Part shown: piece by piece, positions 1 through 64,000 of the stretch
Layout of the letters: the number at the start of each line of letters is the position of its first letter
Numbering within the stretch: position 1 is the first letter of the stretch
Source of the DNA: Escherichia phage ELT1
Direction: 5' to 3' (one strand)
Length of the DNA stretch: 64,000 nucleotides
Sequence record: MZ892903.1
The notes under the pieces: generated by a model
Databases searched by the model: none
What the model was told of the DNA's origin: nothing
What the model saw: the letters and a program-made list of their open reading frames with translations, nothing else
Program-made: the position numbers and the translations under genes

Positions 1-57
1 TCTAACCGAGAAAAGTCAAAAAGAAATAGTGTAGATCTTTGGGATTTACTAGAATGA
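1..57 (+). CDS. 18: 3' end of tail sheath gene (partial, runs off window start)
   Basis: Open frame from window edge ending in TGA at 55-57, directly upstream of gene 19 as in the T4 tail module; identity inferred from position only. Confidence 0.4.
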   Translation, partial: SNREKSKRNSVDLWDLLE

Positions 58-64
58 TTCTAAA

Positions 65-82
65 GGCCTGTTTCGGCAGGCC
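65..82. terminator. GC stem-loop (ggcctg/caggcc) after gene 18
   Basis: Perfect 6-bp inverted repeat read in sequence. Confidence 0.35.
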
Positions 83-83
83 A

Positions 84-91
84 TATAAATA
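84..91 (+). promoter_or_regulatory. T4-type late promoter core TATAAATA
   Basis: Exact TATAAATA upstream of gene 19. Confidence 0.4.
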
Positions 92-142
92 CACTATATC
101 CTTAATTCTTTAATTCTATATGCCCTAGGTTAAACATAGGGA

Positions 143-150
143 TATAAATA
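143..150 (+). promoter_or_regulatory. T4-type late promoter core TATAAATA
   Basis: Exact TATAAATA 15 bp upstream of gene 19 ATG. Confidence 0.5.
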
Positions 151-164
151 CTACAGAGGCTAAT

Positions 165-656
165 ATGTTTGTAGATGATGTAACACGAGCGTTTGAATCT
201 GGTGATTTTGCTCGACCTAACTTATTCCAAGTAGAAATTTCTTATCTTGGACAAAATTTTACGTTTCAATGTAAAGCCACTGCTTTACCAGCTGGTATTG
301 TAGAAAAAATTCCAGTCGGATTTATGAACCGTAAAATTAACGTAGCAGGCGATCGTACATTCGATGACTGGACTGTTACAGTAATGAACGATGAGGCACA
401 TGATGCTCGCCAGAAGTTTGTTGATTGGCAAAGCATTGCTGCTGGGCAAGGGAACGAAATTACTGGTGGAAAACCAGCAGAGTATAAAAAGAGCGCTGTT
501 GTTCGCCAATATGCTCGTGACGCTAAAACTGTAACAAAAGAAGTCGAAATTAAAGGTCTGTGGCCTACTAACGTGGGTGAACTTCAATTAGATTGGGATT
601 CAAACAATGAAATCCAAACGTTTGAAGTAACTCTCGCTCTCGATTATTGGGAATAA
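165..656 (+). CDS. 19: Tail tube protein gp19
   Basis: 163-aa ORF; length and sequence match T4 gp19 as recalled. Confidence 0.95.
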   Translation: MFVDDVTRAFESGDFARPNLFQVEISYLGQNFTFQCKATALPAGIVEKIPVGFMNRKINVAGDRTFDDWTVTVMNDEAHDARQKFVDWQSIAAGQGNEITGGKPAEYKKSAVVRQYARDAKTVTKEVEIKGLWPTNVGELQLDWDSNNEIQTFEVTLALDYWE

Positions 657-663
657 AATGAAT

Positions 664-677
664 GGGGAGAAATCCCC
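664..677. terminator. Short stem-loop with GAAA loop after gene 19
   Basis: gggga-gaaa-tcccc inverted repeat. Confidence 0.3.
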
Positions 678-688
678 ATCCTGCTTAA

Positions 689-2313
<1,625 letters not shown>

Positions 2314-2314
<1 letters not shown>

Positions 2315-2553
2315 TGGAAGGTTTAATTGAAGCTATTAAATCAAACGACCTCGTAGCCGCTCGTAAATTATTTGCTGAAGCCATGGCTGCAAGAACGACT
2401 GATTTAATTAAAGAAGAAAAAATCGCTATCGCTCGTAATTTCTTAATCGAAGGTGAAGAACCTGATGACGAGGATGATGACGAAGACGAAGATAGTGATG
2501 ATAAAGACGACAAAAAAGACAAAGACTCTGACGAAGACGAGGATGATGAATAA
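2314..2553 (+). CDS. 67: Prohead core protein gp67 (acidic C-terminal tail)
   Basis: 79-aa ORF with poly-Asp/Glu tail; position between 20 and 68. Confidence 0.8.
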
Positions 2554-2978
2554 TGCTTCTGATCCCTGAAACTCATGAATTAGTTCTCGAGAATGTCGAA
2601 GCACTTATTCCTGAAGCACAGGGTCGCTTTGACGAATTGTCTTCTGCTTTAAATAAAGACGATATAAATACAATTGTCGAGAATATGCTTGATGATGAAA
2701 CTGATTTAGCGGTTGCATTAGCTTCTATTAATGAAAATATGCCGTTAAATGAATTTATCGTTAAACATGTTTCTGCCCGTGGTGAAATTACTCGCACTAA
2801 AGATCGCAAAACCCGCGAACGTAATGCATTTCAAACTACCGGGTTGTCTAAAGCAAAACGTAGACAAATTGCTCGTAAAGCTACCAAAACGAAGATTGCC
2901 AATCCAGCAGGTCAATCTCGTGCTCAGCGTAAGCGTAAAAAAGCTCTTAAACGCCGTAAAGCATTAGGATTAAGCTAA
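2553..2978 (+). CDS. 68: Prohead core protein gp68
   Basis: 141-aa ORF; position and length as in T4. Confidence 0.8.
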
Positions 2979-3616
2979 TGAATGAACCCCAATTACTAAT
3001 TGAAACTTGGGGTCAACCTGGCGAAATTATTGATGGCGTACCAATGCTTGAATCTCATGATGGAAAAGACTTAGGTTTAAAACCGGGTTTATACATCGAA
3101 GGAATATTCATGCAAGCGGAAGTCGTCAATAGAAATAAACGTCTTTATCCAAAACGTATATTAGAAAAAGCGGTAAAAGACTATATTAATGAGCAAGTTT
3201 TAACTAAACAAGCTCTCGGAGAATTAAATCATCCTCCACGCGCTAATGTTGACCCGATGCAAGCCGCTATCATTATAGAAGATATGTGGTGGAAAGGAAA
3301 TGACGTATACGGACGAGCTCGTGTTATTGAAGGTGACCACGGTCCTGGAGATAAATTAGCAGCTAATATTCGTGCCGGATGGATTCCAGGAGTTTCTTCT
3401 CGTGGATTAGGTTCATTGACTGACACAAATAAAGGTTATCGTATCGTAAACGAAGGATTCAAATTAACTGTAGGTGTTGATGCAGTATGGGGTCCAAGTG
3501 CTCCAGATGCATGGGTAACTCCTAAGGAAATTACAGAATCACAGACGGCGGAAGCCGATACAAGTGCCGATGACGCCTATATGGCTCTCGCAGAGGCCAT
3601 GAAAAAAGCGTTATAA
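2978..3616 (+). CDS. 21: Prohead core protease gp21
   Basis: 212-aa ORF; position and length match T4 gp21. Confidence 0.9.
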   Translation: MNEPQLLIETWGQPGEIIDGVPMLESHDGKDLGLKPGLYIEGIFMQAEVVNRNKRLYPKRILEKAVKDYINEQVLTKQALGELNHPPRANVDPMQAAIIIEDMWWKGNDVYGRARVIEGDHGPGDKLAANIRAGWIPGVSSRGLGSLTDTNKGYRIVNEGFKLTVGVDAVWGPSAPDAWVTPKEITESQTAEADTSADDAYMALAEAMKKAL

Positions 3617-3619
3617 ATA
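3612..3619 (+). promoter_or_regulatory. T4-type late promoter core TATAAATA
   Basis: Exact TATAAATA about 30 bp upstream of gene 22. Confidence 0.45.
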
Positions 3620-3646
3620 TTATTATCTAAACAACAGGACTACAAA

Positions 3647-4456
3647 ATGCTTAAAGAACAACTGATTGCCGAAGCGCAGAAAATTGATGCTTCCGTTGCT
3701 CTTGATAGTATTTTCGAATCAGTTAATATTTCTCCGGAAGCAAAAGAAACTTTCGGCACTGTATTCGAAGCTACCGTCAAGCAGCACGCCGTTAAATTAG
3801 CTGAATCTCATATCGCTAAAATTGCTGAAAAAGCAGAAGAAGAAGTAGAAAAAAATAAAGAAGAAGCAGAAGAAAAAGCTGAGAAGAAAATCGCTGAGCA
3901 AGCTTCTAAATTCCTTGACCATCTTGCAAAAGAATGGCTCACTGAAAATAAATTAGCAGTAGATAAAGGTATCAAAGCCGAACTGTTTGAATCCATGCTT
4001 GGTGGATTGAAAGAGCTCTTCGTTGAACACAACGTTGTTGTTCCAGAAGAATCAGTTGATGTTGTAGCTGAAATGGAAGAAGAACTGCAAGAACATAAAG
4101 AAGAATCAGCTCGTCTGTTCGAAGAACTCAATAAGCGTGACGCATATATCAATTATGTGCAGCGTGAAGTGGCATTGAGCGAAAGTACTAAAGATCTGAC
4201 TGAGTCTCAAAAAGAAAAAGTCTCTGCTCTGGTCGAAGGTATGGATTATTCAGATGCATTCTCAAGTAAATTGAGTGCAATCGTAGAAATGGTGAAGAAA
4301 TCTAATAAAGATGAAAGCACTATTACTGAGAGTATAAATACTCCTGATACTGAAGCAGCCGGACTGAATTTCGTCACTGAAGCTGTAGAAGATAAATCTG
4401 CACAAGGTGCAGAAGATATTGTAAGTGTATATGCGAAAGTCGCATCTCGTTTCTAA
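3647..4456 (+). CDS. 22: Prohead scaffold protein gp22
   Basis: 269-aa ORF, Glu/Lys/Ala-rich coiled-coil composition; position and length match T4 gp22. Confidence 0.9.
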   Translation: MLKEQLIAEAQKIDASVALDSIFESVNISPEAKETFGTVFEATVKQHAVKLAESHIAKIAEKAEEEVEKNKEEAEEKAEKKIAEQASKFLDHLAKEWLTENKLAVDKGIKAELFESMLGGLKELFVEHNVVVPEESVDVVAEMEEELQEHKEESARLFEELNKRDAYINYVQREVALSESTKDLTESQKEKVSALVEGMDYSDAFSSKLSAIVEMVKKSNKDESTITESINTPDTEAAGLNFVTEAVEDKSAQGAEDIVSVYAKVASRF

Positions 4457-4474
4457 TTTTAAAGGTTAACACAA

Positions 4475-6040
4475 ATGACTATCAAAACTAAAGCTGAACT
4501 TTTGAACAAATGGAAGCCATTACTGGAAGGTGAAGGTTTACCGGAAATTGCTAATAGCAAACAAGCGATTATCGCTAAAATCTTTGAAAACCAGGAAAAA
4601 GATTTCCAGACAGCTCCGGAATATAAAGACGAAAAAATTGCTCAGGCATTCGGTTCTTTCTTAACAGAAGCTGAAATCGGTGGTGACCACGGTTACAATG
4701 CTACCAACATCGCCGCAGGTCAGACTTCTGGCGCAGTAACTCAGATTGGCCCAGCTGTTATGGGTATGGTACGTCGTGCTATTCCTAACCTGATTGCTTT
4801 CGATATTTGTGGTGTTCAGCCAATGAACAGCCCGACTGGCCAGGTATTCGCGCTGCGCGCAGTATATGGTAAAGATCCAATCGCTTCCGGCGCTAAAGAA
4901 GCATTCCACCCAATGTATGGTCCAGATGCAATGTTCTCTGGTCAGGGTGCTGCTAAGAAATTCGCTGCTTTGAAAGCAAGTGATACTCTTGAAGTCGGAA
5001 CTATTTACACTCACTTCTTCCAGGAAACTGGTACAGTATATCTGCAAGCTACAGCAGCTAAACAAATTGGTTCAGGCGCATCTGACGCAGACAAATTAGA
5101 TGCTGAAATTAAGAAACAAATGGAAGCTGGTGTACTGGTAGAAATCGCTGAAGGTATGGCTACTTCTATCGCTGAACTTCAGGAAGGTTTCAACGGTTCT
5201 ACCGATAACCCATGGAATGAAATGGGCTTCCGTATCGATAAACAAGTTATCGAAGCTAAATCTCGTCAGCTGAAAGCTGCTTACTCTATTGAATTAGCAC
5301 AAGACCTCCGCGCTGTTCATGGTATGGATGCTGATGCTGAACTGTCTGGTATTCTGGCTACAGAAATTATGCTGGAAATCAACCGCGAAGTTGTTGATTG
5401 GATTAACTACTCCGCTCAGGTTGGTAAATCTGGTATGACCCTGACTCCGGGTTCTAAAGCTGGTGTATTTGACTTCCAGGACCCAATCGATATTCGTGGT
5501 GCTCGCTGGGCAGGTGAATCCTTTAAAGCTCTGTTGTTCCAGATTGACAAAGAAGCAGTTGAAATTGCTCGTCAGACTGGTCGCGGCGAAGGTAACTTCA
5601 TTATCGCTTCCCGTAACGTAGTTAACGTTCTGGCTTCAGTTGATACCGGCATTTCTTATGCTGCACAGGGTCTGGCTACCGGCTTTAACACTGATACTAC
5701 CAAGTCAGTATTTGCTGGTGTTCTGGGTGGTAAATACCGTGTATATATCGACCAGTATGCTAAACAGGATTATTTCACTGTAGGTTATAAAGGTCCGAAC
5801 GAAATGGATGCTGGTATTTACTATGCTCCATATGTAGCTCTGACTCCGCTGCGTGGTTCCGATCCGAAGAACTTCCAACCAGTAATGGGATTCAAAACTC
5901 GTTACGGTATCGGTATCAACCCATTTGCAGAATCCGCTGCTCAGGCTCCGGCTTCTCGCATCCAGAGCGGTATGCCTTCTATTCTGAATAGCCTTGGTAA
6001 AAACGCTTACTTTAGACGTGTATATGTTAAAGGTATCTAA
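4475..6040 (+). CDS. 23: Major capsid protein gp23
   Basis: 521-aa ORF; N-terminus MTIKTKAELLNKWKPLLEGEG matches T4 gp23 as recalled. Confidence 0.98.
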   Translation: MTIKTKAELLNKWKPLLEGEGLPEIANSKQAIIAKIFENQEKDFQTAPEYKDEKIAQAFGSFLTEAEIGGDHGYNATNIAAGQTSGAVTQIGPAVMGMVRRAIPNLIAFDICGVQPMNSPTGQVFALRAVYGKDPIASGAKEAFHPMYGPDAMFSGQGAAKKFAALKASDTLEVGTIYTHFFQETGTVYLQATAAKQIGSGASDADKLDAEIKKQMEAGVLVEIAEGMATSIAELQEGFNGSTDNPWNEMGFRIDKQVIEAKSRQLKAAYSIELAQDLRAVHGMDADAELSGILATEIMLEINREVVDWINYSAQVGKSGMTLTPGSKAGVFDFQDPIDIRGARWAGESFKALLFQIDKEAVEIARQTGRGEGNFIIASRNVVNVLASVDTGISYAAQGLATGFNTDTTKSVFAGVLGGKYRVYIDQYAKQDYFTVGYKGPNEMDAGIYYAPYVALTPLRGSDPKNFQPVMGFKTRYGIGINPFAESAAQAPASRIQSGMPSILNSLGKNAYFRRVYVKGI

Positions 6041-6055
6041 TCTTTGACGATTTAA

Positions 6056-6071
6056 GGGACCTTCGGGTCCC
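6056..6071. terminator. Stem-loop gggacc-TTCG-ggtccc followed by T-rich tract
   Basis: Perfect 6-bp stem with UUCG loop 16 bp after gene 23 stop. Confidence 0.55.
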
Positions 6072-6088
6072 TTTAGTTGTTTTTATGG

Positions 6089-6096
6089 TATAAATA
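6089..6096 (+). promoter_or_regulatory. T4-type late promoter core TATAAATA
   Basis: Exact TATAAATA about 28 bp upstream of gene 24. Confidence 0.5.
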
Positions 6097-6123
6097 AATC
6101 ATATAAACCAAAAGGAAAGCGCA

Positions 6124-7407
6124 ATGGCTAAAATCAACGAACTTCTGCGCGAATCAACCACAACGAATAGCAACTCAATCGGTCGCCCAAATCTCGTTGC
6201 TTTGACTCGCGCTACCACTAAATTAATATATTCTGACATTGTAGCAACGCAAAGAACTAATCAACCTGTTGCTGCTTTTTATGGTATCAAATACCTTAAT
6301 CCAGATAACGAATTTACATTTAAAACTGGTGCTACTTACGCTGGCGAAGCTGGATATGTAGACCGAGAACAAATCACAGAATTAACAGAAGAGTCTAAAT
6401 TAACTCTCAATAAAGGCGATTTATTCAAATATAATAATATCGTTTATAAAGTATTAGAAGATACACCATTTGCTACCATTGAAGAAAGTGATTTAGAATT
6501 AGCTCTTCAGATTGCAATTGTTCTTTTAAAGGTTCGTCTATTTTCTGATGCTGCAGTAACAAGCAAATTTGAAAGCTCTGATAGCGAAATTGCGGATGCT
6601 AGATTCCAGATTAATAAATGGCAAACCGCAGTTAAATCTCGTAAACTTAAAACTGGCATTACAGTTGAATTAGCGCAAGATTTAGAAGCAAATGGATTCG
6701 ATGCTCCTAATTTCTTGGAAGATTTGCTTGCAACTGAAATGGCGGATGAAATCAATAAAGATATTCTGCAATCTTTGATTACAGTATCAAAACGCTATAA
6801 AGTTACAGGAATTACTGATACTGGATTCATTGATTTGAGTTATGCATCTGCACCTGAAGCTGGTCGTTCATTATACCGAATGGTATGTGAAATGGTTTCG
6901 CATATCCAAAAAGAATCAACTTATACAGCAACGTTCTGTGTTGCTTCTGCTCGTGCCGCTGCGATTCTTGCTGCATCAGGTTGGTTAAAACATAAACCAG
7001 AAGATGACAAATATCTTTCACAAAATGCCTATGGGTTTTTAGCTAATGGTTTACCACTTTATTGCGATACTAACAGCCCATTAGATTATGTAATCGTTGG
7101 CGTAGTAGAAAATATCGGTGAAAAAGAAATTGTTGGATCAATTTTCTATGCTCCGTATACAGAAGGTCTCGACTTAGATGACCCTGAACATGTAGGTGCA
7201 TTTAAAGTTGTTGTTGATCCAGAAAGCTTACAGCCGTCTATCGGTTTATTAGTTAGATATGCTTTATCTGCAAATCCTTACACTGTAGCAAAAGATGAAA
7301 AAGAAGCAAGAATAATTGATGGTGGAGACATGGATAAAATGGCGGGTCGTTCAGATTTGTCTGTTTTATTAGGTGTTAAGCTACCAAAAATTATTGTTGA
7401 TGAATAA
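6124..7407 (+). CDS. 24: Capsid vertex protein gp24
   Basis: 427-aa ORF; length matches T4 gp24; gp23-like fold inferred from position. Confidence 0.93.
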   Translation: MAKINELLRESTTTNSNSIGRPNLVALTRATTKLIYSDIVATQRTNQPVAAFYGIKYLNPDNEFTFKTGATYAGEAGYVDREQITELTEESKLTLNKGDLFKYNNIVYKVLEDTPFATIEESDLELALQIAIVLLKVRLFSDAAVTSKFESSDSEIADARFQINKWQTAVKSRKLKTGITVELAQDLEANGFDAPNFLEDLLATEMADEINKDILQSLITVSKRYKVTGITDTGFIDLSYASAPEAGRSLYRMVCEMVSHIQKESTYTATFCVASARAAAILAASGWLKHKPEDDKYLSQNAYGFLANGLPLYCDTNSPLDYVIVGVVENIGEKEIVGSIFYAPYTEGLDLDDPEHVGAFKVVVDPESLQPSIGLLVRYALSANPYTVAKDEKEARIIDGGDMDKMAGRSDLSVLLGVKLPKIIVDE

Positions 7408-7413
7408 AACAAA

Positions 7414-7429
7414 GGGACCGAAAGGTCCC
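7414..7429. terminator. Bidirectional stem-loop gggacc-GAAA-ggtccc flanked by A/T runs
   Basis: Sits between convergent genes 24 (+) and rnlB (-). Confidence 0.55.
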
Positions 7430-7437
7430 TTTTTTAT

Positions 7438-8442
7438 TTAACTTACCAATTCAATCCAAGTCGGACGAAGTACATCTTGTACCATTTTAACTAATTCCTT
7501 TTTAATCAAAGAAGGATTATCCGCTTGAGTTAAAGTAATACCTTCACGAGAAGTTTCTTCCAAAATATCTTGAACAGTTAGTCCCATCACCTTTCCAAAA
7601 TCTTTTGGACCAATTTCGCCAATTTTAGAAATAACGTTATTTACTCGGTTCAGTGTAACGTAACAAGCTAAAATTCCCAGCAATTTATTATCAGCTTCTG
7701 ACAGTTCAACTTTAGCTTTAATAGGCTTATCAGACTTTTTCTTTTCGCTAAATTTAGAGTTCTTGCATTTAATCGCTACACGATTGCCATTAGGCATCCA
7801 AAAAGGATAACAAGGTTTCAATACATATCCTTCAGCAGTAAATACTTCGCCTTTTGCTTCGGCATTCCAAACGCATTTATTTGCATCAACTAATCCAGCG
7901 TGGTCTACCGTAAAATTATAATCCTGGACGACAGAATCTAAATCATTTGGCAATTTAATAAGTTCTTCAAATTTACCACGACCCAAAAGTGGAGCCATTT
8001 TAAATTTGAATGTATTACAGAATGATTCCATCATATAATCATCGACATAAGTCACATCACCACTTTCTGTAGTAACAATAATGTCAAATACATAAAAATC
8101 TTTATCACCATAATCAACATTCTTCTGAATGCCAGGTCCAGCGAATTCGCCGAAGACTTGATAAGATACAACTGCCGAAGTTTCCATAATATCTTGTACT
8201 GCTTTAATGGAATCAGCGTAATTCTTCAAAATAATTTCATACCCAAAGAAATCTTCAGCAGGAAGAATCGGTCCAGTACGTTTAGCACAAGTTGCTTTAT
8301 CGCGTTCAATAATCAGTGAGAAATTTGTGCCATGAATCTTTTCACGAGCTACCCATTCGCCGCCAGTCAATCCTAAACTGTAAAGTTTTTCAATGAATTT
8401 AGAATTGTAATGATTTTCAAGACTGCTATACTTTTTAAACAT
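7438..8442 (-). CDS. rnlB: RNA ligase 2
   Basis: 334-aa ORF; N-terminus [25 protein letters not shown] and KIHGTN ligase motif match T4 Rnl2. Confidence 0.95.
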
Positions 8443-8451
8443 AATTAATCC

Positions 8452-8730
8452 TCAAAATGTAATTTCTAACCAATCACCATCACGCTGATCACTATTGACT
8501 TTAAAGCTAAATCCTTCTTTTCTCAGCCAATCACCAATTTCTTCAGTAATCAATTTATCGCGAGCGGTACAATAATAACTAAAATATGTTTTACCTTGTT
8601 CAGCTGCTTTATTAGCAAGTTCCGAAAAATCTTTAATAAAACACTCTAGTTTAAACTGTTTACTTTTAAGTGCTTTTTCGCGTAATTGATTAGCGAAAGA
8701 TTCATTTTCATAAAGATCATACTGTTCCAT
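8452..8730 (-). CDS. Hypothetical protein (24.2 position)
   Basis: 92-aa ORF, start tightly spaced after upstream gene. Confidence 0.6.
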   Translation of the reverse strand: MEQYDLYENESFANQLREKALKSKQFKLECFIKDFSELANKAAEQGKTYFSYYCTARDKLITEEIGDWLRKEGFSFKVNSDQRDGDWLEITF

Positions 8731-8932
8731 TTTTCACCTTTTTATTAATATGTCTTTTTCTATAGACAACTTTTTCTCGAGTCTCAAATTTATTCTTAGC
8801 AGTCATAGCTCGAGCCCATAATACAGCCACTTCTTTCGCCTGTAAGTTCAATTCACGAGCAATTTCAATGAATGACTTTCCAGACTCATGAAGAGTAAAC
8901 ACCACAACCTCAGTTCTCATAATCAATCTCAT
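8717..8932 (-). CDS. Hypothetical protein (24.3 position)
   Basis: 71-aa ORF overlapping downstream ORF by 14 nt. Confidence 0.5.
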   Translation of the reverse strand: MRLIMRTEVVVFTLHESGKSFIEIARELNLQAKEVAVLWARAMTAKNKFETREKVVYRKRHINKKVKNGTV

Positions 8933-9001
8933 GTTATCGAGTTGGTGCCATTATATACATCATTTTCTGAGTGTGTTTTGTGTGCTTTCAAAATGAAGAA
9001 A

Positions 9002-9015
9002 GGGGCCGAAGCCCC
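9002..9015. terminator. Stem-loop ggggc-cgaa-gcccc
   Basis: Inverted repeat between hoc start and upstream gene. Confidence 0.4.
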
Positions 9016-9020
9016 TAAGA

Positions 9021-10151
9021 TTATGGATAGGTATAGATGATACCAGTTTCTAAAGCAGTTTTATGAATGATGTATCCATTACGTGATTCTTGAACATCAA
9101 CTTCTGGATAATCTTGCAACATCTTCTGAAGAGTGTAACGATGCAAGTAATATTTACTATCTGGATCTTCAGTTTTCCAATCTTTACCTTCTTCGGTCAT
9201 TTTTTGGATTTCATCCATAACCCACCAACCGCACCAGATATAAGCTGAAGTACGATGTGGAAGAGGATGAACATAAGGCAATTCACCTTCTGGTTCTGGA
9301 GCAACTTTATCAGTTACCTGAACTTGACCTTCTGCTGTGATAGTTTTGCTATCATAATCAGTAGCGGTAACAGTTGCAGTAACTTCAATAGTTTGACTTC
9401 CAATAGATGATGTATCAACGGTGTATACATTAGTTGACCCTTCTACAGGAGAAGAATCTTTCTTCCATGAATACGTAATTTGCGCTTCTTCCGGGGCATC
9501 AGTGACATTAGCAGTAAATGTAGCCGAAGCATCTTGCTGAACGTTAATAGAAGGAGGAGTCAATGTAACCTGTGGATTCATTGTCTTCTTATTAACAGTC
9601 AGTGATACTTCATTAGAAGTAACTTCCTTTGCATCATAATCTGTCGCGGTTACTTGAGCTACACACTTAATTGTTTTAACTCCACTTGTAGTTGGAGTAT
9701 AGCTAAATGTAGCGGAAGTTGCTTCACTAACAGGAGAATCATCTACATGCCACTGATACGTAGCAGATGCGCCTGGTGGTTGAGAAGCTAAAGCAGCGGT
9801 AAATTCAACAGCTGTTCCGATTACTCCAGCATCAGGGCTACCAGGAGTTACTGCCAAGGTAGTTGTTTGTGTCTTATTTTGAACTGTGATAGTTGTACTA
9901 ATTTCAGCTGTTTCGGGACTACTATCGGCAACTTGATTGGTTGCAACTACTTTAATAGTCTTTTGACCGGCAGGTCCTTTTAGTACATAACTAAAAGTTG
10001 CTTCAGCTCCATCCTGTGGAACATCGTCTACAGTCCAAGCATAGGTAATAGTTCCACCTCCAGTTTCACCACTGGGTGTAGCAGTAAACTGCTGAGTCTG
10101 ATCTATAACTCCAGTAGGTGTTTTAGGAGTTATATCAACTGTAAAAGCCAT
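9021..10151 (-). CDS. hoc: Highly immunogenic outer capsid protein Hoc
   Basis: 376-aa ORF, Thr/Val-rich repeated beta-strand segments; length and position match T4 Hoc. Confidence 0.88.
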   Translation of the reverse strand: MAFTVDITPKTPTGVIDQTQQFTATPSGETGGGTITYAWTVDDVPQDGAEATFSYVLKGPAGQKTIKVVATNQVADSSPETAEISTTITVQNKTQTTTLAVTPGSPDAGVIGTAVEFTAALASQPPGASATYQWHVDDSPVSEATSATFSYTPTTSGVKTIKCVAQVTATDYDAKEVTSNEVSLTVNKKTMNPQVTLTPPSINVQQDASATFTANVTDAPEEAQITYSWKKDSSPVEGSTNVYTVDTSSIGSQTIEVTATVTATDYDSKTITAEGQVQVTDKVAPEPEGELPYVHPLPHRTSAYIWCGWWVMDEIQKMTEEGKDWKTEDPDSKYYLHRYTLQKMLQDYPEVDVQESRNGYIIHKTALETGIIYTYP

Positions 10152-10160
10152 AAGTTATCC

Positions 10161-10841
10161 TTATTTTAATGTTACGAAAGAAGAGTTGCGTGTTTCACGA
10201 ATTAGAACTGATCCGTCACGGTTAATGTAGTAAATTAAGCTAAATAAAGTTTGATGTGCCGACGCGTGTTCAAAACTAGTTGGGTGAGATTTCCAATCCG
10301 GAGTTTCAGCAATCCACTGGTAAATCCACCAAGGAACAGTACAGAATCCTGGATTTTTTCCAATCAGCTGAAGATTCGGACTAAAGTTTTCCGGAAGAGT
10401 AAATACAGACGGCTTTTCAGATTCAATAATCTCAGCTACAGCCTGTTCAAATTTTTCTTCAACAAAAGGAGTATCTTCAATCAAAACATCGGTATTTTCG
10501 GGAATTTTATCCATTTCTACTACTTCAATTTTAATGTCAGATTTAACCGGAGAATCAATCAGAAGTGCTGCCTCTGGATTGACTTCTTCATCGTCATATT
10601 TTAACCCCTCTGCAGCATCAGCAGCATCAATTAAGTCTTTAATAGATAACCCATCAGTCTCTGGCATAGGTTCACTAGCGAGCTTCTGGAGGGCTTCTTC
10701 AATATCATTAACGATATTATCAAAAGATTTATTCTTTTTGACCTTTATACCAAACTGTTCAGCATATTCAGCTAATTTAGCCTTAGCTTCTTTATTATCA
10801 TCAAGAGCCTTCAGCTCTGCAATATAATCTTTATCTATCAT
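10161..10841 (-). CDS. inh: Inh, inhibitor of prohead protease
   Basis: 226-aa ORF in the T4 inh position. Confidence 0.8.
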   Translation of the reverse strand: MIDKDYIAELKALDDNKEAKAKLAEYAEQFGIKVKKNKSFDNIVNDIEEALQKLASEPMPETDGLSIKDLIDAADAAEGLKYDDEEVNPEAALLIDSPVKSDIKIEVVEMDKIPENTDVLIEDTPFVEEKFEQAVAEIIESEKPSVFTLPENFSPNLQLIGKNPGFCTVPWWIYQWIAETPDWKSHPTSFEHASAHQTLFSLIYYINRDGSVLIRETRNSSFVTLK

Positions 10842-10854
10842 AATATTTCCTCAG

Positions 10855-10862
10855 TATAAATA
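10855..10862 (+). promoter_or_regulatory. TATAAATA late-promoter-like core upstream of segE
   Basis: Exact TATAAATA 28 bp before the segE ATG. Confidence 0.35.
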
Positions 10863-10890
10863 TAGATATATTTATTACTCGGAAAATAGT

Positions 10891-11508
10891 ATGTACCACT
10901 TTGTATATGAAACAACAAATCTAATAAACGGTAAAAAGTATATAGGAAAGCATTCTACTGACGACTTGAATGATGGTTACCTTGGTTCCGGTAAGGCAAT
11001 TCAGCAGGCTATAAAGAAATATGGTGAAAACAATTTCTCTAGAAAAATACTAAAAGAGTTTAAAACTTCCGAAGAAGCGTACATGTATGAAGAAGAAATT
11101 ATAACTCCTGAACTAATAAAAAGCAAAAATTATTATAATATGAAACCCGGTGGAATTGGTGGAATTGTTATGACTACAGAGGTTATAGCAAAGATGAAAG
11201 AATCTTCCGCTAAAAGATTTGAAAACTCACCAGGCACGGTATTAGGTAAAACTTGTTACACTAATGGAACTAAAAATATTTTTATTAAACCTGGAGAACT
11301 TGTTCCAGAAGGATTTGTAAAAGGGATGGTTCATCCTAATAGAAAGTCTAGAAAAGGATGTAAAGTTAAACCGACTACCACAGGAACTTTTTGGGTCAAT
11401 AATGGCGTAATAAATAAATTAATACAACCAGACGGTATTATTCCCGACGGATTTATTAAAGGTCGTCTCATGAAAAGAGACTCTAAAGGCAAATTTAGTA
11501 AGGCATAA
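10891..11508 (+). CDS. segE: Free-standing GIY-YIG homing endonuclease
   Basis: 205-aa ORF with N-terminal GIY-YIG-type motif (YHFVYETTNLINGKKYIGKH); position between inh and uvsW as for T4 segE. Confidence 0.8.
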   Translation: MYHFVYETTNLINGKKYIGKHSTDDLNDGYLGSGKAIQQAIKKYGENNFSRKILKEFKTSEEAYMYEEEIITPELIKSKNYYNMKPGGIGGIVMTTEVIAKMKESSAKRFENSPGTVLGKTCYTNGTKNIFIKPGELVPEGFVKGMVHPNRKSRKGCKVKPTTTGTFWVNNGVINKLIQPDGIIPDGFIKGRLMKRDSKGKFSKA

Positions 11509-11510
11509 TT

Positions 11511-13019
11511 ATGGATATTAAAGTACATTTTCACGACTTCAGTCATGTACGCATCGATTGTGAAGAGAGCACGTTCCACGAATTAAGAGATTTCTTTTCG
11601 TTTGAGGCCGATGGATATAGGTTTAATCCTCGCTTCAGATATGGCAACTGGGATGGACGAATCCGTCTTTTAGATTATAATCGCCTTCTTCCATTCGGTT
11701 TAGTCGGGCAAATTAAAAAGTTCTGCGATAACTTTGGCTATAAAGCCTGGATTGACCCACAAATTAACGAAAAAGAAGAATTATCAAGAAAAGATTTTGA
11801 TGAATGGCTTTCTAAATTAGAAATCTATTCAGGAAATAAAAGAATTGAACCGCACTGGTATCAAAAAGATGCAGTGTTCGAAGGATTAGTTAATCGTCGT
11901 AGAATTCTTAATCTTCCAACATCCGCTGGTAAATCTTTAATTCAAGCTTTGCTTGCGCGTTATTATTTGGAAAATTATGAAGGTAAAATTCTTATCATTG
12001 TTCCAACAACTGCTTTAACAACTCAGATGGCTGATGACTTTGTTGACTATCGTTTATTCAGTCATGCAATGATAAAGAAAATCGGTGGTGGAGCATCAAA
12101 AGATGATAAATATAAAAATGATGCACCGGTAATTGTTGGTACATGGCAAACTGTAGTAAAACAACCGAAAGAATGGTTCTCACAGTTTGGAATGATGATG
12201 AATGATGAATGCCATCTTGCTACAGGAAAAAGTATTTCATCCATCATATCAGGTTTAAATAACTGCATGTTCAAATTCGGTTTGTCTGGTTCATTACGTG
12301 ATGGAAAAGCCAATATCATGCAGTATGTTGGAATGTTTGGTGAAATATTTAAGCCAGTAACGACTTCTAAATTAATGGAAGATGGGCAAGTAACTGAGCT
12401 AAAAATTAATAGTATTTTTCTTCGCTATCCTGATGAGTTCACTACTAAATTAAAGGGAAAAACTTACCAAGAAGAAATAAAAATTATTACTGGACTCAGT
12501 AAAAGAAATAAATGGATTGCTAAATTAGCTATTAAACTTGCACAAAAAGATGAAAACGCTTTTGTCATGTTTAAGCATGTATCACATGGTAAAGCTATTT
12601 TCGATTTAATTAAAAATGAATACGATAAAGTTTATTACGTATCAGGGGAAGTTGATACCGAAACACGCAACGTAATGAAAACCTTAGCTGAAAACGGTAA
12701 AGGAATAATTATAGTAGCTAGTTATGGTGTATTTTCTACTGGTATTTCAGTTAAAAATCTGCATCACGTTGTTTTAGCGCACGGCGTTAAATCAAAAATC
12801 ATTGTATTACAAACAATCGGTCGTGTATTACGTAAGCATGGTTCTAAAACAATCGCAACAGTCTGGGACCTCATAGATGACGCGGGCGTCAAGCCAAAAT
12901 CTGCTAATACGAAAAAGAAATATGTTCATTTGAACTATCTTTTAAAACACGGCATTGATCGTATTCAGCGCTACGCAGATGAAAAATTTAATTACGTAAT
13001 GAAAACAGTTAATTTATAA
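11511..13019 (+). CDS. uvsW: UvsW DNA/RNA helicase
   Basis: 502-aa ORF; Walker A-like PTSAGKS and helicase motifs; length matches T4 UvsW. Confidence 0.95.
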   Translation: MDIKVHFHDFSHVRIDCEESTFHELRDFFSFEADGYRFNPRFRYGNWDGRIRLLDYNRLLPFGLVGQIKKFCDNFGYKAWIDPQINEKEELSRKDFDEWLSKLEIYSGNKRIEPHWYQKDAVFEGLVNRRRILNLPTSAGKSLIQALLARYYLENYEGKILIIVPTTALTTQMADDFVDYRLFSHAMIKKIGGGASKDDKYKNDAPVIVGTWQTVVKQPKEWFSQFGMMMNDECHLATGKSISSIISGLNNCMFKFGLSGSLRDGKANIMQYVGMFGEIFKPVTTSKLMEDGQVTELKINSIFLRYPDEFTTKLKGKTYQEEIKIITGLSKRNKWIAKLAIKLAQKDENAFVMFKHVSHGKAIFDLIKNEYDKVYYVSGEVDTETRNVMKTLAENGKGIIIVASYGVFSTGISVKNLHHVVLAHGVKSKIIVLQTIGRVLRKHGSKTIATVWDLIDDAGVKPKSANTKKKYVHLNYLLKHGIDRIQRYADEKFNYVMKTVNL

Positions 13020-13031
13020 GGGCTTCGGCCC
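13020..13031. terminator. Stem-loop gggc-TTCG-gccc
   Basis: Immediately after uvsW stop. Confidence 0.4.
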
Positions 13032-13044
13032 TTTGGAGAAAAAG

Positions 13045-13275
13045 ATGTTACTAGGATTTAAACAATTTCTTTATGAAGCTTCTATTGATGAATTTATGGG
13101 TAAAATTGCCTCTTGTCAAACATTAGAAGGTTTAGAAGAACTTGAAGCTTATTACAAGAAAAGAGTCAAAGAAACTGAATTAAAAGATACTGATGACATC
13201 TCAGTCAGAGATGCTTTGGCAGGAAAAAGAGCTGAATTAGAAGATTCAGACGATGAAGTAGAAGAAAGCTTTTAA
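13045..13275 (+). CDS. uvsW.1: UvsW.1 small acidic protein
   Basis: 76 aa from ATG at 13045 with GGAG ribosome-binding site (track start 13033 is TTG). Confidence 0.7.
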   Translation: MLLGFKQFLYEASIDEFMGKIASCQTLEGLEELEAYYKKRVKETELKDTDDISVRDALAGKRAELEDSDDEVEESF

Positions 13276-13331
13276 ATTAAAAAAAGGCCCAACCAAAAAG
13301 GAAGGGCCAAAACTATAGACTAAAGGTCACA

Positions 13332-13499
13332 CTATAGCAAAAGTTGTGTTTCATTTAATTGTTCTTCCGAACTTTCTGAAACTGGTAGTTCTTTAATGTA
13401 ATTATAGCAAGGCCCAGGATGTACAGGACCTTTGTCTGTTTCAACAACCAATGCAGAATCGATTGGAGTTTTACAGACAACACAAATCTTATCTGACAT
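13332..13499 (-). CDS. Small Cys-containing protein (uvsY.-2 position), 55 aa
   Basis: ORF below the track's 60-aa cutoff, translated by hand: MSDKICVVCKTPIDSALVVETDKGPVHPGPCYNY...; CxxC plus His/Cys suggests a small zinc-binding fold. Confidence 0.5.
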   Translation of the reverse strand: MSDKICVVCKTPIDSALVVETDKGPVHPGPCYNYIKELPVSESSEEQLNETQLLL

Positions 13500-13527
13500 G
13501 ATTGTCTCCTCTAAATTATATATCTAT

Positions 13528-13752
13528 TTATATAACTCTCATATGCATATCAATGCCCATATCTTTAGAATAAAAATATTCATCAAGATATCCGGCAAAT
13601 TTTCCTTTAATATAAAGTACATCTTCACCGCATGGGTGGTCGGCCAGGATACGAATATCCTGACGCTTGAGATTATACTTTTTCATTAAGAATTGAATTT
13701 CCGTTTCGAATTCTTCTTCATAATTAAAAGCATCATCAATGCTATATCTCAT
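13528..13752 (-). CDS. Hypothetical protein (uvsY.-1 position)
   Basis: 74-aa ORF; its start overlaps the uvsY stop. Confidence 0.6.
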   Translation of the reverse strand: MRYSIDDAFNYEEEFETEIQFLMKKYNLKRQDIRILADHPCGEDVLYIKGKFAGYLDEYFYSKDMGIDMHMRVI

Positions 13753-14165
13753 TATTTTCCAGCCTCAAATGCTCGCATGTCTTGAATATGCTTAATAGCA
13801 AATCCACGTGATTTTATAGCATCAAGAGCTCCGCTACAAAAATCCAATAAAATTCCCCAATATTGTAATGAAGTATCAACTTTTAAAACATCCTTATCAG
13901 CTGATAGAACTGTCTTCATTTCTGATTTCTCATAACGATCCATACTAAATTCATCACCATCTCCTCGTCCCGAGTAGTAGTCTAATTTAGCTTTAAGAGC
14001 AACTTTTTTCTGTGCGTCAATTCTAAGCATTTCCTTTTTAATACTTGAATGCTTATTAAGCCATTTACTATATAACATCACATTATTAGCTGCTTCATAC
14101 TGTAATTTAGTCGAATCTATAAACACATCTTTCTTCAATTCTTCTTGAAGATCTTCTAATTTCAT
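13752..14165 (-). CDS. uvsY: UvsY recombination mediator
   Basis: 137-aa ORF; length and position match T4 UvsY. Confidence 0.9.
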   Translation of the reverse strand: MKLEDLQEELKKDVFIDSTKLQYEAANNVMLYSKWLNKHSSIKKEMLRIDAQKKVALKAKLDYYSGRGDGDEFSMDRYEKSEMKTVLSADKDVLKVDTSLQYWGILLDFCSGALDAIKSRGFAIKHIQDMRAFEAGK

Positions 14166-14231
14166 ATTGTTCTCTATTCAATTGTTATTGGATGGACTTA
14201 GATTCATTATACCACGTTTATACGTGAAGCA

Positions 14232-14630
14232 TTATACTCTGTTACTGGAAGCCAGTTGTAGTTTTATCTGCTCAATATCATCAGGGTTATCGATGACCGA
14301 AAAGCGTATTTCTACTATCAGAGTATAATCATCATAAACTGGTATTACATTAACTGCTAATTTATCAATACGTGGCTCGTAGTTTCTTACTGCGCTTTCA
14401 ATGTTACGCTCAACAGTATCAGCAGTAAGAGGAGTCATATTCTCAAAAAGCTGATCAGATAAATCACATCCAAATTCCGGGTCAAATGGTCTCGACCCTT
14501 TTCTGGTTGTAATAATTCCCAAAAGGCTATTTTTAATTGACCTTAATCCAAGAGATCTAGAAACATCTTTGTCCCAATCCATTTTCATTTCTGGGTCAAT
14601 GTCAGAATAAAGTTTATTGATATTTGCCAT
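14232..14630 (-). CDS. 25: Baseplate wedge protein gp25
   Basis: 132-aa ORF; length and position match T4 gp25. Confidence 0.9.
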   Translation of the reverse strand: MANINKLYSDIDPEMKMDWDKDVSRSLGLRSIKNSLLGIITTRKGSRPFDPEFGCDLSDQLFENMTPLTADTVERNIESAVRNYEPRIDKLAVNVIPVYDDYTLIVEIRFSVIDNPDDIEQIKLQLASSNRV

Positions 14631-15256
14631 TACAATAGCTCAAAGAATTCTTTGAGTCCTCTTATTACATGAGCGTGAGATTTTCCACACTCTGGACATT
14701 TAATTGGAACAGCCAAATAAACAGTAGGCTTTAAAAGCATATCTTTTATAGCTACAATATCTGACTCTGTGATGATAGAATATAAATCTTCCAACTCTTT
14801 TTCATTCAAGTCTTCAATTGGAATGCTTTCACCGTTAGCATGAATCGTTTCTATACATGATACTATCATGTGGGCTATATTTTTATCATCAAAAATTTTA
14901 GGGTATCGGAACTTAATTTTAATGTCACCCAGTGTATACCAGAGGTCTTCTGGTGCATCTATTTGTGTATGTAATAGATTTATATGGGTTGGTATTTCAG
15001 TTCCACAGGTGCACTTCCAGGAGTTTTCGTGATTAACTTCACCGAGAGAATGTGCCCATAAATGAATCAGCAGTAGTTCTGATTCTTGGCGGTTTAAATC
15101 TTTTGCATTTGTGCAGTCTTTGATTAGCTTTTTAACAATTACTTCTACAGAACCATTATTTTTGGCAGTAATAAGTTCTAGATATTCTTTAAGTGTGAAT
15201 GCGCGACAATTGATTATTTTAGAACCAACTCTCACATCAAATTTGTATTCATACAT
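14630..15256 (-). CDS. 26: Baseplate hub protein gp26
   Basis: 208-aa ORF; position matches T4 gp26. Confidence 0.85.
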
Positions 15257-15281
15257 ATTTAGCTCCTTTATTTATCATATT

Positions 15282-15289
15282 TATAAATA
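15282..15289 (+). promoter_or_regulatory. T4-type late promoter core TATAAATA
   Basis: Exact TATAAATA 18 bp upstream of gene 51. Confidence 0.5.
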
Positions 15290-15306
15290 GAATAAAAGGA
15301 GCATCT

Positions 15307-16056
15307 ATGGCAAACATTATTCGTTGTAAATTACCAGATGGTGTTCATCGTTTTAAACCATTTACGGTAGAAGATTATCGAGATTTTTTGTTAGTTCGAA
15401 ACGATATAGAACATCGGTCACCACAAGAACAAAAAGAAATAATTGCTGATTTAATTGCCGATTATTTTGGAGACTATCCGAAGACTTGGCAACCATTTAT
15501 ATTTTTGCAGGTATTTGTAGGGTCAATAGGTAAAACTAAAGTACCGGTCACATTTGTATGTCCAAAATGTAAAAAAGAAAAGACAGTTCCATTTGAAATA
15601 TATCAAAAAGAATTAAAGGAACCTGTTTTTGATGTAGCTAATGTTAAAATTAAATTAAAGTTTCCTTCTGAGTTTTATGAAAATAAAGCAAAGATGATTA
15701 CTGAAAATATTCATTCCGTTCAAGTAGATGAAATGTGGTATGATTGGAATGAAATTAGCGAATCAAGTCAAATAGAACTTGTTGATGCCATCGAGATAGA
15801 AACATTAGAAAAAATTCTCGATGCAATGAATCCTATTAATTTAACATTGCATATGTCATGTTGTAATAAGTATGTAAAAAAATACACTGATATAGTAGAT
15901 GTGTTTAAGCTATTAGTTAACCCAGATGAAATATTTACTTTTTATCAAATTAATCACACACTCGTAAAAAGTAATTATAGCTTAAATTCAATAATGAAAA
16001 TGATTCCTGCTGAGCGCGGATTCGTATTAAAACTGATTGAGAAGGATAAACAATAA
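15307..16056 (+). CDS. 51: Baseplate hub assembly protein gp51
   Basis: 249-aa ORF; length and position match T4 gp51. Confidence 0.85.
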
Positions 16057-17231
16057 TGAGTATGTTGCAACGCCCAGGATATCCAAATCTCAGCGTTAAA
16101 TTGTTTGATAGCTATGACGCTTGGAGTAATAATAGATTTGTTGAATTAGCTGCTACTATTACTACATTAACTATGCGGGATTCTCTTTATGGCCGAAATG
16201 AAGGAATGCTGCAGTTTTATGATTCTAAAAACATCCATACAAAAATGGATGGAAATGAAATAATTCAGATTTCTGTAGCTAATGCAAATGATATTAATAA
16301 TGTTAAAACACGAATTTATGGATGTAAGCATTTTTCCGTGTCAGTAGATTCAAAAGGTGATAACATCATTGCTATTGAATTGGGAACTATTCATTCTATA
16401 GAAAATCTTAAATTTGGTAGACCATTTTTCCCTGATGCAGGTGAATCTATAAAAGAAATGCTTGGCGTCATTTATCAAGATCGCACATTATTAACTCCAG
16501 CGATAAATGCTATAAATGCTTATGTTCCTGATATTCCATGGACTAGTACATTTGAAAACTATTTGTCATATGTCAGAGAAGTTGCTCTAGCTGTAGGAAG
16601 TGACAAATTTGTATTTGTGTGGCAAGACATCATGGGAGTTAACATGATGGACTATGATATGATGATAAATCAAGAACCGTATCCAATGATTGTCGGTGAG
16701 CCATCTTTAATAGGTCAATTCATCCAAGAATTAAAATATCCATTAGCATATGATTTCGTTTGGTTGACTAAATCGAATCCTCACAAACGTGACCCAATGA
16801 AAAATGCTACTATCTATGCGCATTCATTTTTAGATTCTTCATTGCCAATGATTACTACAGGAAAGGGCGAAAACTCTATTGTAGTGTCAAGGTCAGGTGC
16901 TTATTCTGAAATGACTTATAGGAATGGATATGAAGAAGCTATTCGTCTTCAAACTATGGCACAATATGACGGCTATGCTAAATGTTCTACTGTCGGTAAT
17001 TTTAACTTGACTCCTGGTGTTAAAATTATTTTTAATGATAGTAAAAACCAATTTAAAACAGAATTTTACGTTGATGAAGTTATCCATGAATTATCCAATA
17101 ATAATTCAGTAACTCATCTATATATGTTCACTAATGCAACGAAACTGGAAACAATAGACCCAGTTAAGGTTAAAAATGAATTTAAATCTGATACTACCAC
17201 TGAAGAAAGTAGTTCTTCCAATAAGCAATAA
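16056..17231 (+). CDS. 27: Baseplate hub protein gp27
   Basis: 391-aa ORF; length matches T4 gp27. Confidence 0.9.
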
Positions 17232-17709
17232 AGAAGTTTCTATTCCTAAAATGGGTCTTAAACATTATAACATTTTAAAGGATGTTAAAGGTCCTGATGA
17301 AAATTTAAAACTTCTTATTGATTCTATTTGTCCGAATTTATCACCGGCAGAAGTTGATTTCGTTTCTATTCATTTATTGGAATTTAATGGAAAGATTAAA
17401 TCTCGTAAAGAAATAGATGGCTATACTTATGACATTAATGATGTTTATGTATGCCAAAGATTGGAATTTCAATACCAAGGAAATACATTTTATTTTAGAC
17501 CGCCTGGAAAATTTGAACAATTTTTAACTGTGAGCGATATGTTATCTAAATGCTTGCTTAAGGTCAATGATGAAGTTAAAGAAATTAATTTTCTTGAGAT
17601 GCCAGCATTCGTTTTAAAATGGGCAAATGATATTTTTACAACTTTAGCAATTCCTGGCCCTAATGGTCCAATAACTGGAATTGGCAATATTATTGGATTA
17701 TTTGAATGA
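17176..17709 (+). CDS. 28: Baseplate hub distal subunit gp28
   Basis: 177-aa ORF overlapping the 3' end of gene 27 in another frame; length matches T4 gp28. Confidence 0.8.
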
Positions 17710-19478
17710 AAAAGCCACAAGAAATGCAAACGATGCGTAGAAAAGTTATTTCAGATAATAAACCAACACAGGAAGCGGCTAAATCCGCTTCCAACACTTT
17801 ATCTGGACTTAATGATATATCTACGAAATTGGATGATGCTCAAGCTGCTTCTGAACTAATTGCTCAAACTGTCGAAGAAAAATCGAATGAAATAATTGGA
17901 GCAATTGATAACGTAGAAAGCGCAGTGAGTGATACTACTGCTGGTTCTGAGTTAATTGCTGAAACTGTCGAAATTGGCAACAATATTAATAAAGAAATTG
18001 GTGAATCACTCGGAAGCAAATTAGATAAATTAACAAGTTTACTGGAGCAAAAAATCCAGACAGCCGGAATTCAACAAACAGGAACTAGTTTAGCCACGGT
18101 TGAAAGCGCTATTCCTGTTAAAGTTGTTGAGGACGATACAGCTGAATCTGTGGGTCCTTTATTACCGGCTCCTGAAGCAGTTAATAATGATCCTGATGCT
18201 GATTTTTTCCCTACCCCTCAGCCAGTTGAACCTAAACAAGAATCGCCAGAAGAAAAACAGAAAAAAGACGCATTTAACTTAAAATTATCTCAAGCTTTAG
18301 ATAAATTAACAAAGACTGTTGATTTCGGATTTAAGAAATCTATTTCAATTACTGATAAAATATCAAGCATGCTATTTAAGTATACCGTCAGTGCTGCTAT
18401 TGAAGCTGCTAAAATGACTGCAATGATATTGGCTGTTGTTGTTGGAATAGACCTGTTGATGGTTCACTTTAAATATTGGTCAGATAAATTTTCGCAGGCT
18501 TGGGATTTGTTTAGTACAGACTTTACTAAATTCTCTAGCGAAACCGGAACATGGGGTCCTTTATTACAGAGCATCTTTAGTTCTATTGATGAAATTAAAA
18601 AGTTCTGGGAAGCGGGAGATTGGGGTGGATTGACGGTAGCTATTGTAGAAGGGCTTGGAAAGGTTCTTTATAATTTAGGAGAACTTATTCAGCTTGGAAT
18701 GGCTAAATTATCTGCTGCAATTCTTCGAGTCATTCCTGGCATGAAGGATACCGCTGATGAAGTAGAAGGAAGAGCACTAGAAAATTTCCAAAATTCTACT
18801 GGAGCATCTCTCAATAAAGAAGACCAGGAAAAAGTTGCAAATTATCAAGATAAACGAATGAACGGAGACCTTGGTCCGATAGCAAAAGGATTAGATAAAA
18901 TTGCTAATTGGAAAACTCGTGCATCTAACTGGATTCGTGGCGTTGATAATAAAGAATCACTAACTACCGACGAAGAACGCGCAGCAGAAGAAGAAAAATT
19001 AAAGCAACTTTCACCAGAAGAAAGAAAAAATGCTTTAATGAAGGCTAATGAAGCTCGGGCCGCGATGATTCGTTTTGAAAAATATGCTGATTCAGCTGAT
19101 ATGAGTAAAGACTCAACGGTTAAATCAGTTGAAGCTGCCTATGAAGACCTTAAAAAACGAATGGATGACCCGGATTTAAACAATTCACCGGCAGTTAAAA
19201 AAGAACTTGCTGCTAGATTTTCTAAAATTGATGCTACTTATCAAGAGCTCAAGAAAAATCAGCCTAATGCCAAACCTGAAACTTCTGCTAAATCGCCAGA
19301 AGCAAAACAAGTCCAGGTAATAGAAAAGAACGAAGCGCAGCAAGCTCCTGTTCAGCAAGCATCTCCTTCAATCAATAATACTAATAATGTTGTTAAGAAA
19401 AATACTGTCGTTCATAATATGACACCTGTCACAAGCACAACTGCTCCTGGTGTATTTGATGCGACTGGAGTTAATTAA
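17706..19478 (+). CDS. 29: Tail tape-measure / baseplate hub protein gp29
   Basis: 590-aa ORF; length and position match T4 gp29. Confidence 0.9.
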   Translation: MKKPQEMQTMRRKVISDNKPTQEAAKSASNTLSGLNDISTKLDDAQAASELIAQTVEEKSNEIIGAIDNVESAVSDTTAGSELIAETVEIGNNINKEIGESLGSKLDKLTSLLEQKIQTAGIQQTGTSLATVESAIPVKVVEDDTAESVGPLLPAPEAVNNDPDADFFPTPQPVEPKQESPEEKQKKDAFNLKLSQALDKLTKTVDFGFKKSISITDKISSMLFKYTVSAAIEAAKMTAMILAVVVGIDLLMVHFKYWSDKFSQAWDLFSTDFTKFSSETGTWGPLLQSIFSSIDEIKKFWEAGDWGGLTVAIVEGLGKVLYNLGELIQLGMAKLSAAILRVIPGMKDTADEVEGRALENFQNSTGASLNKEDQEKVANYQDKRMNGDLGPIAKGLDKIANWKTRASNWIRGVDNKESLTTDEERAAEEEKLKQLSPEERKNALMKANEARAAMIRFEKYADSADMSKDSTVKSVEAAYEDLKKRMDDPDLNNSPAVKKELAARFSKIDATYQELKKNQPNAKPETSAKSPEAKQVQVIEKNEAQQAPVQQASPSINNTNNVVKKNTVVHNMTPVTSTTAPGVFDATGVN

Positions 19479-19486
19479 GGAATAAT

Positions 19487-20581
19487 ATGGCAATTGTTAA
19501 AGAAATAACTGCTGATTTAATTAAAAAGTCCGGTGAGAAAATTTCAGCCGGACAGAGTACTAAATCAGAAGTAGCAACTAAAACATACACTGCCCAGTTT
19601 CCAACTGGGCGTGCTAGTGGTAATGACACTACAGGGGACTTCCAGGTAACAGATCTATATAAGAATGGATTATTATTTACTGCATACAATATGTCATCTA
19701 GGGATTCTGGAAGTCTTAGATCGATGAGATCTAACTACTCTTCTTCATCTTCGAGTATTTTAAGTACAGCTAGAAACACTATTAGTAGTACAGTATCAAA
19801 ACTATCAAATGGATTAATATCAAACAATAATTCAGGAACAATAAGTAAAGCTCCTGTGGCAAATATTCTTTTACCGAGATCTAAATCTGACGTTGATACA
19901 TCATCACATAGATTTAATGATGTTCAAGAAAGCCTTATCAGTAGAGGCGGAGGTACTGCTACTGGTGTGCTAAGTAATATTGCTTCAACCGCAGTATTTG
20001 GGGCACTGGAAAGTATAACACAAGGTATAATGGCTGATAATAATGAACAGATTTATACGACAGCCAGAAGTATGTATGGTGGTGCTGAAAATAGAACTAA
20101 AGTGTTTACATGGGATTTGACTCCACGTTCAACAGAAGATTTAATGGCTATTATTAATATCTATCAATATTTTAACTATTTTTCTTATGGTGAAACAGGT
20201 AAATCTCAATACGCTGCTGAAATAAAGGGGTATTTAGATGATTGGTATCGTTCTACGTTAATTGAACCTTTATCTCCGGAAGACGCAGCTAAAAATAAAA
20301 CACTATTTGAGAAAATGACAGCAAGTTTAACGAACGTTCTTGTAGTTTCAAACCCGACAGTTTGGATGGTGAAAAACTTTGGTGCAACATCTAAGTTTGA
20401 TGGAAAAACGGAAATATTTGGTCCATGCCAAATACAGAGCATTAGATTTGATAAAACACCTAATGGTAACTTTAATGGATTAGCTATTGCTCCAAACCTC
20501 CCTAGTACATTTACTCTCGAGATTACTATGAGAGAAATTATCACGTTAAACCGTGCTTCTTTATATGCGGGGACTTTTTAA
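19487..20581 (+). CDS. 48: Baseplate tail-tube junction protein gp48
   Basis: 364-aa ORF; length matches T4 gp48. Confidence 0.9.
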   Translation: MAIVKEITADLIKKSGEKISAGQSTKSEVATKTYTAQFPTGRASGNDTTGDFQVTDLYKNGLLFTAYNMSSRDSGSLRSMRSNYSSSSSSILSTARNTISSTVSKLSNGLISNNNSGTISKAPVANILLPRSKSDVDTSSHRFNDVQESLISRGGGTATGVLSNIASTAVFGALESITQGIMADNNEQIYTTARSMYGGAENRTKVFTWDLTPRSTEDLMAIINIYQYFNYFSYGETGKSQYAAEIKGYLDDWYRSTLIEPLSPEDAAKNKTLFEKMTASLTNVLVVSNPTVWMVKNFGATSKFDGKTEIFGPCQIQSIRFDKTPNGNFNGLAIAPNLPSTFTLEITMREIITLNRASLYAGTF

Positions 20582-21546
20582 TGTATTCTTTAGAGGAATT
20601 TAATAATCAAGCAATAAACGCAGATTTCCAACGTAATAATATGTTTAGCTGCGTTTTTGCAACAACTCCATCAACTAAAAGCTCTTCGTTGATAAGTTCA
20701 ATTAGCAACTTTTCTTATAATAACTTGGGCCTAAATTCAAATTGGTTAGGATTAACCCAAGGTGATATTAATCAGGGAATTACCACGCTAATTACAGCTG
20801 GCACACAAAAACTGATAAGAAAATCAGGGGTTAGTAAATATCTTATTGGTGCCATGAGTCAACGTACTGTCCAGAGTTTATTAGGCTCATTTACAGTTGG
20901 TACATATTTAATTGACTTCTTTAACATGGCATATAACTCATCTGGATTGATGATATACTCTGTAAAAATGCCAGAGAATAGATTATCCTATGAAACTGAC
21001 TGGAACTATAATTCTCCTAATATTCGTATAACTGGGAGAGAATTAGACCCTTTGGTTATTTCATTTAGGATGGATTCAGAAGCTTGTAACTATCGTGCGA
21101 TGCAAGACTGGGTTAACGCTGTTCAAGACCCAGTAACTGGATTGCGTGCTTTACCACAAGATGTCGAGGCAGATATTCAGGTTAATCTTCATGCTCGTAA
21201 TGGATTACCTCATACTGCTGTGATGTTCACCGGATGCATTCCAGTGTCAGTGAGCGCTCCTGAGTTATCATATGATGGAGATAACCAAATAACTACATTT
21301 GATGTTACTTTTGCGTATAGAGTCATGCAGTCTGGGTCGGTTGATAGACAAGCTGCGCTTGAATGGCTTGAATCTGCTGCCATAAACGGTATTCAAAGCG
21401 TTCTCGGAAATAGTGGAGGTGTTACTGGACTATCTAATTCGCTTTCACGACTTAGTAGACTAGGAGGAACCTCAGGAAGCATTTCAAACATTAATACTAT
21501 GACGGGAATTGTCAACTCGCAAAGTAAAATATTAGGAGCAATATAA
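20581..21546 (+). CDS. 54: Baseplate tail-tube initiator gp54
   Basis: 321-aa ORF; start overlaps gene 48 stop (ATGT...TAATG context). Confidence 0.9.
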   Translation: MYSLEEFNNQAINADFQRNNMFSCVFATTPSTKSSSLISSISNFSYNNLGLNSNWLGLTQGDINQGITTLITAGTQKLIRKSGVSKYLIGAMSQRTVQSLLGSFTVGTYLIDFFNMAYNSSGLMIYSVKMPENRLSYETDWNYNSPNIRITGRELDPLVISFRMDSEACNYRAMQDWVNAVQDPVTGLRALPQDVEADIQVNLHARNGLPHTAVMFTGCIPVSVSAPELSYDGDNQITTFDVTFAYRVMQSGSVDRQAALEWLESAAINGIQSVLGNSGGVTGLSNSLSRLSRLGGTSGSISNINTMTGIVNSQSKILGAI

Positions 21547-21550
21547 CAAT

Positions 21551-21568
21551 GGGGACCGAAAGGTCCCC
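21551..21568. terminator. Bidirectional stem-loop ggggacc-GAAA-ggtcccc
   Basis: 7-bp perfect stem between convergent genes 54 (+) and the 96-aa ORF (-). Confidence 0.55.
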
Positions 21569-21574
21569 ATATTT

Positions 21575-21865
21575 TTATTTACGGAATGAAATAAAAGCAG
21601 CAACTGAAGCAACTAAACTGTCTTCAATATAAACTTCAATTTTTACCGGAGCTTCTGACTCAAATTTACCTGTTACTACACCCTGAAAAATAATTTCAGT
21701 CTGTTCTGGCTTTGAAAAATTTTCAGAAGGAAAAATTCCGAACTTTTTATCTGTTCCAAAAATTTTAATAAATTCATCGTAAACCGCTTCGTTAAAAGCA
21801 TTATCAGCAGGAATAACGCCTTCAACTACAAGTTCTTGACCTAAAAAGCGTAAAGAAGATTTCAT
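21575..21865 (-). CDS. Hypothetical protein (alt.-3 position)
   Basis: 96-aa ORF; GAGGA ribosome-binding site and early-promoter cassette immediately upstream. Confidence 0.6.
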   Translation of the reverse strand: MKSSLRFLGQELVVEGVIPADNAFNEAVYDEFIKIFGTDKKFGIFPSENFSKPEQTEIIFQGVVTGKFESEAPVKIEVYIEDSLVASVAAFISFRK

Positions 21866-21872
21866 TTTGTGT

Positions 21873-21926
21873 TCCTCATGTTATGTCAGTAAGTCTACTA
21901 TAACACAACACGAGGGACTTGTAAAC
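21873..21926 (-). repeat. 54-bp early-promoter/5'UTR cassette, copy 1 (identical to 35691..35744)
   Basis: Exact 54-bp match; minus strand reads GTTTAC (-35) ... TATAGT (-10) ... GAGGA. Confidence 0.7.
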
Positions 21927-22286
21927 TACATTTTGAACTTTTTAGTACGCGTAATAGGCATGCGTCGATTTTATACTGTTTCATTGTTTGAAGAGCAGTA
22001 TCAAAAACAGCATTAATGACACCAATTGGATTTCCACCCAAGTTTTTAAGTTTAACTAATGATAGTTTCTCATTAACACCTATCATTACGATATGCATCA
22101 TTTTATCGCCTGGCTTAACGTTTTATCTGTATCATCGCCAGAGGTGTATGTACAAAATCTAAATCCAGGAAGCACGCTTTCTTCGCCGGCTTGAATAGCA
22201 AAAATTTGTGGTATTTTATGCTTAGGATTTAAGTTAACAACCGGCGCCGAAGCGCCGTCAAATAATTATGTAATAAGTTCCATGAT
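21898..22286 (-). pseudogene. Decayed partial duplicate of the alt 5' region
   Basis: Nucleotide and protein similarity to alt N-terminal region; initial frame stops after 5 codons (MELIT*); a residual 67-aa ORF (21898..22101) aligns to Alt about residues 64-128. Confidence 0.6.
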
Positions 22287-24383
22287 TTATCCTTGAACGA
22301 ACTTGTAAGGCATGTTTGCAATATCTATGCAAGATGCAATAATTCCAAGAGATGATTCTACTTTTTGTTTAACATTTGATGAAACAAATGATGCAAAGTC
22401 AACTCTGTCTTCTATTTCAATATCACCTGTCATTGCAACTACTTCACCAGTTTCCATTAGACGGTCACCGTCATAAATGACTGATTCGGTGAGTTCTTCC
22501 GTAGTCATAACTTCAGCTTGAATGAGTTTTGTATTATTAGATGTTGTTCCGTCATTATTAGAAGCATCAGTTATTTTATTAACTTTGACCATCAATCCAC
22601 GTGGTAGAATAACTTCAGCTTCTGTTGCTATTCCGAGACTTCCTGGATATACAACATTAACTTTATGAGCTCCATCAATTGCCCATCCTATTTGAACTTT
22701 AACGTATTCAGGATTTTCTTTATACGCTCTTATTTCGTTTGGATTAATAGTTATTCCTTCTTCATTTTTATCAACTGTCAATTCATTACGAGCTTCTGGT
22801 TCTAAAAGACCGATACCAGCATGTGTAATTCCAAAACGTCCAAAAATGATAGGAGTTAAAGAAGTAGATACAAAATTTCTGAAATAGAACACTTTATTTT
22901 TAACTAGCGCTTCGTATATAGGAGCAGTCATACTTTGAGCACGATAAACTGTAATGCCTTCTGGTATACGGTCACCATTTTCAAAAGCTGAATCTAAATT
23001 ATTTATCGCAGATTCAATTTCTTTTTCACTCATTACATCATATCGTGCTGGATTGTAGCGGCCTAAAAGAAGATTATTGATGTCAGTATATCCTGAACCG
23101 CAATATTCTCTAATGCCACGCTTTTGTGATGGAGTATATTTAGAACCATCGCGGGCAATAGTAATATCAATCATTGGACCAGCACCAATTCCAGAAAAGC
23201 TATAAATCATTCGTTTGAGGAATTTAGTTTTTGCTGCATTCCAGGCATTTTTAGTTATTTCTCCCCAGACTTCATCTGATTGCCCTTTACGAGTTTTATT
23301 ATGTTTATCAAGCCAAGTATCTTTATATTCTTCAAAGAATTTATTAATAGCTGCTGCATACTTCTCTAAACATTTTATTGAAGTAGTTGGTTCATTTTTA
23401 ATCGCATTAAGAATTACATCTTTAATTTTTTCAGAAACTTCACCAACCTCACTCATTGGAAAGAATTTATAGTCATAATGAAGTTCATCTGCAGTTCCTT
23501 CAGCAATAATTTTTGCTGCCTTAGTTTTAGAAGCTAATGAATTAATTCCAAGCTTCATTTCTTCTGCTTCGGGAATTAAAGGAGCTGTAGCAGGTTTATT
23601 GAAATTAGCTGCGGTAGATTCATATTTCTGGAATAATTCGCTTTCATTACGATAAGATTCTAACGATTGACTTGCCGCAATTGCTCTACGTGAAATTTTA
23701 ACTTTAACGATTACAGCTTGGTCAGAACGTTTATCATTTTCTTGCGCAATAGATGCTGCAATTGCCTCATTTTTAGTTACTTGAGCTCCAGTATCTTTAT
23801 TGATATAAACATCACCGACCTTCGATTCAACCTTAGTAAAGAGCTCGGTACTAATTTCCGGAACTCCTGGAATGTCTTCTAGTGATACATTTTTGCGATG
23901 TATAAGAATATATGCATACTTTTTATCATAATCCCAGAGTTCCTTAAGAAGGACGTATCTGCCACCTGAACGACTACGGATAAGTCTATCAGCAATAACT
24001 TGAATTTGTCGAGCTTGACCAGCGGTTTTAGACTTAAGAATACGAAGCATACAAGCATCAATTTTATACTGACGCATCGTTTGCATTGCAACAGTAAAAA
24101 CCGAATTGATATAATTAATTGGGCTTGGACCAAGACCTTTCAATTTAGCAATTGAACCTTTAGCGGTTAATGTAAAAGGAACAATATGCATCATTTTATC
24201 GCCCATCTTTAAATCACGATTAGTATCACCTCCAGATGTATAGGTACATAAACGAAAGCCCGGTTGTTCAATTGCATCATCAACATGAACTGAAAAAATT
24301 TGCGGTATTTTCTTCTTTGGATTTAAGTTTGTAATTGGAAGAGTAGTATCTTCGTCAAATAATTCTGTAATTAGTTCCATCAT
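22287..24383 (-). CDS. alt: Alt ADP-ribosyltransferase (virion-packaged)
   Basis: 698-aa ORF; N-terminus MMELITELFDE and overall sequence match T4 Alt as recalled (T4 about 682 aa). Confidence 0.9.
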   Translation of the reverse strand: MMELITELFDEDTTLPITNLNPKKKIPQIFSVHVDDAIEQPGFRLCTYTSGGDTNRDLKMGDKMMHIVPFTLTAKGSIAKLKGLGPSPINYINSVFTVAMQTMRQYKIDACMLRILKSKTAGQARQIQVIADRLIRSRSGGRYVLLKELWDYDKKYAYILIHRKNVSLEDIPGVPEISTELFTKVESKVGDVYINKDTGAQVTKNEAIAASIAQENDKRSDQAVIVKVKISRRAIAASQSLESYRNESELFQKYESTAANFNKPATAPLIPEAEEMKLGINSLASKTKAAKIIAEGTADELHYDYKFFPMSEVGEVSEKIKDVILNAIKNEPTTSIKCLEKYAAAINKFFEEYKDTWLDKHNKTRKGQSDEVWGEITKNAWNAAKTKFLKRMIYSFSGIGAGPMIDITIARDGSKYTPSQKRGIREYCGSGYTDINNLLLGRYNPARYDVMSEKEIESAINNLDSAFENGDRIPEGITVYRAQSMTAPIYEALVKNKVFYFRNFVSTSLTPIIFGRFGITHAGIGLLEPEARNELTVDKNEEGITINPNEIRAYKENPEYVKVQIGWAIDGAHKVNVVYPGSLGIATEAEVILPRGLMVKVNKITDASNNDGTTSNNTKLIQAEVMTTEELTESVIYDGDRLMETGEVVAMTGDIEIEDRVDFASFVSSNVKQKVESSLGIIASCIDIANMPYKFVQG

Positions 24384-24403
24384 ATCCTCTCTAGTGTTTA
24401 TTC

Positions 24404-24411
24404 TATTTATA
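24404..24411 (-). promoter_or_regulatory. T4-type late promoter core (TATAAATA on minus strand) upstream of alt
   Basis: Plus-strand tatttata about 20 bp upstream of alt ATG. Confidence 0.5.
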
Positions 24412-24417
24412 AATTAA

Positions 24418-24431
24418 AGGCCCGAAGGCCT
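24418..24431. terminator. Stem-loop aggcc-cgaa-ggcct
   Basis: Perfect inverted repeat just downstream of the 62-aa ORF. Confidence 0.45.
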
Positions 24432-24620
24432 TTAATAATCTAATGGTAAGAGAGTACGATATATTTCAAACTTTGGCCCTTTTTCATAGGCATCAAATGT
24501 TTCTGTAAATTTATTATAAGCGTATGCATCTACAAATTCGAGAATGACTTGTGATACAGAAGTAGAAACATCTCCACCTTCTTTTTGAGCAATGACAATT
24601 GTTTCTAAGTAAGCTTTCAT
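24432..24620 (-). CDS. Hypothetical protein
   Basis: 62-aa ORF; start overlaps DNA ligase stop. Confidence 0.5.
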   Translation of the reverse strand: MKAYLETIVIAQKEGGDVSTSVSQVILEFVDAYAYNKFTETFDAYEKGPKFEIYRTLLPLDY

Positions 24621-26080
24621 AGACCAGTTACCTCATGAAAATCACCAAATACATCCTCGAACGTATTAGCTTTAGTTTTATCTTCGCGTAAACGAATCGC
24701 AATCGGAAGAAATAATTTAACGTAATCAGTGCGGCCATCAGATTTTAACCAACCGTTGCATTCGCACTCTAGAATTTTTCCAATATAATAATTTTGGTTT
24801 TCCATAATGCGAGTACGGTCAAGTTCATGCGATTTTACACCGGCTTTATCTTTTAAGCCTGAACCAGCATTTACCTTAATTTTTCCACACTCTGACTCAA
24901 GAATAAATCCACCTGCTTTAGTAGGGTCTTTACGGTGAGGATAAATTCCTACAATTTTTAAATCAACATCAATTACTTCTTTAAATTTATAAAGATTTTT
25001 TGAACGGGCATTTTCCCATAACCCATCAACGTTTTTGAGAATAATACCTTCAAGACCTTGGTCAATATACTTTTTATAAATTACCTTGGCTTCGTCTAGG
25101 TTATTTACTACCTGGTTTTCAATTAAAATTACTTTATCATATCCTGATGTCATTTGTTCTAGTTTAGAAAAACGTACATCATATTTTAAACGAAACGTCG
25201 GAAGACCGTATATTTCTACCAACGGAACATAATCCCAGACCTGAAACTTCATGCATTGAGCTTCTTTTTCAGAAATGGTTCCCTTTAAAGATTTATTAGC
25301 GATTCCATTAGAAGTAGTACGTGATTCAGCTACTTCGGCGAATTCTTTGGCTTTACTAATTTCAGGATAAGCATCAAAAAGAAAATCTAGGCCTTCTGGC
25401 TCCTTTTTAACTTGCTCATGGTATACCAATTCGCCATCAATTAACACGCCTTCTGGATGAATCTGGCGGGCTTCTGCAGTCATTTTGATTAATTCTTCCT
25501 TAAGAAGATCTAATCCTAGATATTCATTACCGGCTCGTGATAAAAGACGAACATCATCTAATTCATCACCTCTGACTTCGGCAAAGCACCGAGCCCCATC
25601 AGCTTTTAACTGGGCAAAGGCTGGAAACTTGATATTCTTACTAATGCCTTTTTCATCATAAGAACTTGCCAGCATTTGAGGTTGTTCAGGAATTAAACCT
25701 GGCCAAACTTTGTTTGCAATAGATACTGAAGCACCGCATTCAAGGTCTCGCATCATCACCCGACGCAAAACTTCAACATCATCTTTTTTACCATCGGTGA
25801 TATATCCAGTTAATTCCTCAATTGCTGCATTTCCAGTCAATTTCCGAGTAGCTAATGTGAATTCAATGAAGTCAAGCATATCGGTAAGAGTCAACATTCC
25901 AAAACTCTGGGTAGCAATACCAGGTTTAGGCCATTTCTTGATATAATACTGCAGCCCACGAGAATAAGTCAGACGATATACTCGTTTAAGCAATTCATTA
26001 TCTTTATTCTTTTCAAGAATTGCTTGCTTCTGCTTAGTTGAACCAATAGATGCTATTTCGTTCAGAATTTTAAGAATCAT
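24617..26080 (-). CDS. 30: ATP-dependent DNA ligase
   Basis: 487-aa ORF; KxDG adenylation motif (LKADGARC); length matches T4 DNA ligase. Confidence 0.95.
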   Translation of the reverse strand: MILKILNEIASIGSTKQKQAILEKNKDNELLKRVYRLTYSRGLQYYIKKWPKPGIATQSFGMLTLTDMLDFIEFTLATRKLTGNAAIEELTGYITDGKKDDVEVLRRVMMRDLECGASVSIANKVWPGLIPEQPQMLASSYDEKGISKNIKFPAFAQLKADGARCFAEVRGDELDDVRLLSRAGNEYLGLDLLKEELIKMTAEARQIHPEGVLIDGELVYHEQVKKEPEGLDFLFDAYPEISKAKEFAEVAESRTTSNGIANKSLKGTISEKEAQCMKFQVWDYVPLVEIYGLPTFRLKYDVRFSKLEQMTSGYDKVILIENQVVNNLDEAKVIYKKYIDQGLEGIILKNVDGLWENARSKNLYKFKEVIDVDLKIVGIYPHRKDPTKAGGFILESECGKIKVNAGSGLKDKAGVKSHELDRTRIMENQNYYIGKILECECNGWLKSDGRTDYVKLFLPIAIRLREDKTKANTFEDVFGDFHEVTGL

Positions 26081-26346
26081 TGTTCATCCTTCAGAGTTTG
26101 GTTTACAGCTCTATTATAAATCAATTCATCATTAAGCTCAGTCAAAGACTTATGATATGTGGTTCTAACTTTATTTCCTTGCATCCAGTGCTTGATATAA
26201 ATGAAACCTTGCTCTACGCATTTTTTAAAAATTCGTTCGTCTTTTTGAGCTCGGAATTCTGGATTGCATCTAAAAAATTGATTTACGTGACCGTAATCAC
26301 GTGTAGTATTACCTTCATTTTCATAAATAGTGTGAACAACAAACAT
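26077..26346 (-). CDS. Hypothetical protein (30.1 position)
   Basis: 89-aa ORF, overlaps neighbours by 4 nt. Confidence 0.5.
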   Translation of the reverse strand: MFVVHTIYENEGNTTRDYGHVNQFFRCNPEFRAQKDERIFKKCVEQGFIYIKHWMQGNKVRTTYHKSLTELNDELIYNRAVNQTLKDEQ

Positions 26347-27185
26347 TAGAATGCTCCTTGGAAAATATTATCACCACAAGTAGGTCTATTATACAAATAC
26401 TCTATACCGCCGGGTTTAATATAGTTCCATGTCTGAAACGGATGTGTCTGATATGGATGATATAGATGATTATAAGGATTTAATCCAGGCGTTCTCCAGG
26501 TAGTGTTCCAAGGAAAAGAATCGTTTTTAACCATCTTCTCAATTAAATCTTTTATAGCTTTTTCACTATCAAAACTTTCTTTATTTTCCTTCGGCGAAAA
26601 AAGCTTATTTTCTACATCATTCCATGTATAAACTCGCTGCGCAGTTTTTGGAATACTGTCACGTTCCCCTCGAGCCATCCAATAAACTGGAACATTTAAT
26701 ATTTCACTCGCATGATCGCAGTGATGAGCGAGATCGTCAATATAACAAATTACGTTATATTTCTCTTTTGCCTTTTTGAACAGCTCTTCTTTTGAAGAAT
26801 CATGACCACACATCATTACTTCTGAGAAGGCACCAGGAAAAAGAGCATTCAAATTAAATTGACGATTCAACAGAGCGTCAATAGAATCACCCAGTGCTGT
26901 AACAGCTACAAAATTATAATCTTCTTTTAATTTGTTAATTACACACAGAGCATCTTTATATGGAGACAAGTAACGAATAAAATCTGAACGATTGTATTTT
27001 TCAATTAACTTGACACCAAGTTCTTCATCACAATTAAAGAGTTTACCTGGAGAAATAAATTTCTCATCTTGGATCATTTTTAAAATATGTTCTAATGGAA
27101 GATTATATTTCTGAGCAAAATAAGGAAGACCTGATTGCCAGCTTAAACATACTCCATCAATATCAGTTAAAATAGTAGGCTTCAT
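26346..27185 (-). CDS. HAD-superfamily hydrolase-like protein (30.2 position)
   Basis: 279-aa ORF with N-terminal DxDGV motif (LTDIDGV), typical of HAD phosphatase motif I. Confidence 0.6.
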   Translation of the reverse strand: MKPTILTDIDGVCLSWQSGLPYFAQKYNLPLEHILKMIQDEKFISPGKLFNCDEELGVKLIEKYNRSDFIRYLSPYKDALCVINKLKEDYNFVAVTALGDSIDALLNRQFNLNALFPGAFSEVMMCGHDSSKEELFKKAKEKYNVICYIDDLAHHCDHASEILNVPVYWMARGERDSIPKTAQRVYTWNDVENKLFSPKENKESFDSEKAIKDLIEKMVKNDSFPWNTTWRTPGLNPYNHLYHPYQTHPFQTWNYIKPGGIEYLYNRPTCGDNIFQGAF

Positions 27186-27646
27186 AGAGAGTCTCTTAAT
27201 AGGTTTAACACATCAATAAATTCAGCTTCGGTTAGTATTGTATCATCTTTTGTTAGACCACTAGCCATGCTGTGCTTCAAAACTTTTCCTTTCGAGGCTT
27301 GTAATGCATCACGAAAGCCCTTGTTTTGAATCGCTGCTTCAAAATATGCATTTGTGTATAATTCTTTCCACGCCGGGGAGTATCTTGAAAACGGAACTCC
27401 AAGCCAGAAGAGGGTCCCACGGTCCTGAGCTCTAGCATAAGACCTTCCAGCTTGTTGAGCGGCAAGCCCGGATAACCCAAATATACGACGTTGTTGTTCA
27501 ACATTTTTCACCTTGCACCCTTGGAGGAATCCTTCAAGACCTCCAAATTGAATACCATCCATAACGAAAGGCCATTGGGCGAAATTACTTAATGCACATG
27601 ATGGCCACCTAAAATTGCTTCTAATCTCTAACTCAGACATTTTCAA
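27182..27646 (-). CDS. NADAR/YbiA-like (DUF1768-type) protein (30.3 position)
   Basis: 154-aa ORF with LSNF...E..LQ..K pattern resembling the NADAR family; assignment from motif recall, not a search. Confidence 0.55.
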   Translation of the reverse strand: MKMSELEIRSNFRWPSCALSNFAQWPFVMDGIQFGGLEGFLQGCKVKNVEQQRRIFGLSGLAAQQAGRSYARAQDRGTLFWLGVPFSRYSPAWKELYTNAYFEAAIQNKGFRDALQASKGKVLKHSMASGLTKDDTILTEAEFIDVLNLLRDSL

Positions 27647-27839
27647 TGCTTATAATTTCAACATCAGCCCAATGACCATAGCAAGGAAGACGAAATTCAA
27701 CTGGCCAGTTAGGGTCCTTTTCTAATATAATAGACTCAACTCGTGGTTCTTCATGTTCATCAGTATATGGATTTTTATCCGTTACTTTATATGTGACCTT
27801 AATGTACTGAATTCCAAAAATCTTATTAATTATATTCAT
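27633..27839 (-). CDS. Hypothetical protein
   Basis: 68-aa ORF in operon context. Confidence 0.45.
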   Translation of the reverse strand: MNIINKIFGIQYIKVTYKVTDKNPYTDEHEEPRVESIILEKDPNWPVEFRLPCYGHWADVEIISIENV

Positions 27840-28033
27840 ACTAATTCCTTTAATCCGTAAATAGGAGATAATTCATCACCCATACGAAGGTCTTCATTTC
27901 CATCTACCCAGGAAACAATATAAGCCTCTTTTATTTGAATACCACTCCATTTAAATGGAGGTAGAACCTTAGAAATTAATCCAGGTATACCAACTCCCTT
28001 TAATTCAACAGTTTGACCTAAAAAGAATTTCAT
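27836..28033 (-). CDS. Hypothetical protein
   Basis: 65-aa ORF, 4-nt overlaps with neighbours. Confidence 0.45.
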   Translation of the reverse strand: MKFFLGQTVELKGVGIPGLISKVLPPFKWSGIQIKEAYIVSWVDGNEDLRMGDELSPIYGLKELV

Positions 28034-28320
28034 TAGAACCTCATCTGAAAGCCATGTGATTTAACATTACCGCCGCCAATATCAGAAATGTTAATTTCAC
28101 GCGCAATTGAAGGGTCAATGTCAATTTCACGATTGAGTTTAGCGATAGCTAAAGTATCGCGCCCATTTACAGTACGGAACTCTAAAGGACAGACTACATT
28201 AACATAGTTTTTAATCGATTCACTGGTAGGTTGCAAATGAGCAGGAAGGTCTTTAGGCGCCTTTGAGAAAACCACTTCACAGAAATTTTTGCGGGTGTCA
28301 AAATAAGTAGTCATAAACAT
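28033..28320 (-). CDS. Hypothetical protein
   Basis: 95-aa ORF. Confidence 0.5.
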   Translation of the reverse strand: MFMTTYFDTRKNFCEVVFSKAPKDLPAHLQPTSESIKNYVNVVCPLEFRTVNGRDTLAIAKLNREIDIDPSIAREINISDIGGGNVKSHGFQMRF

Positions 28321-28359
28321 AGTATTTTCCTCAATAGGGGCCGAAGACCCTGTTTTATT

Positions 28360-28725
28360 TTAAATATCAAATTCGTTAAGAACTACATCAAAGATTGCTT
28401 CAAGATGCTCAGGTTTAGCTCTGTTACTCAAAATATGACGAATCCAAGTTTTAACCAGAAGCTTACGATTGACGCCATTCCAGCAAGGATGAGTACCTAA
28501 ATCGCGTTGACGGAAATCATCATCTAATGCGATTTTAAAAGAAGAACCTTCTTTCGTGATTGAAACCGTGATGCCATTTTCAAATCGCATATAAACGTAA
28601 TTAGGAGTCATATACTGTTCAATTTCGCATACTGATCCATTTTGATGTTTCCAAAGGCAGATAGTATCAATAGAACCTGCAATACCGTTAGAAACATATT
28701 TACGTTCAAAGTTGATGTAGTTCAT
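28360..28725 (-). CDS. Hypothetical protein
   Basis: 121-aa ORF. Confidence 0.55.
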   Translation of the reverse strand: MNYINFERKYVSNGIAGSIDTICLWKHQNGSVCEIEQYMTPNYVYMRFENGITVSITKEGSSFKIALDDDFRQRDLGTHPCWNGVNRKLLVKTWIRHILSNRAKPEHLEAIFDVVLNEFDI

Positions 28726-28793
28726 TTTTATTCTCCGAGATGTTTAATTGCGGTACAGGTATATAATATCATATCCTGTACCAAAGTAAACAA

Positions 28794-29126
28794 TTATTTT
28801 ACTACTTTCCAGTGCTGCATGTCAAGTTTACCAACTTTTTTCATCTTCTCAATTAAGCGTTCGGCACGTTGGCGCGCTGTAACATAATACCATTCACCTA
28901 ATTCATTTTGTTCAATTTTTCCAACGATTACTGTATTCAATTCATAAATCCAACCAGTAAAGAAATTATGAACTTGAATTGTAAAGGTGAAATCTGTTCC
29001 CATACCTTCTGTTGTTTCCACTTCAATAATATCACCTTCAACTGCCATTAAGAACCACATAGTTTCATCATATTTACCATTGAAACATTTAGTTTTAACT
29101 GTAGCGTTCAGATTAATCGTTTTCAT
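28794..29126 (-). CDS. Hypothetical protein
   Basis: 110-aa ORF. Confidence 0.55.
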   Translation of the reverse strand: MKTINLNATVKTKCFNGKYDETMWFLMAVEGDIIEVETTEGMGTDFTFTIQVHNFFTGWIYELNTVIVGKIEQNELGEWYYVTARQRAERLIEKMKKVGKLDMQHWKVVK

Positions 29127-29212
29127 TTTATTCTCCTTTGTTTGTGTAAGATAATACTATCACAAAGGAACCATACTGTAAACAACTTTGTGCAATCTTT
29201 GGAAAATAAAAA

Positions 29213-29232
29213 AGGACTCCCGAAGGAGTCCT
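29213..29232. terminator. Stem-loop aggactcc-cgaa-ggagtcct
   Basis: 8-bp perfect stem just downstream of the small basic ORF. Confidence 0.5.
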
Positions 29233-29236
29233 CAAC

Positions 29237-29413
29237 TTATGCTTTCTGCTTACCAAAACGAGAAGCATCATCTCGAAGAACCGCACGTGCTCGGCGCATG
29301 ATCTTCTCAACAGTTTGATTGATACGAGAGTTCGACCCACGCTTGTAACCAGCGCGTTTAGAATCACCAACTTTCTTTTCAACTGCTTTCTTTGCTTTAG
29401 CTTGTTTTGCCAT
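29237..29413 (-). CDS. Small basic protein, 58 aa (30.9 position)
   Basis: MAKQAKAKKAVEKK...; start chosen at the ATG after an AT-rich leader (track start 29455 is further upstream). Confidence 0.5.
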   Translation of the reverse strand: MAKQAKAKKAVEKKVGDSKRAGYKRGSNSRINQTVEKIMRRARAVLRDDASRFGKQKA

Positions 29414-29701
29414 TATAAATTCTCTTTTAAATGAAAATGCAGGACTTATTGGCATTGCCTGCGAAAGCCCTCAAGGGGTACTTAGGTTTTGAATATTTAC
29501 CGACAGGATAACCATAAACCTCGTCAACATACCACCAAGACTTACACAGATAACACTTTTCTGACGCATGATAGTAACATTCAAGAGGTACACCGTAAAA
29601 CTGCCGGGGTCTTAAAACTATAATGATTCGCAAATCATCAATCAGACAGTTCGACGGCTCCTCGATTTTAGCTCACACTAAGGCAGTGAATCTCCAGTAA
29701 A

Positions 29702-29950
29702 TTACTTCAGTGTTACCACAAAGTGACGAACTGCTTTTCGTGCAGCAGAAGCCAGAGGCTTAGCATATTTAAGTTCATCTTTTTCCTGAAGCTCAGCAGC
29801 TAATGCAGTTTGAGCAGGATTCAGATGTTTGAAATAACGCAGGATTTCAAGAGCTTCGGCTTCAACATCAATAGATGCGCCATAGTTTTCGTGACCATTA
29901 TTCCATGCGTTTCGTTGCAGTTCAAGAGCGTGTTGTAGTTGTTTAATCAT
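29702..29950 (-). CDS. rIII: rIII lysis-inhibition accessory protein
   Basis: 82-aa ORF; length and position between 30-region ORFs and gene 31 match T4 rIII. Confidence 0.8.
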   Translation of the reverse strand: MIKQLQHALELQRNAWNNGHENYGASIDVEAEALEILRYFKHLNPAQTALAAELQEKDELKYAKPLASAARKAVRHFVVTLK

Positions 29951-30089
29951 TTAAAAATTCTCGTTAGAGATTAAAACTCGGTAGTCACGTTCTTCTGAAT
30001 TTCATCTTCTTTCGACAGATCTCTCAGTTGTAGACTACCACGTAGAATTGTTCGGTTAACTTATTATTCCGACACCCAATTCATATTAT

Positions 30090-30097
30090 TATTTATA
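30090..30097 (-). promoter_or_regulatory. Late-promoter-like TATAAATA on minus strand upstream of rIII
   Basis: Plus-strand tatttata. Confidence 0.35.
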
Positions 30098-30433
30098 TCA
30101 CTTATAAAGACACGGAATAGCTTTATAGTGACAAGTGACGAATTTTTGTTTAATTTCTTTTGGCTGCTTAAGACCCAGAGCTACAAAAGGATGCGGAACG
30201 TTTCGAATTTGACCAACTGGCAGAGAAGTCAAATCACCAACTTCGCAGAAACCTTCAGGAACATCAGGACCAACAGAGTGAACTACACACAGTTCAGGAA
30301 CTTCACCTTGAACACGTTTACCGATAATAAGTCCTGATTCTGTAACTTCTTCATCACCGGCTTGTGCAGGTTCAGAAACTAAAATAACATATTCACCGAC
30401 AGCACGAATTGGTAGCTGTTGTACTTCAGACAT
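30098..30433 (-). CDS. 31: gp31 co-chaperonin (GroES-like)
   Basis: 111-aa ORF; length matches T4 gp31. Confidence 0.9.
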
Positions 30434-30489
30434 CGTTTTTCCTTTTTGTTAACAGATGAATTAATAATAACAAATAATTCTTAAAGCAT

Positions 30490-30798
30490 TTATTTACCAA
30501 TAAATTGAAGCAAATGCTCAACTTTCATACCATTAACGGAAATCAATTTATCAATAGAAAAACCTCGCCATGCACCGAGTTCAACATCAAATACCGGAAT
30601 CATATCAGTAGATTCTTTCCGAGCACATTCAGTCAATTTACCAGTTTGCATGGTTGGCATAAAGTCCGCATCACGAGTGCCTTTCATAGTACGAATAGTA
30701 CCATCAGACTTTTCAAAAACTACGTTTGAAACCCCCATGGACAATTTAGTTTTCAAAATTTCACGAATTGCTACTTTTTGTTCAGTTGTCAGTTTCAT
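30490..30798 (-). CDS. Hypothetical protein (31.1 position)
   Basis: 102-aa ORF. Confidence 0.55.
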   Translation of the reverse strand: MKLTTEQKVAIREILKTKLSMGVSNVVFEKSDGTIRTMKGTRDADFMPTMQTGKLTECARKESTDMIPVFDVELGAWRGFSIDKLISVNGMKVEHLLQFIGK

Positions 30799-31035
30799 TT
30801 ATTTACCTATTACAGTTTTAATATGAGTTGTTCCACGTTCTTTAAGAGTGGAAAGCAATTTTTGACATTTTTCTAAATCAGATTTCCAACTATACGGCCT
30901 ATCAATGCAAACCCATTCTGACTTATAATACTGTTTCCATTTAGAGAAAAAATATTTCTTATACTCTACAGCAAATGAAATGTTCTCGTTAGAATAAGAA
31001 CTAATTGCTGTGAGCTGTACCAAACGAAATTTCAT
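30799..31035 (-). CDS. Hypothetical protein (31.2 position)
   Basis: 78-aa ORF. Confidence 0.5.
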   Translation of the reverse strand: MKFRLVQLTAISSYSNENISFAVEYKKYFFSKWKQYYKSEWVCIDRPYSWKSDLEKCQKLLSTLKERGTTHIKTVIGK

Positions 31036-31616
31036 TATTCACCACAGAATTCGTTGATATTTTCCCAGTTTAACTTATTCAAGTTTTTCTTAGGAACATT
31101 AAACACTTCAATACCCGCATTTCGCAGAATATCATCCCAGCCAGGTTTATTTTTATCGTATGTTTCGCAATAAACCAGCTTTTTAATTCCAGATTGAGCT
31201 ATTGCTTTTGCACAATCTGGGCAAGGAGAAAGTGTTACATACATAGTAGCACCTTCAATTGAAGAACCGTTTCGTGCAGCAAACAAAATCGCATTTAGTT
31301 CAGCATGAATTTCATTTTTAGACGACCATTCAGAGTGAGCGCTACGGTGTTCTTTCGCCAAGACAAAACGATCAGTTGAACCAAATGATACGCATTCAGG
31401 CTTATGACCTTGAATGATAGTATGTTTAGGCTTATTCAACAACCAACCTTGCTCAGCAGCATAATCACAACAGTTCACTCCCCCTGCGGGTGAACCATTA
31501 TACCCAGTAGAAATAATACGTCCATTCTTTTCAATTACTGCTCCGACCTTCCAGGAGCAACATTTTGATTCCTGCGATACTAAATATGCAATTTGAAGTA
31601 CTGTACTCGCTTTCAT
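31035..31616 (-). CDS. cd: dCMP deaminase
   Basis: 193-aa ORF; zinc-binding HAE and PCxxC deaminase motifs; length matches T4 Cd. Confidence 0.9.
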   Translation of the reverse strand: MKASTVLQIAYLVSQESKCCSWKVGAVIEKNGRIISTGYNGSPAGGVNCCDYAAEQGWLLNKPKHTIIQGHKPECVSFGSTDRFVLAKEHRSAHSEWSSKNEIHAELNAILFAARNGSSIEGATMYVTLSPCPDCAKAIAQSGIKKLVYCETYDKNKPGWDDILRNAGIEVFNVPKKNLNKLNWENINEFCGE

Positions 31617-31951
31617 TTCATAATCACCAGATAAGCAGATTTAGCAGTTTCAACACGATAAATTTCGTGACGAAGTTTAGTTATACTTTTAATAACAGAA
31701 CTAATTATATTCTGCCCGTCTTTAAAGCGGTTTTTCTTATCAATAAAAACTGCGCCAGTCATCTTTTTGTGAAGCTCAACTGGATACTTCGTCACAATAA
31801 TAGCATCATACACAGAAGGATGAATACTATTCACCAGAGTATCATTCATTAAAGTTATTCTAATGAACTTTGCTGTTTCAGAATCAAGCGCTCTATGATC
31901 ACCAGTATCATTTTCAAGACAATTATCAATTATATCAGTTAAATTCATCAT
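31613..31951 (-). CDS. Hypothetical protein
   Basis: 112-aa ORF. Confidence 0.5.
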   Translation of the reverse strand: MMNLTDIIDNCLENDTGDHRALDSETAKFIRITLMNDTLVNSIHPSVYDAIIVTKYPVELHKKMTGAVFIDKKNRFKDGQNIISSVIKSITKLRHEIYRVETAKSAYLVIMK

Positions 31952-32184
31952 AGTACGCCATACACCCTTTGTGCTTCAACTAATCCATCAAAATCCAGTT
32001 TAAGATGCGATATTTGATCGCCATCACCTGGATTCACAATTACTAATACTGAACGAGGAGTTTCGGTAATAACACGAACCGATGTTTCAGGAAATCGTTC
32101 AGAAACCTTATTTACCAATTCCTGAGCAAATAGTTTAACTTTTTCTTGGAATTCTTTAACAGTAATTGGTTTTTCGCTTAGCAT
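31948..32184 (-). CDS. Hypothetical protein
   Basis: 78-aa ORF. Confidence 0.5.
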   Translation of the reverse strand: MLSEKPITVKEFQEKVKLFAQELVNKVSERFPETSVRVITETPRSVLVIVNPGDGDQISHLKLDFDGLVEAQRVYGVL

Positions 32185-32705
32185 GTTGATCCCAGCTCCA
32201 TACTTTCAACGTTTTTAACTAATTTGACAGAAACTAATTCGGCATCTTGAGTAATCATTACCGGACCTTCTTCATACTCTTCAAGATATTCTAGAGCTTT
32301 CTTTTTAGCTTCTTCCTTCGTATCAGTTTGAGCATAGATATAGAACATACAACCAGTAATACCTACTACTTTCCATTTAATTTCTTTATCAGCTTTAATT
32401 TCAAATTTACTGACAGAATCATCTTTTTGAACTTCTTCGAAAAAAGAATATTCTAACATATAAGCAATTGAAAATAACGGGCTATCTTTATAGGATTCGC
32501 CCATTACATCAATAGCTTTATACCAGCAGTCATCAATTTTGCGTTTAATGCTAATAACATTCTTTGCAGGGTCAATTTTTACTTTAAATGAATTTTCCCC
32601 AATAAACTGGGAAATTCGTTTATTAGCCCCGCAAGTTTCATTAAAAATATCTTTATATCCAGTTTTAAAGCGATAAACCTTATCTTCTTCAAACCATTCG
32701 CTCAT
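32178..32705 (-). CDS. Hypothetical protein
   Basis: 175-aa ORF. Confidence 0.55.
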   Translation of the reverse strand: MSEWFEEDKVYRFKTGYKDIFNETCGANKRISQFIGENSFKVKIDPAKNVISIKRKIDDCWYKAIDVMGESYKDSPLFSIAYMLEYSFFEEVQKDDSVSKFEIKADKEIKWKVVGITGCMFYIYAQTDTKEEAKKKALEYLEEYEEGPVMITQDAELVSVKLVKNVESMELGSTC

Positions 32706-32767
32706 TTCAATTTCCTCATTTGTTTTGGTAGAGCTATAATATCACAACTCTACCATAAAGTAAACCA

Positions 32768-33073
32768 TTAAATTGCTTTGAATTCTGATGTCTGTGATTC
32801 AAAGCGAATATCGCCTTTGATGACTAGCTCAGCATCAAGACCGAATACAACAATGATATGCGCGGAACCTGGATACAACGTGATGGCAACAGAATCCACC
32901 TGGTCTGGAAGCAAAGTATTCAATACATGAGTCACTTGAGCGTGGATTCGAAGCTCAGCTGCGTTATCAAGTTTTTCAAACATATTATTAGCGATAATTT
33001 GACTAAACACTACTTCTACGATTTTAGAGTAAGTCGGAAACATATTTACCTCACATAATTTTCTTCGAGCCAA
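32768..33073 (-). CDS. Hypothetical protein
   Basis: 101-aa ORF. Confidence 0.5.
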   Translation of the reverse strand: MARRKLCEVNMFPTYSKIVEVVFSQIIANNMFEKLDNAAELRIHAQVTHVLNTLLPDQVDSVAITLYPGSAHIIVVFGLDAELVIKGDIRFESQTSEFKAI

Positions 33074-33107
33074 TTAATAATAGTCCAAGTTTCATGGTGC
33101 CAAGCCA

Positions 33108-34315
<1,208 letters not shown>

Positions 34316-34543
34316 TTATTTTTTCTCAACCAATGATTGAATATAATCATGTAGGTCTTTAGATGCTTTACCCCACTTATTTTGATATTCATTTTTAAGA
34401 TTAGCCCGAGATTGAGCTAATAAAACATCATTAGTTGGAGGTAAAGATTCTAATCGTTGAATCTGGCGCCCATAAATCATTGCAGCCATCTCGGATTCAT
34501 AAATCAATCCTTTGAGATGTTCAAATTGATGCCATGAAATCAT
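34316..34543 (-). CDS. Hypothetical protein
   Basis: 75-aa ORF. Confidence 0.5.
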   Translation of the reverse strand: MISWHQFEHLKGLIYESEMAAMIYGRQIQRLESLPPTNDVLLAQSRANLKNEYQNKWGKASKDLHDYIQSLVEKK

Positions 34544-34839
34544 TTACATTTATCCTCTTTTAGCTCTTGACGATAATAACATATCATAGTTTTCTGGTCA
34601 TGTACATATCGTTTTACATCATTAAGCCAAATGCGAAATTCCTGGGAATCTTCAAATGGCATACCGACCCAAGCTTTACCATCAATAACTTTAACTTGCC
34701 AAGATAGTTTAGCTTCGTCATATGACTTTATTTGCACAGGCCAATTAGGATGAACTGTTTCTTTCTTTACTTCTAGAGGCTTTGTCGAACAACCAACTAG
34801 AAGACCAATAGATAATATTACTGCTGATAGTTTAATCAT
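34540..34839 (-). CDS. Putative outer-membrane spanin (lipoprotein, Rz1-like)
   Basis: 99-aa ORF with signal peptide ending in lipobox LVGC; adjacent to inner-membrane spanin candidate. Confidence 0.65.
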   Translation of the reverse strand: MIKLSAVILSIGLLVGCSTKPLEVKKETVHPNWPVQIKSYDEAKLSWQVKVIDGKAWVGMPFEDSQEFRIWLNDVKRYVHDQKTMICYYRQELKEDKCK

Positions 34840-35189
34840 TTAGAAAGGTCCTGGATGTCTTCTGCGAACTTGTTGAAGGAGTTGTTGATTTGTTTTTCAA
34901 CCAATCCTGGCTTATGAGCCACCACATCCGCCTTCTTTGCGTCTTTGCGCAGTTTTTCATTTTCACGCTCAATAGCAGCAATTGCCTCACGATTTTTATT
35001 ATTCATCGCATCAATATAATTATACTGAATTCGCAAATTATTTAATGCTAAGGCGTTTTCATTGGACGTTTTTGTAATTTCTACAACAGACGTTTCTAAT
35101 CTTTCTACCTTATTTTTTAAAATAATAGATGTTCCGCCAAATGCTATTACAAGTAATAGCAATCCAGCTGTAAAATTACTTACATGCAT
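34836..35189 (-). CDS. Putative inner-membrane spanin (Rz-like)
   Basis: 117-aa ORF with N-terminal transmembrane helix followed by charged coiled-coil region. Confidence 0.65.
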   Translation of the reverse strand: MHVSNFTAGLLLLVIAFGGTSIILKNKVERLETSVVEITKTSNENALALNNLRIQYNYIDAMNNKNREAIAAIERENEKLRKDAKKADVVAHKPGLVEKQINNSFNKFAEDIQDLSK

Positions 35190-35686
35190 AAAGTTTTAAT
35201 AACCTCTACAATATCGTCTTGAGAAAGACCGTTAATTAAAATATGATGTTCAGCTGGAGATTTAGAAATTTTAAAGCATGCCTCAACATCTTCTGCCATA
35301 TCCGATGCACTACGATTTGGATTACTAACCCCAAGGCGGTGTTTTCCAGTCAAAGGATTAACGATGATGTAGCATTTGCAATTATTGATATGAACATTAG
35401 GTTGAGTCTGATTAATGAACACTTCACAATCATATTTCGCAAGCTGATTTTCTAAAAAGACTTTCATCTCTTCAACCGCATCAGGAAGCATATCACGGGC
35501 TTGCTCAAGACGACGATTTCGATATTCTTTAATGGTCGTTTTCCGCTTGACTTGCTTTGCTAAATCTTTCTTAAGATCGGTGATATATCCAACTCGACGA
35601 TTTCCTTTGAATACAGAAATCCCATCTGTAGTATCACCGTATGCTTCAACGACCATTTCAGTAGTAATAAGTTGTAAATCCATCAT
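35180..35686 (-). CDS. alc: Alc, host transcription unfolding/termination protein
   Basis: 168-aa ORF, N-terminus MMDLQLITTE; position between pseT cluster and rnlA as in T4. Confidence 0.75.
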   Translation of the reverse strand: MMDLQLITTEMVVEAYGDTTDGISVFKGNRRVGYITDLKKDLAKQVKRKTTIKEYRNRRLEQARDMLPDAVEEMKVFLENQLAKYDCEVFINQTQPNVHINNCKCYIIVNPLTGKHRLGVSNPNRSASDMAEDVEACFKISKSPAEHHILINGLSQDDIVEVIKTLCM

Positions 35687-35690
35687 AAAG

Positions 35691-35744
35691 TCCTCATGTT
35701 ATGTCAGTAAGTCTACTATAACACAACACGAGGGACTTGTAAAC
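35691..35744 (-). repeat. 54-bp early-promoter/5'UTR cassette, copy 2 (identical to 21873..21926)
   Basis: Exact 54-bp match immediately upstream of alc. Confidence 0.7.
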
Positions 35745-35747
35745 AGC

Positions 35748-37335
<1,588 letters not shown>

Positions 37336-37343
37336 AATAAAAT

Positions 37344-37357
37344 GGGCCTTGCGGCCC
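37344..37357. terminator. Stem-loop gggcc-ttgc-ggccc
   Basis: Perfect 5-bp stem between denA start and nrdB stop. Confidence 0.4.
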
Positions 37358-37362
37358 ACTCC

Positions 37363-37865
37363 TTAAAAATATTTTTTAAAACTCATCATAACTTTATCAT
37401 CAACATCATTATCAATCTGTGCTACAAGGTAAGATGACAGTTCTACTTCTTGTGGCGCGGATTGAACATTATCAGAATTAAGATATTCACGAATCCAAGG
37501 ATACGGATGTTTAACCGGAGCATCAGTAATTGGGCATGGAAGACCACACTGTTTCATACGAGATACAGTTAAGTAATCAATAAAGCTCCACATGCTATTT
37601 GTATTTAATCCAGGAACATCACCATCTTTAAATAAATGAACTGCCCAGTCTTTTTCTTGGCGGTTGACTTCCATAAAAATATCAACTGCTTCTTGTTCAC
37701 ACTCTTGGGCAATTTTAACCCATTCATCACCATCAGTGCCAAGTTGAAGTTGACGAATAATATATTGGGTGCCTTTAAGGTGAAGCTGCTCGTCACGAGC
37801 AATGAACTTCATAATCTTGGCATTACCTTCCATGATTTCCATATTCTTGTGGAAGTTAAAGGTAC
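37363..37865 (-). CDS. nrdB: Ribonucleotide reductase small subunit, exon 2
   Basis: Continues exon 1 after splicing to give ...FYVSFA-C-TFNFHKNMEIMEGNAK..., aligning with E. coli NrdB [22 protein letters not shown]; 3' splice site follows intron-terminal G. Confidence 0.8.
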
Positions 37866-38956
37866 CGTTATGTTCGATTGAGCTCGCTAATTCTCAACCC
37901 GTTCTCTTATGAACTGCTACATATTACTATGCAGACCAGACTATATCACAATCCCAGAGGGATTCTCCCCATTTCGAGTCGCTTGACCCTACGTCCGAAG
38001 ACTAGTCGTTGAACCTTGCTTTGCAATTGTCGCCGTGCCATCGTTTATATGTTGATGGTGATAAATCTTTCTTATCACAATATGGACAATTCAATTGAAT
38101 TCTATTTGGATTTAATTTACATCTGTCATTATGTTTTAGATAAAATCCAGGACCTTTACCAATGTGACCGCAGAAATCACATGTGATTTCTTTTTGTGCA
38201 GGATGGGTCCCGTTCTTAACCATTTCTAATGTTTTTGCTGATGTTCTTTTCTTATGGTCTTCTGACAAGAAATGATGTGAACCATCATTTACCCGTTTTG
38301 ATTGAGTTTCTGACTGCATTTTACCACCGCAAAATACATGAGTACCTTCTTTTATAGCTGCAATATTGCGTTCTTTAACTTTTGCAATATGCTCAGCTTG
38401 TTGAAAATTATGTATACCTAATGCAACTCTATTTAAATTAGATTTACGCTGTATTTCACCGTCTAAAAGATGAAATGTACCATTTTCTATCTTAGATTTA
38501 ATAGAGGCAATATTTTTAGCTCGTACTTCAGGGATATTAAAAATCTGGATTTCTCTAGATTTTGCAGCTTTAGAAGCTAATTCAGAAATTTCTTCAGGAG
38601 AATATTTCATTCTAAGCTTTATAGCATGACAAGCCTGGTAATCTTTTTGAGCTAAATGTATATCATAATGTTCCTGTATAGAAAGGCACATCAAATTATC
38701 TAAATCATTATTTTCACGGTTACCGTCTTTATGATGGATTTCGTATGTTCTTCCATCAGAATCTTTAGGTATAGGTCCGTTAGCATCTATCCAAATTTTT
38801 CTATAGTTCAATTGTGCATCCTCTTAAAAGTATAATCATATTTATATTATACTAATTAAAGGTGCAAGCAAAACCTTGGCTGCTAGTTTTCCTATAAAGG
38901 ACTTTCCAGCAATTAAAGGAGTTTTCGATAAACGTTACCGTTTAAAGGCGCATTTT
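37866..38956 (-). mobile_element. Group I intron in nrdB (about 1091 nt) carrying an HNH endonuclease ORF
   Basis: Interrupts a conserved NrdB segment; 5' exon ends in U, intron ends in G; intron 5' sequence aaaatgcgccttta; contains ORF 38002..38811. Confidence 0.8.
38002..38811 (-). CDS. I-TevIII: Intron-encoded HNH homing endonuclease (full-length I-TevIII-like)
   Basis: 269-aa ORF; HNH region (YEIHHKDGNRENNDLDNLMCLSIQEHYDIH), repeated DNA-binding modules and C-terminal Cys-x2-Cys...His...Cys fingers. Confidence 0.8.
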   Translation of the reverse strand: MNYRKIWIDANGPIPKDSDGRTYEIHHKDGNRENNDLDNLMCLSIQEHYDIHLAQKDYQACHAIKLRMKYSPEEISELASKAAKSREIQIFNIPEVRAKNIASIKSKIENGTFHLLDGEIQRKSNLNRVALGIHNFQQAEHIAKVKERNIAAIKEGTHVFCGGKMQSETQSKRVNDGSHHFLSEDHKKRTSAKTLEMVKNGTHPAQKEITCDFCGHIGKGPGFYLKHNDRCKLNPNRIQLNCPYCDKKDLSPSTYKRWHGDNCKARFND

Positions 38957-39632
38957 ACGCAAAAGATACATAAAAACGAATAGCTTCTAAGGCATTAATA
39001 ACGTGTAAACAGAGGTAAAGAGACTTCATTAAAGCACGTTTAGCTTCGGCTTCTTGTTTAATAGCTCGGTTTAAACGAAAGTCGGCATCAGGAGATTCTT
39101 TAGCTAGTTCTACAAATTCTTTAGCATTTTCCCATTCACGGGTTTTAACCAAGACATCATCATAATAGCGACCGATAGATTCAGCACGTTTCATGATAGC
39201 TTCATCTAATACAATCTCATCAAATACCTTCGATGGATCAGTATAAAGATTTCGCATGATATGAGTATATGAACGGCTGTGAATAGTTTCACTAAAAGTC
39301 CATGTAGCAACCCATGTATCAAGACTTGGGTCTGAAATTAATGACATAAGTACTGCAGACGGTGCACGACCCTGAATGCTATCTAGAAGTGATTGATACT
39401 TCAGGTTATTAGTAAAAATATCTTGCTGATATTGAGGAAGCTTGTTAAATTGTGCAGCATCCATCATCAAGTTTACTTCTTCAGGACGCCAGAAAAAACT
39501 GATCTGCCGCTCAATGAGTTCTTCAAATACTCGATGTCGTTGAATATCATATCGAGCTAAACCTAATCCAGAACCAAAGAACATCGGTTCATTCAAAACA
39601 TCAACTGGATTTGTATTAAAAACTGTACTCAT
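38957..39632 (-). CDS. nrdB: Ribonucleotide reductase small subunit, exon 1
   Basis: 225 codons plus 1 nt; di-iron ligand region and IRFYVSFA segment conserved with class Ia NrdB. Confidence 0.85.
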
Positions 39633-40327
39633 TTAGAATCCTTAAATTTACATTTATCATAATGCCATCTTAAAGCATTGCCTTTATTAACTTTCTTACC
39701 ACAGTGCGGGCAAGGTGGATACTCTGCTCCTTGTTTAGTTCTCAAAGAAATCAAATCACGGGTTTCTTTAGTATGAGGAACATCTCTTGTCGGAGAAATT
39801 GTACCATACATTGGATTAAGCACGCCGACTTTAGCAGCAGCTATATTCTTTTTAGCTTCTTCAGTTTTAGGCTTTCTCATCTTTTTCTTAGTTTCTTCGC
39901 TTTTAGCCCTTCCTTTGGTTGCCGCCGATATTTTGTGTTTGGTTTCTTCTGTTAAACGCAGACCTGTTTTCGCTTTTGACATTTTCAGTCTCGTTTCTTC
40001 AGAAATGACCGTACCTTTGCGAAATTGTGAATTTAACTTCTTTGCATGGGCATATATCTTAGAATGAACTTTATAATGACGTTTCTTAGTTCCTTTCATA
40101 TTGCACATCATGAAAAATGCGAATATAACAGATTTTACCGGATAAATCTTTGATAAAATAGCATGCGCTATAAAATGTTCTCTGGCTGTTAATTCAACTA
40201 AATTTTCCTTATCATCAGAACCTCCCATACATCTAGGGATTATATGATGTGTCTCTTTATATTCTGATAAAGATTCCCGAGCCTGAGCTCGGGAAATTAG
40301 GTCATTATAGATTTTTTGATAATTCAT
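39629..40327 (-). CDS. mobE: Free-standing HNH endonuclease (mobE-like) between nrdA and nrdB
   Basis: 232-aa ORF; HNH motif (HHIIPRCMGGSDDKENLVELTAREHFIAH), repeated NUMOD3-like ETRxKMSxAK modules, C-terminal CPHCGKK...H..C finger. Confidence 0.75.
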   Translation of the reverse strand: MNYQKIYNDLISRAQARESLSEYKETHHIIPRCMGGSDDKENLVELTAREHFIAHAILSKIYPVKSVIFAFFMMCNMKGTKKRHYKVHSKIYAHAKKLNSQFRKGTVISEETRLKMSKAKTGLRLTEETKHKISAATKGRAKSEETKKKMRKPKTEEAKKNIAAAKVGVLNPMYGTISPTRDVPHTKETRDLISLRTKQGAEYPPCPHCGKKVNKGNALRWHYDKCKFKDSK

Positions 40328-42591
40328 TACAATTTACACGCTGCGCAATCATCGGCTTTTGGAGTTTCTATTTCGTAATCATCAGTACCGGAACCATCAC
40401 GAGTATTATGATAATAGAAGCTTTTAATGCCATAATACCATCCGTATAGCATGTCATCAATCATTACAGACATTGGAACCTTTCCTTTTGGAAAAATCTG
40501 CGGGTCATAATATGTATTCGCTGAAGCTGATTGACATACCCATTTCAGCATAATAGCTACTTGCGTAAGATAAGGTTTATTACCTTTTTTAGCTAATTTC
40601 CACGTATAATCATACAGGTCTATGTTATGCTCAATATTGGGCACGACTTGATTAAAGGAGCCCTCTTTTGATTCTTTAACAGAGACTGGTCCACGTGGAG
40701 GCTCGATACCGTTTGTACTGTTAGAAACTTGGGAAGATGACTCACATGGCATAAGTGCTGATAATGTGCTATTACGGATGCCAAAGAGCTTAAGGTCTTC
40801 CCGCAGCGACGACCAGTCACAAACGTATTTTGGAGCTGCGATTTGGTCAATCTTTTTATTGTACCAGTCGATAGGTAATTCGCCTCGAGACCAACGAGTG
40901 TCTGAATAATATTCGCAAGGTCCTTTTTCTTTGGCGAGCTTAATGGATGCTTTAATGAGTCCATACTGTAATCTCTCAAATAGTTCATGTGTTAAATCGT
41001 TAGCATCTTCATAAGAAGCAAAATTACTTGCCAGCCAAGCTGCATAGTTAGTAACACCTACGCCAAGGTTTCGACGCTTTTTAGCTTTTTCTGCTTCAGG
41101 AACTGGATATCCTTGGTAGTCCAAAAGATTATCAAGAGCACGAACTTGGACTTCTGCCAATTCATTAATTTTATCTTGGTCTTGCCAATCGAAGTTATCC
41201 AACACAAATGCGCTAAGGGTACACAATCCAATTTCAGCATCAGGGCTATTCACATCATTTGTTGGAATAGCAATTTCACAGCACAAGTTACTCTGACGAA
41301 TAGGTGCCTTTTCACGAATAAACGGAGTATAGTTATTCGTATTATCAATGAACTGTACATAAATCCTTGCTGTTCCTGATCGTTCAGTCATGAGCAATTC
41401 AAATAGTTCACGGGCTTTAATACGCTTTTTACGAATATTAGGATCTTTTTCTGCTGCTTCGTATAATTCACGGAAACGGTCTTGGTCTTTAAAATAAGAA
41501 TAATAAAGTTCGCCACCCATTTCATGTGGACTAAACAAAGTAATGTAATCGTTCTTTCCAAAACGTTCCATCATCAAATCATTCAGTTGAACGCCATAAT
41601 CCATATGACGGATACGGTTTTCTTCTACGCCTTTGTTATTTTTCAAAACGAGAAGATTTTCAACTTCCAAATGCCAAATAGGATAATAAGCAGTAGCAGC
41701 GCCGCCACGAATTCCACCCTGTGAGCATGATTTAACAGCAGTCTGAAAATGTTTCCAAAAAGGAATAACACCAGTATGGCGTACTTCACCCATGCCAATC
41801 TTAGAACCTTCGGCACGAATCATACCAACGTTAATACCAATTCCAGCGCGTTTGGAGATATATTCAACAATTGAAGCGGAAGCCTTATTGATAGACTTTA
41901 ATGAATCACCTGCCTCAATAACAACGCATGAACTAAACTGTCGAGTCGGAGTACGACAGCCAGCCATAATAGGAGTTGGCAATGAAATCTGTCGAGTAGA
42001 TACTGCTTCATAAAAACGAATAACATGTTTTAATCTATCAACAGGTTCATCTTGATGCAATGCCATTCCAATAGTCATAAATGCAAACTGTGGAGTTTCA
42101 TAAATTTGACCAGTGGTTTTATCTTTAACTAGATATTTTTCTTTTAATTGCATCGCCCCGGAATAAGTAAATTCCATATCCCGCTCGTGCTTAATTTTTG
42201 ATTCTAAAAATGTAATTTCTTCTGCTGAATATTTTGACAGCAGTTCAGGGTCATATTTACCTTCATTTACACAGTAAGAAATATGGTCAATAAATGAACG
42301 TGGTTCATACTGCCCATAAACATGCTTACGAAGAGCGAACATTAAACAGCGAGCGGCTACATATTGGTAATCAGGCTCTTCAACCGAAATAGAATTCGCA
42401 GCAGCCTTAATGACAATAGTCTGAATATCATCAGTTGTCATTCCATCACGGAGATAAGATTTAATATTTTCATATAATTCATAAGGATCTACTGATGTTC
42501 CTTCAGCTGCCCAAGATAAAACTTTAATAATTTTTTGCGGGTCAAAGCTCTGAGAAACACCACTACTTTTGATAACATTAATTAATTGCAT
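40327..42591 (-). CDS. nrdA: Ribonucleotide reductase large subunit
   Basis: 754-aa ORF; catalytic NxCxE (SNLCCEI) region; length matches T4 NrdA. Confidence 0.95.
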   Translation of the reverse strand: MQLINVIKSSGVSQSFDPQKIIKVLSWAAEGTSVDPYELYENIKSYLRDGMTTDDIQTIVIKAAANSISVEEPDYQYVAARCLMFALRKHVYGQYEPRSFIDHISYCVNEGKYDPELLSKYSAEEITFLESKIKHERDMEFTYSGAMQLKEKYLVKDKTTGQIYETPQFAFMTIGMALHQDEPVDRLKHVIRFYEAVSTRQISLPTPIMAGCRTPTRQFSSCVVIEAGDSLKSINKASASIVEYISKRAGIGINVGMIRAEGSKIGMGEVRHTGVIPFWKHFQTAVKSCSQGGIRGGAATAYYPIWHLEVENLLVLKNNKGVEENRIRHMDYGVQLNDLMMERFGKNDYITLFSPHEMGGELYYSYFKDQDRFRELYEAAEKDPNIRKKRIKARELFELLMTERSGTARIYVQFIDNTNNYTPFIREKAPIRQSNLCCEIAIPTNDVNSPDAEIGLCTLSAFVLDNFDWQDQDKINELAEVQVRALDNLLDYQGYPVPEAEKAKKRRNLGVGVTNYAAWLASNFASYEDANDLTHELFERLQYGLIKASIKLAKEKGPCEYYSDTRWSRGELPIDWYNKKIDQIAAPKYVCDWSSLREDLKLFGIRNSTLSALMPCESSSQVSNSTNGIEPPRGPVSVKESKEGSFNQVVPNIEHNIDLYDYTWKLAKKGNKPYLTQVAIMLKWVCQSASANTYYDPQIFPKGKVPMSVMIDDMLYGWYYGIKSFYYHNTRDGSGTDDYEIETPKADDCAACKL

Positions 42592-42815
42592 AAGTCCTCA
42601 ACTTGAAAATCGTCTTTAAACAGTCGGTTAACTATATGAGCTATTATATCACCATGACACGGCTTTGGTTTACATGTGCATCCTAGCCTCATTCCACGTA
42701 AAGGCTCTAAATGTGCTTTAGTTATTTCTCCGGATTTAATTCGACGTATAAAATCTTTTTTGAATAATTCAATGGCAGCCTCCCGGCTGCCAGCATCTTT
42801 ACCGACGTAAAGGCT
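42582..42815 (-). pseudogene. ATG-less reading frame with Cys-x-Cys...Cys-His motif; likely distal part of a frame-disrupted small gene
   Basis: 77 sense codons ...[56 protein letters not shown]... with no ATG/GTG/TTG until an internal Met; stop overlaps nrdA ATG. Confidence 0.35.
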
Positions 42816-42907
42816 CTAAATGTACCACGGTGAATATTAACATCAAAGTCGGATTTGTATTTATTCACTACCTGACATAGACGGCCCGCGCGGTAATAAT
42901 TCGTCAT
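42722..42907 (-). CDS. Hypothetical protein; possible N-terminal part of the frame-disrupted gene
   Basis: 61-aa ORF ending 93 nt inside the region also covered by the ATG-less frame. Confidence 0.4.
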
Positions 42908-43136
42908 ATTGTTGTTCCGTTAAAACAGTAATATCATAGTAACAATCTGAAGAAGTTTTAACTGTAGAAATTTTATTATCAAAATACTCACGAGTCATTT
43001 TATGAGTATAATATTTTTTGCCATAAATGATAATAGGCTGATTTGGTCCTGGAACTTCTAACTCACTTGGATTAGGAAGTGTAAAAAGAACTACACCAGA
43101 AGTATCTTTAAATCGTAAAATCATATATCCTCGCAA
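42861..43136 (-). CDS. Hypothetical protein
   Basis: 91-aa ORF directly downstream of td exon 2. Confidence 0.5.
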
Positions 43137-43147
43137 TTAAATTAAAA

Positions 43148-43459
43148 TTACACCGCCATTTTTCCTTTCAAGACACCGTGGGATTGATAATCTTTGAGAA
43201 CGAAATCTTTAGGCCTGAGTTTAAGAATGTATTCCAATTGTTCTTTAGTAGAAAGATAGCGGAATTTATAAGGCAATCCGCCTATTACCAGTTCACATAG
43301 TTCTTTAGGCTCACGACGCAAAATTTCTTTACATTGTTCTACGTGATTCATATAGATATGAGTATTACCACCAGAAAATATCAAATCTCCTGGAATAAGA
43401 TTACACATCTTAGCTACAATATGAACTAACGCAGCATATGATGCAATGTTGAACGGTAG
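43148..43459 (-). CDS. td: Thymidylate synthase, exon 2
   Basis: Begins LPFNIASYA...; exon junction ...ttcttgggt|ctaccgttc... matches the T4 td splice context as recalled. Confidence 0.9.
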   Translation of the reverse strand, partial: LPFNIASYAALVHIVAKMCNLIPGDLIFSGGNTHIYMNHVEQCKEILRREPKELCELVIGGLPYKFRYLSTKEQLEYILKLRPKDFVLKDYQSHGVLKGKMAV

Positions 43460-44475
43460 CATTATGTTCAGATAAGGTCGTTAATCTTACCCCGGAATTA
43501 TATCCAGCTGCATGTCACCATGCAGATCAGACTATATCTCCAACTTGTTAAAGCAAGTTGTCTATCGTTTCGAGTCACTTGACCCTACTCCCCAAAGGGA
43601 TAGTCGTTAGGCATTTATGTAGAACCAATTCCATTTATCAGATTTTACACGATAAGTAACTAATCCAGACGAAATTTTAAAATGTCTAGCTGCATCTGCT
43701 GCACAATCAAAAATAACCCCATCACATGAAATCTTTTTAATATTACTAGGCTTTTTACCTTTCATCTTTTCTGATATTTTAGATTTAGTTATGTCTGAAT
43801 GCTTATGATTAAAGAATGAATTATTTTCACCTGAACGATTTCTGCATTTACTACAAGTATAAGCAGAAGTTTGTATGCGAACACCGCACTTACAAAACTT
43901 ATGGGTTTCTGGATTCCAACGCCCGTTTTTACTTCCGGGTTTACTGTAAAGAGCTTTCCGACCATCAGGTCCAAGTTTAAGCATCTTAGCTTTAACAGTT
44001 TCAGAACGTTTCTTAATAATTTCTTCTTTTAATGGATGCGTAGAACATGTATCACCAAACGTTGCATCAGCAATATTGTATCCATTAATTTTAGAATTAA
44101 GCTCTTTAATCCAAAAATTTTCTCGTTCAATAATCAAATCTTTCTCATATGGAATTTCTTCCAAAATAGAACATTCAAACACATTACCATGTTTGTTAAA
44201 AGACCTCTGAAGCTTTATAGAAGAATGGCATCCTTTTTCTAAATCTTTAAAATGCCTCTTCCATCTCTTTTCAAAATCTTTAGCACTTCCTACATATACT
44301 TTATTGTTTAAAGTATTTTTAATCTGATAAATTCCGCTTTTCATAAATACCTCTTTAAATATAGAAGTATTTATTAAAGGGCAGTCCTACAATTTAGCAC
44401 GGGATTGTCTACTAGAGAGGTTCCCCGTTTAGATAGATTACAAGTATAAGTCACCTTATACTCAGGCCTCAATTA
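43460..44475 (-). mobile_element. Group I intron in td (1016 nt) carrying I-TevI
   Basis: Intron starts taattgaggcctgagtataaggtgac..., ends ...ataatg; length 1016 nt equals the T4 td intron. Confidence 0.9.
43607..44344 (-). CDS. I-TevI: Intron-encoded GIY-YIG homing endonuclease I-TevI
   Basis: 245-aa ORF; N-terminal GIY-YIG (MKSGIYQIKNTLNNKVYVGSA), zinc finger CKCGVRIQTSAYTCSKC, C-terminal DNA-binding region. Confidence 0.92.
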   Translation of the reverse strand: MKSGIYQIKNTLNNKVYVGSAKDFEKRWKRHFKDLEKGCHSSIKLQRSFNKHGNVFECSILEEIPYEKDLIIERENFWIKELNSKINGYNIADATFGDTCSTHPLKEEIIKKRSETVKAKMLKLGPDGRKALYSKPGSKNGRWNPETHKFCKCGVRIQTSAYTCSKCRNRSGENNSFFNHKHSDITKSKISEKMKGKKPSNIKKISCDGVIFDCAADAARHFKISSGLVTYRVKSDKWNWFYINA

Positions 44476-45023
44476 ACCCAAGAAAACATCTACTGATCGT
44501 TGATACCACTGCAAATCCAAATATCCATTACGCACATTAAACTGATAAAACATATGACAAGGCGGTAATGACATATATTTAAGTTCAGCTGGATTCCACG
44601 CAGAAACAATTTGACGCCTATCATTCGGCAGTTTTTTAATACGATCAACAACTTCTACAATTTGGTCTACACCGCCAAAATCACGCCATTGTTTTCCATA
44701 AATTGGACCAAGTTCACCGCTATGGTATCCTAAATCTTTTGCTTGATTTTCGTAATTTTCATCCCAGACTGTTTTGCCTTGAATTAATGAATCATGCTGA
44801 ATTAATCGCAAATCATTGACATTTGTGCTTCCCGATAAAAACCATATTAGCTCAGCAATGCAAGCTTTCCAGGCGAGCTTCTTAGTCGTTACTGCAGGAA
44901 AACCTTTAGTTAAATCCCAGCGTAATTTAGTACCGAACAAAGCAATTGTTCCTGTGCCTGTTCGGTCATCGGTTTCATAACCGTTTTCCAGGATATCTTT
45001 AATTAAAAATTGGTATTGTTTCA

Positions 45024-45024
<1 letters not shown>
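44476..45024 (-). CDS. td: Thymidylate synthase, exon 1
   Basis: Starts MKQYQFLIKDILENGYETDDRTGTGT (T4 TS N-terminus as recalled); 183 codons; exon 1 plus exon 2 = 286 aa. Confidence 0.9.
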
Positions 45025-46056
<1,032 letters not shown>

Positions 46057-46066
46057 ATTATTTTCC

Positions 46067-46309
46067 TTAAACAGACTTTTTCACAATTTTCCAATCAGCT
46101 TTAAACTGTTCAACGTCAGAATGGTAAATCCAGAATCCTGCGCTTTCTCCGTCTTCATAAAGAGGACATCCATCGCATTCATCTTCCCATCCCATATCAC
46201 GTAAAAGATGTTCAGCTTTTTCAACAAGTTCAGAATCTTTACCGATGATATTAAAATACCATTTACCTCTAACTTCTGAATCTTTGATGCTCTGGCGTTG
46301 TAATCTCAT
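46067..46309 (-). CDS. Hypothetical protein
   Basis: 80-aa ORF. Confidence 0.5.
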   Translation of the reverse strand: MRLQRQSIKDSEVRGKWYFNIIGKDSELVEKAEHLLRDMGWEDECDGCPLYEDGESAGFWIYHSDVEQFKADWKIVKKSV

Positions 46310-46369
46310 TTTATTCTCCTCAGTAGTTGATAGGGTAATAGTATCACACTACTACCCTGCTGTAAACAA

Positions 46370-46663
46370 TTATTTTTGAATTTTATCGAGCCACTTACCA
46401 AGCTTAATCATTTCTTTAGTAGCCTTTTCCATACTTCTGAACTTAACCAATAGAGGATAGGTATCGACACCCATAACTAAACTGGTTACAAGACTGTGTT
46501 CACCCACAAGCCATAACGAATACGTTTGAATATCGAGTCCGTAATTTCTGTCTTTATGGACCCGTACACCCATCACTTCAAATTTCTCACTAGCTTTTTC
46601 TACCGCATCCAGGAAATCATCTTTAGTCATATTAGGCCTTAAAAGTTTTTCGCAAAAGTTCAA
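46370..46663 (-). CDS. Hypothetical protein (start uncertain)
   Basis: 97-aa ORF overlapping upstream ORF by 32 nt; an internal Met may be the true start. Confidence 0.45.
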   Translation of the reverse strand: MNFCEKLLRPNMTKDDFLDAVEKASEKFEVMGVRVHKDRNYGLDIQTYSLWLVGEHSLVTSLVMGVDTYPLLVKFRSMEKATKEMIKLGKWLDKIQK

Positions 46664-47018
46664 TGATTTCGTCTACATTATTTTCGTCAACAATGCAGTG
46701 AATTTTTGTTACGCCAGAAACTATACCTTCATTAGCGGATTGAGGCTTTTCTAAAGTTACCTCAGTAAAGTATTTGAATTCTTCAGAGTAAATCTCAAAA
46801 TACGTCTCAAGTGGGCCACCCGCCATGTATTCAGTACCATCTTCCATAGTTACACGTACCACACATTCACCAGCACAATCATCACTTTCCATTTCATCTA
46901 CAACAAAACTAGGTCCGTGCTTCTCTATTAAATTTAGCATCATTACATTGCAACGGCACTCGTTAGCAAAGTCATTTTTAAATAAAGGGTTAATGATATA
47001 AGTTTTTCCAACTTCCAC
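46632..47018 (-). CDS. Hypothetical protein
   Basis: 128-aa ORF. Confidence 0.5.
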   Translation of the reverse strand: MEVGKTYIINPLFKNDFANECRCNVMMLNLIEKHGPSFVVDEMESDDCAGECVVRVTMEDGTEYMAGGPLETYFEIYSEEFKYFTEVTLEKPQSANEGIVSGVTKIHCIVDENNVDEIIELLRKTFKA

Positions 47019-47038
47019 TTTGATTTCCTCATTTTAAC

Positions 47039-47057
47039 GGGGCTATCAAATAGCCCC
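47039..47057. terminator. Stem-loop ggggctat-caa-atagcccc
   Basis: 8-bp perfect stem. Confidence 0.45.
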
Positions 47058-47064
47058 TTGATAA

Positions 47065-47292
47065 TTATTGTTCAATCAGTCCCATGTAAAATTCTGCGTC
47101 TTCAGAATCCATGCCATCGCAATATTCATTAGCCATAAAGAGGGTGAGGTCTTCAAGAGGACCTTTAATAACGATTTGAATACTCCAAAACTTAGAATCT
47201 TGCACGCTTGTGATACTAAGTTCAGGATAACGATTACGAATAATCTCTTCAATATATTCAAAATCAACGATGTCAATATCAACTTTAGCCAT
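47065..47292 (-). CDS. Hypothetical protein, 75 aa
   Basis: Start placed at MAKVDIDIV preceded by AAAGAGGA ribosome-binding site; track ORF extends to 47355. Confidence 0.5.
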
Positions 47293-47396
47293 ATTATTTT
47301 CCTCTTTAATCATCAGCAGTATTGCCGATAGTTGTATAGTACCATGGAAGGACAAGGATGTAAACAGTTTTGTGAAAAAATTTTTGAAATAAAAAA

Positions 47397-47415
47397 GGGG
47401 ACCTCTAGGGTCCCC
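47397..47415. terminator. Stem-loop ggggaccc-tag-gggtcccc
   Basis: Just downstream of gene 32 stop; T-run follows on minus strand. Confidence 0.5.
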
Positions 47416-47437
47416 AATTAATTAGTAATATAATCTA

Positions 47438-48343
47438 TTAAAGGTCATTCAAAAGGTCATCCAGGTCCGTGTCATCAGCACTAGATGAACTGCCAGAGCT
47501 TGAGCTCATAAAATCATCTTCAGTTTTTGTTTTGAAGTCATCAACATTGAATGCATCCAAATCATCAGCAACTTTATCAGCTTTCTTAGCGGCAGTCGCT
47601 GCGGCACCACCCATAGCAGCAGTTCCCATAACTTGACTGAACTTAGTGCTCAGTTCTTCGAACGATTTGAATTTATCTTTAGAAGTCATTTCAGAAAGGT
47701 CAACCATTTGTTCGAACAGTTCTTTCTGGAAAGATTCATCATCAATGTTTGGAATCGCAGATTGATTCAGGAATTTAGATTCGTCGTAGTTACTAAAACC
47801 AGAAACTTGTTTAACTTTCAGTACAAAGTTAGCACCTTCCCACGGACAAGTTACATCAACCGGAGTTTCACCCATTTCAACATCAACCGCAATCATCGCG
47901 TTGATTTTATCCCAGATTTTCTTACCGAAACGGTATTTAAATACTTTACCTTCGTTTTCTGGAGCAGCCGGGTCTTTTACAACAAGAATATTAGCCCAGT
48001 AAGAAGTTTTACGTTTAACAAGACTGTACTCTTTATTGTCAGTGTTGTACAAATCATTTTTACTGATGTATTGACATACTGGGCAAGAATCGTAATCACC
48101 GTGGGTAGATGAACATGTTTCAATATACCATTTACCATTTTTCTTGAAACCGTGATTTACAAGAATTGCGAATGGTGCTTGTTCATCATTTTTAGACGGA
48201 AGAAAACGAATTACTGCTTGACCGTTACCCGCATTATCGAGTTTCAGTTTCCACTCGCCTTTATCTTCAGAAGAAAAACCTTTATTGCCATTCAGTTTAG
48301 CCATTTGTGCAGCGAGTTCAGCAGTAGATTTACGTTTAAACAT
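47438..48343 (-). CDS. 32: Single-stranded DNA-binding protein gp32
   Basis: 301-aa ORF; N-terminus [23 protein letters not shown] and acidic Ser/Asp-rich C-terminus match T4 gp32. Confidence 0.97.
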
Positions 48344-48410
48344 TTTTATTTCCTTTTTAATTTAATTAACAGTTGGTGCTATGACGATGTATGACCTCAT
48401 AGCTGGTCAG
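48344..48410 (-). promoter_or_regulatory. Gene 32 translational operator (pseudoknot plus unstructured UUAAA-rich gp32-binding leader)
   Basis: Minus strand reads ...agctatgaggtcatacatcgtcatagcac...gttaattaaattaaaaaggaaataaaaATG, as recalled for the T4 gene 32 autoregulatory leader. Confidence 0.6.
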
Positions 48411-48426
48411 TGAGATAATTATAATT

Positions 48427-48434
48427 TATTTATA
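48427..48434 (-). promoter_or_regulatory. T4-type late promoter core (minus strand) for gene 32
   Basis: Plus-strand tatttata. Confidence 0.45.
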
Positions 48435-48442
48435 ATAAGCAA

Positions 48443-49096
48443 TTAATACTTGCAAGATTTCACAGTTTCAATAAAAACACTTTTAGCTTTCTGTGAATCA
48501 ATATTTAAAATTTTTCTATAAGCCTTTAACTTTATAGAATAATTATTCCAGACTAAATTATCAGTCTGTTCATCGTGTTTATCAATTATATTTAAAAACG
48601 AATCAAGCAAGATAAACGTCTCAAACGAAATTATGTTCGATTGCAGAAGTTTAAAAATATAACTTGATTGAACTTTTGGATTATATTCAAAAATTTCTTT
48701 AAAAGCAGAAACTTCAACTTTTTTACTGAAATAGTAAATGTTGCGAATATCTTCTTCAAACTTAAATTTAATTTGCTTTAAGCGTCCGATATATTCACGA
48801 TAAAACACAAGTGCATCAGCGTCAGAGATGTCACCAATCCAAGCATCTTGGTTAGCAACCAAATTACTTATAAAGATTAAAGCAAGTTCCTTTAATTTAT
48901 ATTTTTCTGATAACTTCTGAAAAAAATACTTATCCCTTCGCTTTTGATAAGCGGCATCAGACACCCGCATGCACCAATTATACTTAATAACATCATACTT
49001 TCCATTCATATGTTGTTTTATCATTAAGTATAATTTATAAACTGATTTACCATCAATATATCTTTCACCACCAGCAGGCATGCGGAGTTTAATCAT
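48443..49096 (-). CDS. 59: gp59 helicase loader
   Basis: 217-aa ORF; length and position match T4 gp59. Confidence 0.9.
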   Translation of the reverse strand: MIKLRMPAGGERYIDGKSVYKLYLMIKQHMNGKYDVIKYNWCMRVSDAAYQKRRDKYFFQKLSEKYKLKELALIFISNLVANQDAWIGDISDADALVFYREYIGRLKQIKFKFEEDIRNIYYFSKKVEVSAFKEIFEYNPKVQSSYIFKLLQSNIISFETFILLDSFLNIIDKHDEQTDNLVWNNYSIKLKAYRKILNIDSQKAKSVFIETVKSCKY

Positions 49097-49431
49097 AGTA
49101 GAAAATCTAATGTATTAGTTTTTTCACAACGAACAACAGAAGGACGTAAAAGATTTTCGTCGATAGCTTCTGACTGAATTTTTTCAATTATACCCGAAGG
49201 AATAAATTTAGCAAATTGAGTTTCAGGAATAGAGTTTTCTTCCAAGAATGCTGTCGTAGCTTCAAGATAACTCATTCCAAACTCTTCTACCATTTTTTCA
49301 ATAATAAATCCATTTTCTTGGCGGTCAAGAAGCTTTGCAATTTCATCCTTTTCTTTCTTAATTGAAAGTTCTTTTTCTGAAAGACCGGTCTCATCGACCG
49401 GACGAATATCATTTAGAGAAAACTGTGTCAT
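49093..49431 (-). CDS. 33: gp33 late-transcription co-activator
   Basis: 112 aa from MTQFSLNDIRPV; matches T4 gp33 length. Confidence 0.85.
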   Translation of the reverse strand: MTQFSLNDIRPVDETGLSEKELSIKKEKDEIAKLLDRQENGFIIEKMVEEFGMSYLEATTAFLEENSIPETQFAKFIPSGIIEKIQSEAIDENLLRPSVVRCEKTNTLDFLL

Positions 49432-49678
49432 AAAGTTCAACTACCTCTTCAGTTTCAGCTTCAAACACATCACGGTTATCTTTATGATACAAAGCTAACA
49501 GACGATTAAACATCTTACCATCAACGCCAAGTTCATCTTTGGCACGAATTCGAATATCTTTAATCAATTCATTATAACCAGAAATTTTCAGTTTATGATC
49601 AGATGCTTCTTTAATAAATTTAGCCAAATCTTCGCCATGGATAGCTTCATCAAATTCAACCATTTCTTTTTTAGCCAT
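49409..49678 (-). CDS. dsbA: DsbA double-stranded DNA-binding protein
   Basis: 89-aa ORF; length and position match T4 DsbA. Confidence 0.8.
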   Translation of the reverse strand: MAKKEMVEFDEAIHGEDLAKFIKEASDHKLKISGYNELIKDIRIRAKDELGVDGKMFNRLLALYHKDNRDVFEAETEEVVELYDTVFSK

Positions 49679-49686
49679 TATTCACC

Positions 49687-50604
49687 TCAAAATTCATTAA
49701 TGCTATTAGTTAATTTAGAAAGACCCGCTTTTACAAAATATGAATAAATTTTGCCACGTGGTGGTAATTTATATGAATTATAGTAATTCACGATGTTTGA
49801 AGCAATATTATCAGGAATATAATCAAAATCAATTAGAACTAAATTTTCTTTATAACGATTATATTCAGATTCTGTGAGAAGCACCTTAGCTTGCTCACGG
49901 TCATTAGCAATAGCTTCGACAATAGAGGTTTTCATTGAAGGAGTTCGTTCACCTTCAACTCTAGTAAACCAAAAGTCAGACCGTACTTTAACTGAAGCAA
50001 CGTTATCCTTTTTGTCACCTTTAAGGATTTTAGTCATACAGTCAATTTCAGCAGAACCGCTTTTAATTTTAACCCATTTCTTGTGCATCGGTGACCATTG
50101 CTTAACATTTGGGTATTTGTGAAGTTGAGTAAAGTCACCATCCGACGAAATGATTAAAATCTTATGTCCTTCTAAAGAGAACTTTTTAACAAGAACAGCA
50201 ATATGGTCATCTGCTTCATACTTATCAATATCCATAACGATGTATGGCATATAAGCTTTCAGTTCATCTATAACTTTATGACTGGATTCAAAATAACCTT
50301 CCCAATCCCAAGTAGATTCTTCTCGTGCTTTTCCACGGTTTTTCTTATAATAATAAGCAAAATCACGACGCCAGTATCCAGATTTCGCGTTATCAATACA
50401 CAGTACAATTTTAGTGTATCCAAGAGTTTTTGCTTTTTTGACATTAAACTTAATTGAGTTCAATATCAAATGACGAACCATTGATAAATTAATTTTTTCT
50501 TTATCTGGAAAGTTTACCAAAGCAGTTGAAAGCGCAATCTGACTAAAGTCAATTAAGCAGATTCCTTCTTTGTAATCTTCATCCAGCATCATTTCTAAAT
50601 CCAT
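49687..50604 (-). CDS. rnh: RNase H (5'-3' exonuclease)
   Basis: 305 aa from MDLEMMLDEDYKEGICLIDF; matches T4 RNase H as recalled. Confidence 0.9.
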   Translation of the reverse strand: MDLEMMLDEDYKEGICLIDFSQIALSTALVNFPDKEKINLSMVRHLILNSIKFNVKKAKTLGYTKIVLCIDNAKSGYWRRDFAYYYKKNRGKAREESTWDWEGYFESSHKVIDELKAYMPYIVMDIDKYEADDHIAVLVKKFSLEGHKILIISSDGDFTQLHKYPNVKQWSPMHKKWVKIKSGSAEIDCMTKILKGDKKDNVASVKVRSDFWFTRVEGERTPSMKTSIVEAIANDREQAKVLLTESEYNRYKENLVLIDFDYIPDNIASNIVNYYNSYKLPPRGKIYSYFVKAGLSKLTNSINEF

Positions 50605-50708
50605 ATGAACCTCGTTCAATTAGTGAGATTTCTATTATATACTATCCAAATCTTAAAGTAAACAAGTATAAATACTTATTATTGAAAACACAATAGGAGC
50701 CCGGGAGA

Positions 50709-53700
50709 ATGGCCGAGATTAAAAGAAAGTTCAGAGCAGAAGATGGTCTGGACGCAGGTGGCGATAAAATAATCAACGTAGCTTTAGCTGATCGTGCCGT
50801 AGGAACTGACGGTGTTAACGTTGATTACCTAATTCAAGAAAACACAGTTCAACAATATGATCCAACTCGTGGATATTTAAAAGATTTTGTAATCATTTAT
50901 GATAACCGCTTTTGGGCTGCTATAAATGATATTCCAAAACCGGCAGGAGCTTTTAATAGCGTGCGCTGGAGAGCATTACGTACTGATGCAAACTGGACAA
51001 CTGTTTCGTCAGGACCTTATCAATTAAAGTCAGGTGAATCAATTTCAGTTAATACTGCAGCAGGAAATGATATCACATTTACTTTGCCAACTTCTCCAAT
51101 TGATGGAGATACTATCGTTCTTCAAGATATTGGTGGAAAACCTGGAGTTAACCAAGTTTTAATTGTAGCTCCAGTGCAAAGTATTGTAAACTTTAGAGGC
51201 GAACAAGTACGATCAGTACTAATGACCCATCCAAAATCACAGATAGTTTTAATTTTTAGTAATCGTCTGTGGCAAATGTATGTGGCTGATTATAGCAGAG
51301 AAGCGGTAGTTGTGACGCCAGCAAGTCTCTACCAGGCGCAGTCAAACGATTTTATCGTACGCAGATTTACTTCTGCTGCACCGATAAATATTAAACTTCC
51401 GAGATTTGCTAATCATGGCGATATTATTAATTTCGTTGATTTAGATAAATTAAATCCTCTTTATCATACAATTGTTACTACATATGATGAAACTACATCA
51501 GTACAAGAAGATGGAACTCATTCCATTGAAGGCCGTACATCTATTGATGGTTTCTTGATGTATGATGATAATGAGAAATTATGGAGATTATTTGACGGGG
51601 ATAGTAAAGCACGTTTACGCGTTATAACAACTAATTCTAATATTCGTCCAAACGAAGAAGTTATGGTATTTGGTGCGAATAATGGAACAACTCAAACAAT
51701 TGAACTTCAGCTTCCGACCGATATTTCCATTGGCGATACTGTTAAAATTTCCATGAATTACATGAGAAAAGGCCAAACAGTTAAAATCAAAGCTGCCGGT
51801 GAAGATAAAATTGCTTCTTCAGTTCAATTGCTGCAATTCCCAAAACGTTCAGAATATCCACCTGAAGCTGAATGGGTGACTGTTCAAGAATTAGTTTTTA
51901 ACGGTGAAACTAATTATGTTCCAGTTTTACAACTTGCTTATATCGAAGATTCTGACGGAAAATACTGGGTTGTACAGCAAAACGTTCCAACAGTTGAAAG
52001 AGTCGATTCTTTAAATAATTCTACTAGAGCAAGATTAGGCGTAATTGCTTTAGCTACACAAGCTCAAGCTAACGTCGATTTAGAAAATTCTCCACAAAAA
52101 GAATTGGCAATTACTCCAGAAACGTTAGCTAACCGTACTGCTACAGAAACTCGTAGAGGTATTGCAAGAATAGCAACCACTGCTCAAGTGAACCAGGACA
52201 CTACATTCTCTTTTGCTGATGATATTATCATCACTCCTAAAAAGCTGAATGAAAGAACTGCTACAGAAACTCGTAGAGGTGTTGCTGAAATTGCTACACA
52301 GCAAGAAACTAACGCAGGTACTGATGATGCTACAATCATCACTCCTAAAAAGCTTCAAGCTCGTCAAGGTTCTGAATCATTATCTGGTATTGTAACCTTT
52401 GTATCTACCGCAGGAGCTACTCCAGCTTCTAGTCGTGAATTAAATGGTACGAATGTTTATAATAAAAACACTGATAATTTAGTTGTTTCACCTAAAGCTT
52501 TGGATCAGTATAAAGCTACTCCAACACAACAAGGTGCGGTAATTTTAGCAGTTGAAAGTGAAGTAATTGCTGGACAGAGCCAAGAAGGATGGGCAAATGC
52601 GGTTGTAACGCCAGAAACGTTACATAAAAAGACATCAACTGATGCAAGAATTGGTTTAATTGAAATTGCTACGCAAAGTGAAGTTAATACAGGAACTGAT
52701 TATACCCGTGCAGTCACTCCTAAAACTTTAAATGACCGTAAAGCAACTGAAAGTTTAAGTGGTATAGCTGAAATTGCTACGCAAGTTGAATTCGACGCAG
52801 GCGTCGACGATACTCGTATCTCTACACCATTAAAAATTAAAACCAGATTTAACAGTACTGATCGTACTTCTGTTGTTGCTCTATCTGGATTAGTTGAATC
52901 AGGAACTCTCTGGGACCATTATACCCTTAATATTCTTGAAGCAAATGAGACACAACGTGGTACACTTCGTGTAGCTACGCAAGTTGAAGCTGCTGCAGGA
53001 ACATTAGATAATGTTCTAATAACTCCTAAAAAGCTTTTAGGTACTAAATCTACTGAAGCGCAGGAAGGCGTTATTAAAGTTGCAACTCAGTCTGAAACTG
53101 TAACTGGAACGTCAGCAAATACTGCTGTATCTCCAAAAAATTTAAAATGGATTGTGCAGAGTGAACCTACCTGGGCAGCTACTACTGCAATAAGAGGTTT
53201 TGTTAAAACTTCATCTGGTTCAATTACATTCGTTGGTAATGATACAGTCGGTTCTACCCAAGATTTAGAACTGTATGAGAAAAATAGCTATGCGGTATCA
53301 CCATATGAATTAAACCGTGTATTAGCAAATTATTTGCCATTAAAAGCAAAAGCTGTAGATAGTAATTTATTGGATGGTCTAGATTCATCTCAGTTCATTC
53401 GTAGGGATATTGCACAGACGGTTAATGGTTCACTAACCTTAACCCAACAAACGAATCTGAGTGCCCCTCTTGTATCATCTAGTACTGCTACGTTTGGTGG
53501 TTCAGTTTCGGCAAATAGTACATTAACTATTTCTAATACTGGAACGGCAACTCGTCTGATTTTTGAGAAAGGACCTCAAACTGGAACTAACCCAGCGCAG
53601 ACGATGACTATCAGAGTTTGGGGAAATCAGTTTGGTGGTGGATCAGATACAACACGTTCTACTGTATTTGAAGTTGGTGATGAAACATCTAATCACTTTT

Positions 53701-54578
53701 ATTCTCAACGTAATAAAGCTGGTAATATTACGTTTAGCATTAATGGTACTGTGATGCCAATAAATGTTAACGCTTCCGGTTCATTGAATGCGAATGGCGC
53801 AGCAACATTTGGTAGTTCAGTTACAGCCAATGGTGAATTCATTAGCAAGTCTGCAAATGCTTTCAGAGCAATAAACGGTGATTATGGATTCTTTATTCGC
53901 AACGATGCTGCTAACACCTATTTCATGCTTACTGCATCGGGTGATCAGACTGGCGGATTTAATGGATTACGTCCTTTAGCTATTAACAATCAGTCCGGTC
54001 AAGTAACGATTGGTGAAAGCTTAATCATTGCCAAAGGTGCTACTATAAATTCAGGTGGTTTAACTGTTAACTCGAGAATTCGTTCTCAGGGCACTAAAAC
54101 TTCTGACTTATATACCCGTGCGCCAACATCTGATACTGTAGGATTCTGGTCAATCGATATTAATGATTCAGCCACTTATAATCAGTTCCCAGGTTATTTT
54201 AAAATGGTTGAAAAAACTAATGAAGTGACTGGGCTTCCGTACTTAGAACGCGGTGAAGAAGTTAAATCTCCTGGTACATTGACTCAGTTTGGTAACACAC
54301 TTGATTCGCTTTACCAAGATTGGATTACTTATCCAACGACTCCAGAAGCACGTACCACTCGCTGGACACGTACATGGCAGAAAACCAAAAATTCTTGGTC
54401 GAGTTTTGTTCAGGTATTTGATGGAGGTAACCCTCCTCAGCCGTCTGATATCGGTGCTTTGCCATCTGATAATGCTACAATGGGGAATCTTACTATTCGT
54501 GATTTCTTACGAATTGGTAATGTTCGCATTATTCCTGACCCAGTGAATAAATCTGTTAAATTTGAATGGATTGAATAA
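50709..54578 (+). CDS. 34: Long tail fibre proximal subunit gp34
   Basis: 1289-aa ORF with internal sequence repeats; length equals T4 gp34. Confidence 0.95.
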   Translation: MAEIKRKFRAEDGLDAGGDKIINVALADRAVGTDGVNVDYLIQENTVQQYDPTRGYLKDFVIIYDNRFWAAINDIPKPAGAFNSVRWRALRTDANWTTVSSGPYQLKSGESISVNTAAGNDITFTLPTSPIDGDTIVLQDIGGKPGVNQVLIVAPVQSIVNFRGEQVRSVLMTHPKSQIVLIFSNRLWQMYVADYSREAVVVTPASLYQAQSNDFIVRRFTSAAPINIKLPRFANHGDIINFVDLDKLNPLYHTIVTTYDETTSVQEDGTHSIEGRTSIDGFLMYDDNEKLWRLFDGDSKARLRVITTNSNIRPNEEVMVFGANNGTTQTIELQLPTDISIGDTVKISMNYMRKGQTVKIKAAGEDKIASSVQLLQFPKRSEYPPEAEWVTVQELVFNGETNYVPVLQLAYIEDSDGKYWVVQQNVPTVERVDSLNNSTRARLGVIALATQAQANVDLENSPQKELAITPETLANRTATETRRGIARIATTAQVNQDTTFSFADDIIITPKKLNERTATETRRGVAEIATQQETNAGTDDATIITPKKLQARQGSESLSGIVTFVSTAGATPASSRELNGTNVYNKNTDNLVVSPKALDQYKATPTQQGAVILAVESEVIAGQSQEGWANAVVTPETLHKKTSTDARIGLIEIATQSEVNTGTDYTRAVTPKTLNDRKATESLSGIAEIATQVEFDAGVDDTRISTPLKIKTRFNSTDRTSVVALSGLVESGTLWDHYTLNILEANETQRGTLRVATQVEAAAGTLDNVLITPKKLLGTKSTEAQEGVIKVATQSETVTGTSANTAVSPKNLKWIVQSEPTWAATTAIRGFVKTSSGSITFVGNDTVGSTQDLELYEKNSYAVSPYELNRVLANYLPLKAKAVDSNLLDGLDSSQFIRRDIAQTVNGSLTLTQQTNLSAPLVSSSTATFGGSVSANSTLTISNTGTATRLIFEKGPQTGTNPAQTMTIRVWGNQFGGGSDTTRSTVFEVGDETSNHFYSQRNKAGNITFSINGTVMPINVNASGSLNANGAATFGSSVTANGEFISKSANAFRAINGDYGFFIRNDAANTYFMLTASGDQTGGFNGLRPLAINNQSGQVTIGESLIIAKGATINSGGLTVNSRIRSQGTKTSDLYTRAPTSDTVGFWSIDINDSATYNQFPGYFKMVEKTNEVTGLPYLERGEEVKSPGTLTQFGNTLDSLYQDWITYPTTPEARTTRWTRTWQKTKNSWSSFVQVFDGGNPPQPSDIGALPSDNATMGNLTIRDFLRIGNVRIIPDPVNKSVKFEWIE

Positions 54579-54586
54579 GAGGTATT

Positions 54587-55702
54587 ATGGAAAAATTTAT
54601 GGCAGAGTTTGGACAAGGATATGTCCAAACGCCATTTTTATCGGAAAGTAATTCAGTAAGATACAAAATAAGTATAGCGGGTTCTTGCCCGCTTTCTACT
54701 GCAGGACCATACGTTAAATTTCAGGATAATCCTGTTGGAAGTCAAACATTTAGCGCAGGTCTTCATCTAAGAGTTTTTGACCCTTCCACCGGAGCATTAG
54801 TTGATAGTAAGTCATATGCTTTTTCGACTTCAAATGATACTACATCAGCTGCTTTTGTTAGTTTCATGAATTCTTTGGCGAATAATAGACTTGTTGCTAT
54901 ATTAACTAGCGGAAAGGTTAATTTTCCTCCTGAAGTAGTATCTTGGTTAAGAACCGCAGGAACGTCTGCTTTTCCATCTGATTCTTTATTGTCAAGATTT
55001 GACGTATCATATGCTGCCTTTTATACTTCTTCTAAAAGAGCTATTGCATTAGAACATGTTAAACTAAGTAATAGAAAAAGCACAGATGATTATCAAACTA
55101 TTTTAGATGTTGTATTTGACAGTTTAGAGGACGTTGGAGCCACAGGATTTCCTAAAAGAACATACGAAAGCGTTGAGCAATTTATGTCAGCGGTTGGTGG
55201 AACTAATAACGAAATTGCACGTTTACCAACTTCATCCGCGATAAGTAAACTCTCTGATTATAATTTAATTCCTGGCGATGTTCTTTATCTTAAAGCACAG
55301 CTATATGCTGATGCCGATTTACTTGCGCTTGGAACTACAAATATATCTATCCGTTTTTATGATGAATCGAATGGATATATTTCTTCAACACATGCTGAGT
55401 TTACTGGACAAGCTGGGTCATGGGAATTAAAGGAAGATTATGTAGTTGTTCCAGAAAATGCAGTAGGATTTACGATATACGCGCAAAGGACTGCACAAGC
55501 TGGTCAAGGTGGCATGAGGAATTTAAGCTTTTCGGAAGTGTCAAGAAATGGCGGAATTTCAAAACCTGCTGAATTTGGCGTCAATGGTATTCGAGTTAAT
55601 TATATCTGTGAATCTGCTTCACCTCCGGATATAATGGTACTTCCTACGCAAGCATCGTCTAAAGCTGGTAAAGTATTTGGGCAAGAATTTAGAGAAGTAT
55701 AA
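54587..55702 (+). CDS. 35: Long tail fibre hinge protein gp35
   Basis: 371-aa ORF; position and length match T4 gp35. Confidence 0.9.
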   Translation: MEKFMAEFGQGYVQTPFLSESNSVRYKISIAGSCPLSTAGPYVKFQDNPVGSQTFSAGLHLRVFDPSTGALVDSKSYAFSTSNDTTSAAFVSFMNSLANNRLVAILTSGKVNFPPEVVSWLRTAGTSAFPSDSLLSRFDVSYAAFYTSSKRAIALEHVKLSNRKSTDDYQTILDVVFDSLEDVGATGFPKRTYESVEQFMSAVGGTNNEIARLPTSSAISKLSDYNLIPGDVLYLKAQLYADADLLALGTTNISIRFYDESNGYISSTHAEFTGQAGSWELKEDYVVVPENAVGFTIYAQRTAQAGQGGMRNLSFSEVSRNGGISKPAEFGVNGIRVNYICESASPPDIMVLPTQASSKAGKVFGQEFREV

Positions 55703-55707
55703 ATTGA

Positions 55708-55725
55708 GGGAGCCTTCGGGTTCCC
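55708..55725 (+). terminator. Stem-loop gggagcc-ttcg-ggttccc followed by T-run
   Basis: Immediately after gene 35 stop. Confidence 0.5.
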
Positions 55726-55764
55726 TTTTTCTTTATAAATACTATTAAAATAAAGGGGCATACA

Positions 55765-56421
55765 ATGGCTGATTTAAAAGTAGGTTCAACAACTGGAGGC
55801 TCTGTCATTTGGCATCAAGGAAATTTTCCATTGAATCCAGCCGGTGACGATGTACTCTATAAATCATTTAAAATATATTCAGAATATAATAAGCCACAGG
55901 CAACTGATAACGATTTCGTTTCTAAAGCTAATGGCGGTACGTATTTAAATAAAGTAATTTTTAATAAAGGAATGACTGTTCCTGGTGCAGGGTCAGGTGA
56001 CAATGGTATTTTTGCTGGTCCTGGTGATAATGCCACGTATGATACTACAAATATGGATATCGTTTCGTGGTATGGTATTGGTTTTAAATCATCACAAGGA
56101 ACAGCAGGTAGAACTGTAGTAATTAACACGCGAAATGGAGATATTAGCTCAAAGGGCGTAATTGAAGCATCACAAATACGCGCAACTTCATTATCACCAG
56201 TAAATAATTATGACCTTACACGGAAAGATTATGTTGATGGAGCAATAAATATTGTTACAGCAAACGCAAACTCTAGAGTATTACGCTCTGGAGACACTAT
56301 GACGGGAAATTTGACTGCGCCAAACCTTTTTTCACAGAATCCTGCATCTCAACCCTCACATGTTCCACGATTTGATCAAATTGTTATTAAGGATTCTGTT
56401 CAAGATTTCGGCTATTATTAA
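55765..56421 (+). CDS. 36: Long tail fibre distal connector gp36
   Basis: 218-aa ORF; position matches T4 gp36. Confidence 0.9.
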   Translation: MADLKVGSTTGGSVIWHQGNFPLNPAGDDVLYKSFKIYSEYNKPQATDNDFVSKANGGTYLNKVIFNKGMTVPGAGSGDNGIFAGPGDNATYDTTNMDIVSWYGIGFKSSQGTAGRTVVINTRNGDISSKGVIEASQIRATSLSPVNNYDLTRKDYVDGAINIVTANANSRVLRSGDTMTGNLTAPNLFSQNPASQPSHVPRFDQIVIKDSVQDFGYY

Positions 56422-56429
56422 GAGGACTT

Positions 56430-59400
56430 ATGGCTACTTTAAAACAAATACAATTTAAAAGAAGCAAAACTGCAGGAGCACGTCCTGCCGCTTCAGTATT
56501 AGCCGAAGGTGAATTGGCTATAAACTTAAAAGACCGTGTACTTTTTACTAAAGATGACCAAGGAAATATTATTGATCTGGGTTTTGCTAAAGGCGGTAGT
56601 ATTGACGGGAATGTTATTCATACAGGCAATTATAACCAAACTGGCGATTATACTTTAAATGGCGTCTTCACTCAGACTGGTAATTTTAATTTAACTGGTA
56701 TTGCTCGAGTAACTCGCGATATTATTGCCGCCGGGCAGATTATGACTGAAGGCGGAGAACTTATTACAAAAAGTTCAGGTACAGCGCATGTTCGTTTTTT
56801 CGATGGCAATAGTCGCGAACGTGGAATCATTTATGCCCCGGCTAATGATGGTTTAACTACACAAGTACTTAATATCAGGGTTCAAGACTACGCCGCTGGT
56901 AACGAAAGCATTTATGCATTTTCAGGCAGTGGCCTATTTACTTCACCTGAAGTATCAGCATGGAAATCTATTTCGTCTCCACAAATTCTGACCAACAAAG
57001 TCATTACTAATAATAAATCTACGGGTGATTATGACATCTATTCGATGGCAGACAATGTTCCAATATCTGAAAGCACTACTGCTATTAATCGTCTCCGTGT
57101 CATGCGTAATGCAGTCGGTTCTGGCATTTTCCATGAAGTTAAAGATAATGATGGAATAACTTGGTACAGCGGAGATGGGCTAGACGCTTATCTTTGGTCA
57201 TTTACATGGAGCGGCGGAATTAAATCGAGTCACTCAATTTCTATCGGTTTAACACCTGGCAATAAAGATTATTCAATACTAGGACCATCTAGTATTGCTT
57301 TAGGGGATAATGATACTGGATTTAAATGGCACCAGGATGGATATTATTTCAGCGTCAATAATGGAACGAAAACATTTTTATTTAGCCCTAGCGAAACAAC
57401 TAGCCTAAGAAAATTTGTAGCTGGATATTCTACCAATGGAACCGATTTAACTACTCCTCCTACTGAAAATTATGCTCTCGCTACTGTTGTTACATATCAT
57501 GATAATAACGCGTTTGGAGATGGTCAGACTCTTTTAGGATATTATCAAGGCGGTAGATATCATCATTATTTTCGTGGAAGAGGAACAACTAATATTAATA
57601 CCGCTGGAGGATTATTAGTTACTCCTGGTAATATTGATGTTATTGGTGGTTCTGTTAATATCGATGGTAGAAATAATGCTTCTACATTGATGTTTAAAGG
57701 TAACACAACTGGTAGTAGTTCAGTTGATAATATGACAATTTCCGTGTGGGGTAATACGTTTATTAATCCTAGCGAAGGCACCCGTAAAAACGTAATGGAA
57801 ATATCTGATGCTACTAGCTGGATGCAATATATTCAACGAACAACTGCTGGTAAAGTCGAATCGGTTCTAAATGGCACCCAGATTGTTAATGAAAACTTGA
57901 CAGTAGTAAAAAATGCTACATTTGACGGTACAATCAGCGCAGCCGGTGAAATCGCGACAAATGCTGTAAATGGTCTTCGTATTTGGAACAATGATTACGG
58001 TGCCATTTTTAGACGTTCAGAAGGAAGTCTTCATATTATTCCTACAGCATTTGGCGAAGGACAGAATGGTGATATCGGCCCACTTCGTCCATTTAGTATA
58101 TCTTTAGATACAGGTAAGGTTGTTATTCCTGACTTGGATTTGAGTTATGCTTCTTTTGCAGCAAATGGCTATATTAAATTTGCTGGTCATGGAGCTGGGG
58201 CTGGAGGTTATGCCGTTCAATATGCTCAAGCGGCTCCTATTTTCCAGGAAATTGATGATGATGCTGTAAGCAAATATTATCCTATTGTTAAACAGAAATT
58301 CTTAAACGGTAAAGCAGTTTGGTCTTTAGGTACTGAAATTAATTCTGGTACATTCGTTATTCATCATCTGAAAGAAGATGGTTCACAAGGCCATACGTCT
58401 CGTTTTAATCAAGACGGTACTGTTAACTTCCCAGATAACGTTTCTGTCGGCGGCGGCGAAGCTACTATTGCTCGCAATGGTAACATCTGGTCTGATATCT
58501 GGAAACCGTTTACTTCAGCAGGCGACGTAACTAATATTCGCGATGCTATTGCGACTCGTGTTTCGAAAGAAGGCGATACAATGACAGGCCGTTTAACTCT
58601 TAATGCCAACTCGGATGTTATTGTTATTAATAGTGCTGCAAGCGAATCCGGTTATATGAAAGGACAAAAAGCAGGCGTTGATAACTGGTATGTTGGTAAC
58701 GGCGGCACCGATAATACTATATCATTTTACAGTTTCCAAACTAACAGCGGTATTAACATTAATGATGTCGGAGAAATTGCTTTATCTCCTCAAGGGTCTG
58801 CTACTTTTAATTTTAATAGGGATCGTCTTTATATAAATGGAGCATACTGGACTGCGCACCAAGCTGGCGATTGGAGAAGTCAATGGCGTCAAGAAGCTCC
58901 GATATTTGTAGATTTTGGCTACGTAGGTAATGATAGTTATTATCCAATTATCAAAGGAAAATCTGTCATTACTAACGAAGGATACGTATCTGGTGTTGAT
59001 TTCGGTATGCGACGCAGTGCGAATAACTGGGCGCAAGGTATTATTCGTGTAGGTAACCAGGAAAATGGTTCTGACCCACAAGCTATCTTCGAATTCCACC
59101 ATAATGGAAACATGTACGTTCCTGACATGGTTAAAGCTGGAGTAAGATTATCAGCTGGTGGAGGTGACCCTGCATGGACAGGCGCATGTGTTGTTATTGG
59201 TGATAATGATACCGGATTAGTTCATGGTGGTGATGGCCGAATCAATATGGTTGCCAATGGTGTGCATATTGCATCTTGGTCCGACTCTTACCATATCCAT
59301 GAAGGTCTTTGGGATACACATGGTGCTTTGTGGACTGAAACAGGAAAAGCTATTATTTCTTTTGGTCATTTAGTCCAACAAAACGATAGCTATTCAACAT

Positions 59401-59759
59401 TTGTTCGTGACGTTTATGTTCGTTCTGATATCCGTGTTAAAAAAGACCTTGTTAAATTTGAAAATGCTTCACAAACACTTTCAAAAATTAACGGTTACAC
59501 TTATATGCAGAAACGTGGCCTGGATGAAGAAGGTAATCAGAAATGGGAACCTAATGCCGGTTTAATTGCTCAAGAAGTTCAAGCTATTTTGCCTGAATTA
59601 GTTGAAGGTGACCCGGATGGTGAAGCTTTACTTCGTTTGAACTATAACGGTGTAATTGGTTTAAATACAGCTGCAATCAATGAGCATACTGCAGAAATTG
59701 CAGAACTTAAATCAGAAATCGAAGAACTTAAAGCATTAGTTAAATCGTTGTTAAAATAA
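56430..59759 (+). CDS. 37: Long tail fibre distal subunit gp37 (T2-type, with C-terminal intramolecular chaperone domain)
   Basis: 1109-aa ORF; N-terminus conserved with gp37; C-terminal about 111 aa begins SDIRVKKDL, typical of self-cleaving chaperone domains. Confidence 0.9.
59424..59756 (+). other. Predicted intramolecular chaperone (peptidase S74-like) domain of gp37, released by autocleavage before the Ser of SDIRVKK
   Basis: Motif R|SD(I)R(V)KK plus coiled-coil C-terminus resembling endosialidase / T5 L-shaped fibre chaperone domains. Confidence 0.6.
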
Positions 59760-59762
59760 TAA

Positions 59763-59778
59763 GAGGGGCTTCGGCCCC
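59763..59778 (+). terminator. Stem-loop aggggc-ttcg-gcccct
   Basis: Immediately after gene 37 stop. Confidence 0.45.
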
Positions 59779-59790
59779 TTGGAGGTTTAT

Positions 59791-60585
59791 ATGGCAGTAA
59801 CAGGACCGTGGGTAGGATCGTCTGCAGTAGTTAATACAGGACAAAATTGGATGGGTGGCGCGGCCCAACGATTAAGAATGGGCATTCCGTTCTGGATGAG
59901 TAATATGATAGGTCGATCTGTTGAAGTAATTCATACACTTGGAGCAGACCATAACTTTAATGGTCAATGGTTCCGAGATAGATGTTTTGAGGCAGGTAGT
60001 GCACCTATAGTGTTTAATATCACAGGAAATTTGGTATCATATTCTAGAGATGTTCCTTTATTCTTCATGTATGGAGATACACCAAATGAATATGTTCAGT
60101 TGAATATTAGCGGTGGAGCTCATATGTGGGGCAGAGGTGGACAAGGTGGATGGACTCATTCTGGTGGAGATGGTAATGGTCAACAGGGTGGACATTGTAT
60201 TCAAAATGACATTGGTGGTCGATTAAGAATTAATAATGGTGGAGTAATTTGTGGCGGTGGTGGCGGTGGTGGCGGTATCGCTTATCGTCCTCACTCTGGC
60301 GCAAGGTGGCAAGATATTGGTGGCGGTGGAGGAAGACCATTTGGCCCAGGAGGAGGCGGAGGTTATTCCGGTGGCGCAGCTTCTTATGATGGCCCAGGAG
60401 GTGGTTATAATTATGGTAATGCTCACTCTGGCCAGGGTGGTGATGCTGGCGCAAATGGACAAAATGCCTGGCATGATGGCGGTAAAGTTCTAAAAGTTGG
60501 AGCTGGTGGCGCTGCCGGATATGCTGTTATAGGATCAGCTCCAACATGGCAAAATGTTGGAGCAATATATGGTCCAAGAGTATAA
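59791..60585 (+). CDS. 38: gp38 receptor-recognising adhesin (T2/T6-type, glycine-rich motifs)
   Basis: 264 aa from ATG at 59791 with GGAGG ribosome-binding site; conserved N-terminal gp37-attachment region followed by poly-Gly motifs separating variable segments. Confidence 0.85.
60254..60277 (+). repeat. GGY-codon microsatellite (ggcggtggt)n inside gene 38
   Basis: 24 bp of perfect GGC/GGT triplet repeats encoding GGGGGGGG. Confidence 0.8.
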
Positions 60586-60615
60586 TTTGAATAAATATCC
60601 TTAAAAGGAGGGTCT

Positions 60616-61272
60616 ATGGCAGCACCTAGAATATCATTTTCGCCCTCTGATATTCTGTTGGGTGTTCTAGATCGCTTGTTCAAAGATAACGCTACCGGGA
60701 AGGTTCTTGCTTCCCGAGTAGCTGTCGTAATTCTTTTATTTATGATGGCGATTGTTTGGTATAGGGGAGATAGTTTCTTTGAGTACTATAAGCAATCAAA
60801 GTATGAAACATACAGTGAAATTATTGAAAAGGAAAGAAATGCACGCTTTGAATCTGTCGCCCTGGAACAACTCCAGATAGTTCATATATCATCTGAGGCA
60901 GACTTTAGTGCGGTGTATTCTTTCCGCCCTAAAAACTTAAACTATTTTGTTGATATTATAGCATACGAAGGAAAATTACCTTCAACAATAAATGAAAAAT
61001 CACTTGGAGGATATCCTGTTGATAAAACTATGGATGAATATACAGTTCATTTAAATGGACGTCATTATTATTCCGACTCAAAATTTGCTTTTTTACCAAC
61101 TAAAAAGCCTACTCCAGAAATAAACTACATGTACAGTTGTCCATATTTTAATTTGGATAATATCTATGCTGGAACAATAACCATGTACTGGTATAGAAAT
61201 GATCATATAAGTAATGACCGCCTTGAATCAATATGTGCACAGGCGGCCAGAATATTAGGAAGGGCTAAATAA
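60616..61272 (+). CDS. t: Holin T
   Basis: 218-aa ORF; N-terminal TM segment and large periplasmic domain; matches T4 holin as recalled. Confidence 0.93.
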   Translation: MAAPRISFSPSDILLGVLDRLFKDNATGKVLASRVAVVILLFMMAIVWYRGDSFFEYYKQSKYETYSEIIEKERNARFESVALEQLQIVHISSEADFSAVYSFRPKNLNYFVDIIAYEGKLPSTINEKSLGGYPVDKTMDEYTVHLNGRHYYSDSKFAFLPTKKPTPEINYMYSCPYFNLDNIYAGTITMYWYRNDHISNDRLESICAQAARILGRAK

Positions 61273-61545
61273 TTATTTGTTCGTATACATCTCTAGATAT
61301 CGATATACACCCTCAAAACCCTCGTTGAATTCGTCGATGAGGGTTTTCTTATCTTCTTGAGTTAATTCAGAAACAATTTTACGGAATGAATTCTGATTTA
61401 ACTTTCTACCTTCATATGTTACTCCAATCTCATTCAGAAATGCAATAAAATTAGCACGATTCTCAACAATATCTTCTCTGGAAAATTTAATCAAAATAGA
61501 CGCAACAGTAATAATTTCACGAACTGTATCAATATTTTTATTCAT
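61273..61545 (-). CDS. asiA: AsiA anti-sigma-70 factor
   Basis: 90-aa ORF; MNKNIDTVREIITVASILIKFSREDIVENRANFIAFLNEIG matches T4 AsiA as recalled. Confidence 0.93.
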   Translation of the reverse strand: MNKNIDTVREIITVASILIKFSREDIVENRANFIAFLNEIGVTYEGRKLNQNSFRKIVSELTQEDKKTLIDEFNEGFEGVYRYLEMYTNK

Positions 61546-61557
61546 TAACTATACCAC

Positions 61558-61710
61558 TCAATTAGTTGACTTTGTTATAATATCATCAGACGCTTGATTT
61601 GTAAACTGGTCTGTGTTATTTTCTTCAAAAATTTTTTCTACGAATTCCTTGAACGATTCACGTTCCTGAGCTACATTATGCTCGATTACCATTTCAAGAT
61701 TATGACTCAT
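61558..61710 (-). CDS. Small acidic hypothetical protein, 50 aa (not in ORF track)
   Basis: Hand-translated: MSHNLEMVIEHNVAQERESFKEFVEKIFEENNTDQFTNQASDDIITKSTN; ATG overlaps stop of upstream gene (ATGA); region also contains an early-promoter-like GTTTAC-18-TATTAT for asiA. Confidence 0.4.
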   Translation of the reverse strand: MSHNLEMVIEHNVAQERESFKEFVEKIFEENNTDQFTNQASDDIITKSTN

Positions 61711-61985
61711 TCGAAATAATCTTCAATTTCGTAATCATGGACATAAAACATTATAGTTTTTAATACATCATCAATACTTTTTCCTGGAGCTGGAATTACG
61801 TAAAAATATCCCGCCTTTGAGTTATCTTTATAAGTTCCAACCAAGAAATCATTATTCTCAAGATGTAGTTCTTCAACTAATTCATTAACAATTGAATGGT
61901 ATAGGTTTGGTAGAAACTTATATAGCTTTTCTAGAATGTCAATTTTGATTGTATATTGAACCACAGATTGAGAATCAATAATCAT
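61707..61985 (-). CDS. arn: Arn-like anti-restriction protein (92 aa, acidic)
   Basis: 92-aa ORF in the position between asiA and motA; assignment by length and position, moderate. Confidence 0.6.
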   Translation of the reverse strand: MIIDSQSVVQYTIKIDILEKLYKFLPNLYHSIVNELVEELHLENNDFLVGTYKDNSKAGYFYVIPAPGKSIDDVLKTIMFYVHDYEIEDYFE

Positions 61986-62094
61986 AGACCTTCCCCTTAT
62001 GTTTCTGTTTGCGATTAGATTCTTTAAACGCTTTCTTCTTATCTTTATGAACAGAAGCTTTATTAAAATTATGTTTTGCTACTAAATTGTTCAT
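61975..62094 (-). CDS. Small highly basic hypothetical protein, 39 aa (not in ORF track)
   Basis: Hand-translated: MNNLVAKHNFNKASVHKDKKKAFKESNRKQKHKGKVYDY; stop overlaps arn start (ATGATTATTGA). Confidence 0.35.
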   Translation of the reverse strand: MNNLVAKHNFNKASVHKDKKKAFKESNRKQKHKGKVYDY

Positions 62095-62287
62095 AGTGCT
62101 GAATTACCTCTCTTAAACATTTGCATGTGAATGAAAACTTTTTAGCTACACCACATTCAAATATATGTTCTCTTAAATCACGTGTATCAGTATATCCCAT
62201 CTCAACGATAAAATGCCGTATTAGATTTTTATCTTTATCATTGAGAGAATTAAAATAATCGGATTTTGAATTAATTTCCCTGGCCAA
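62069..62287 (-). CDS. Hypothetical protein
   Basis: 72-aa ORF. Confidence 0.5.
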   Translation of the reverse strand: MAREINSKSDYFNSLNDKDKNLIRHFIVEMGYTDTRDLREHIFECGVAKKFSFTCKCLREVIQHYEQFSSKT

Positions 62288-62567
62288 ATTGAATCACCTT
62301 CAGTTGACGTTTTAGTTCTTTTATCATTTCTTCGTTCATCGCAATATAAAGATCGCGTAAAGCAGGTTTTATCATTCCATTTATTGGGGAACTAAATGGA
62401 CATACATAATCTTTTCCTACGAGCTTTTTAGTTAATTCCATATCACAAAACTGAAATGCAGGTTCATTAGCATAAATTCCCCAATTAGTTGACATCATTT
62501 TATTGGCATATTCCAATGCCTGGATTTGATTCATAATTCCATCAATTTGAAATTTTTTAATATTCAT
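62271..62567 (-). CDS. Hypothetical protein
   Basis: 98-aa ORF. Confidence 0.5.
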   Translation of the reverse strand: MNIKKFQIDGIMNQIQALEYANKMMSTNWGIYANEPAFQFCDMELTKKLVGKDYVCPFSSPINGMIKPALRDLYIAMNEEMIKELKRQLKVIQFGQGN

Positions 62568-63028
62568 TAGTAAAGGTCCTCAGAGTAAAGTTCTTTTTCA
62601 CTACCGCCGCGTTCAATACGTACTTGTCCAGCGTAAGTTGCAATAATCATTGCTTCTTCACGTGTCCAATAATTACTATATTGGTCAATAAACCCTTGGT
62701 CATCATCACAAACTTGCTGAGTAACTAATTGGGGTTTAACTACATCTAAAACTTCGGCCATATCTTTAGAATAATGACGAGCACCCGGAATAATAAGAGT
62801 TCGTCCATCTTTTAATTTAAAACGGTTGGCTGCGCAAACAATCCGTCGTTGGTACTTTTGGTTTTCATCCCAGTATGCGGTCTGCCAACAGATTTCAGGA
62901 ACTTCTTTCAGAATATCTTCTTCTGTACATTTATAACCATGTGCTTTAAATTTTTGAACAAGACTTTCTGGAGTCTCACGAGATAAAGGAACATTCAGCA
63001 TTTTTAAACGATTAATAAATGGGTTCAT
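62567..63028 (-). CDS. Hypothetical protein
   Basis: 153-aa ORF. Confidence 0.55.
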
Positions 63029-63354
63029 TTAAACCATCCTTTAATACGTTGCCACAAAGTTTTCTGCTGAGTTTTGTTAACACCAATTGAACGAATAACT
63101 GGTTGAGATTCCTGGAATTCTTTATAATCAGCAAGGTAAATTTCGTAAGCTGCATCCGTAAATGAACTTATCGCCGCCATAAAATTATTGCGAATACCTA
63201 CTGGAGCATCTTTACTTTCACGAATAATCATGTATTTACCAGTCTTAATCTTTACGATAGTTCCAAGATAAGCTCCATGATACCAGATATCCCACCCCTC
63301 TTGAGTGGGTTCTGCACAACGACGAAGTTCATTAACAATTTCTAACTTGTTCAT
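63025..63354 (-). CDS. Hypothetical protein (motA.1 position)
   Basis: 109-aa ORF. Confidence 0.5.
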
Positions 63355-63364
63355 TATTTATTCC

Positions 63365-64000
63365 TCACAGTTCAGATGCTACGGTGATTACTGCTTCAAT
63401 GTTTTCTGCCGAGCGTTTAATGTCAAGATACACATTGCCGTTTTTAGCGATTTTACATGACATTCCAATATCAGTAAATTTCTGAATATGGTGTTCCATC
63501 ATTTTGTATCCAAAAATTCGCATATTTCCATTGTTGTTAATTTCAAAATTACGAATTCCGTGAGTGCGTTTTTCTAAAATAGCGAGATAGTTACTGCGGT
63601 AAGTTTCAACCTTTTTAAGAACAAATCCATTTTCATCTAAAAGTTTTAACATGAAGTCTTTATCTTCTTCCATATCAGAAGTAATTTCGCGAGCTTTACG
63701 AGTTGCTCGTTTTTTCAGCAGTTCCGGAGCGTTTTCCTGTGCGTATAAAGTTGCTGCATTTGAAATAATATCCTGAGCTTCACCAGTAATGATTAATCCA
63801 TCACCAGATTTCTCCACCAGGCCTTTTTTAATCAATACCCCAATATTACTATTAACTACTGCATTACCTAAATCTGGATGCACCTCACGAACTTCTGCGG
63901 CTGTAATGAAATCTTTCTTAGCAATGGTAATTAAAATCGCAGCAGTTTTTTCATTCAGAACATCGTTAGAAGCTTTGATGATGTAAGTTACTTTAGACAT
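63365..64000 (-). CDS. motA: MotA middle-transcription activator
   Basis: 211-aa ORF, complete, ATG at the last 3 nt of the window; MSKVTYIIKASNDVLNEKTAAILITIAKKDF matches T4 MotA as recalled. Confidence 0.93.
   Translation of the reverse strand: MSKVTYIIKASNDVLNEKTAAILITIAKKDFITAAEVREVHPDLGNAVVNSNIGVLIKKGLVEKSGDGLIITGEAQDIISNAATLYAQENAPELLKKRATRKAREITSDMEEDKDFMLKLLDENGFVLKKVETYRSNYLAILEKRTHGIRNFEINNNGNMRIFGYKMMEHHIQKFTDIGMSCKIAKNGNVYLDIKRSAENIEAVITVASEL

Follow-up and report, generated by a model that had tools for sequence, protein, structure and literature searches.

Two identical 54-nucleotide (nt) cassettes of Escherichia phage ELT1 each place an early-type promoter immediately upstream of a short leader and a Shine-Dalgarno sequence (SD), and in both of them the promoter spacer can pair with the leader and SD, so that a hairpin is predicted. 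This hairpin was missed in the initial annotation of the 64,000-nt stretch of record MZ892903.1 that was analysed here (the window). We consider it probable on balance that the cassette is a module of the T4 early type whose hairpin, formed in read-through RNA, masks the SD; that the copy upstream of alc is ancestral and the copy upstream of alt.-3 was transferred from it; and that the similarity of the two copies has since been maintained mainly by constraint.

The window belongs to a Tequatrovirus and is about 97–98% identical to phages JEP6 and SG1. Its two cassettes are direct repeats, identical at 54 of 54 positions (100%) and 13,818 bp apart, in agreement with the initial annotation; their coordinates are given in Table 1. 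They form the only exact repeat of at least 25 nt returned by the repeat finder in the 64-kb window. A search with the 30-nt core of the cassette, allowing up to 3 mismatches, found 2 sites only in the window, against 0 expected from shuffles. The minus-strand layout had also been described correctly: each copy reads GTTTAC, an 18-nt spacer ending in TGT, TATAGT, 19 nt and GAGGA, and lies directly 5′ of a gene start. Set in the sigma-70 register, both copies give TTTACA and TATAGT separated by 17 nt (10/12 matches) with a TGn extended −10, and this is the top-ranked minus-strand promoter-like site in each of the two regions. The 40-nt flanks of the copies are unrelated to each other (14/40 and 10/40 identities); the −35 and the SD are therefore the exact limits of the repeat, and each copy makes up essentially the entire intergenic region. 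The end of copy 1 is separated from the alt.-3 ATG by 7 nt, and the end of copy 2 by 4 nt from the first ATG of alc and by 7 nt from the second, which is the one annotated in T4. In the 40 nt upstream, AT content is 75% at the alc copy and 62.5% at the alt.-3 copy (window mean, 63.8%), and A-tracts are present in both.

Table 1. Coordinates of the two cassettes, of the predicted hairpins and of the adjoining reading frames in the window.
Feature	Coordinates	Strand	Description
Cassette copy 1 (alt.-3 copy)	21873..21926	-	-35 GTTTAC 21921-21926; spacer 21903-21920; -10 TATAGT 21897-21902; predicted +1 A 21890; SD GAGGA 21873-21877
Cassette copy 2 (alc copy)	35691..35744	-	-35 GTTTAC 35739-35744; spacer 35721-35738; -10 TATAGT 35715-35720; predicted +1 A 35708; SD GAGGA 35691-35695
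Predicted hairpin, copy 1	21871..21918	-	5′ arm is the spacer, -10 near the apex, 3′ arm is leader plus SD; -23.0 kcal/mol, z -4.3
Predicted hairpin, copy 2	35688..35738	-	-26.2 kcal/mol in a 71-nt context, z -4.8; three extra pairs (AAG/CUU) outside the repeat
alt.-3, served by copy 1	21575..21865	-	96 aa, Pfam DUF5498; last gene of the leftward early unit, followed by terminator 21549-21570
alc, served by copy 2	35180..35686	-	inhibitor of host transcription, Pfam ALC PF17527; T4 annotates the second ATG (35683)
rnlA ORF	35748..36908	-	stop TAA 4 nt upstream of the copy 2 -35
alt.-2 remnant ORF	21898..22101	-	67 aa; reads through the copy 1 5′ arm and stops at the TAG in TATAGT

Following the T4 annotation, the order on the minus strand is rnlA, copy 2, alc, pseT.3 and further genes to 31, rIII, the 30.x genes, 30, alt.1, alt, the alt.-1/alt.-2 remnants, copy 1, alt.-3, a bidirectional terminator and the convergent gene 54. 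The 96-aa reading frame recorded in the initial annotation next to copy 1 is alt.-3. The rnlA stop codon and the −35 of copy 2 are only 4 nt apart, so that read-through RNA reaches this copy from rnlA; the true rnlA start is probably internal to the reading frame, since relatives encode 374 aa. The repeated stretch had been described as non-coding, which has to be corrected for copy 1, entered by the alt.-2 remnant up to the TAG inside the −10. This remnant is frame-shifted in the window and in T4 alike. Together, the alt.-1/alt.-2 reading frames (21898-22286, minus strand) are what is left of a second Alt-like ADP-ribosyltransferase of about 685 aa, as they are in T4. In relatives the second Alt-like gene is intact in many cases (among them RB7 and six other loci), split in one and reduced in two, and where the 685-aa Alt paralogue is intact its TAG overlaps the first G of GTTTAC. 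The alt.-2 locus adjoining copy 1 is the variable part of the region among the 11 loci compared.

A terminator-like bidirectional hairpin, GGGGACCGAAAGGTCCCC, is located at 21549-21570 between the convergent alt.-3 and gene 54, and a near-identical stem, GGGACCGAAAGGTCCC, with a T-run recurs at 7414-7438. Elsewhere in the window, positions 52110-53035 hold diverged in-frame tandem or dispersed repeats (66-88% identity) in what is apparently a tail-fibre gene, and positions 2455-2549 an acidic codon repeat rich in GAA/GAC. T4 carries introns in td and nrdB, in the region corresponding to the window. A search of the whole 64-kb window against Rfam gave no family at gathering score, and no group I intron was detected in it. 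HNH and GIY-YIG insertions around nrdA/nrdB vary among three of the relatives.

In the predicted fold of the cassette RNA, the 5′ arm begins 1–3 nt after the −35, the −10 is located near the apex, and the whole SD falls within the 3′ arm with all of its bases paired. The Tequatrovirus stem has about 20–22 bp, with one bulge and three G-U pairs. The predicted +1 is the A located 7 nt after the −10, in the apical region of the hairpin. Since the 5′ arm lies upstream of this predicted +1, the hairpin can form only in read-through RNA. RNAs folded from the predicted +1, without the 5′ arm, were unstructured at both copies (−1.8 and −1.1 kcal/mol), no better than shuffles. The computed cost of exposing a 6-nt SD window was 9.8 and 13.1 kcal/mol in read-through RNA versus 1.6 and 3.6 kcal/mol in RNA with its own start. 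We also considered an intrinsic terminator. The stems are AU/GU-rich, the tails that follow them (CUUUAUGAUG and ACACAAAAUG) contain no U-run, and no terminator was called by the scanner at either copy; this assignment was rejected because a T-run is absent at both.

Each copy would represent a complete module, consisting of a strong sigma-70 promoter, a start at the A, a leader of about 25 nt and the SD GAGGA. RNA entering from rnlA at one locus, or from alt and alt.-2 at the other, would hold both arms and fold, burying the SD, whereas RNA started at the cassette promoter would be devoid of the 5′ arm and keep the SD open. Under such a promoter-of-origin gate, alc and, in Tequatrovirus, alt.-3 would be translated only from their own immediate-early transcripts and would be silent on delayed-early or middle read-through RNA. 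As the hairpin is possible only in read-through RNA, selection on the pairing implies a function on read-through transcripts and, with the SD as partner of the spacer and no terminator tail, translational masking is the most economical reading. Time-resolved omics of T4 place alc and alt.-3 in the early-RNA/early-protein class and rnlA in the early-RNA/late-protein class, with alt.-1 and alt.-2 giving middle RNA and no detected protein (PMC9697503). These data fit two active early units. The promoter being of the T4 early type, with early RNA and early protein for both genes served and later classes for their upstream neighbours, the view of the initial annotation that the element is an early promoter with its 5′ untranslated region is supported.

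We compared the corresponding region across the Straboviridae, where homologues of Alc are present in 1,138 phage records, by reading the rnlA-alc intergenic region in 15 lineages. The same design, built from different stem sequences and with an unchanged promoter position, was found upstream of alc in at least 10 lineages: Tequatrovirus, Karamvirus, Moonvirus, Roskildevirus, Bragavirus, Dhakavirus (two species), Winklervirus, a Klebsiella phage group and an S16-like group. In these 10 lineages the spacer pairs with its own SD, in folds of −15.6 to −25.7 kcal/mol (z −3.2 to −6.8). A MAFFT alignment of the cassettes was set aside, its 3′ arms being out of structural register, and tests free of register were used instead. 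When arms were swapped between lineages, pairing with the own arm averaged −18.0 kcal/mol versus −9.2 kcal/mol for crossed arms, and in 9 of 10 rows no other arm paired better than the own one (0/20,000 permutations as good). The arms thus covary. Within Tequatrovirus, 4 of the 5 variable sites of the main stem keep pairing, by changes from GC to GU or from GU to AU. Over the 16 cassettes of the 15 lineages, an A is located 7 nt after the −10 in 15, and the difference in SD exposure between read-through and own-start RNA amounts to 7.6–13.9 kcal/mol in 13. In Gaprivervirus and Biquartavirus the anti-SD segment is found between the −10 and the +1, still upstream of the predicted start, with a gap of about 10 kcal/mol.

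Three lineages depart from this design at alc and, as the SD is not masked in their predicted folds, they count against the gate. In Kanagawavirus the hairpin is present with the SD outside of it, in Mosigvirus a long hairpin is lacking and the spacer holds just a mini-hairpin, and Acinetobacter phage ZZ1 carries a terminator-like hairpin followed by a T-run. Comparison of sense and antisense folding gave mixed results, Tequatrovirus favouring the sense strand and Karamvirus-type cassettes showing a slight preference for the antisense strand; this comparison alone does not establish an RNA-level structure across genera. Second BLAST places of the alc cassettes of other genera were considered as possible duplicates and rejected, since they correspond to promoter resemblance at the level of the family (for example CC31p108 and PEi20 regB). 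Both of these promoters show the same spacer-SD hairpin design (ATCTCCTTTTAG...CTAAAAGGAGAT for PEi20 regB and ATCCTCTT...AAGAGGAG for CC31p108), and their SD, GGAG, is the cleavage motif of RegB. In Gaprivervirus (UPEC07 and three other loci) the match to the alc homologue is broken into two pieces that together extend over about 740 nt, and two overlapping CDSs are annotated as 'inhibitor of host transcription' in UPEC07, which suggests an insertion or frameshift within alc.

A search of related phage genomes for further copies, as had been proposed in the initial annotation, located the 54-mer in about 499 phage records, all Tequatrovirus and including T4, T6 and RB14, at 997 places; each genome carries two, and these occupy the same loci throughout. 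In T4 the copies differ from each other by one base. We extracted both copies from 16 genomes (32 sequences). The copies of one genome differ by 0–4 bases (mean 1.94), and identical copies occur only in this window and in one other genome. The distance between paralogues taken from different genomes is 2.10, compared with 1.94 within genomes (permutation p=0.24). A variable A/T site in the loop, position 33, is A in both copies here; in relatives it is A/T (SG1), T/A (RB7) or T/T, and a Fisher test detected no association of its alleles between copies (p=0.31). Ongoing homogenisation within Tequatrovirus was thus not detectable, either over the 16 genome pairs or at the A/T site. The −35 and positions 41–54, that is the 3′ arm and SD, are invariant in 32 of 32 sequences, and the narrow distribution of within-genome differences, of which the perfect identity seen here is one extreme, is, judging from this invariance, kept mainly by constraint.

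The identity of the copies could alternatively reflect a very recent duplication, a recent conversion in this phage, or a mis-assembly. The 54/54 match and the A common to both copies at position 33 would be expected from such an event. As all four combinations at the A/T site exist among relatives, with no association between copies, the perfect identity can arise from allele assortment. Moreover, both loci are occupied in about 499 genomes and the flanks of both copies are unique and syntenic with T4. On these comparisons the recent event is largely refuted and we regard it as highly improbable. The 'recent duplication' proposed in the initial annotation is accordingly not sustained, the pair being genus-wide at the same loci, and the assembly artefact that it had named as an alternative is ruled out.

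An older exchange between the two loci is suggested by their distribution. Homologues of alt.-3 (DUF5498) are located directly after alt in Dhakavirus, Gaprivervirus, Karamvirus, Kanagawavirus and Mosigvirus, where they are preceded by a different early promoter whose spacer has a mini-hairpin and not an anti-SD. Most genera have the anti-SD type at alc. Its presence there and its absence at alt.-3 elsewhere point to an ancestral state at alc and a derived one at Tequatrovirus alt.-3, so that the alt.-3 copy probably derives from the alc copy. In an ancestor of Tequatrovirus, ectopic recombination would have put the alc cassette in the place of the promoter previously present at alt.-3. Within a genus, identity between the alc and alt.-3 cassettes is 91% in Tequatrovirus, 87% in Dhakavirus and 77% in Mosigvirus, versus a between-genus baseline of 66% (exact permutation 2/720), and the sequence shared by alc and alt.-3 differs from one of these genera to another. 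Phage VR5 (Dhakavirus) has an identical 29-nt leader at alc and alt.-3 in one genome, with different spacers. The two cassettes of PhAPEC2 (Mosigvirus), each with a mini-hairpin, have GTTTACAAACAC and ATCAACAACAYGAGGA in common. Reuse seems to involve leaders and not only entire cassettes. The same 29-nt leader was observed in two Dhakavirus-like IMG/VR contigs before a third, unrelated gene (MINTFRKYGEMKVLHKDGR...), behind a different promoter. The gene conversion of a portable module put forward in the initial annotation is therefore partly supported, at genus-level depth, with alc/alt.-3 resemblance in three genera, and not as a recent or ongoing event.

The repeats had also been proposed to mediate deletion of the DNA between them. 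They are direct repeats, and 54 bp of homology is within the range usable by T4 recombination (stated in PMC2839356), so that the event is mechanistically possible. It would remove the block from alc through alt.-2, which contains genes 30 and 31 and is kept in every genome examined. Genes 30 (DNA ligase) and 31 (co-chaperonin) are essential in T4. A viable deletion was rejected on account of these two genes; recombination between the copies may occur and should not yield viable phage.

The cassette fits the architecture published for promoter-early stem-loops (PeSLs) of T4-type phages, to which it had been likened in the initial annotation. As defined by Arbiol et al. (2010, PMC2839356), a PeSL comprises an AT-rich upstream region, a sigma-70-like early promoter, a stem-loop mostly placed between the −35 and −10 or over the −10, and an SD with start codon; PeSL copies recombine, giving deletions and mini-circles. 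Comeau et al. (2014, PMC4122927) extended PeSLs to the T4/PST pair and gave TTTACW-N17-TAYWAT as promoter consensus. The promoter of the cassette is sigma-70-like, of early type, and near this consensus, with one −10 mismatch. Its stem-loop overlaps the −10, its GAGGA precedes the ATG by 4–7 nt, an upstream stop codon is located at its 5′ end, its copies are repeated in the genome and there is evidence of exchange between them. In contrast with PeSLs, its 3′ arm holds the SD and no U-tract follows, giving the appearance of a translational mask and not of a terminator. Translation is not discussed in the PeSL papers (PMC2839356, PMC4122927). Furthermore, the two copies flank a conserved block with essential genes and not a hyperplastic ORFan region, and the stem-loops of the PST/T4 pair were described just upstream of the promoter (PMC4122927), which is not the case here.

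A functional parallel is provided by T4 genes with inhibitory hairpins at their initiation regions, namely e, soc, 49 and I-TevI, and also segB and I-TevII/III (PMC3014915). In the first four of these, the DNA segment that specifies the 5′ strand of the SD-sequestering helix also contains a late promoter, and the lysozyme hairpin represses roughly 100-fold (PMC3014915). As in these genes, the SD of the cassette is sequestered on long transcripts and transcripts from the own promoter lack the 5′ strand, here by computation. The difference is one of timing: their promoter is late (TATAAATA) and the protein is delayed, whereas the promoter here is of the immediate-early sigma-70 type and translation is predicted to be early only. 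The late motif TATAAATA is absent from the cassette, and the T4 reviews consulted do not include alc and alt.-3 among genes gated by such hairpins. With an intrinsic terminator the cassette shares a stable hairpin at the end of the upstream gene, and differs from it in its lack of a U-run, in its AU/GU-rich stem and in the absence of a scanner call. Four other early promoters of the window, all on the minus strand and of the GTTTAC type, have hairpins around the −10, with the −10 in the loop (46367-46307, 32765-32703, 28791-28723 and 29183-29124; z −2.1 to −4.1). In the 29183 promoter the spacer TTCCTTTGTG pairs with the SD region CAAAGGAG; the hairpins at 46367 and 28791 leave the SD free, which speaks against the gate, and the 50663 promoter has no such hairpin.

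The stem-loop might instead act as a terminator, as an attenuator, or as a stabiliser of the 3′ end of the upstream mRNA, in which case the SD would fall within the stem only as a consequence of the short leader. A terminator or attenuator role was proposed for PeSL stem-loops by Arbiol et al. (PMC2839356); in RB49 these stem-loops lie between the −35 and −10 or over the −10, and one of them cut lacZ expression like a strong terminator. The chief argument for this role comes from the hairpins over the −10 that exclude the SD, at other early promoters of the window and at alc in PEi20; the T-run after the ZZ1 hairpin also agrees with it. It is opposed by the absence of a U-tract after the stem in both copies and in the alc cassettes of 12 other lineages, by stems that are AU/GU-rich and not of the G-tract/C-tract type of RB49, and by what is conserved, namely an anti-SD upstream of the +1, which persists even where the discriminator region, and not the spacer, contains it. 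We judge this explanation unlikely, while giving it real weight.

Two further explanations concern the duplex itself. It could be an RNA processing site, for example for RNase III, that splits rnlA from alc mRNA, and processing might then activate the downstream SD and not silence it. With about 22 bp and a single bulge, the Tequatrovirus stem falls within the sizes known for RNase III substrates at the T7 and lambda processing sites. The stems of other genera are shorter, with 16–19 pairs and large loops, and we found no T4 literature linking these sites to processing, which makes this proposal quite improbable. Alternatively, the inverted repeat could act as DNA, either as a cruciform or single-strand hairpin that tunes the opening of the promoter, or as a preferred site of recombination by which genes are moved, the RNA fold being irrelevant. 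Antisense folds as stable as sense folds in several genera, the occurrence of cassettes or leaders common to several loci, and reports of PeSLs as recombination sites (PMC2839356, PMC4122927) are consistent with a role in DNA. However, apical loops of 10–19 nt are unfavourable for cruciform extrusion, and the three G-U pairs of the stem, like the within-genus changes that make or resolve G-U pairs, are mismatches in DNA; the choice of the SD as pairing partner is also left unexplained. A purely DNA-level role appears very improbable.

Masking of the SD in read-through RNA therefore remains our preferred reading, with several qualifications. Because hairpins at other early promoters leave the SD free, the stem-loop may have a more general role. 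Masking at alt.-3 may be a by-product of cassette copying, since the alt.-3 loci outside Tequatrovirus are without it. At copy 1, alt.-2, if translated, would bring ribosomes through the 5′ arm, a further point against the gate at this locus. More tentatively, and with somewhat less than even confidence, we propose that alc is under a conserved gate across the Straboviridae, with an anti-SD kept upstream of its own immediate-early start (in the spacer or between the −10 and +1), that many PeSL stem-loops are translational insulators and not terminators, and that cassettes and leaders have been swapped between loci (alc, alt.-3 and others) by ectopic conversion.

T4 and hundreds of sequenced relatives already carry the element, which falls within known categories, and the mechanism proposed here varies themes familiar from T4. 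No promoter features are annotated at these two sites in the T4 GenBank records, and searches of the literature with sequence strings and keywords returned no paper describing this repeat or an alc hairpin. What the present analysis adds is a strongly covarying hairpin predicted to make translation dependent on the promoter, together with the exchange of cassette sequence between alc and alt.-3 that the comparisons indicate in several genera. For practical purposes, the two copies would offer phage engineering a compact, strong and self-insulating expression module for reuse, and they form a pair of 54-bp homologies to heed in the design of T4-type constructs. If the gate works as proposed, it would provide an alternative reading of PeSL stem-loops, and the T4 principle of a promoter placed within a hairpin would extend from late to immediate-early genes. 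It would also mean that a host-shutoff protein is confined, by information encoded in cis, to the first minutes of infection in spite of continued transcription from upstream.

Follow-up and report, generated by a model that had tools for sequence, protein, structure and literature searches.

The alt.-1/alt.-2 locus of Escherichia phage ELT1 as the probable decayed 5′ stump of a full-length second alt gene

Phage T4 Alt is an NAD:arginine ADP-ribosyltransferase (PF03496) whose six N-terminal residues are a propeptide of the capsid-targeting type that is cleaved by gp21 (PMC5694885), and three ADP-ribosyltransferases have been ascribed to T4 (PMC3014915). The T4 record AF158101 also contains the small genes alt.-1 (61 aa) and alt.-2 (67 aa), which according to its annotation ‘reflect an old duplication of the first part of gene alt’. 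Nolan et al. (2006; PMC1524935) named these genes as paralogous to alt and grouped them with tandem alt-related ORFs beside alt in phages 44RR (ORF187c, which is full-length, and ORF188c) and RB49 (ORF183c); these phages belong to different genera, and their ORFs are likened to the ELT1 locus through that published description. In T4, then, the basic observation was known before this analysis. In a literature search of incomplete coverage, Nolan et al. was the only paper found to mention alt.-1/alt.-2, no experiment on the locus was found in the searchable literature, nothing relevant was found on a second alt gene in T-even phages, and no paper was found that states an origin from a full-length paralog. 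A PDB sequence search returned no solved structure of Alt.

The window analysed here is a 64,000-nt stretch of the genome of the Tequatrovirus ELT1 (MZ892903.1). On its minus strand, gene 30 (ligase), alt.1, alt, an alt-like remnant, alt.-3 and a bidirectional terminator follow one another, with gene 54 next on the plus strand (Table 1). The 771 nt around the remnant are 99.1% identical to Escherichia phage JEP6 in a nucleotide search and 97.7–98.2% identical to T4 records, with which the flanking genes are shared. The stretch 21898–22286 is the known T4 alt.-1/alt.-2 locus (AF158101/NC_000866; P39495, P39494) with one extra nonsense mutation. In the comparison with T4 that the original prediction had called for, the locus is the same in both phages at 97–98% nucleotide identity, including a deletion junction and a frameshift in an A-run. 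Unlike T4, phages ELT1, JEP6, Lutter, FJ1 and others add a GAA>TAA change that reduces ‘alt.-1’ to MELIT. The T4-style pair of 61-aa and 67-aa ORFs overlapping by ATGA is consequently not kept in ELT1, where the 67-aa ORF is present and the 61-aa ORF is cut to five codons.

Table 1. Features of the region between the alt upstream sequence and the alt.-3/gene 54 gap; positions are those of the window.
Feature	Position	Strand	Basis
alt, intact gene for the packaged ADP-ribosyltransferase (697/698 aa); the paralog used for comparison with the remnant	22287..24383	-	ORF; Pfam ADPrib_exo_Tox (E=5.7e-37); annotated alt in T4 and relatives
alt.-3, intact (96 aa, DUF5498), downstream of the remnant	21575..21865	-	ORF; Pfam; T4 annotation
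Start of alt2 remnant: ATG, MELIT-TAA	22266..22283	-	Sequence; alignment with T4, HY01 and T2 (GAA there)
Hairpin cGGCGC-UUCG-GCGCCg, equivalent to codons 9–14 (D-GASAP) of intact alt2	22242..22257	-	Fold; hairpin scan
A-run shortened from A5 to A4	22121..22124	-	Alignments
‘alt.-2’ ORF, 67 aa	21898..22101	-	ORF list; PHROG phrog_15247
Deletion junction, sole surviving copy of the 9-bp repeat CTAAAAAGT	21937..21945	-	BLAST segment overlap; junction comparison
Relic of the last alt2 codons, original TAG at 21926–21928	21926..21936	-	HY01 and T2 3′ ends
Predicted alt.-3 early promoter (sigma-70 type)	21897..21926	-	Promoter scan; phage Lutter annotation
Bidirectional terminator hairpin, alt.-3/gene 54 gap	21549..21570	both	Two-strand terminator scan; annotated in phages Lutter and JB75
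T4-type late promoter TATAAATA upstream of alt	24404..24411	-	Pattern search

The proposed homology of the remnant to the alt 5′ end is borne out by formal alignment at both the nucleotide and the protein level. The 421 nt downstream of alt match it at 142 of 203 positions (70%; BLASTN E=1e-20), starting from the exact alt start codon, and a second collinear segment matches at 42 of 59 (E=7e-4). The 67-aa ORF is identical to Alt residues 64–118 at 34 of 55 positions (BLASTP E=1e-21) and matches PHROG 802 at profile positions 64–120 (E=8e-20). All of the elements described from the sequence at the outset are present, to within 1 nt of where they had been placed: the first frame stops after five codons (ATGGAACTTATTACA-TAA, MELIT then stop), and the hairpin GGCGC-TTCG-GCGCC is perfect, with a stem that extends to 6 bp, all G:C. 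The alignment of the 67-aa ORF with Alt also holds, over a shorter range; homology ends at …LKS and the last 12 residues (SKCSLQVPRVVL) lack an Alt counterpart, so the match spans residues 64–118 and not 64–128. The remnant resembles T4 Alt by descent from a paralog that has the same MELITE propeptide and a conserved N-terminal region of ~235 residues, and is unlike it in sequence (62% protein and 70% nucleotide identity) and in having no catalytic domain.

The remnant is 96% identical to the start (~350–360 nt) of a full-length second alt gene, here called alt2, versus ~67–70% identical to the adjoining alt. Intact alt2 encodes 685 aa in phages HY01, T2, phiD1 and JB75, where it begins 3 nt past the alt stop codon and ends 60 nt short of alt.-3, and it is present in ~400 of ~500 sequenced relatives, T2 and T6 included. 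The census covered 50,697 phage records. When the 425-nt region was used as query in a sensitive search, 489 phage records covered at least 80% of it, most of them matching its first 354 nt only (93–97% identity) inside a second alt-like gene that the records label “Alt-like RNA polymerase ADP-ribosyltransferase”; of 407 records, 402 cover the 3′ two-thirds of alt2 to 80% or more. With the alt2 of T2, T6, HY01, phiD1, JB75 and ~400 Tequatroviruses the remnant shares its position, start context, hairpin and a first ~350 nt of 95–97% identity, whereas these relatives encode 685 aa with an ADP-ribosyltransferase domain and the remnant consists of codons 1–117 and carries three lesions, namely the loss of 1699 bp, the removal of 1 nt from an A-run and the GAA>TAA nonsense mutation.

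Alt2 and Alt are 41% identical overall, the first ~235 residues being far better conserved than the middle region. Alt2 matches Pfam ADPrib_exo_Tox (E=3e-20) with invariant R, STS and ExE motifs, and its LEE motif, near residue 630, aligns with the gp21 cleavage site LTE-619 of Alt. Alt2 is probably packaged in the virion. Among nine intact copies pN/pS is 0.043 for the whole gene and 0.018 for residues 1–235, and the whole-gene value indicates a working gene under strong purifying selection. The Moonvirus NM4.3, a Citrobacter phage, has alt, alt2 and alt.-3 in tandem with both alt genes full-length, so the tandem pair is old and predates the genus; the NM4.3 alt2 ortholog occupies the same position and lacks the hairpin.

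Aligned with HY01, the remnant region gives two matches, 4461–4855 (96.2%) and 6546–6931 (96.6%), the second of which corresponds to the alt2 3′ end and the alt.-3 region, and the two overlap by 9 nt. The overlap is the sequence CTAAAAAGT, which in intact alt2 occurs at codons ~115–117 (V-L-K-S) and again 16 nt before the stop codon, in the context S-K-K-F-K-M-stop. Alt.-3 is 2118 nt away from the start of alt2 in intact phages and 419 nt away in the deletion carrier N2, and the 1699-bp deletion takes out alt2 codons ~118–680, including the whole catalytic domain. Past the junction, alt2 survives as the final 11 nt of its coding sequence, TAG included, and the repeat copy adds five more coding bases. 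A junction-spanning 120-nt query is contiguous in 90 of 499 records; in the rest, T6 among them, its two halves match separately and overlap at the repeat. Roughly four-fifths of the sequenced relatives are intact and one-fifth carry the T4-type deletion. Deletions between short direct repeats occur in T4, for example among the rII deletions. The deletion described here is like these in that its end points lie in a direct repeat (9 bp) of which one copy is kept, and unlike the rII laboratory mutants in being a naturally occurring polymorphism that has become fixed in a sub-lineage. Phage sutha has a separate deletion of ~1.94 kb that begins at the alt stop, reaches alt2 codon ~647 and leaves a 38-aa 3′ stump, and since this event is independent of the T4-type deletion, loss of alt2 is recurrent.

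An alignment of 16 deletion carriers (this phage, 12 phage records and three IMG/VR contigs) shows one shared junction and secondary lesions that vary. Shortening of the A-run creates the separate ‘alt.-1’ and ‘alt.-2’ frames of T4; T4 has the same loss, and A5 is kept in all intact alt2 copies and in the remnants of N2, EC128 and FL12. The TAA at codon 6 (22266–22268) is common to JEP6, Lutter, FJ1 and others, 12 of the 16 carriers in all, and is absent from T4. No secondary lesion is present in N2, where a 128-aa ORF is open; EC128, FL12 and SG1 have the TAA only, T4 and two IMG/VR contigs the frameshift only, and ELT1, JEP6, Lutter, FJ1, GRNsp7 and ESh36 have both. To these two lesions PD112 and 235Ecol030PP add a 1-nt loss in a T-run that cuts alt.-2 to 39 aa, and HY03 adds a 7-nt tandem duplication. 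TAA and frameshift are found in every one of their four possible combinations, which requires recombination or recurrent slippage, and these repeats could have yielded the identical junction on more than one occasion. In the shared ~350 nt pN/pS is 0.01 among intact copies, and remnant-only variants are 8 nonsynonymous to 6 synonymous versus 0 to 13 for intact-only variants (Fisher p=0.002, in a small sample), which points to relaxed constraint on the remnants.

An intact ortholog at the same position in close relatives, lesions that vary between lineages and relaxed selection together mark the remnant as a pseudogene, and we put the probability at roughly 0.87 that it is the 5′ stump of a full-length alt2 that was truncated by the 1699-bp deletion between 9-bp repeats and then decayed. 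In the ancestral and still predominant Tequatrovirus state, alt2 lies 3 nt after alt and would be translationally coupled to it. The T4/ELT1 lineage would have lost 1699 bp between the CTAAAAAGT repeats, by what may have been replication slippage or short-homology recombination, with the alt.-3 early promoter spared. Further decay would have followed through the 1-nt loss in the A-run, giving the alt.-1/alt.-2 split, and in ELT1 also through the GAA>TAA change at codon 6, an order of lesions that we infer.

The new element relative to the T4 description appears to be the origin of the locus, in which a whole paralog was truncated between 9-bp repeats, rather than part of alt duplicated, and for which all stages of decay have been sampled among sequenced relatives. 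The locus offers a clean natural case of gene loss in a compact phage genome, with a repeat-mediated deletion followed by varied small lesions. The phrase ‘duplication of the first part of alt’ and the families phrog_15247 and phrog_23015 are misleading in this light, as is the label ‘RNA polymerase-ADP-ribosyltransferase’ on the 67-aa ORF, the proper annotation being a pseudogene of a second alt gene. T4 has lost a fourth ADP-ribosyltransferase, Alt2, that T2, T6 and ~80% of relatives keep under strong purifying selection, and this loss is relevant to generalising from the picture of three such enzymes. For ELT1 itself the result is of little importance, amounting to an annotated T4-type pseudogene with one more nonsense mutation.

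The 3′ end of the stump carries the predicted alt.-3 promoter. The elements GTTTACA, a 17-nt spacer and TG-n-TATAGT form the best minus-strand match in the region (10/12 plus TG) and fit the T4 early type (GTTTAC at −35, a spacer of ~17 nt, a TATAAT-like −10 and A-rich upstream DNA), and a promoter is annotated at the same site in phage Lutter. In the class assignments of a T4 time-course study, alt.-3 is early at both the RNA and the protein level (PMC9697503). Since the right-hand repeat lies just upstream of the A-rich region of the promoter, the deletion would be approximately the largest that removes alt2 without harming alt.-3 expression. Among the stump sequences, the alt.-3 promoter is likely to matter still, and the C(UUCG)G hairpin possibly does.

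No promoter of note faces the stump, and a pattern search between gene 30 and the terminator past alt.-3 found no late promoter other than TATAAATA; with the only late promoter upstream of alt, remnant RNA must come from read-through. The stump would be transcribed passively in alt read-through RNA, and transcripts crossing it likely end at the bidirectional terminator. The remnant ATG is situated 3 nt past the alt stop codon with a Shine-Dalgarno sequence, AAGGA, inside the last alt codons, and ribosomes coupled to alt would make MELIT only. Residues 1–55 of ‘alt.-2’ correspond to alt2/Alt residues ~62–117 in the ancestral frame, and residues 56–67 are out-of-frame, derived from the last alt2 codons, the old TAG and the alt.-3 promoter; the TAG that ends ‘alt.-2’ itself lies inside the −10 hexamer. 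The two repeats lie in different frames, so that after …VLKS ‘alt.-2’ reads SKCSLQVPRVVL. No Pfam domain was found in the 67-aa product, and the ADPrib_exo_Tox domain with its R, S-T-S and E-x-E motifs is missing from the remnant, the 1699-bp deletion having removed those codons. The ORF would be an accident of ancestral Met-Met codons and an out-of-frame tail, with no function expected.

Other explanations of the locus fit these data less well. The original prediction saw a partial tandem duplication caught in decay, and it is upheld in that the stretch is a non-functional, decaying relative of the alt 5′ end. That only the first ~390 bp of alt were copied in situ and then diverged is what the AF158101 note says of T4, and would account for homology that starts exactly at the alt start codon. 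It is nonetheless contradicted by the data and exceedingly improbable, because the remnant is 96% identical to the beginning of a full-length gene found in the same place in ~80% of relatives and ~68% identical to alt, because the end of alt2 with its TAG persists past the junction and the 9-bp repeat occurs twice in intact alt2, and because the Moonvirus has both genes full-length. It had also been suggested that a truncated paralog of 67 aa is still expressed from an internal start, and Alt.-2 might be a functional small protein begun at the Met-Met codons, for example an Alt N-terminal fragment that influences the packaging or activity of Alt. The reading frame is uninterrupted in 13 of the 16 sampled remnants, its RNA is present in T4, where the ATGA stop/start overlap with alt.-1 could couple translation, and PHROGs treats Alt.-2 as a family (phrog_15247). 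Against such a protein, which we regard as very improbable, the ORF is truncated or shifted in the other three remnants (PD112, 235Ecol030PP and HY03); closure of the upstream frame at codon 6 in ELT1 and 11 others means that the coupling available in T4 is lost; a bare AGG is the only Shine-Dalgarno-like element before the alt.-2 ATG; the last 12 residues come from out-of-frame and promoter DNA; the remainder is residues 62–117 of a conserved N-terminal region of ~235; and the remnant substitutions show relaxed selection. In the T4 time course (PMC9697503), alt.-1 and alt.-2 RNA are placed in the same class as alt RNA, whereas Table S2 gives both proteins as ‘not detected’, small proteins being easily missed, and among the Table S3 rows considered, none of which is for Alt.-2, the intensity of Alt.-1 is zero throughout; the study measured Alt and Alt.-3 in abundance. 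Continued expression of the 67-aa paralog is unlikely, and the stump likely has no protein function. Selection might instead have closed the frame, if a fresh 128-aa fragment with the MELITE propeptide and gp21 site competed with Alt for the prohead. The known cleavage and capsid targeting of the first six Alt residues (PMC5694885) would suit this idea, as would the closure of the frame in 15 of 16 deletion carriers by at least one of two independent lesions, N2 alone keeping the 128-aa ORF. N2 is viable with that ORF open, however, and one nonsense mutation with a few homopolymer indels, beside ~14 remnant-specific substitutions, is what neutral decay would be expected to produce, so positive selection for the lesions seems improbable.

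The hairpin bears on whether the alt2 stump, taken as a pseudogene, is inert. Its six G:C pairs are the sole element of the centroid fold (−12.8 kcal/mol), and it has the UUCG loop, C:G closing pair and self-stable stem of a C(UUCG)G tetraloop hairpin. It is located 29 nt past the alt stop codon and encodes G-A-S-A-P in intact alt2. The hairpin had been thought to replace part of the coding sequence; the locus does differ from alt at this point, but a decay scar it is not, since its 14–16 nt are invariant in every intact alt2 examined, and indeed in 22 phage or IMG/VR copies and five metagenome copies, intact or decayed, so that it is a derived feature of the functional gene and predates the decay. 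No variants occur among 10 extra loci from IMG/VR and metagenome pattern scans. Both alt (DEDTTLPI) and Moonvirus alt2 (DESKLDLPV) are without it, which makes it specific to Tequatrovirus, in a variable linker that joins the motifs MELITELFD and NLNPK. An intrinsic terminator was considered and rejected: the hairpin is followed by GTTGTTAACTTA with no T-run, the terminator scan is silent there, and the site is inside the coding sequence of intact alt2. C(UUCG)G hairpins were reportedly described in T4 mRNAs by Tuerk et al. in 1988, with a classic intercistronic placement. The present hairpin is like those of T4 in its UUCG loop closed by C:G, its G+C stem and its position shortly past a gene end, and unlike the intercistronic ones in that it lies inside the next coding sequence in intact phages.

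Tentatively, the hairpin may have a function in the alt transcript as an RNA element, such as a 3′-exonuclease barrier or partial attenuator, a possibility compatible with the pseudogene although we lean against it. If it were functional, its retention would be one reason that the first part of the stump persists. Six G:C pairs with a cUUCGg tetraloop, a motif first found in T4 mRNA (PMC4371310), stand in a window of 36% GC; they are built from rare codons (GGC 0.16, TCG 0.06, GCG 0.09, CCG 0.15), the chance of exactly these codons for DGASAP being 1.5e-5; the element is invariant in all 27 copies whether alt2 is alive or dead; and seven of the 10 UUCG hairpins in the window are no more than 13 nt past a same-strand stop codon. 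However, without a T-run it is no intrinsic terminator, in intact phages it must be read through within alt2, and the peptide G-A-x-A-P is palindromic by itself, with ~36% of synonymous encodings yielding some 5-bp hairpin. The invariance of 14–16 nt is also not significant at ~97% overall identity (p~0.1 as a rough estimate based on the proportion of alignment columns that vary), the zero variants notwithstanding; there is no Rfam match in 21400–24700 at E≤1, and the 121-nt region overall is not unusually structured (z=−0.1). A broader proposal, which we think unlikely, is that the stump is non-inert in that the hairpin sets the stability of the alt mRNA 3′ end or meters the flow of ribosomes from alt to alt2 and, together with the alt.-3 promoter, bounds the alt2 deletions that are viable.

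Elsewhere in the window, another C(UUCG)G hairpin is located at 24413–24436, just upstream of the late promoter that precedes alt.

The full-length second alt-type gene, alt2, is found intact in T2, JB75, phiD1 and the metagenome loci L026 and L029–L031, as well as in locus extract L004. It has a pN/pS of 0.043 with invariant R, STS and ExE motifs, and its first ~235 residues have at least 99% protein identity across 377 records; the middle region (residues ~240–420) is essentially unrelated to Alt. No functional study of alt2 was found in the literature searched. LR597657.1 (Escherichia phage T4_ev240) is T4 by name, yet the 120-nt query spanning the T4-type deletion matches it in split form, which implies a full-length alt2, possibly through recombination or as an evolved hybrid.

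Other relatives are at different stages of alt2 loss, one of them by a separate deletion. Escherichia phage N2 (ON645936) carries the T4-type deletion but lacks both the frameshift and the nonsense codon. Its open 128-aa ORF encodes the N-terminal part of Alt2 together with the MELITE propeptide cleaved by gp21, and the phage represents the 'freshest' stage in the decay series. Escherichia phage sutha (PV245934) lost alt2 independently by a ~1.94 kb deletion from the alt stop to alt2 codon ~647, and the remaining 38-aa 3′ stump is annotated as an 'Alt-like ADP-ribosyltransferase'. In Escherichia phage HY03 (KR269718), all that appears to remain of alt itself is a C-terminal ORF of 214 aa, preceded by genes on the opposite strand, and the alt2 stump contains an additional 7-nt tandem duplication (AGAAACT).

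The pseudogene fragments Alt.-2 (67 aa) and Alt.-1 (61 aa) correspond exactly to phrog_15247 and phrog_23015, both labelled 'unknown function' in PHROGs, and several GenBank records name the 67-aa ORF 'RNA polymerase-ADP-ribosyltransferase'.

Among the neighbouring genes, alt.-3 (DUF5498) is intact; in T4, the CmdTAC defence system was escaped via C-terminally extended Alt.-3 variants (PMC11618068). The alt.1 product has a Pfam hit at E=2e-29 to 'Phage blade protein' (PF24647), and the alt.1 stop codon falls within a UUCG hairpin located immediately upstream of the alt late promoter. Eight more UUCG-loop hairpins with G+C stems are present in the window, most of them 0–13 nt 3′ of a same-strand stop codon, and several immediately precede a TATAAATA late promoter.

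Features of the alt locus and UUCG hairpins (L numbers, locus extracts with their own coordinates; otherwise window coordinates)
Feature	Position	Strand
alt.-3	21575-21865	minus
alt.1 (62 aa)	24432-24620	minus
UUCG hairpin, 10-bp stem	24413-24436	
Intact alt2	L004:4508-6565	
N2, locus with the T4-type deletion	L018:658-1044	
sutha, locus with the alt2 loss	L024:4012-4128	
HY03, alt and alt2 stump	L003:2400-3044 + 3048-3472	
UUCG hairpin	65-82	
UUCG hairpin	6054-6073	
UUCG hairpin	9001-9016	
UUCG hairpin	13018-13033	
UUCG hairpin	13643-13664	
UUCG hairpin	29212-29233	
UUCG hairpin	55706-55727	
UUCG hairpin	59763-59780

What the first reader, a model, noticed from the sequence alone, without database searches (positions are those of the whole stretch)
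26346..27646. Adjacent HAD-like hydrolase and NADAR-like ORFs downstream of DNA ligase: candidate counter-defence or nucleotide-salvage pair
The 279-aa ORF has a DxDGV HAD-phosphatase motif at its N-terminus. The overlapping 154-aa ORF has an LSNF...E..LQ pattern that recalls the NADAR (YbiA/DUF1768) fold. NADAR enzymes are reported to reverse ADP-ribosylation of guanine bases installed by DarT-type toxins, so a phage copy may act as an anti-defence factor. The pair is translationally coupled by a 4-nt overlap.
Basis: inference. Interest (0 to 1): 0.45.

Follow-up and report, generated by a model that had tools for sequence, protein, structure and literature searches.

The report
T4 adfN NADAR plus uncharacterised HAD phosphatase
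These are genes 30.3 and 30.2 of a T4-type phage: 30.3 is the already published anti-DarTG1 enzyme AdfN, and 30.2 is a conserved but uncharacterised nucleotidase-like phosphatase that published data show is not needed for that counter-defence.

Summary
The window is a Tequatrovirus (T4-like) genome.

**30.3 (27182-27640, minus strand).** It starts at an ATG and is 152 aa, not 154. It is 151/152 identical to T4 gp30.3, which is AdfN, a NADAR-family DNA ADP-ribosylglycohydrolase. AdfN has been shown experimentally to be necessary and sufficient for T-even phages to escape DarTG1. In my own tests the fold matches only NADAR structures, and E36, K43 and the phage-type H123 are all present.

**The "pair".** The two genes are not a functional module:
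- T4 transposon data show 30.2 is dispensable on DarTG1 (log2FC -0.12, against -7.25 for 30.3).
- AdfN works alone when supplied in trans.
- Most gp30.3-like NADARs have no such HAD nearby.
- The HAD's conserved neighbour is the DNA ligase gene (71 of 77 loci).

Interest is low, because the main claim is known biology.

The parts
27182..27640 (-). Gene 30.3 = adfN: a 152-aa NADAR-family DNA (guanine) ADP-ribosylglycohydrolase. It starts at an ATG; the TTG at 27646 listed by the ORF finder is probably not used.
27533..27535 (-). Codon for E36, a catalytic glutamate of AdfN.
   Evidence: Invariant in alignment A2. E36A abolishes the rescue of RB69 on DarTG1. Position checked.
27512..27514 (-). 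Codon for K43, a catalytic lysine of AdfN.
   Evidence: Conserved in at least 90% of A2. K43A is inactive. Position checked.
27272..27274 (-). Codon for H123, the histidine in the last strand that marks the phage (gp30.3) NADAR subfamily. It stands where YbiA-type NADARs have Glu and DarT1-linked NADARs have Asp.
   Evidence: Invariant in A2. Lies in the predicted strand 120-123. The subfamily rule is stated in PMC11125620 and PMC11543638.
27182..27229 (-). Codons for the C-terminal helix of AdfN (about residues 138-152) plus the stop codon. This helix is lost in the inactive RB69 allele and is intact here.
   Evidence: Helix 138-151 in the model. The RB69 frameshift removes the last 15 residues and correlates with DarTG1 sensitivity. 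The ORF here is full length.
26346..27185 (-). Gene 30.2: a 279-aa HAD-superfamily phosphatase, uncharacterised and NT5C-like.
26601..27185 (-). HAD catalytic domain with a helical C1 cap (residues 1-195). Motif I is D8xD10, motif II T96, motif III K132, motif IV D150-D151. The loop W16-Q-S-G-L follows motif I.
26349..26600 (-). Lineage-specific C-terminal tail of gp30.2 (residues 196-279). It has one predicted helix (207-220) and is otherwise predicted disordered. It is rich in W, P, Y and N and contains the motif GIEYLYNRPT.
   Evidence: pLDDT mostly below 55. The tail is absent from most family members, which are about 200 aa. The motif recurs in some homologues and occurs nowhere else in the window.
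27182..27185 (-). ATGA overlap of the 30.3 stop codon and the 30.2 start codon.
   Evidence: Read directly from the sequence.
27633..27640 (-). ATGTCTGA overlap of the 30.3 start codon with the 30.4 stop codon. There is no clear Shine-Dalgarno sequence, so translation of 30.3 probably depends on coupling to 30.4.
   Evidence: Sequence read. T4 insertions in 30.4 are also depleted on DarTG1 (log2FC -1.79, adjusted p 0.014), which is consistent with a polar effect.
27277..27504 (-). 30.3', a 75-aa ORF in another frame inside adfN. It is annotated in T4 and its status is unproven.
   Evidence: It stays open in 11 of 12 close relatives but not in distant ones.
26077..26346 (-). Gene 30.1 (DUF3045). 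It lies between 30.2 and the ligase gene and is listed here as context.
   Evidence: Pfam PF11243, E=4e-64.
24617..26080 (-). Gene 30, the ATP-dependent DNA ligase. It is the most conserved neighbour of the HAD gene and is listed here as context.
   Evidence: Pfam PF01068. The ligase lies downstream of the HAD in 71 of 77 viral loci.

Best explanation
The region holds two consecutive early genes of a T4-type phage that do different jobs. Gene 30.3 is adfN. Its product is a small NADAR-fold glycohydrolase that cuts the N-glycosidic bond between ADP-ribose and the N2 amino group of guanine in phage DNA. This undoes the modification made by the host toxin DarT1, so replication can proceed in cells that carry the DarTG1 defence system. 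That function is shown experimentally for the T4 protein, which differs from this copy at one residue outside the catalytic positions, and is inferred here by near-identity. Gene 30.2 encodes a Mg2+-dependent HAD phosphatase whose capped active site is of the type that acts on small molecules. It belongs to a large, mainly phage-borne family that is a distant branch of the NT5C 5'(3')-deoxyribonucleotidases, so its most likely reaction is removal of the phosphate from a (deoxy)nucleoside monophosphate (inferred, about 50%). A disordered C-terminal tail, found only in the T4 lineage, may serve as a docking peptide (speculative). The two genes are co-transcribed and overlap because the whole 30.7-to-30 gene string is packed that way, not because they form a functional unit.
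Against: The AdfN function is taken from the T4 orthologue; nothing was measured for this exact allele, which carries M125 where T4 has I125. No substrate has been tested for gp30.2. The window protein itself does not reach any Pfam threshold, and the link to NT5C rests on profile and fold similarity at 13-21% identity. HAD substrate specificity is hard to predict from sequence. The transposon screens covered only a few conditions, and redundancy with host or other phage phosphatases could hide a role for 30.2. In KVP40 a different, NT5C-type HAD sits directly after the NADAR, which hints that the association may not be purely accidental.
Confidence: 0.85

Rival explanations
1. The two genes form a two-step counter-defence or salvage module. 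The NADAR would release ADP-ribose from DNA, and the HAD would dephosphorylate a downstream phosphorylated product, for example ADP-ribose-1''-phosphate, ribose-5-phosphate or AMP produced after Nudix cleavage, to detoxify or recycle it.
For: The 4-nt start/stop overlap, and strict adjacency in every close T-even relative (13 of 13 complete loci with at least 84% NADAR identity). Adjacent or near-adjacent HAD and NADAR genes in some distant Straboviridae (L024, Acj61). KVP40 has an independent NT5C-type HAD overlapping the end of its NADAR gene. The Schizotequatrovirus 30.2-like HAD lies next to the NAD-salvage gene nadV.
Against: T4 30.2 insertions are neutral on DarTG1 (log2FC -0.12, p=0.61), while 30.3 insertions are lost. 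AdfN alone, expressed from a plasmid, fully restores RB69 plating. Most NADAR loci lack the HAD, and about half of the HAD loci lack a NADAR. Free ADP-ribose is not a phosphomonoester, so it is not a direct HAD substrate.
Confidence: 0.07
2. gp30.2 is a polynucleotide 3'-phosphatase that cleans nicked or broken DNA ends for the neighbouring DNA ligase, an end-healing and sealing pair like Pnkp plus ligase.
For: The ligase gene lies just downstream on the same strand in 71 of 77 HAD loci across Straboviridae. There is a weak PHROG hit to polynucleotide kinase (E=0.003). Several BFVD fold matches are PNK-type phosphatases.
Against: The model has a helical cap of about 80 residues inserted after motif I (helices between residues 16 and 86). 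From general knowledge of HAD enzymes, this cap type goes with small-molecule substrates, whereas Pnkp-type phosphatases have no cap. The sequence and profile links are to nucleotidases, not to Pnkp. T4 already encodes PseT. Conserved synteny next to a core gene is common in T4-like genomes and need not reflect function.
Confidence: 0.1
3. gp30.2 is a HAD phosphatase for a non-nucleotide metabolite, such as a sugar phosphate, phosphoglycolate or a cofactor precursor.
Against: The only significant sequence-level links are to NT5C and deoxyribonucleotidase-like proteins. The specificity loop after motif I resembles that of deoxyribonucleotidases. Distant members have nucleotide-metabolism neighbours.
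Confidence: 0.2
4. The main physiological substrate of gp30.3 is not ADP-ribosylated DNA. It would instead be a soluble ADP-ribose-derived signal or a riboflavin-pathway intermediate, as proposed for phage NADARs and for YbiA before 2023.
Against: There is direct genetic and biochemical evidence for DNA de-ADP-ribosylation and for a DarTG1-specific requirement. The failure to rescue uninfected cells is explained in that work by a preference for hydroxymethylcytosine-containing phage DNA.
Confidence: 0.04

Closest known systems
AdfN (anti-DarT factor NADAR) = gp30.3 of Escherichia phage T4 (Pfam PF08010 Phage_30_3)
   Same: 151 of 152 residues are identical, with the same length and the same genomic position between 30.4 and 30.2. 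E36, K43 and H123 and the C-terminal helix are all present.
   Different: One conservative substitution (M125 here, I125 in T4). Activity of this allele has not been measured.
DarG1 / DarT1-associated NADAR antitoxins (BC4488 subfamily; e.g. Geobacter lovleyi NADAR 8bat, E. coli C7 NADAR)
   Different: An orphan gene in a phage with no toxin partner. It has His instead of Asp at the third catalytic position, it is shorter, and the T4 protein does not protect uninfected cells from DarT1.
E. coli YbiA (2b3w) and Phytophthora NADAR (8bau), the YbiA subfamily of NADAR (Pfam PF08719)
   Different: 19-21% identity, with Glu rather than His in the last strand. YbiA is linked to riboflavin-intermediate N-glycosidase activity and to SOS-operon contexts.
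NT5C family 5'(3')-deoxyribonucleotidases (Pfam PF06941; human mdN and cdN; Staphylococcus 3bwv)
   Same: A HAD core with a helical C1 cap and motifs DxDGV / T / K / DD. An aromatic-(Q/E)-S-G loop follows motif I. There are profile-level and fold-level matches.
   Different: The window protein does not reach the Pfam threshold, and identity is only 15-21%. There is an extra 84-residue tail. No substrate is known. The family is essentially phage-borne, is syntenic with the ligase gene, and has no Pfam entry of its own (PHROG 420, function unknown).
Phosphatase domain of T4 polynucleotide kinase/phosphatase (PseT)
   Same: The HAD DxD chemistry, the same phage, and a position near a nucleic-acid ligase gene. 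There is a weak PHROG hit.
   Different: From general knowledge, PseT's phosphatase has no cap and acts on polynucleotide ends. gp30.2 has a large cap, and its better matches are to nucleotidases.

Membership tests
NADAR superfamily, phage gp30.3 / AdfN subfamily | NADAR alpha+beta fold | tested here: met
NADAR superfamily, phage gp30.3 / AdfN subfamily | Catalytic Glu and Lys in the E-G-F-x-Q-x-x-K segment (E36 and K43 in T4 AdfN) | tested here: met
   E36 and K43 are present. E36 is invariant and K43 is conserved in at least 90% of 44 homologues. Their necessity is shown.
NADAR superfamily, phage gp30.3 / AdfN subfamily | Histidine in the last beta-strand, where YbiA-type NADARs have Glu and DarT1-linked NADARs have Asp | tested here: met
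   H123 is invariant and lies in strand 120-123.
NADAR superfamily, phage gp30.3 / AdfN subfamily | Match to Pfam PF08010 above the curated cut-off | tested here: met
   235.3 bits against a cut-off of 36.
NADAR superfamily, phage gp30.3 / AdfN subfamily | Intact C-terminal helix (its loss in RB69 inactivates the protein) | tested here: met
   Full-length 152 aa, with helix 138-151.
NADAR superfamily, phage gp30.3 / AdfN subfamily | Guanine-ADP-ribose hydrolase activity and protection of the phage from DarTG1 | not testable with these tools
   Shown for the T4 protein, which differs at one residue, and inferred here by identity.
HAD superfamily phosphatases | Rossmannoid HAD core fold | tested here: met
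HAD superfamily phosphatases | Motifs I (DxD), II (T/S), III (K/R) and IV (DD) | tested here: met
   D8, D10 and K132 are invariant; T96, D150 and D151 are conserved in at least 90% of A1. D8, D10 and K132 remain invariant in the wider A3.
HAD superfamily phosphatases | Mg2+-dependent phosphoryl-transfer activity | not testable with these tools
NT5C 5'(3')-deoxyribonucleotidase family (PF06941) | Match to the Pfam model above the curated cut-off | tested here: not met
   The window protein has no NT5C hit even at E<=1. Only 5 of 48 close members and 16 of 44 distant members match, with a best E-value of 4.7e-9.
NT5C 5'(3')-deoxyribonucleotidase family (PF06941) | Profile-level and structural relatedness to solved deoxyribonucleotidases | tested here: met
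NT5C 5'(3')-deoxyribonucleotidase family (PF06941) | Aromatic residue eight positions after the nucleophile Asp, in a D-F-E-S-G-like loop. From memory of the mdN structures this residue stacks on the base. | tested here: inconclusive
   W16-Q-S-G-L aligns with F-E-S-G-L of 2jao, and W16 is conserved in at least 90% of A3. The role of this residue is recalled from the literature and was not tested here.
NT5C 5'(3')-deoxyribonucleotidase family (PF06941) | dNMP phosphatase activity | not testable with these tools
   No biochemical data exist for any member of the gp30.2 family in the libraries searched.

The most novel reading that the evidence does not exclude
gp30.2 is not a housekeeping nucleotidase. 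Instead it would be a second, independent counter-measure encoded beside adfN: a phosphatase that destroys or depletes a phosphorylated small molecule used by an untested host defence, for example a nucleotide-derived signal or an NAD-pathway intermediate. Its T4-specific disordered tail would dock it onto a host or phage partner. The recurrence of a HAD next to the NADAR in KVP40, the nadV neighbour in Schizotequatroviruses, and a distant family member sitting among acb1 and gad2 anti-defence genes would then be meaningful.
Probability: 0.1. Interest if true: 0.55.

Novelty: already known. Interest (0 to 1): 0.15.

Why it matters
The headline idea, that a phage NADAR reverses DarT-type guanine ADP-ribosylation as an anti-defence factor, is correct. 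It was published in 2023-2025 for exactly this gene, so the finding adds nothing new there. What remains open is gp30.2. It is a phosphatase conserved in about 1,400 sequenced T4-like phages and in more than 1,300 sequence clusters, and it is almost always next to the DNA ligase gene. It has no Pfam family, no assigned function, and no phenotype in any of the published T4 screen conditions I examined. Identifying its substrate would fill a gap in the otherwise well-mapped nucleotide metabolism of T4, but nothing here suggests an unusual mechanism.

Tried and rejected
- **Single-sequence searches for gp30.2.** Pfam and NCBIfam gave only noise (thiamin pyrophosphokinase, E 0.02-0.17). phmmer against PDB sequences was not significant. 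Only family profiles and fold comparison resolved the protein.
- **Foldseek against afdb50.** The library was not available, so BFVD was used instead, and it added little.
- **Promoter and terminator scan of 24-30 kb.** The number of sites was no higher than in shuffled sequence (23 against 20.3). The one good promoter-like site (28825..28796, minus strand) and one terminator-like hairpin (29233..29212) are noted but carry no weight.
- **Literature searches for 'gp30.2' and 'gene 30.2'.** They found nothing, and a broader phage/HAD/deoxyribonucleotidase search gave nothing specific.
- **The NARP3 paper.** I tried to check it for a HAD or phosphatase link, but the query was malformed and I did not repeat it.
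- **A shared docking motif.** I looked for the tail motif of gp30.2 (EYLYNRPT) in other proteins of the window. It is unique to gp30.2.
- **Horizontal origin of adfN.** Its GC content is 42.3% against 36.2% for the window. That is only the 95th percentile of same-size windows (z 1.75), which is too weak to build on.
- **The TTG start at 27646.** Rejected in favour of the ATG at 27640.

Full report
**What is there.** The window is a Tequatrovirus (T4-type) genome. The 2-kb stretch around the finding is 99.3% identical to Salmonella phage SG1 and Escherichia phage JEP6, and 494 phage records cover at least 80% of it. All the genes concerned lie on the minus strand, in the same order as in T4: alt (22287-24383), alt.1, gene 30 DNA ligase (24617-26080), 30.1 (26077-26346, DUF3045), 30.2 (26346-27185), 30.3 (27182-27640), 30.4, 30.5, 30.6 and so on.

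They hold up. The 279-aa ORF begins MKPTILTDIDGV. The neighbouring ORF contains ALSNF...LEGFLQ. The two overlap by ATGA at 27182-27185. Three corrections are needed:
- The second ORF most likely starts at the ATG at 27640 (152 aa) rather than the TTG at 27646 (154 aa). This is the T4 annotation, and it is the numbering under which the published catalytic residues fall on E36 and K43.
- The genes are transcriptionally upstream of the ligase gene, with 30.1 in between.
- Start/stop overlaps link the whole chain from 30.4 to gene 30, so the 4-nt overlap says nothing specific about this pair.

**Gene 30.3 is adfN.** The protein is 151/152 identical to T4 gp30.3 and matches Pfam PF08010 (Phage_30_3) at 2e-70. 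I tested the NADAR assignment independently:
- An AlphaFold2 model built on 44 homologues has mean pLDDT 93.5.
- The family profile finds YbiA by sequence at E=0.009 across the SNF...E..Q.K core.
- E36 is invariant, and K43 is conserved in at least 90% of sequences.
- H123, the histidine that marks phage NADARs where YbiA-type enzymes have Glu and DarT1-linked ones have Asp, is invariant.
- The C-terminal helix, whose loss through a frameshift inactivates the RB69 allele, is intact.

**The function of 30.3 is published.** Schuller et al. 2023 (PMC11543638) established NADARs as guanine-ADP-ribose hydrolases and as the antitoxins of DarT1. A 2024 Toxins paper (PMC11125620) showed that T4 gp30.3 hydrolyses guanine-ADPr but not thymine-ADPr in vitro. 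Johannesman, Carlson and LeRoux 2024 (PMC11257639) mapped DarTG1 resistance to gene 30.3 by phage crosses and renamed the gene adfN. They showed that:
- deleting adfN makes T4 and T2 about 10^4-fold sensitive to DarTG1;
- ectopic AdfN fully rescues RB69;
- E36A and K43A abolish the effect;
- purified AdfN removes ADP-ribose from DNA.

The HIDEN-SEQ preprint (10.1101/2025.11.20.689424) confirms this independently. Insertions in 30.3 are neutral on K-12 but are lost on DarTG1 (mean reads 261.0 to 0.7, log2FC -7.25, adjusted p 0).

**Gene 30.2 is a real HAD phosphatase of unknown substrate.** Single-sequence searches fail: there is no Pfam or NCBIfam family, and PHROG 420 is labelled 'unknown function'. 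The evidence for the fold is as follows:
- The family is large: 100 close clusters, 1,439 phage records by tblastn, and 1,334 representatives at 50% identity by profile search.
- A model built on 48 homologues has pLDDT above 90 over residues 1-195.
- The four HAD motifs are conserved. D8, D10 and K132 are invariant even among members with 22-35% identity, and T96, D150 and D151 are nearly so.

**What kind of HAD it is.** The helices between residues 16 and 86 form a C1-type cap inserted after motif I. From general knowledge of HAD enzymes, this goes with small-molecule substrates. The nearest named family is NT5C, the 5'(3')-deoxyribonucleotidases:
- A profile that includes distant members matches 3bwv over its full length at E=1.4e-5 and human mdN at 0.01.
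- 16 of 44 distant members match Pfam NT5C.
- hhalign to an NT5C-type phage protein gives 81% probability.
- The loop after motif I (DGVxxxW-Q-S-G-L) aligns with DGVLADF-E-S-G-L of a solved deoxyribonucleotidase.
- Three distant members were inspected. One lies directly after the ribonucleotide reductase genes with thymidylate synthase nearby. One lies near dCMP deaminase. One lies among the acb1 and gad2 anti-defence genes.

The window protein itself does not reach the NT5C Pfam threshold. I therefore describe it as NT5C-like rather than as a member of that family. I put about 50% on a (deoxy)nucleoside-monophosphate substrate.

**The C-terminal tail.** Residues 196-279 form a tail that most family members lack. 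Apart from one helix it is predicted to be disordered. It carries a short motif (GIEYLYNRPT) that is shared with some relatives and occurs nowhere else in the window. Its role is unexplained.

**Are the two genes a functional pair?** Four lines of evidence say no.
- In the T4 transposon data, 30.2 (71 sites) is unaffected by DarTG1 (271.5 to 249.8, log2FC -0.12, p 0.61), by DarTG2 (0.00) and by minimal medium (-0.10). It is fully dispensable on K-12, with 72 of 72 sites hit. Insertions in 30.2 lie downstream of 30.3, so they cannot be masked by polarity on adfN.
- AdfN alone, supplied in trans, restores RB69 plating on DarTG1.
- Among 80 viral contigs carrying a gp30.3-like NADAR, every close T-even relative has 30.2 immediately downstream. 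Of roughly 66 distant ones (below 50% identity), only six have a 30.2-type HAD within 4 kb. Krischvirus Phi1, Klebsiella phage Roth68, Aeromonas phage AS-gz and phages outside the Straboviridae carry the NADAR alone.
- Starting instead from the HAD, 71 of 77 loci have the gene-30 ligase just downstream on the same strand, usually separated only by 30.1. Only 36 have a NADAR within 4 kb.

The HAD therefore belongs to a conserved 30.2-(30.1)-30 block, and adfN is an accessory gene placed next to that block in some lineages.

**Two observations that keep a small door open.** In KVP40 a different, clearly NT5C-type HAD (Pfam E=5e-11) overlaps the end of the NADAR gene. The 30.2-like HAD of that phage group sits beside nadV.

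**Rivals for gp30.2.** A DNA 3'-phosphatase that serves the ligase would fit the synteny and a weak hit to polynucleotide kinase. It does not fit the capped architecture or the nucleotidase-like profile matches. A non-nucleotide substrate cannot be excluded, because HAD specificity is hard to read from sequence.

**Verdict.** The central claim is already known biology. The only open item is the substrate and role of gp30.2, a widespread phage phosphatase that is unnamed but conventional in its mechanism. Interest is low.

Noticed in passing
window 27182-27640 (homologues P0104, P0106, P0107, P0113, P0116, P0151): Public T4-like genomes contain several broken adfN alleles. These include N-terminal truncations that lack ALSNF or E36/K43 (126 aa and 109 aa, the latter in phage SV76), a C-terminal truncation (89 aa), a frameshift that fuses the 30.3' frame to the 30.3 C-terminus (vB_Eco_NR1), and a deletion that fuses the N-terminus of 30.8 to the C-terminal part of 30.3 (RPN226). 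Like the RB69 allele, this suggests adfN is lost repeatedly in nature.
   Followed up: partly
window 27277-27504 (-): The 75-aa ORF 30.3', in another frame inside adfN, is annotated in T4 as an internal translation product. It stays open (76 codons) in 11 of 12 close relatives, including the group with 86% protein identity, but not in distant homologues. Whether it is expressed is unknown.
   Followed up: partly
window 27633-27839 (-) (gene 30.4) and its 8-nt overlap with adfN at 27633-27640: In the published T4 HIDEN-SEQ table, insertions in 30.4 are also significantly depleted on DarTG1 (log2FC -1.79, adjusted p 0.014). adfN has no obvious Shine-Dalgarno sequence and its ATG overlaps the 30.4 stop codon (ATGTCTGA), so this looks like translational coupling or polarity rather than a second factor.
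   Followed up: no
L002 (Vibrio phage KVP40) 5449-5961: KVP40.0071, the gene that overlaps the 3' end of KVP40's 30.3 NADAR gene, is a different HAD. It clearly matches Pfam NT5C (E=5e-11) and matches the gp30.2 profile only marginally (E about 0.003-0.006).
   Followed up: partly
L007 (Vibrio phage TCU-VP03-AIR1) 20001-20573: The true gp30.2-like HAD of this Schizotequatrovirus (E=1e-35 to the family profile) lies divergently next to nicotinamide phosphoribosyltransferase (NadV) and beside radical-SAM genes. It is not next to a NADAR or a T4-type ligase.
   Followed up: no
window 27182-27640 compared with the rest of the window: adfN has 42.3% G+C, against 36.2% for the window and 33.7% for 30.2. 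That is the 95th percentile of same-size windows (z 1.75). It is mildly consistent with the published idea that the gene was acquired from a bacterial NADAR, but it is weak evidence.
   Followed up: partly
L169 (metagenomic contig, gene at 5001-5588): A distant member of the gp30.2 HAD family (P0300) sits in a phage gene string that also encodes Acb1 (anti-CBASS) and Gad2 (anti-Gabija) homologues and a metallophosphatase. That is an accessory, anti-defence-rich neighbourhood.
   Followed up: no
window 22287-24383 (-): The Alt ADP-ribosyltransferase gene (698 aa) lies about 3 kb from adfN. The same early region therefore encodes both a writer of ADP-ribose, acting on host proteins, and an eraser, acting on phage DNA. 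Comparative genomics has already noted this arrangement for T4-like phages (PMC9503650).
   Followed up: no
window 60106-60564: This is the stretch with the highest G+C in the window (51%). It was not examined. In T4-like genomes such peaks are often tRNA genes.
   Followed up: no

Follow-up and report, generated by a model that had tools for sequence, protein, structure and literature searches.

A probable RB3-type group I intron with a full-length I-TevIII reading frame in the nrdB gene of Escherichia phage ELT1

The nrdB gene of Escherichia phage ELT1 lies in two pieces, separated by an insert that itself encodes an HNH endonuclease. This arrangement raises the questions of whether the insert is a group I intron with an endonuclease that is still functional, and how that endonuclease is related to MobE, the free-standing enzyme encoded nearby. 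We examined the locus within the window, that is, the whole 64,000-nt stretch of sequence record MZ892903.1, starting from a preliminary description made from the DNA letters and a list of open reading frames. All genes here are encoded by the minus strand and follow one another as nrdA (42591..40327), mobE (40327..39629), nrdB, denA (37359..36925), and rnlA, an order that T4 and RB3 share. The interrupted gene was resolved into the following parts:

38957..39632, minus strand: nrdB exon 1, 676 nt, ending in ...IRFYVSFA plus U38957, placed by the open reading frame list, splice arithmetic, and alignment to E. coli R2.
37866..38956, minus strand: probable group I (IA2-type) intron, 1091 nt, beginning with AAAAUGCGCC and ending in ...AUAACG, with its terminal G at 37866.
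37363..37865, minus strand: nrdB exon 2, 503 nt including the stop codon, beginning with GU-ACC-UUU.

When read without splicing, exon 1 runs directly into an in-frame UAA. Joining U38957 to the GU at 37865 creates the Cys codon UGU, followed by TFNFHKNMEIMEGNAK, and restores the reading frame; the fused junction consists of ...UUUGCGU followed by GUACCUUU. The joined exons encode a NrdB protein of 392 aa, residues 3-388 of which align to E. coli R2 (E 7.6e-125) in a single unbroken stretch, and the junction falls within the conserved motif FYVSFAC. The preliminary description had the NrdB frame broken after ...IRFYVSFA and resumed with C, as aligned to the uninterrupted E. coli NrdB, and its coordinates proved exact; the final U of the exon, the final G of the intron, and the insert of about 1091 nt that it reported correspond to U38957, G37866, and 37866..38956.

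A 1401-nt query across the insert was 98.7% identical to RB3, where the region is annotated as nrdB (joined CDS) plus I-TevIII; the association of nrdB, intron, and open reading frame (ORF) is therefore not a chance observation. The query matched 693 phage records, 84 of which span the insert in full (best 99.5%). In a three-way alignment with T4, the introns of ELT1 and RB3 differed at 3 nt, all within the ORF, and neither the 5' core (145 nt) nor the 3' core (136 nt) deviated from RB3 (100% identity). The T4 intron equals the ELT1 intron minus two single bases and the 491-nt segment given below, which leaves 598 nt:

38257..38747, minus strand: segment deleted in T4, 491 nt, coding for the HNH domain and linker, located by the three-way alignment.

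This segment was found in 84 phage records of the collection, with a full-length ORF at 87-99% identity. The short T4-type form of the intron occurs in about 42 records, and the remainder of the 693 appear to be either intronless or too diverged to tell. In the T4 record itself, the ORF remnant is labeled a defective endonuclease whose proximal half bears a deletion. The comparison with both introns thus bears out the earlier statement that the ORF is truncated in T4 and full-length in RB3, and that ELT1 has the full-length form. More distantly, matches of 71-75% identity to the 3' core occurred in introns from Staphylococcus, Bacillus, and other phages. We hold with high confidence that the element is the RB3-type nrdB group I intron, a self-splicing IA2 RNA with an I-TevIII homing endonuclease gene; the IA2 subgroup is as published for the T4 nrdB intron.

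The P1-P9 folding check proposed in the preliminary description was run, and a complete group I fold could be threaded by hand. It extends from P1 to P9.2 in canonical order, with 72 base pairs in 14 helices, among them P7.1/P7.2 and P9.1/P9.2:

38948..38960, minus strand: P1, 38960..38957 paired with 38951..38948 (exon GCGU with the GCGC-side guide of the intron), with a U38957·G38951 wobble at the 5' splice site.
38879..38944, minus strand: 5' core with P2, the P3 5' strand, P4/P5, and the P6 5' strand, from threading and local fold.
38944..38929, minus strand: P2, UAAACG-GUAA-CGUUUA, with a GUAA loop.
38921..38916 with 37970..37965, minus strand: P3, threaded by hand.
38911..38881, minus strand: P4/P5, from threading and local fold.
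38880..38879, minus strand: P6 5' strand; P6 and P6a enclose the ORF.
37876..38025, minus strand: 3' core with the P6a/P6 3' strands (38025..38013), P7, P7.1, P7.2, the P3 3' strand, P8, P9, P9.1, and P9.2.
38007..38003 with 37943..37939, minus strand: P7, which crosses P3 (pseudoknot).

P7.1 is capped by a UUCG loop, P7.2 and P8 are located 3' of P7.1, P9 carries a GUAA loop, and P9.1 and P9.2 lie at the 3' end of the core. The wobble pair in P1 is flanked by three G-C/C-G pairs and is invariant in six phages.

Base pairs were counted in an alignment of the ORF-less cores of ELT1, T4, Salmonella phage S16, HY03, Pu-Krd-SF3, and AV116. Across the six cores, 99.3% of 431 cells pair, compared to 32-41% in controls with the partners shifted by 1-3 columns. 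Compensatory changes were seen at four pairs in these six closely related sequences: two in P2 (A-U to G-C and G-C to A-U), one in P5 (U-A to A-U), and one in P9 (A-U to G-C). In HY03, the P5 strands UCCU/AGGA have become UCCA/UGGA, with a new GAAA loop. None of 500 shuffles reached the covariation score, which comes from only six closely related sequences, and P1, P3, P4, P6, P7, and P8 are invariant in all six, so that covariation neither supports nor contradicts these helices. P6a is only tentatively placed in the fold, since T4, HY03, and Pu-Krd-SF3 cannot form its pair C38868-G38019, and since it overlaps the outer stem of the hairpin at the ribosome-binding site (RBS). Local folds independently recovered P1/P2, P4/P5, P7.2/P8, and P9-P9.2, and the minimum-free-energy fold of an ORF-deleted mini-intron contained P1, P2, P4, P5, P8, and P9-P9.2; the P3/P7 pseudoknot and P6/P6a were absent from this minimum-free-energy fold and were threaded by hand.

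These results bear on a quite different explanation, namely that the interruption is not a splicing intron and that nrdB is split or disrupted, with its halves translated separately and an endonuclease gene inserted between them. Many database records are annotated in this sense, with two NrdB CDSs (nrdB_1, nrdB_2) and a hypothetical protein, and an Rfam scan of the whole window at the gathering threshold and E<=0.01 returned no intron match. In a sub-scan of 37700..39100, model RF00028 matched with 33.9 bits (E 1.4e-6), below its gathering threshold of 50 bits. The 3' half was well aligned, comprising J6/7-P7 GGUUCAACGACUA, P3', P8, J8/7-P7' GAUAUAGUCU, and P9, and both GGUUCAACGACUA and GAUAUAGUCU aligned to the consensus with high posterior probability; the 5' half was mis-threaded into the ORF. 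As controls, the proven T4 intron (X04140) and the short AV116 intron scored 35.7 and 35.9 bits, with the same mis-threading and also below threshold. Because these controls score alike, the Rfam shortfall is attributed to the long insertion (an 832-nt loop-out) and not to a missing fold. A split gene is further contradicted by the complete group I core with its U·G splice-site pair, terminal G, and compensatory changes, and by the exons joining in frame inside a conserved NrdB motif. In S16, the ORF is 87% identical and the intron cores are about 97% identical, and this higher conservation of the cores points to constraint at the RNA level. Moreover, T4 provides a classic example of self-splicing in a nearly identical intron (X04140 joined CDS; PMC1865063). 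We consider a split gene so improbable that it hardly needs to be entertained. The T4 nrdB intron reportedly self-splices in a guanosine-dependent manner, and the core identity of 96-100% suggests that the ELT1 intron would do the same.

With an RB3-type intron as the preferred reading, the state of its endonuclease was examined:

38002..38811, minus strand: I-TevIII ORF, 269 aa with a TTG start, 268/269 identical to RB3 I-TevIII (CAA41802, AIT72961).
38802..38668, minus strand: HNH domain of I-TevIII, residues 4-48, Pfam HNH_3.
38181..38119 and 38088..38023, minus strand: zinc fingers of I-TevIII, residues 211-231 and 242-263, CX2CX12-13HX3C twice.

The ORF ends, with its last sense codon and UAG stop, in the P7 5' strand and the first base of P7.1, so that the reading frame overlaps the catalytic core. 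Such an overlap is usual for T4 introns. The protein matched Pfam HNH_3 (PF13392) over residues 4-48 with 48.7 bits against a cut-off of 24.8 (E 6e-13) and phrog_12324 over 1-269/269 (E 2e-193), and its residues 173-269 also matched the PHROGs family of the 97-aa T4 remnant. The TTG start is located seven bases after AAGAGGA and is shared with RB3 (KM606994, X59078), S16, and HY03. In the RB3 enzyme, mutation of any of H26, H27, N39, and H48 abolishes cleavage, and mutations of C211, C214, C242, and C245 impair binding (PMC1865063); all eight residues are intact in ELT1. An intact, full-length HNH endonuclease of 269 aa at 38002..38811, as first described, is thus confirmed by the near-identity to RB3 and by the preserved key residues. 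A phmmer search with I-TevIII detected no relative among PDB sequences, and a single-sequence AlphaFold2 model was unusable (mean pLDDT 30.6). A Pfam FlgM match at residues 74-114 (26.2 bits, cut-off 25) was judged to be a chance resemblance of a helical segment and was discarded, there being no flagellar context.

The intron could splice and still carry an inactive or unexpressed endonuclease (TTG start, D23Y), persisting only through trans-homing by the neighboring MobE, as in T4. T4 MobE does mobilize the defunct T4 nrdB intron (PMC2790892), the ELT1 MobE is intact and T4-type, and D23Y, the sole amino acid change relative to RB3, sets the protein one residue apart from the tested enzyme, three residues before catalytic H26. 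However, neither the TTG start nor the sequence upstream of it differs in RB3, and S16 and HY03 also have Y23, so that D23 of RB3 looks like the exception. In addition, the catalytic and zinc-binding residues are all kept, and the full-length ORF has been maintained at 87-99% identity in the 84 records. An intron that depends on MobE alone is therefore, in our judgment, quite unlikely, and by analogy to RB3 the ELT1 intron is presumably mobile.

Upstream of the ORF start, three elements were found that could govern its expression:

38815..38866, minus strand: predicted RBS hairpin, with the Shine-Dalgarno sequence AAGAGGA (38825..38819) paired with upstream CCUUU.
38839..38846, minus strand: T4 late-promoter motif TATAAATA, exact match, in the loop of the RBS hairpin.
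38856..38873, minus strand: operator-like copy of the homing site, UUUUGCUUGCACCUUUAA compared with the fused exons (UUUUGCGU joined to GUACCUUUAA), 16/18 identical.

The local fold of the hairpin has an energy of -17.9 kcal/mol (z -3.0) and pairs AGAGG of the Shine-Dalgarno sequence with CCUUU; S16 keeps the hairpin despite a U-A to U·G change and a 3-nt loop insertion. The copy of TATAAATA at 38839..38846 is the only one on the minus strand between 30097 and 48427, and a late promoter of I-TevIII within an RBS-sequestering hairpin is a published model (PMC2988022). A sigma-70 promoter scan of the region gave no more sites than shuffled sequence. The local alignment of UUUUGCUUGCACCUUUAA to the homing site scored 14, and the best of 500 shuffles scored 13. 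Since an operator-like site that overlaps the I-TevIII promoter is described in the same review (PMC2988022), 38856..38873 may function as an operator in ELT1 as well.

The second endonuclease of the locus is encoded between nrdA and nrdB:

39629..40327, minus strand: T4-type mobE, a free-standing HNH endonuclease gene with an intact 232-aa ORF and 98.6% nt identity to T4 mobE plus nrdB.1.
40295..40274, minus strand: internal hairpin terminator-like site in mobE, from a terminator scan.

The mobE ORF lies 673 nt upstream of the intron 5' end. ELT1 mobE is 65% identical to the RB3 gene annotated as mobE, with only the first ~55 aa in common. Its product matched Pfam HNH and, three times, NUMOD3 (46 bits), and belongs to phrog_655.

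In the preliminary description, I-TevIII and MobE had been credited with the same modular build and with a common origin, and a pairwise alignment had been proposed. When the alignment was run, BLASTP detected similarity in the N-terminal HNH region (17/55 identical, E 0.006) and in the C-terminal CX2CX12-13HX3C finger (13/28 identical, E 3e-4), and none beyond. The shared build therefore holds for these two parts. It does not extend to NUMOD3, which is confined to MobE: PF07460 was not found in I-TevIII, whether the whole protein, the 138-aa linker, or the five repeats singly were searched at E<=10. The five internal repeats of I-TevIII end in G-[TS]-H-x-F, and hhalign against the MobE repeats showed no similarity (probability 0.6%).

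If the two proteins were true paralogues, an ancestral HNH gene would have been duplicated locally, and one copy would have moved into the intron. Both do begin with MNY.KI, both have the HNH domain at the N-terminus, and their C-terminal fingers agree in the CX2CX12-13HX3C spacing and are 46% identical over 28 aa; their genes are less than 700 bp apart. Nevertheless, their HNH domains fall into different Pfam families (HNH_3 for I-TevIII and HNH for MobE), the proteins are assigned to different PHROGs, and their repeat regions are unrelated by profile. Furthermore, other T4-like phages and Vibrio phages encode free-standing endonucleases with the I-TevIII double finger (38-52% identity), one such enzyme being annotated as SegD, and the MobE-type HNH head sits on an unrelated tail in the RB3 gene annotated as mobE; both observations point to module exchange. 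A common origin thus retains the HNH and finger similarities in its favor, and is contradicted by the family assignments and the repeats. We rate a local duplication as improbable. Module shuffling fits the shared parts better than a common origin of two whole genes, and this view is already in the literature (PMC1865063; PMC2790892).

The flanks of the intron combine RB3-type and T4-type sequence, and the boundary was compared with a mapped nick position:

39507..39511, minus strand: MobE nick position, nrdB nt 122-126, mapped on intronless T2 nrdB (PMC2790892).

Near the intron, nrdB exon 1 resembles RB3 (39350..38957, 0-4 differences in every 50 nt), and T4 differs from ELT1 at 58 positions in 39200..39001. 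An RB3-like exon 1 next to the intron, with T4 strongly different, is the expected signature of co-conversion. The T4-like tract comprises about 400 nt with one 1-nt indel, and no differences at all were found in 39800..39493. The tract without differences from T4 ends 15-19 nt past the MobE nick position, with the first difference at 39492, and its boundary would mark a recombination event. We advance as a speculative possibility, which may well be wrong, that ELT1 is a natural recombinant uniting a T4-type MobE with an intact RB3-type I-TevIII on nrdB, and that the boundary could be a fossil of MobE-initiated gene conversion in the wild. Only one other record of the phage collection covers the combination of MobE and I-TevIII end to end. 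An intact T4-type MobE beside an intact RB3-type intron, with the T4 tract ending at the nick site, is the only point of mild novelty here; the pairing and its mosaic boundaries add a small natural data point on the reshuffling of the T-even nrd region by endonucleases.

Anatomy, RB3 identity, fold, and residue conservation were read from ELT1 itself, and when splicing, cleavage, mobility, and late expression are taken over from the RB3 and T4 literature, the element would operate as follows. The intron would fold from P1 to P9.2, and exogenous guanosine would cut after U38957 at the U·G wobble in P1; the exons would then be joined after terminal G37866, creating UGU (Cys) and a functional NrdB of 392 aa. 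The I-TevIII ORF would be looped out of P6a, its 3' end running into P6a, J6/7, and P7. In the early pre-mRNA, the ribosome-binding site of I-TevIII would be locked in the hairpin. A late transcript from TATAAATA would start in the 3' arm and lack the 5' arm of the hairpin, so that I-TevIII would be translated only late, and the enzyme may repress its own promoter by way of the adjacent near-copy of the homing site. By homology with RB3 (PMC1865063), I-TevIII made late would bind to intronless nrdB in dimeric form, using its two zinc fingers, and repair from the intron-bearing copy would transfer the intron together with flanking exon sequence.

The nrdB intron with I-TevIII is already known, having been described in 1991 and characterized biochemically in 2007, and the present case adds little that is new, given that 84 phage records have the full-length form. 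Its value lies mainly in annotation: many deposited genomes list two nrdB fragments plus a hypothetical protein at this locus, and an Rfam threshold scan misses the intron owing to the long ORF in P6a.

The closest known system is the RB3 nrdB intron with I-TevIII (Eddy & Gold 1991, X59078; Robbins et al. 2007, PMC1865063), which occupies the same insertion site in the same gene and has the same length of 1091 nt. Its ORF is identical to that of ELT1 at 807/810 nt and 268/269 aa, with the same TTG start, late promoter, and RBS hairpin; RB3 differs by three nucleotide substitutions, one of them non-synonymous (D23Y), and by another upstream neighbor. The T4 nrdB intron (X04140, NC_000866) shares the insertion site and core fold with ELT1 (5' core identical, 3' core 96%), and its ORF has the same C-terminal 97 aa as I-TevIII of ELT1, but the HNH domain is deleted. 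It is immobile alone and needs MobE (PMC2790892), whereas the ELT1 intron has a full-length I-TevIII ORF. T4 MobE (Wilson & Edgell 2009, PMC2790892) is an HNH nicking enzyme with the same target gene, nrdB, as I-TevIII. It is free-standing, has NUMOD3 repeats and a single finger, and is promoterless and co-transcribed with nrdA, whereas I-TevIII is intron-borne; MobE nicks nrdB at nt 122-126, and I-TevIII makes a double-strand break near nt 660. I-HmuI of Bacillus phage SPO1 is likewise an intron-encoded, modular phage HNH enzyme with an extended DNA-binding region (PMC1865063), but it is a monomer that nicks one strand, unlike the dimeric I-TevIII. Finally, the T4 td intron with I-TevI, an intact copy of which also lies within the window, is likewise a group I intron in a gene of nucleotide metabolism with an ORF looped out of the core. 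As with nrdB and I-TevIII, expression is restricted to late times by an RBS hairpin and the cut is distant from the insertion site; I-TevI, however, belongs to the GIY-YIG class and works as a monomer, in contrast to the dimeric HNH enzyme I-TevIII (PMC1865063).

The sequence running from mobE, the free-standing HNH endonuclease gene, into the first exon of nrdB was compared with phages T4 and RB3, and a tract identical to T4 was found to end close to a known cleavage site.

39492..39900, minus strand: T4-identical tract and its boundary, from the comparison with T4 and RB3

Between 39800 and 39493 (minus strand), there were zero differences between the window and T4, against a background of about 2-7 per 100 nt, and the first difference past this identical tract was located at nrdB nt 141 (39492). 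The published MobE nick site, nrdB nt 122-126 (PMC2790892), corresponds to 39511..39507 on the minus strand, placing the nt 141 difference 15-19 nt beyond it. From nt 165 to 279, the window departed from both T4 and RB3 at identical sites, which suggests, from the sequence comparison, a third parent for this segment; RB3-like sequence was observed from about nt 300 onward.

Within the nrdB intron, the least certain helix is P6a, which encloses the I-TevIII ORF. Its putative 5' strand (38863..38869) overlaps the outer stem of the hairpin that sequesters the ribosome-binding site (38815..38866), and the UGCA at 38866..38863 has two alternative partners, 38025..38022 or 38818..38815. In this folding model, P6a and the hairpin may compete.

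The linker of I-TevIII contains five loose repeats, each ending in G-[TS]-H-x-F, and these matched none of the Pfam repeat families. Residues 74-114 (38470..38592) matched the Pfam family FlgM, an anti-sigma-28 factor, at 26.2 bits, barely over the curated cut-off of 25 (28.5 bits when the linker alone was used as the query). This is probably a chance likeness of a helical segment (...KNIASIKSKIENGTFH...).

The nrdB intron is widely left without annotation in deposited T4-like genomes; in many of the phage-collection matches, NrdB is entered at this locus as two distinct proteins, accompanied by either a hypothetical protein or an HNH endonuclease. The record of Salmonella phage S16 contains two I-TevIII CDSs that overlap each other.

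An insert also splits td, on the minus strand at 43148..45036:

45036..44473, minus strand: td exon 1 ORF, C-terminal ...RSVDVFLG
44344..43607, minus strand: intact GIY-YIG ORF of 245 aa within td, N-terminal MKSGIYQIKN...
43462..43148, minus strand: td exon 2 reading frame, starting LPFNIASY

The GIY-YIG ORF is recognisable as I-TevI, and the insert resembles the group I intron of T4 td; an Rfam scan at whole-window scale did not report it.

The RB3 gene annotated as mobE (1238..1969 of its locus) shares only the first ~55 aa, the HNH head, with MobE of T4 and the window; its C-terminal part is unrelated and lacks both NUMOD3 and the Cys-His finger. It may be a hef-type replacement, of the kind that Sandegren et al. 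2005 are said to have described. The window mobE (39629..40327, minus strand) is a single unbroken ORF of 232 aa, whereas T4 RefSeq NC_000866 (5717..6417 of its locus) carries two additional single bases, aligned near 39978 and 39892, that break the gene into two, mobE with 141 aa and nrdB.1 with 83 aa. In other T4 records mobE is annotated as one gene, and the RefSeq split may be an artefact of sequencing or may reflect variation between strains. Within the 5' part of the window gene, a GC-rich hairpin of 9 bp with a U-rich tail behind it (40274..40295, minus strand) agrees with the intrinsic terminator that has been described inside T4 mobE (PMC2790892).

Follow-up and report, generated by a model that had tools for sequence, protein, structure and literature searches.

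Templated mutations of bacteriophage T4 are the closest described counterpart of the change reported here, and related work on rII reportedly came from the Ripley laboratory. According to the summary given in PMC3016281, such mutations arise when the polymerase uses an imperfect repeat as template before going back (J Mol Biol 358:963), and the same account describes them as more frequent with certain alleles of genes 32, 41 and uvsX (Schultz, Carver and Drake 2006). A cluster of substitutions together with an indel is produced in one step and is exactly predicted by a nearby imperfect repeat. The T4 cases were laboratory mutants, obtained by selection in reporter genes; the allele analyzed here is a natural one, found in wild lineages of the same virus group. 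The second point of reference is the T4 gene nrdA.1 (NP_049846), a single 327-nt gene coding for 108 aa between nrdA.2 and nrdA, for which the literature search returned no more than two incidental mentions. The DUF4326 family, to which its product was matched, has been described as predicted phosphatases of ADP-ribose derivatives in the rhodanese-phosphatase clade (Iyer, Burroughs, Aravind and co-workers, Viruses 2022, PMC9503650). Members often occur as fusions with Macro, NADAR and SLOG domains, and they are predicted to act on the terminal phosphates of ADP-ribose derivatives during conflict between phage and host (PMC9503650, PMC7824862). A search of the literature on the rhodanese-phosphatase superfamily and DUF488 found nothing relevant. 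Here, we analyzed the window, i.e., the whole 64,000-nt stretch of Escherichia phage ELT1 (MZ892903.1), and conclude that it carries the T4 gene nrdA.1 for a 108-aa DUF4326 protein, very probably made a pseudogene by one templated mutation.

The locus was identified by gene order and alignment. The genes on the minus strand are frd, td, nrdA.2, the nrdA.1 locus, nrdA, a gene for an HNH endonuclease and nrdB, which is the same as the annotated arrangement in T4, and td is interrupted by an ORF that corresponds to I-TevI in position and size. A megablast search with the region matched 511 T4-like phage records, nearly all of them 95-99% identical, and HY03 was the closest relative over 14 kb (96.6% identity). 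This comparison identifies the locus as nrdA.1 and the phage as T4-like (Tequatrovirus). Its position is orthologous to that of T4 nrdA.1, and the overlaps with nrdA.2 upstream and nrdA downstream are the same. Unlike the T4 gene, the window copy is frameshifted, lacks a W-G-N motif and consists of a 61-aa ORF (ORF1) and a start-less frame. The coordinates of all features are collected in Table 1. Both frames had been reported in a preliminary description made from the sequence, and they were recovered at the same coordinates on the minus strand. That description correctly placed them between td exon 2 and nrdA; nrdA.2, which it left out, also lies there and overlaps the start of the gene. The overlap that it noted between the stop of the downstream frame and the nrdA ATG (42591) is present and spans 10 nt (ATGCAATTAA). 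The nrdA gene has its own Shine-Dalgarno (SD) sequence, GAGGA, 4 nt upstream of the ATG. A scan of positions 38000-46500 at the Rfam gathering threshold gave no match, the td group I intron included, and a promoter and terminator scan of 42300-43500 gave nothing above the shuffle expectation.

Table 1. Features of the nrdA.1 locus, with positions in the window.
Feature	Coordinates	Strand	Remarks	Basis
nrdA.2 (DUF5496)	42861..43124	-	47-nt overlap with the start of nrdA.1; same in T4	
nrdA.1, putative pseudogene	42582..42907	-	326 nt	T4 annotation and alignments
ORF1	42722..42907	-	61 aa, ATG start, TAA end	ORF list, three-frame translation
Downstream frame	42582..42815	-	77 sense codons, start-less; native NrdA.1 residues 34-108	translation and Pfam
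nrdA	40327..42591	-	754 aa; ATG overlaps the nrdA.1 stop	
Recipient site R1	42805..42823	-	now ACATTTAGAGCCTTTACGT; in relatives the 20-mer ACATTTTGGGGAAATTACGT, read T-F-W-G-N-Y-V	
Donor site R2	42696..42714	-	ACATTTAGAGCCTTTACGT, read H-L-E-P-L-R	
Minimal core, putatively converted	42811..42817	-	AGAGCCT (7 nt); ancestral TGGGGAAA (8 nt)	SNP table, alignments
TAG stop made by the patch	42816..42818	-	in the native C-terminal frame	three-frame translation
Linked synonymous variant	42857	-	TAC not TAT, Tyr17	5/5 carriers, 0/6 aligned non-carriers
A_AAA_AAG heptamer	42755..42761	-	in phase with ORF1; -1 slip leads to the downstream frame	

An intact 327-nt nrdA.1 was found in T4, AR1, Shfl2, RB3, EcNP1, Shinka and Nami. 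When the ancestral 8 nt were restored in silico in the window copy, a 108-aa ORF was obtained that shares 104 of 108 residues with T4 NrdA.1. The suggestion in the preliminary description that one ancestral gene had been disrupted agrees with the comparison to T4 nrdA.1/nrdA.2 that it proposed: nrdA.1 is intact and in one frame in T4, and it is a single 108-aa gene there and in about 483 other phage records. ORF1 is composed of the N-terminal 30 residues of native NrdA.1 followed by 31 out-of-frame residues. Its match to PHROG 464 is confined to residues 1-30, its 61-aa product gave no Pfam match, and in HY03 it is annotated as the 61-aa HY03_0257. The only ATG/GTG/TTG start in the downstream frame is an internal Met at 42692. 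This frame matched Pfam DUF4326 (PF14216) at profile positions 27-81 of 82 with E = 5.3e-15 and 56.3 bits, the curated gathering score being 25 bits, and the earlier guess of a DUF4326-like domain proved right. For comparison, T4 NrdA.1 matched positions 1-81 with E = 5.5e-22 and 78.7 bits. The whole domain is not contained in one translatable ORF of the window; it is spread over two frames, with no start before Met 42692. The C-x-C-x-P-x2-C-H-G-D block (GCTCKPKPCHGD) is present in the downstream frame, so that the window shares both the Pfam family and the conserved Cys-containing block with the predicted DUF4326 phosphatases. A PDB sequence search with the restored NrdA.1 protein gave no match below E = 0.7.

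The W31-G32-N33 motif (T4 numbering) is absent from the window, where one frame reads F-R-A-F and the other I-stop-S-L. All of 46 T4-like homologues have G32 and N33, and more than 90% have W31. When 1.8 billion representative proteins were searched with a profile, 5039 members of the DUF4326 family were found at E <= 0.001. In diverse short DUF4326 representatives, N33 was found in 85/85, G32 in 82/85 and W, F or Y at position 31 in 84/85; in the same 85 proteins, C77, C79 and C84 were each present in 85/85 and H85 in 84/85. In the N-terminal part of the family, W-G-N is the motif of highest conservation, on a par with the Cys residues.

The preliminary description had pointed to a 19-bp exact direct repeat, ACGTAAAGGCTCTAAATGT, at 42696-42714 and 42805-42823, with a spacing of 109 nt and a different reading frame for each copy. 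Sequence and translation confirmed all of this: the upstream copy reads T-F-R-A-F-T in the ORF1 frame, and the downstream copy reads H-L-E-P-L-R in the second frame. The 19-mer has just two matches in the 64-kb window with up to three mismatches allowed. The chance expectation for such a repeat is 0.03, and none of 100 shuffles gave two or more matches; chance recurrence of the 19-mer is excluded. At R1, relatives have ACATTT-TGGGGAAA-TTACGT, and the window has ACATTT-AGAGCCT-TTACGT. All differences that break the gene, as compared with T4, AR1, Shfl2, RB3 and others, lie within 42811-42817 and amount to five substitutions and the loss of 1 nt within 7-8 nt (the patch). With this patch, R1 of the window equals R2 over 19/19 nt. 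Ancestral R1 and R2 form an imperfect direct repeat, identical at 14/20 positions and with perfect 6-nt flanks, ACATTT and TTACGT. The R2 donor was invariant in 10/10 loci in which both sites were located, carriers and non-carriers of the patch alike. Of the small duplication or indel proposed earlier, one part stood: the repeat is the footprint of the event. The event itself was a replacement of 8 nt by 7 nt, not a duplication or a simple indel.

These features match the pattern of templated mutation in T4. The changes are clustered and predicted by the repeat, the donor is unchanged and microhomology flanks the copied core; in the window, the donor is a direct repeat located 109 nt away within the same gene. 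The proposed route starts from an ancestral gene with the imperfect direct repeat R1/R2, 109 nt apart. During DNA synthesis, the nascent strand would have mispaired at the wrong copy via one 6-nt flank, used the 7-nt core of R2 as template and gone back to R1 through the second 6-nt flank. In the resulting allele, the 8-nt core of R1 has been overwritten by the 7-nt core of R2, and R1 is now an exact copy of R2, which created the perfect 19-bp repeat. As a single event, this replacement explains the five base changes, the 1-nt loss, the shift of frame, the TAG stop and the loss of W-G-N. The outcome is read directly from the alleles and the molecular route is deduced from the product alone; by sequence, strand switching during replication looks the same as conversion of a short patch in a misaligned recombination intermediate. 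A quasi-palindromic (inverted-repeat) template was also considered and rejected, as no inverted repeat involving the patch was found. Among the phages aligned, there were no alleles intermediate between the ancestral sequence and the patch. The 109-bp deletion allele, corresponding to slippage between the perfect 19-mers, was absent as well; only the seven records that carry the patch were matched in that search, via joined pieces.

A 55-nt probe with the patch in its middle detected the same patch allele in seven records, which represent four phages (HY03, SG1, JEP6 and pSe_SNUABM_01). The patch of JEP6 contains one extra C-to-T change. The ancestral patch was present in about 483 records of the probe search, and seven further matches of the ancestral probe at 90-95% identity were taken as the seven carriers by their equal counts. 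The preliminary description had also considered that related phages might show the same two ORFs: the split is indeed present in four of them, none has a proper start for the second ORF, and most relatives have a single ORF. Since the same allele occurs in four phages and JEP6 has a later SNP, the records indicate that the patch allele is real and heritable. This result bears on the possibility, raised from the beginning, of a sequencing or assembly artefact in an intact gene, such as a homopolymer miscall. The net change in length is one base, beside runs of T and G, as a miscall might leave it. However, five substitutions and one deletion exactly reproduce a nearby sequence, and four further genomes, deposited independently, have the allele too, one of them with an added SNP in the patch. 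Found in five independently sequenced phages, the allele leaves the artefact effectively refuted. Exact-pattern scans did not find the derived junction in IMG/VR viral contigs or JGI metagenome contigs. These scans tell little about the frequency of the allele because the ancestral junction is itself so scarce there (only 5 IMG/VR contigs).

Linked variation suggests that the patch allele probably had a single origin on a minority haplotype and was then recombined into at least two flanking haplotypes. The presumed progenitor haplotype, with C at 42857 and the ancestral patch, was found in 50 records at >=99% over 88 nt, for example in RB18. The carriers split into two haplotypes upstream of about 42873, as would be expected if the same templated change had arisen independently more than once. 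Templated mutations are site-specific and repeatable, and the mechanism always gives one product, which also speaks for a recurrent origin. Against it, the minority variant at 42857, only 34 nt away, is common to all five carriers, and this variant together with the ancestral patch occurs in only about 50 of 483 records. Because T-even phages recombine freely, one origin followed by flanking exchange is the simpler explanation, and we regard repeated origin as rather unlikely.

The split gene contains A_AAA_AAG, the classic slippery heptamer of E. coli. The preliminary description had offered a gene needing a translational frameshift as an alternative, in which case programmed -1 ribosomal frameshifting at the heptamer would give a 108-aa fusion that keeps the Cys/His block. 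As in -1 frameshifting of the dnaX type, an identical heptamer in the correct phase links two overlapping frames: it is located inside the overlap, its offset relative to the ORF1 ATG is 2 (mod 3), and a -1 slip takes the ribosome into precisely the downstream frame. This phase is, however, a by-product of the upstream 1-nt loss, and these bases encode F-K-K-D where the gene is intact. Unlike systems of the dnaX type, the window has no stimulatory hairpin, the arrangement is not conserved and the product would be without the invariant motif. When the 85 nt following the heptamer were folded and compared with shuffles, no stimulatory RNA structure was found (-11.7 kcal/mol versus a shuffle mean of -12.2, z = 0.18). 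The sole SD-like element, GGGAGG, is 17 nt upstream of the heptamer, and a 17-nt SD spacing would lie beyond the stimulatory range in the dnaX case. Furthermore, native residues 31-49, the invariant G-N included, would be replaced in the fusion by 19 residues read out of frame, the downstream frame acquires a TAG through the patch, and the gene is split in 7 records (4 phages) versus a single ORF in about 483. Some slippage at A_AAA_AAG may occur. The heptamer was judged incidental because of the F-K-K-D reading in intact alleles, the missing structure, the rarity of the arrangement and the missing G-N. Programmed frameshifting is unlikely in our view, and we assign a very low probability to its giving the 108-aa fusion; the earlier alternative was not upheld.

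From the lost invariant motif and the lost frame, we infer loss of function and regard nrdA.1 of the window as a pseudogene. W-G-N cannot be encoded in any frame of this allele, the native ATG leads to a product of 61 aa, 31 of them out of frame, and the two-thirds of the gene that bear the Cys/His block are without a start. Outside the patch, the gene hardly differs from intact alleles, which fits a recent event and would fit residual constraint too. The same near-identity, together with the native start retained by ORF1 and its annotation as a CDS in HY03, could be taken to mean that two new functional small genes exist, i.e., the 61-aa ORF and/or a 36-aa peptide from the internal Met (42692..42582) with the Cys/His block. 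Yet the last 31 residues of ORF1 are out of frame and without a family match, there is no convincing SD before the internal ATG, and near-identity is expected for a recent event in a region where relatives are all 97-98% identical. We consider functional small genes highly improbable, and a disrupted nrdA.1 remains the preferred interpretation.

The homologue search also returned odd proteins of 87 aa, and DNA alignment of these and of the isolate G2540-3 revealed three further frameshifts. In G2540-3, G4 is changed to G3 within the W-G-N codons of nrdA.1. An A6 to A7 frameshift was present in five metagenomic contigs, and a GGGAGG to GGGAGGG frameshift in four contigs. Including the templated patch, at least four independent frameshift alleles of nrdA.1 thus occur in wild T4-like phages, with the qualification that the homopolymer alleles could include assembly errors; the two metagenomic alleles were each recovered from more than one sample. 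No match was obtained when A7 was used as the megablast query, a search in which low-complexity masking of the A run blocks seeding, and megablast with the GGGAGGG allele found the exact allele in no isolate record. Recurrent independent loss by frameshift in nature suggests that nrdA.1 is dispensable in many hosts and readily lost. It is also conceivable, although we give this little credence, that loss of NrdA.1 is adaptive rather than neutral and that phages repeatedly discard the protein. If so, the predicted ADP-ribose-processing DUF4326 protein would be costly or sensed by host defence in some hosts.

For annotation, the locus should be marked as a disrupted nrdA.1 and not as a 61-aa hypothetical protein, as in HY03, nor should the stretch be left blank, as in SG1, JEP6 and pSe_SNUABM_01. 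The allele adds a new case from nature to a mutational mechanism already known, here acting on an accessory gene that is likewise known, and is a clean example of a class of mutation that, in the literature found, was described from laboratory T4 genetics. Templated events of this kind make substitutions look more numerous than they are and can lead phylogenies astray. Being a dispensable accessory gene, nrdA.1 would provide context for tests of what DUF4326 is predicted to do in phage-host conflict based on ADP-ribose.

Besides the allele of the window, three more frameshift alleles of nrdA.1 were found, and they are independent. In phage G2540-3, a G4 run within the codons of the conserved W-G-N motif is shortened to G3. 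The other two come from metagenomic Logan/ENA contigs: the A6 tract of a Lys-Lys run is extended to A7 in five contigs, and GGGAGG is changed to GGGAGGG in four. On such frameshifted alleles, gene callers report 87-aa chimeric proteins that start from an out-of-frame ATG.

The existing annotation of this region was also inspected in related phages. The GenBank product names given to the nrdA region of HY03 (KR269718), a carrier of the window allele, are plainly wrong: 'putative capsid vertex' is given for nrdA, 'putative prohead core scaffold protein' for nrdA.2, and 'putative prohead core protein' for the ORF that occupies the place of I-TevI. The 'prohead core scaffold' label also covers nrdA.2/nrdA.1 in HMD-9 and WL-3. 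In EcNP1, Shinka, and Nami, the 108-aa nrdA.1 ORF is intact, yet the interval carries no annotation in any of the three. Therefore, a missing CDS annotation in this interval is not evidence of disruption.

The coordinates of the features discussed here are collected in the table. Because the two 19-bp copies are now perfect direct repeats, slippage between them would be expected to delete 109 bp particularly often. The corresponding deletion allele was searched for in the phage collection, and none was found.

Features of the nrdB-td region in the window
Feature	Position	Strand	Remark
td intron	43463..44472	-	splits td into two exons
245-aa ORF inside the td intron	43607..44344	-	same position as I-TevI in T4
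19-bp direct repeats, two copies, now perfect	42696-42714 and 42805-42823		
HNH homing-endonuclease ORF, single, 232 aa	39629..40327	-	between nrdA and nrdB

Despite the split td gene, an Rfam scan of positions 38000-46500 at the gathering threshold gave neither a group I intron nor any other match. Presumably, the Rfam model fails here because the intron is interrupted by the inserted ORF.

T4 MobE (141 aa) shares 97% identity with residues 1-119 of the HNH ORF, and T4 NrdB.1 (83 aa) is 100% identical to residues 150-232. Since a single ORF matches MobE in its N-terminal part and NrdB.1 in its C-terminal part, mobE and nrdB.1 of the T4 reference look, judging from these alignments, like a split form of a gene that is intact in the window. 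This is the opposite of the nrdA.1 case.
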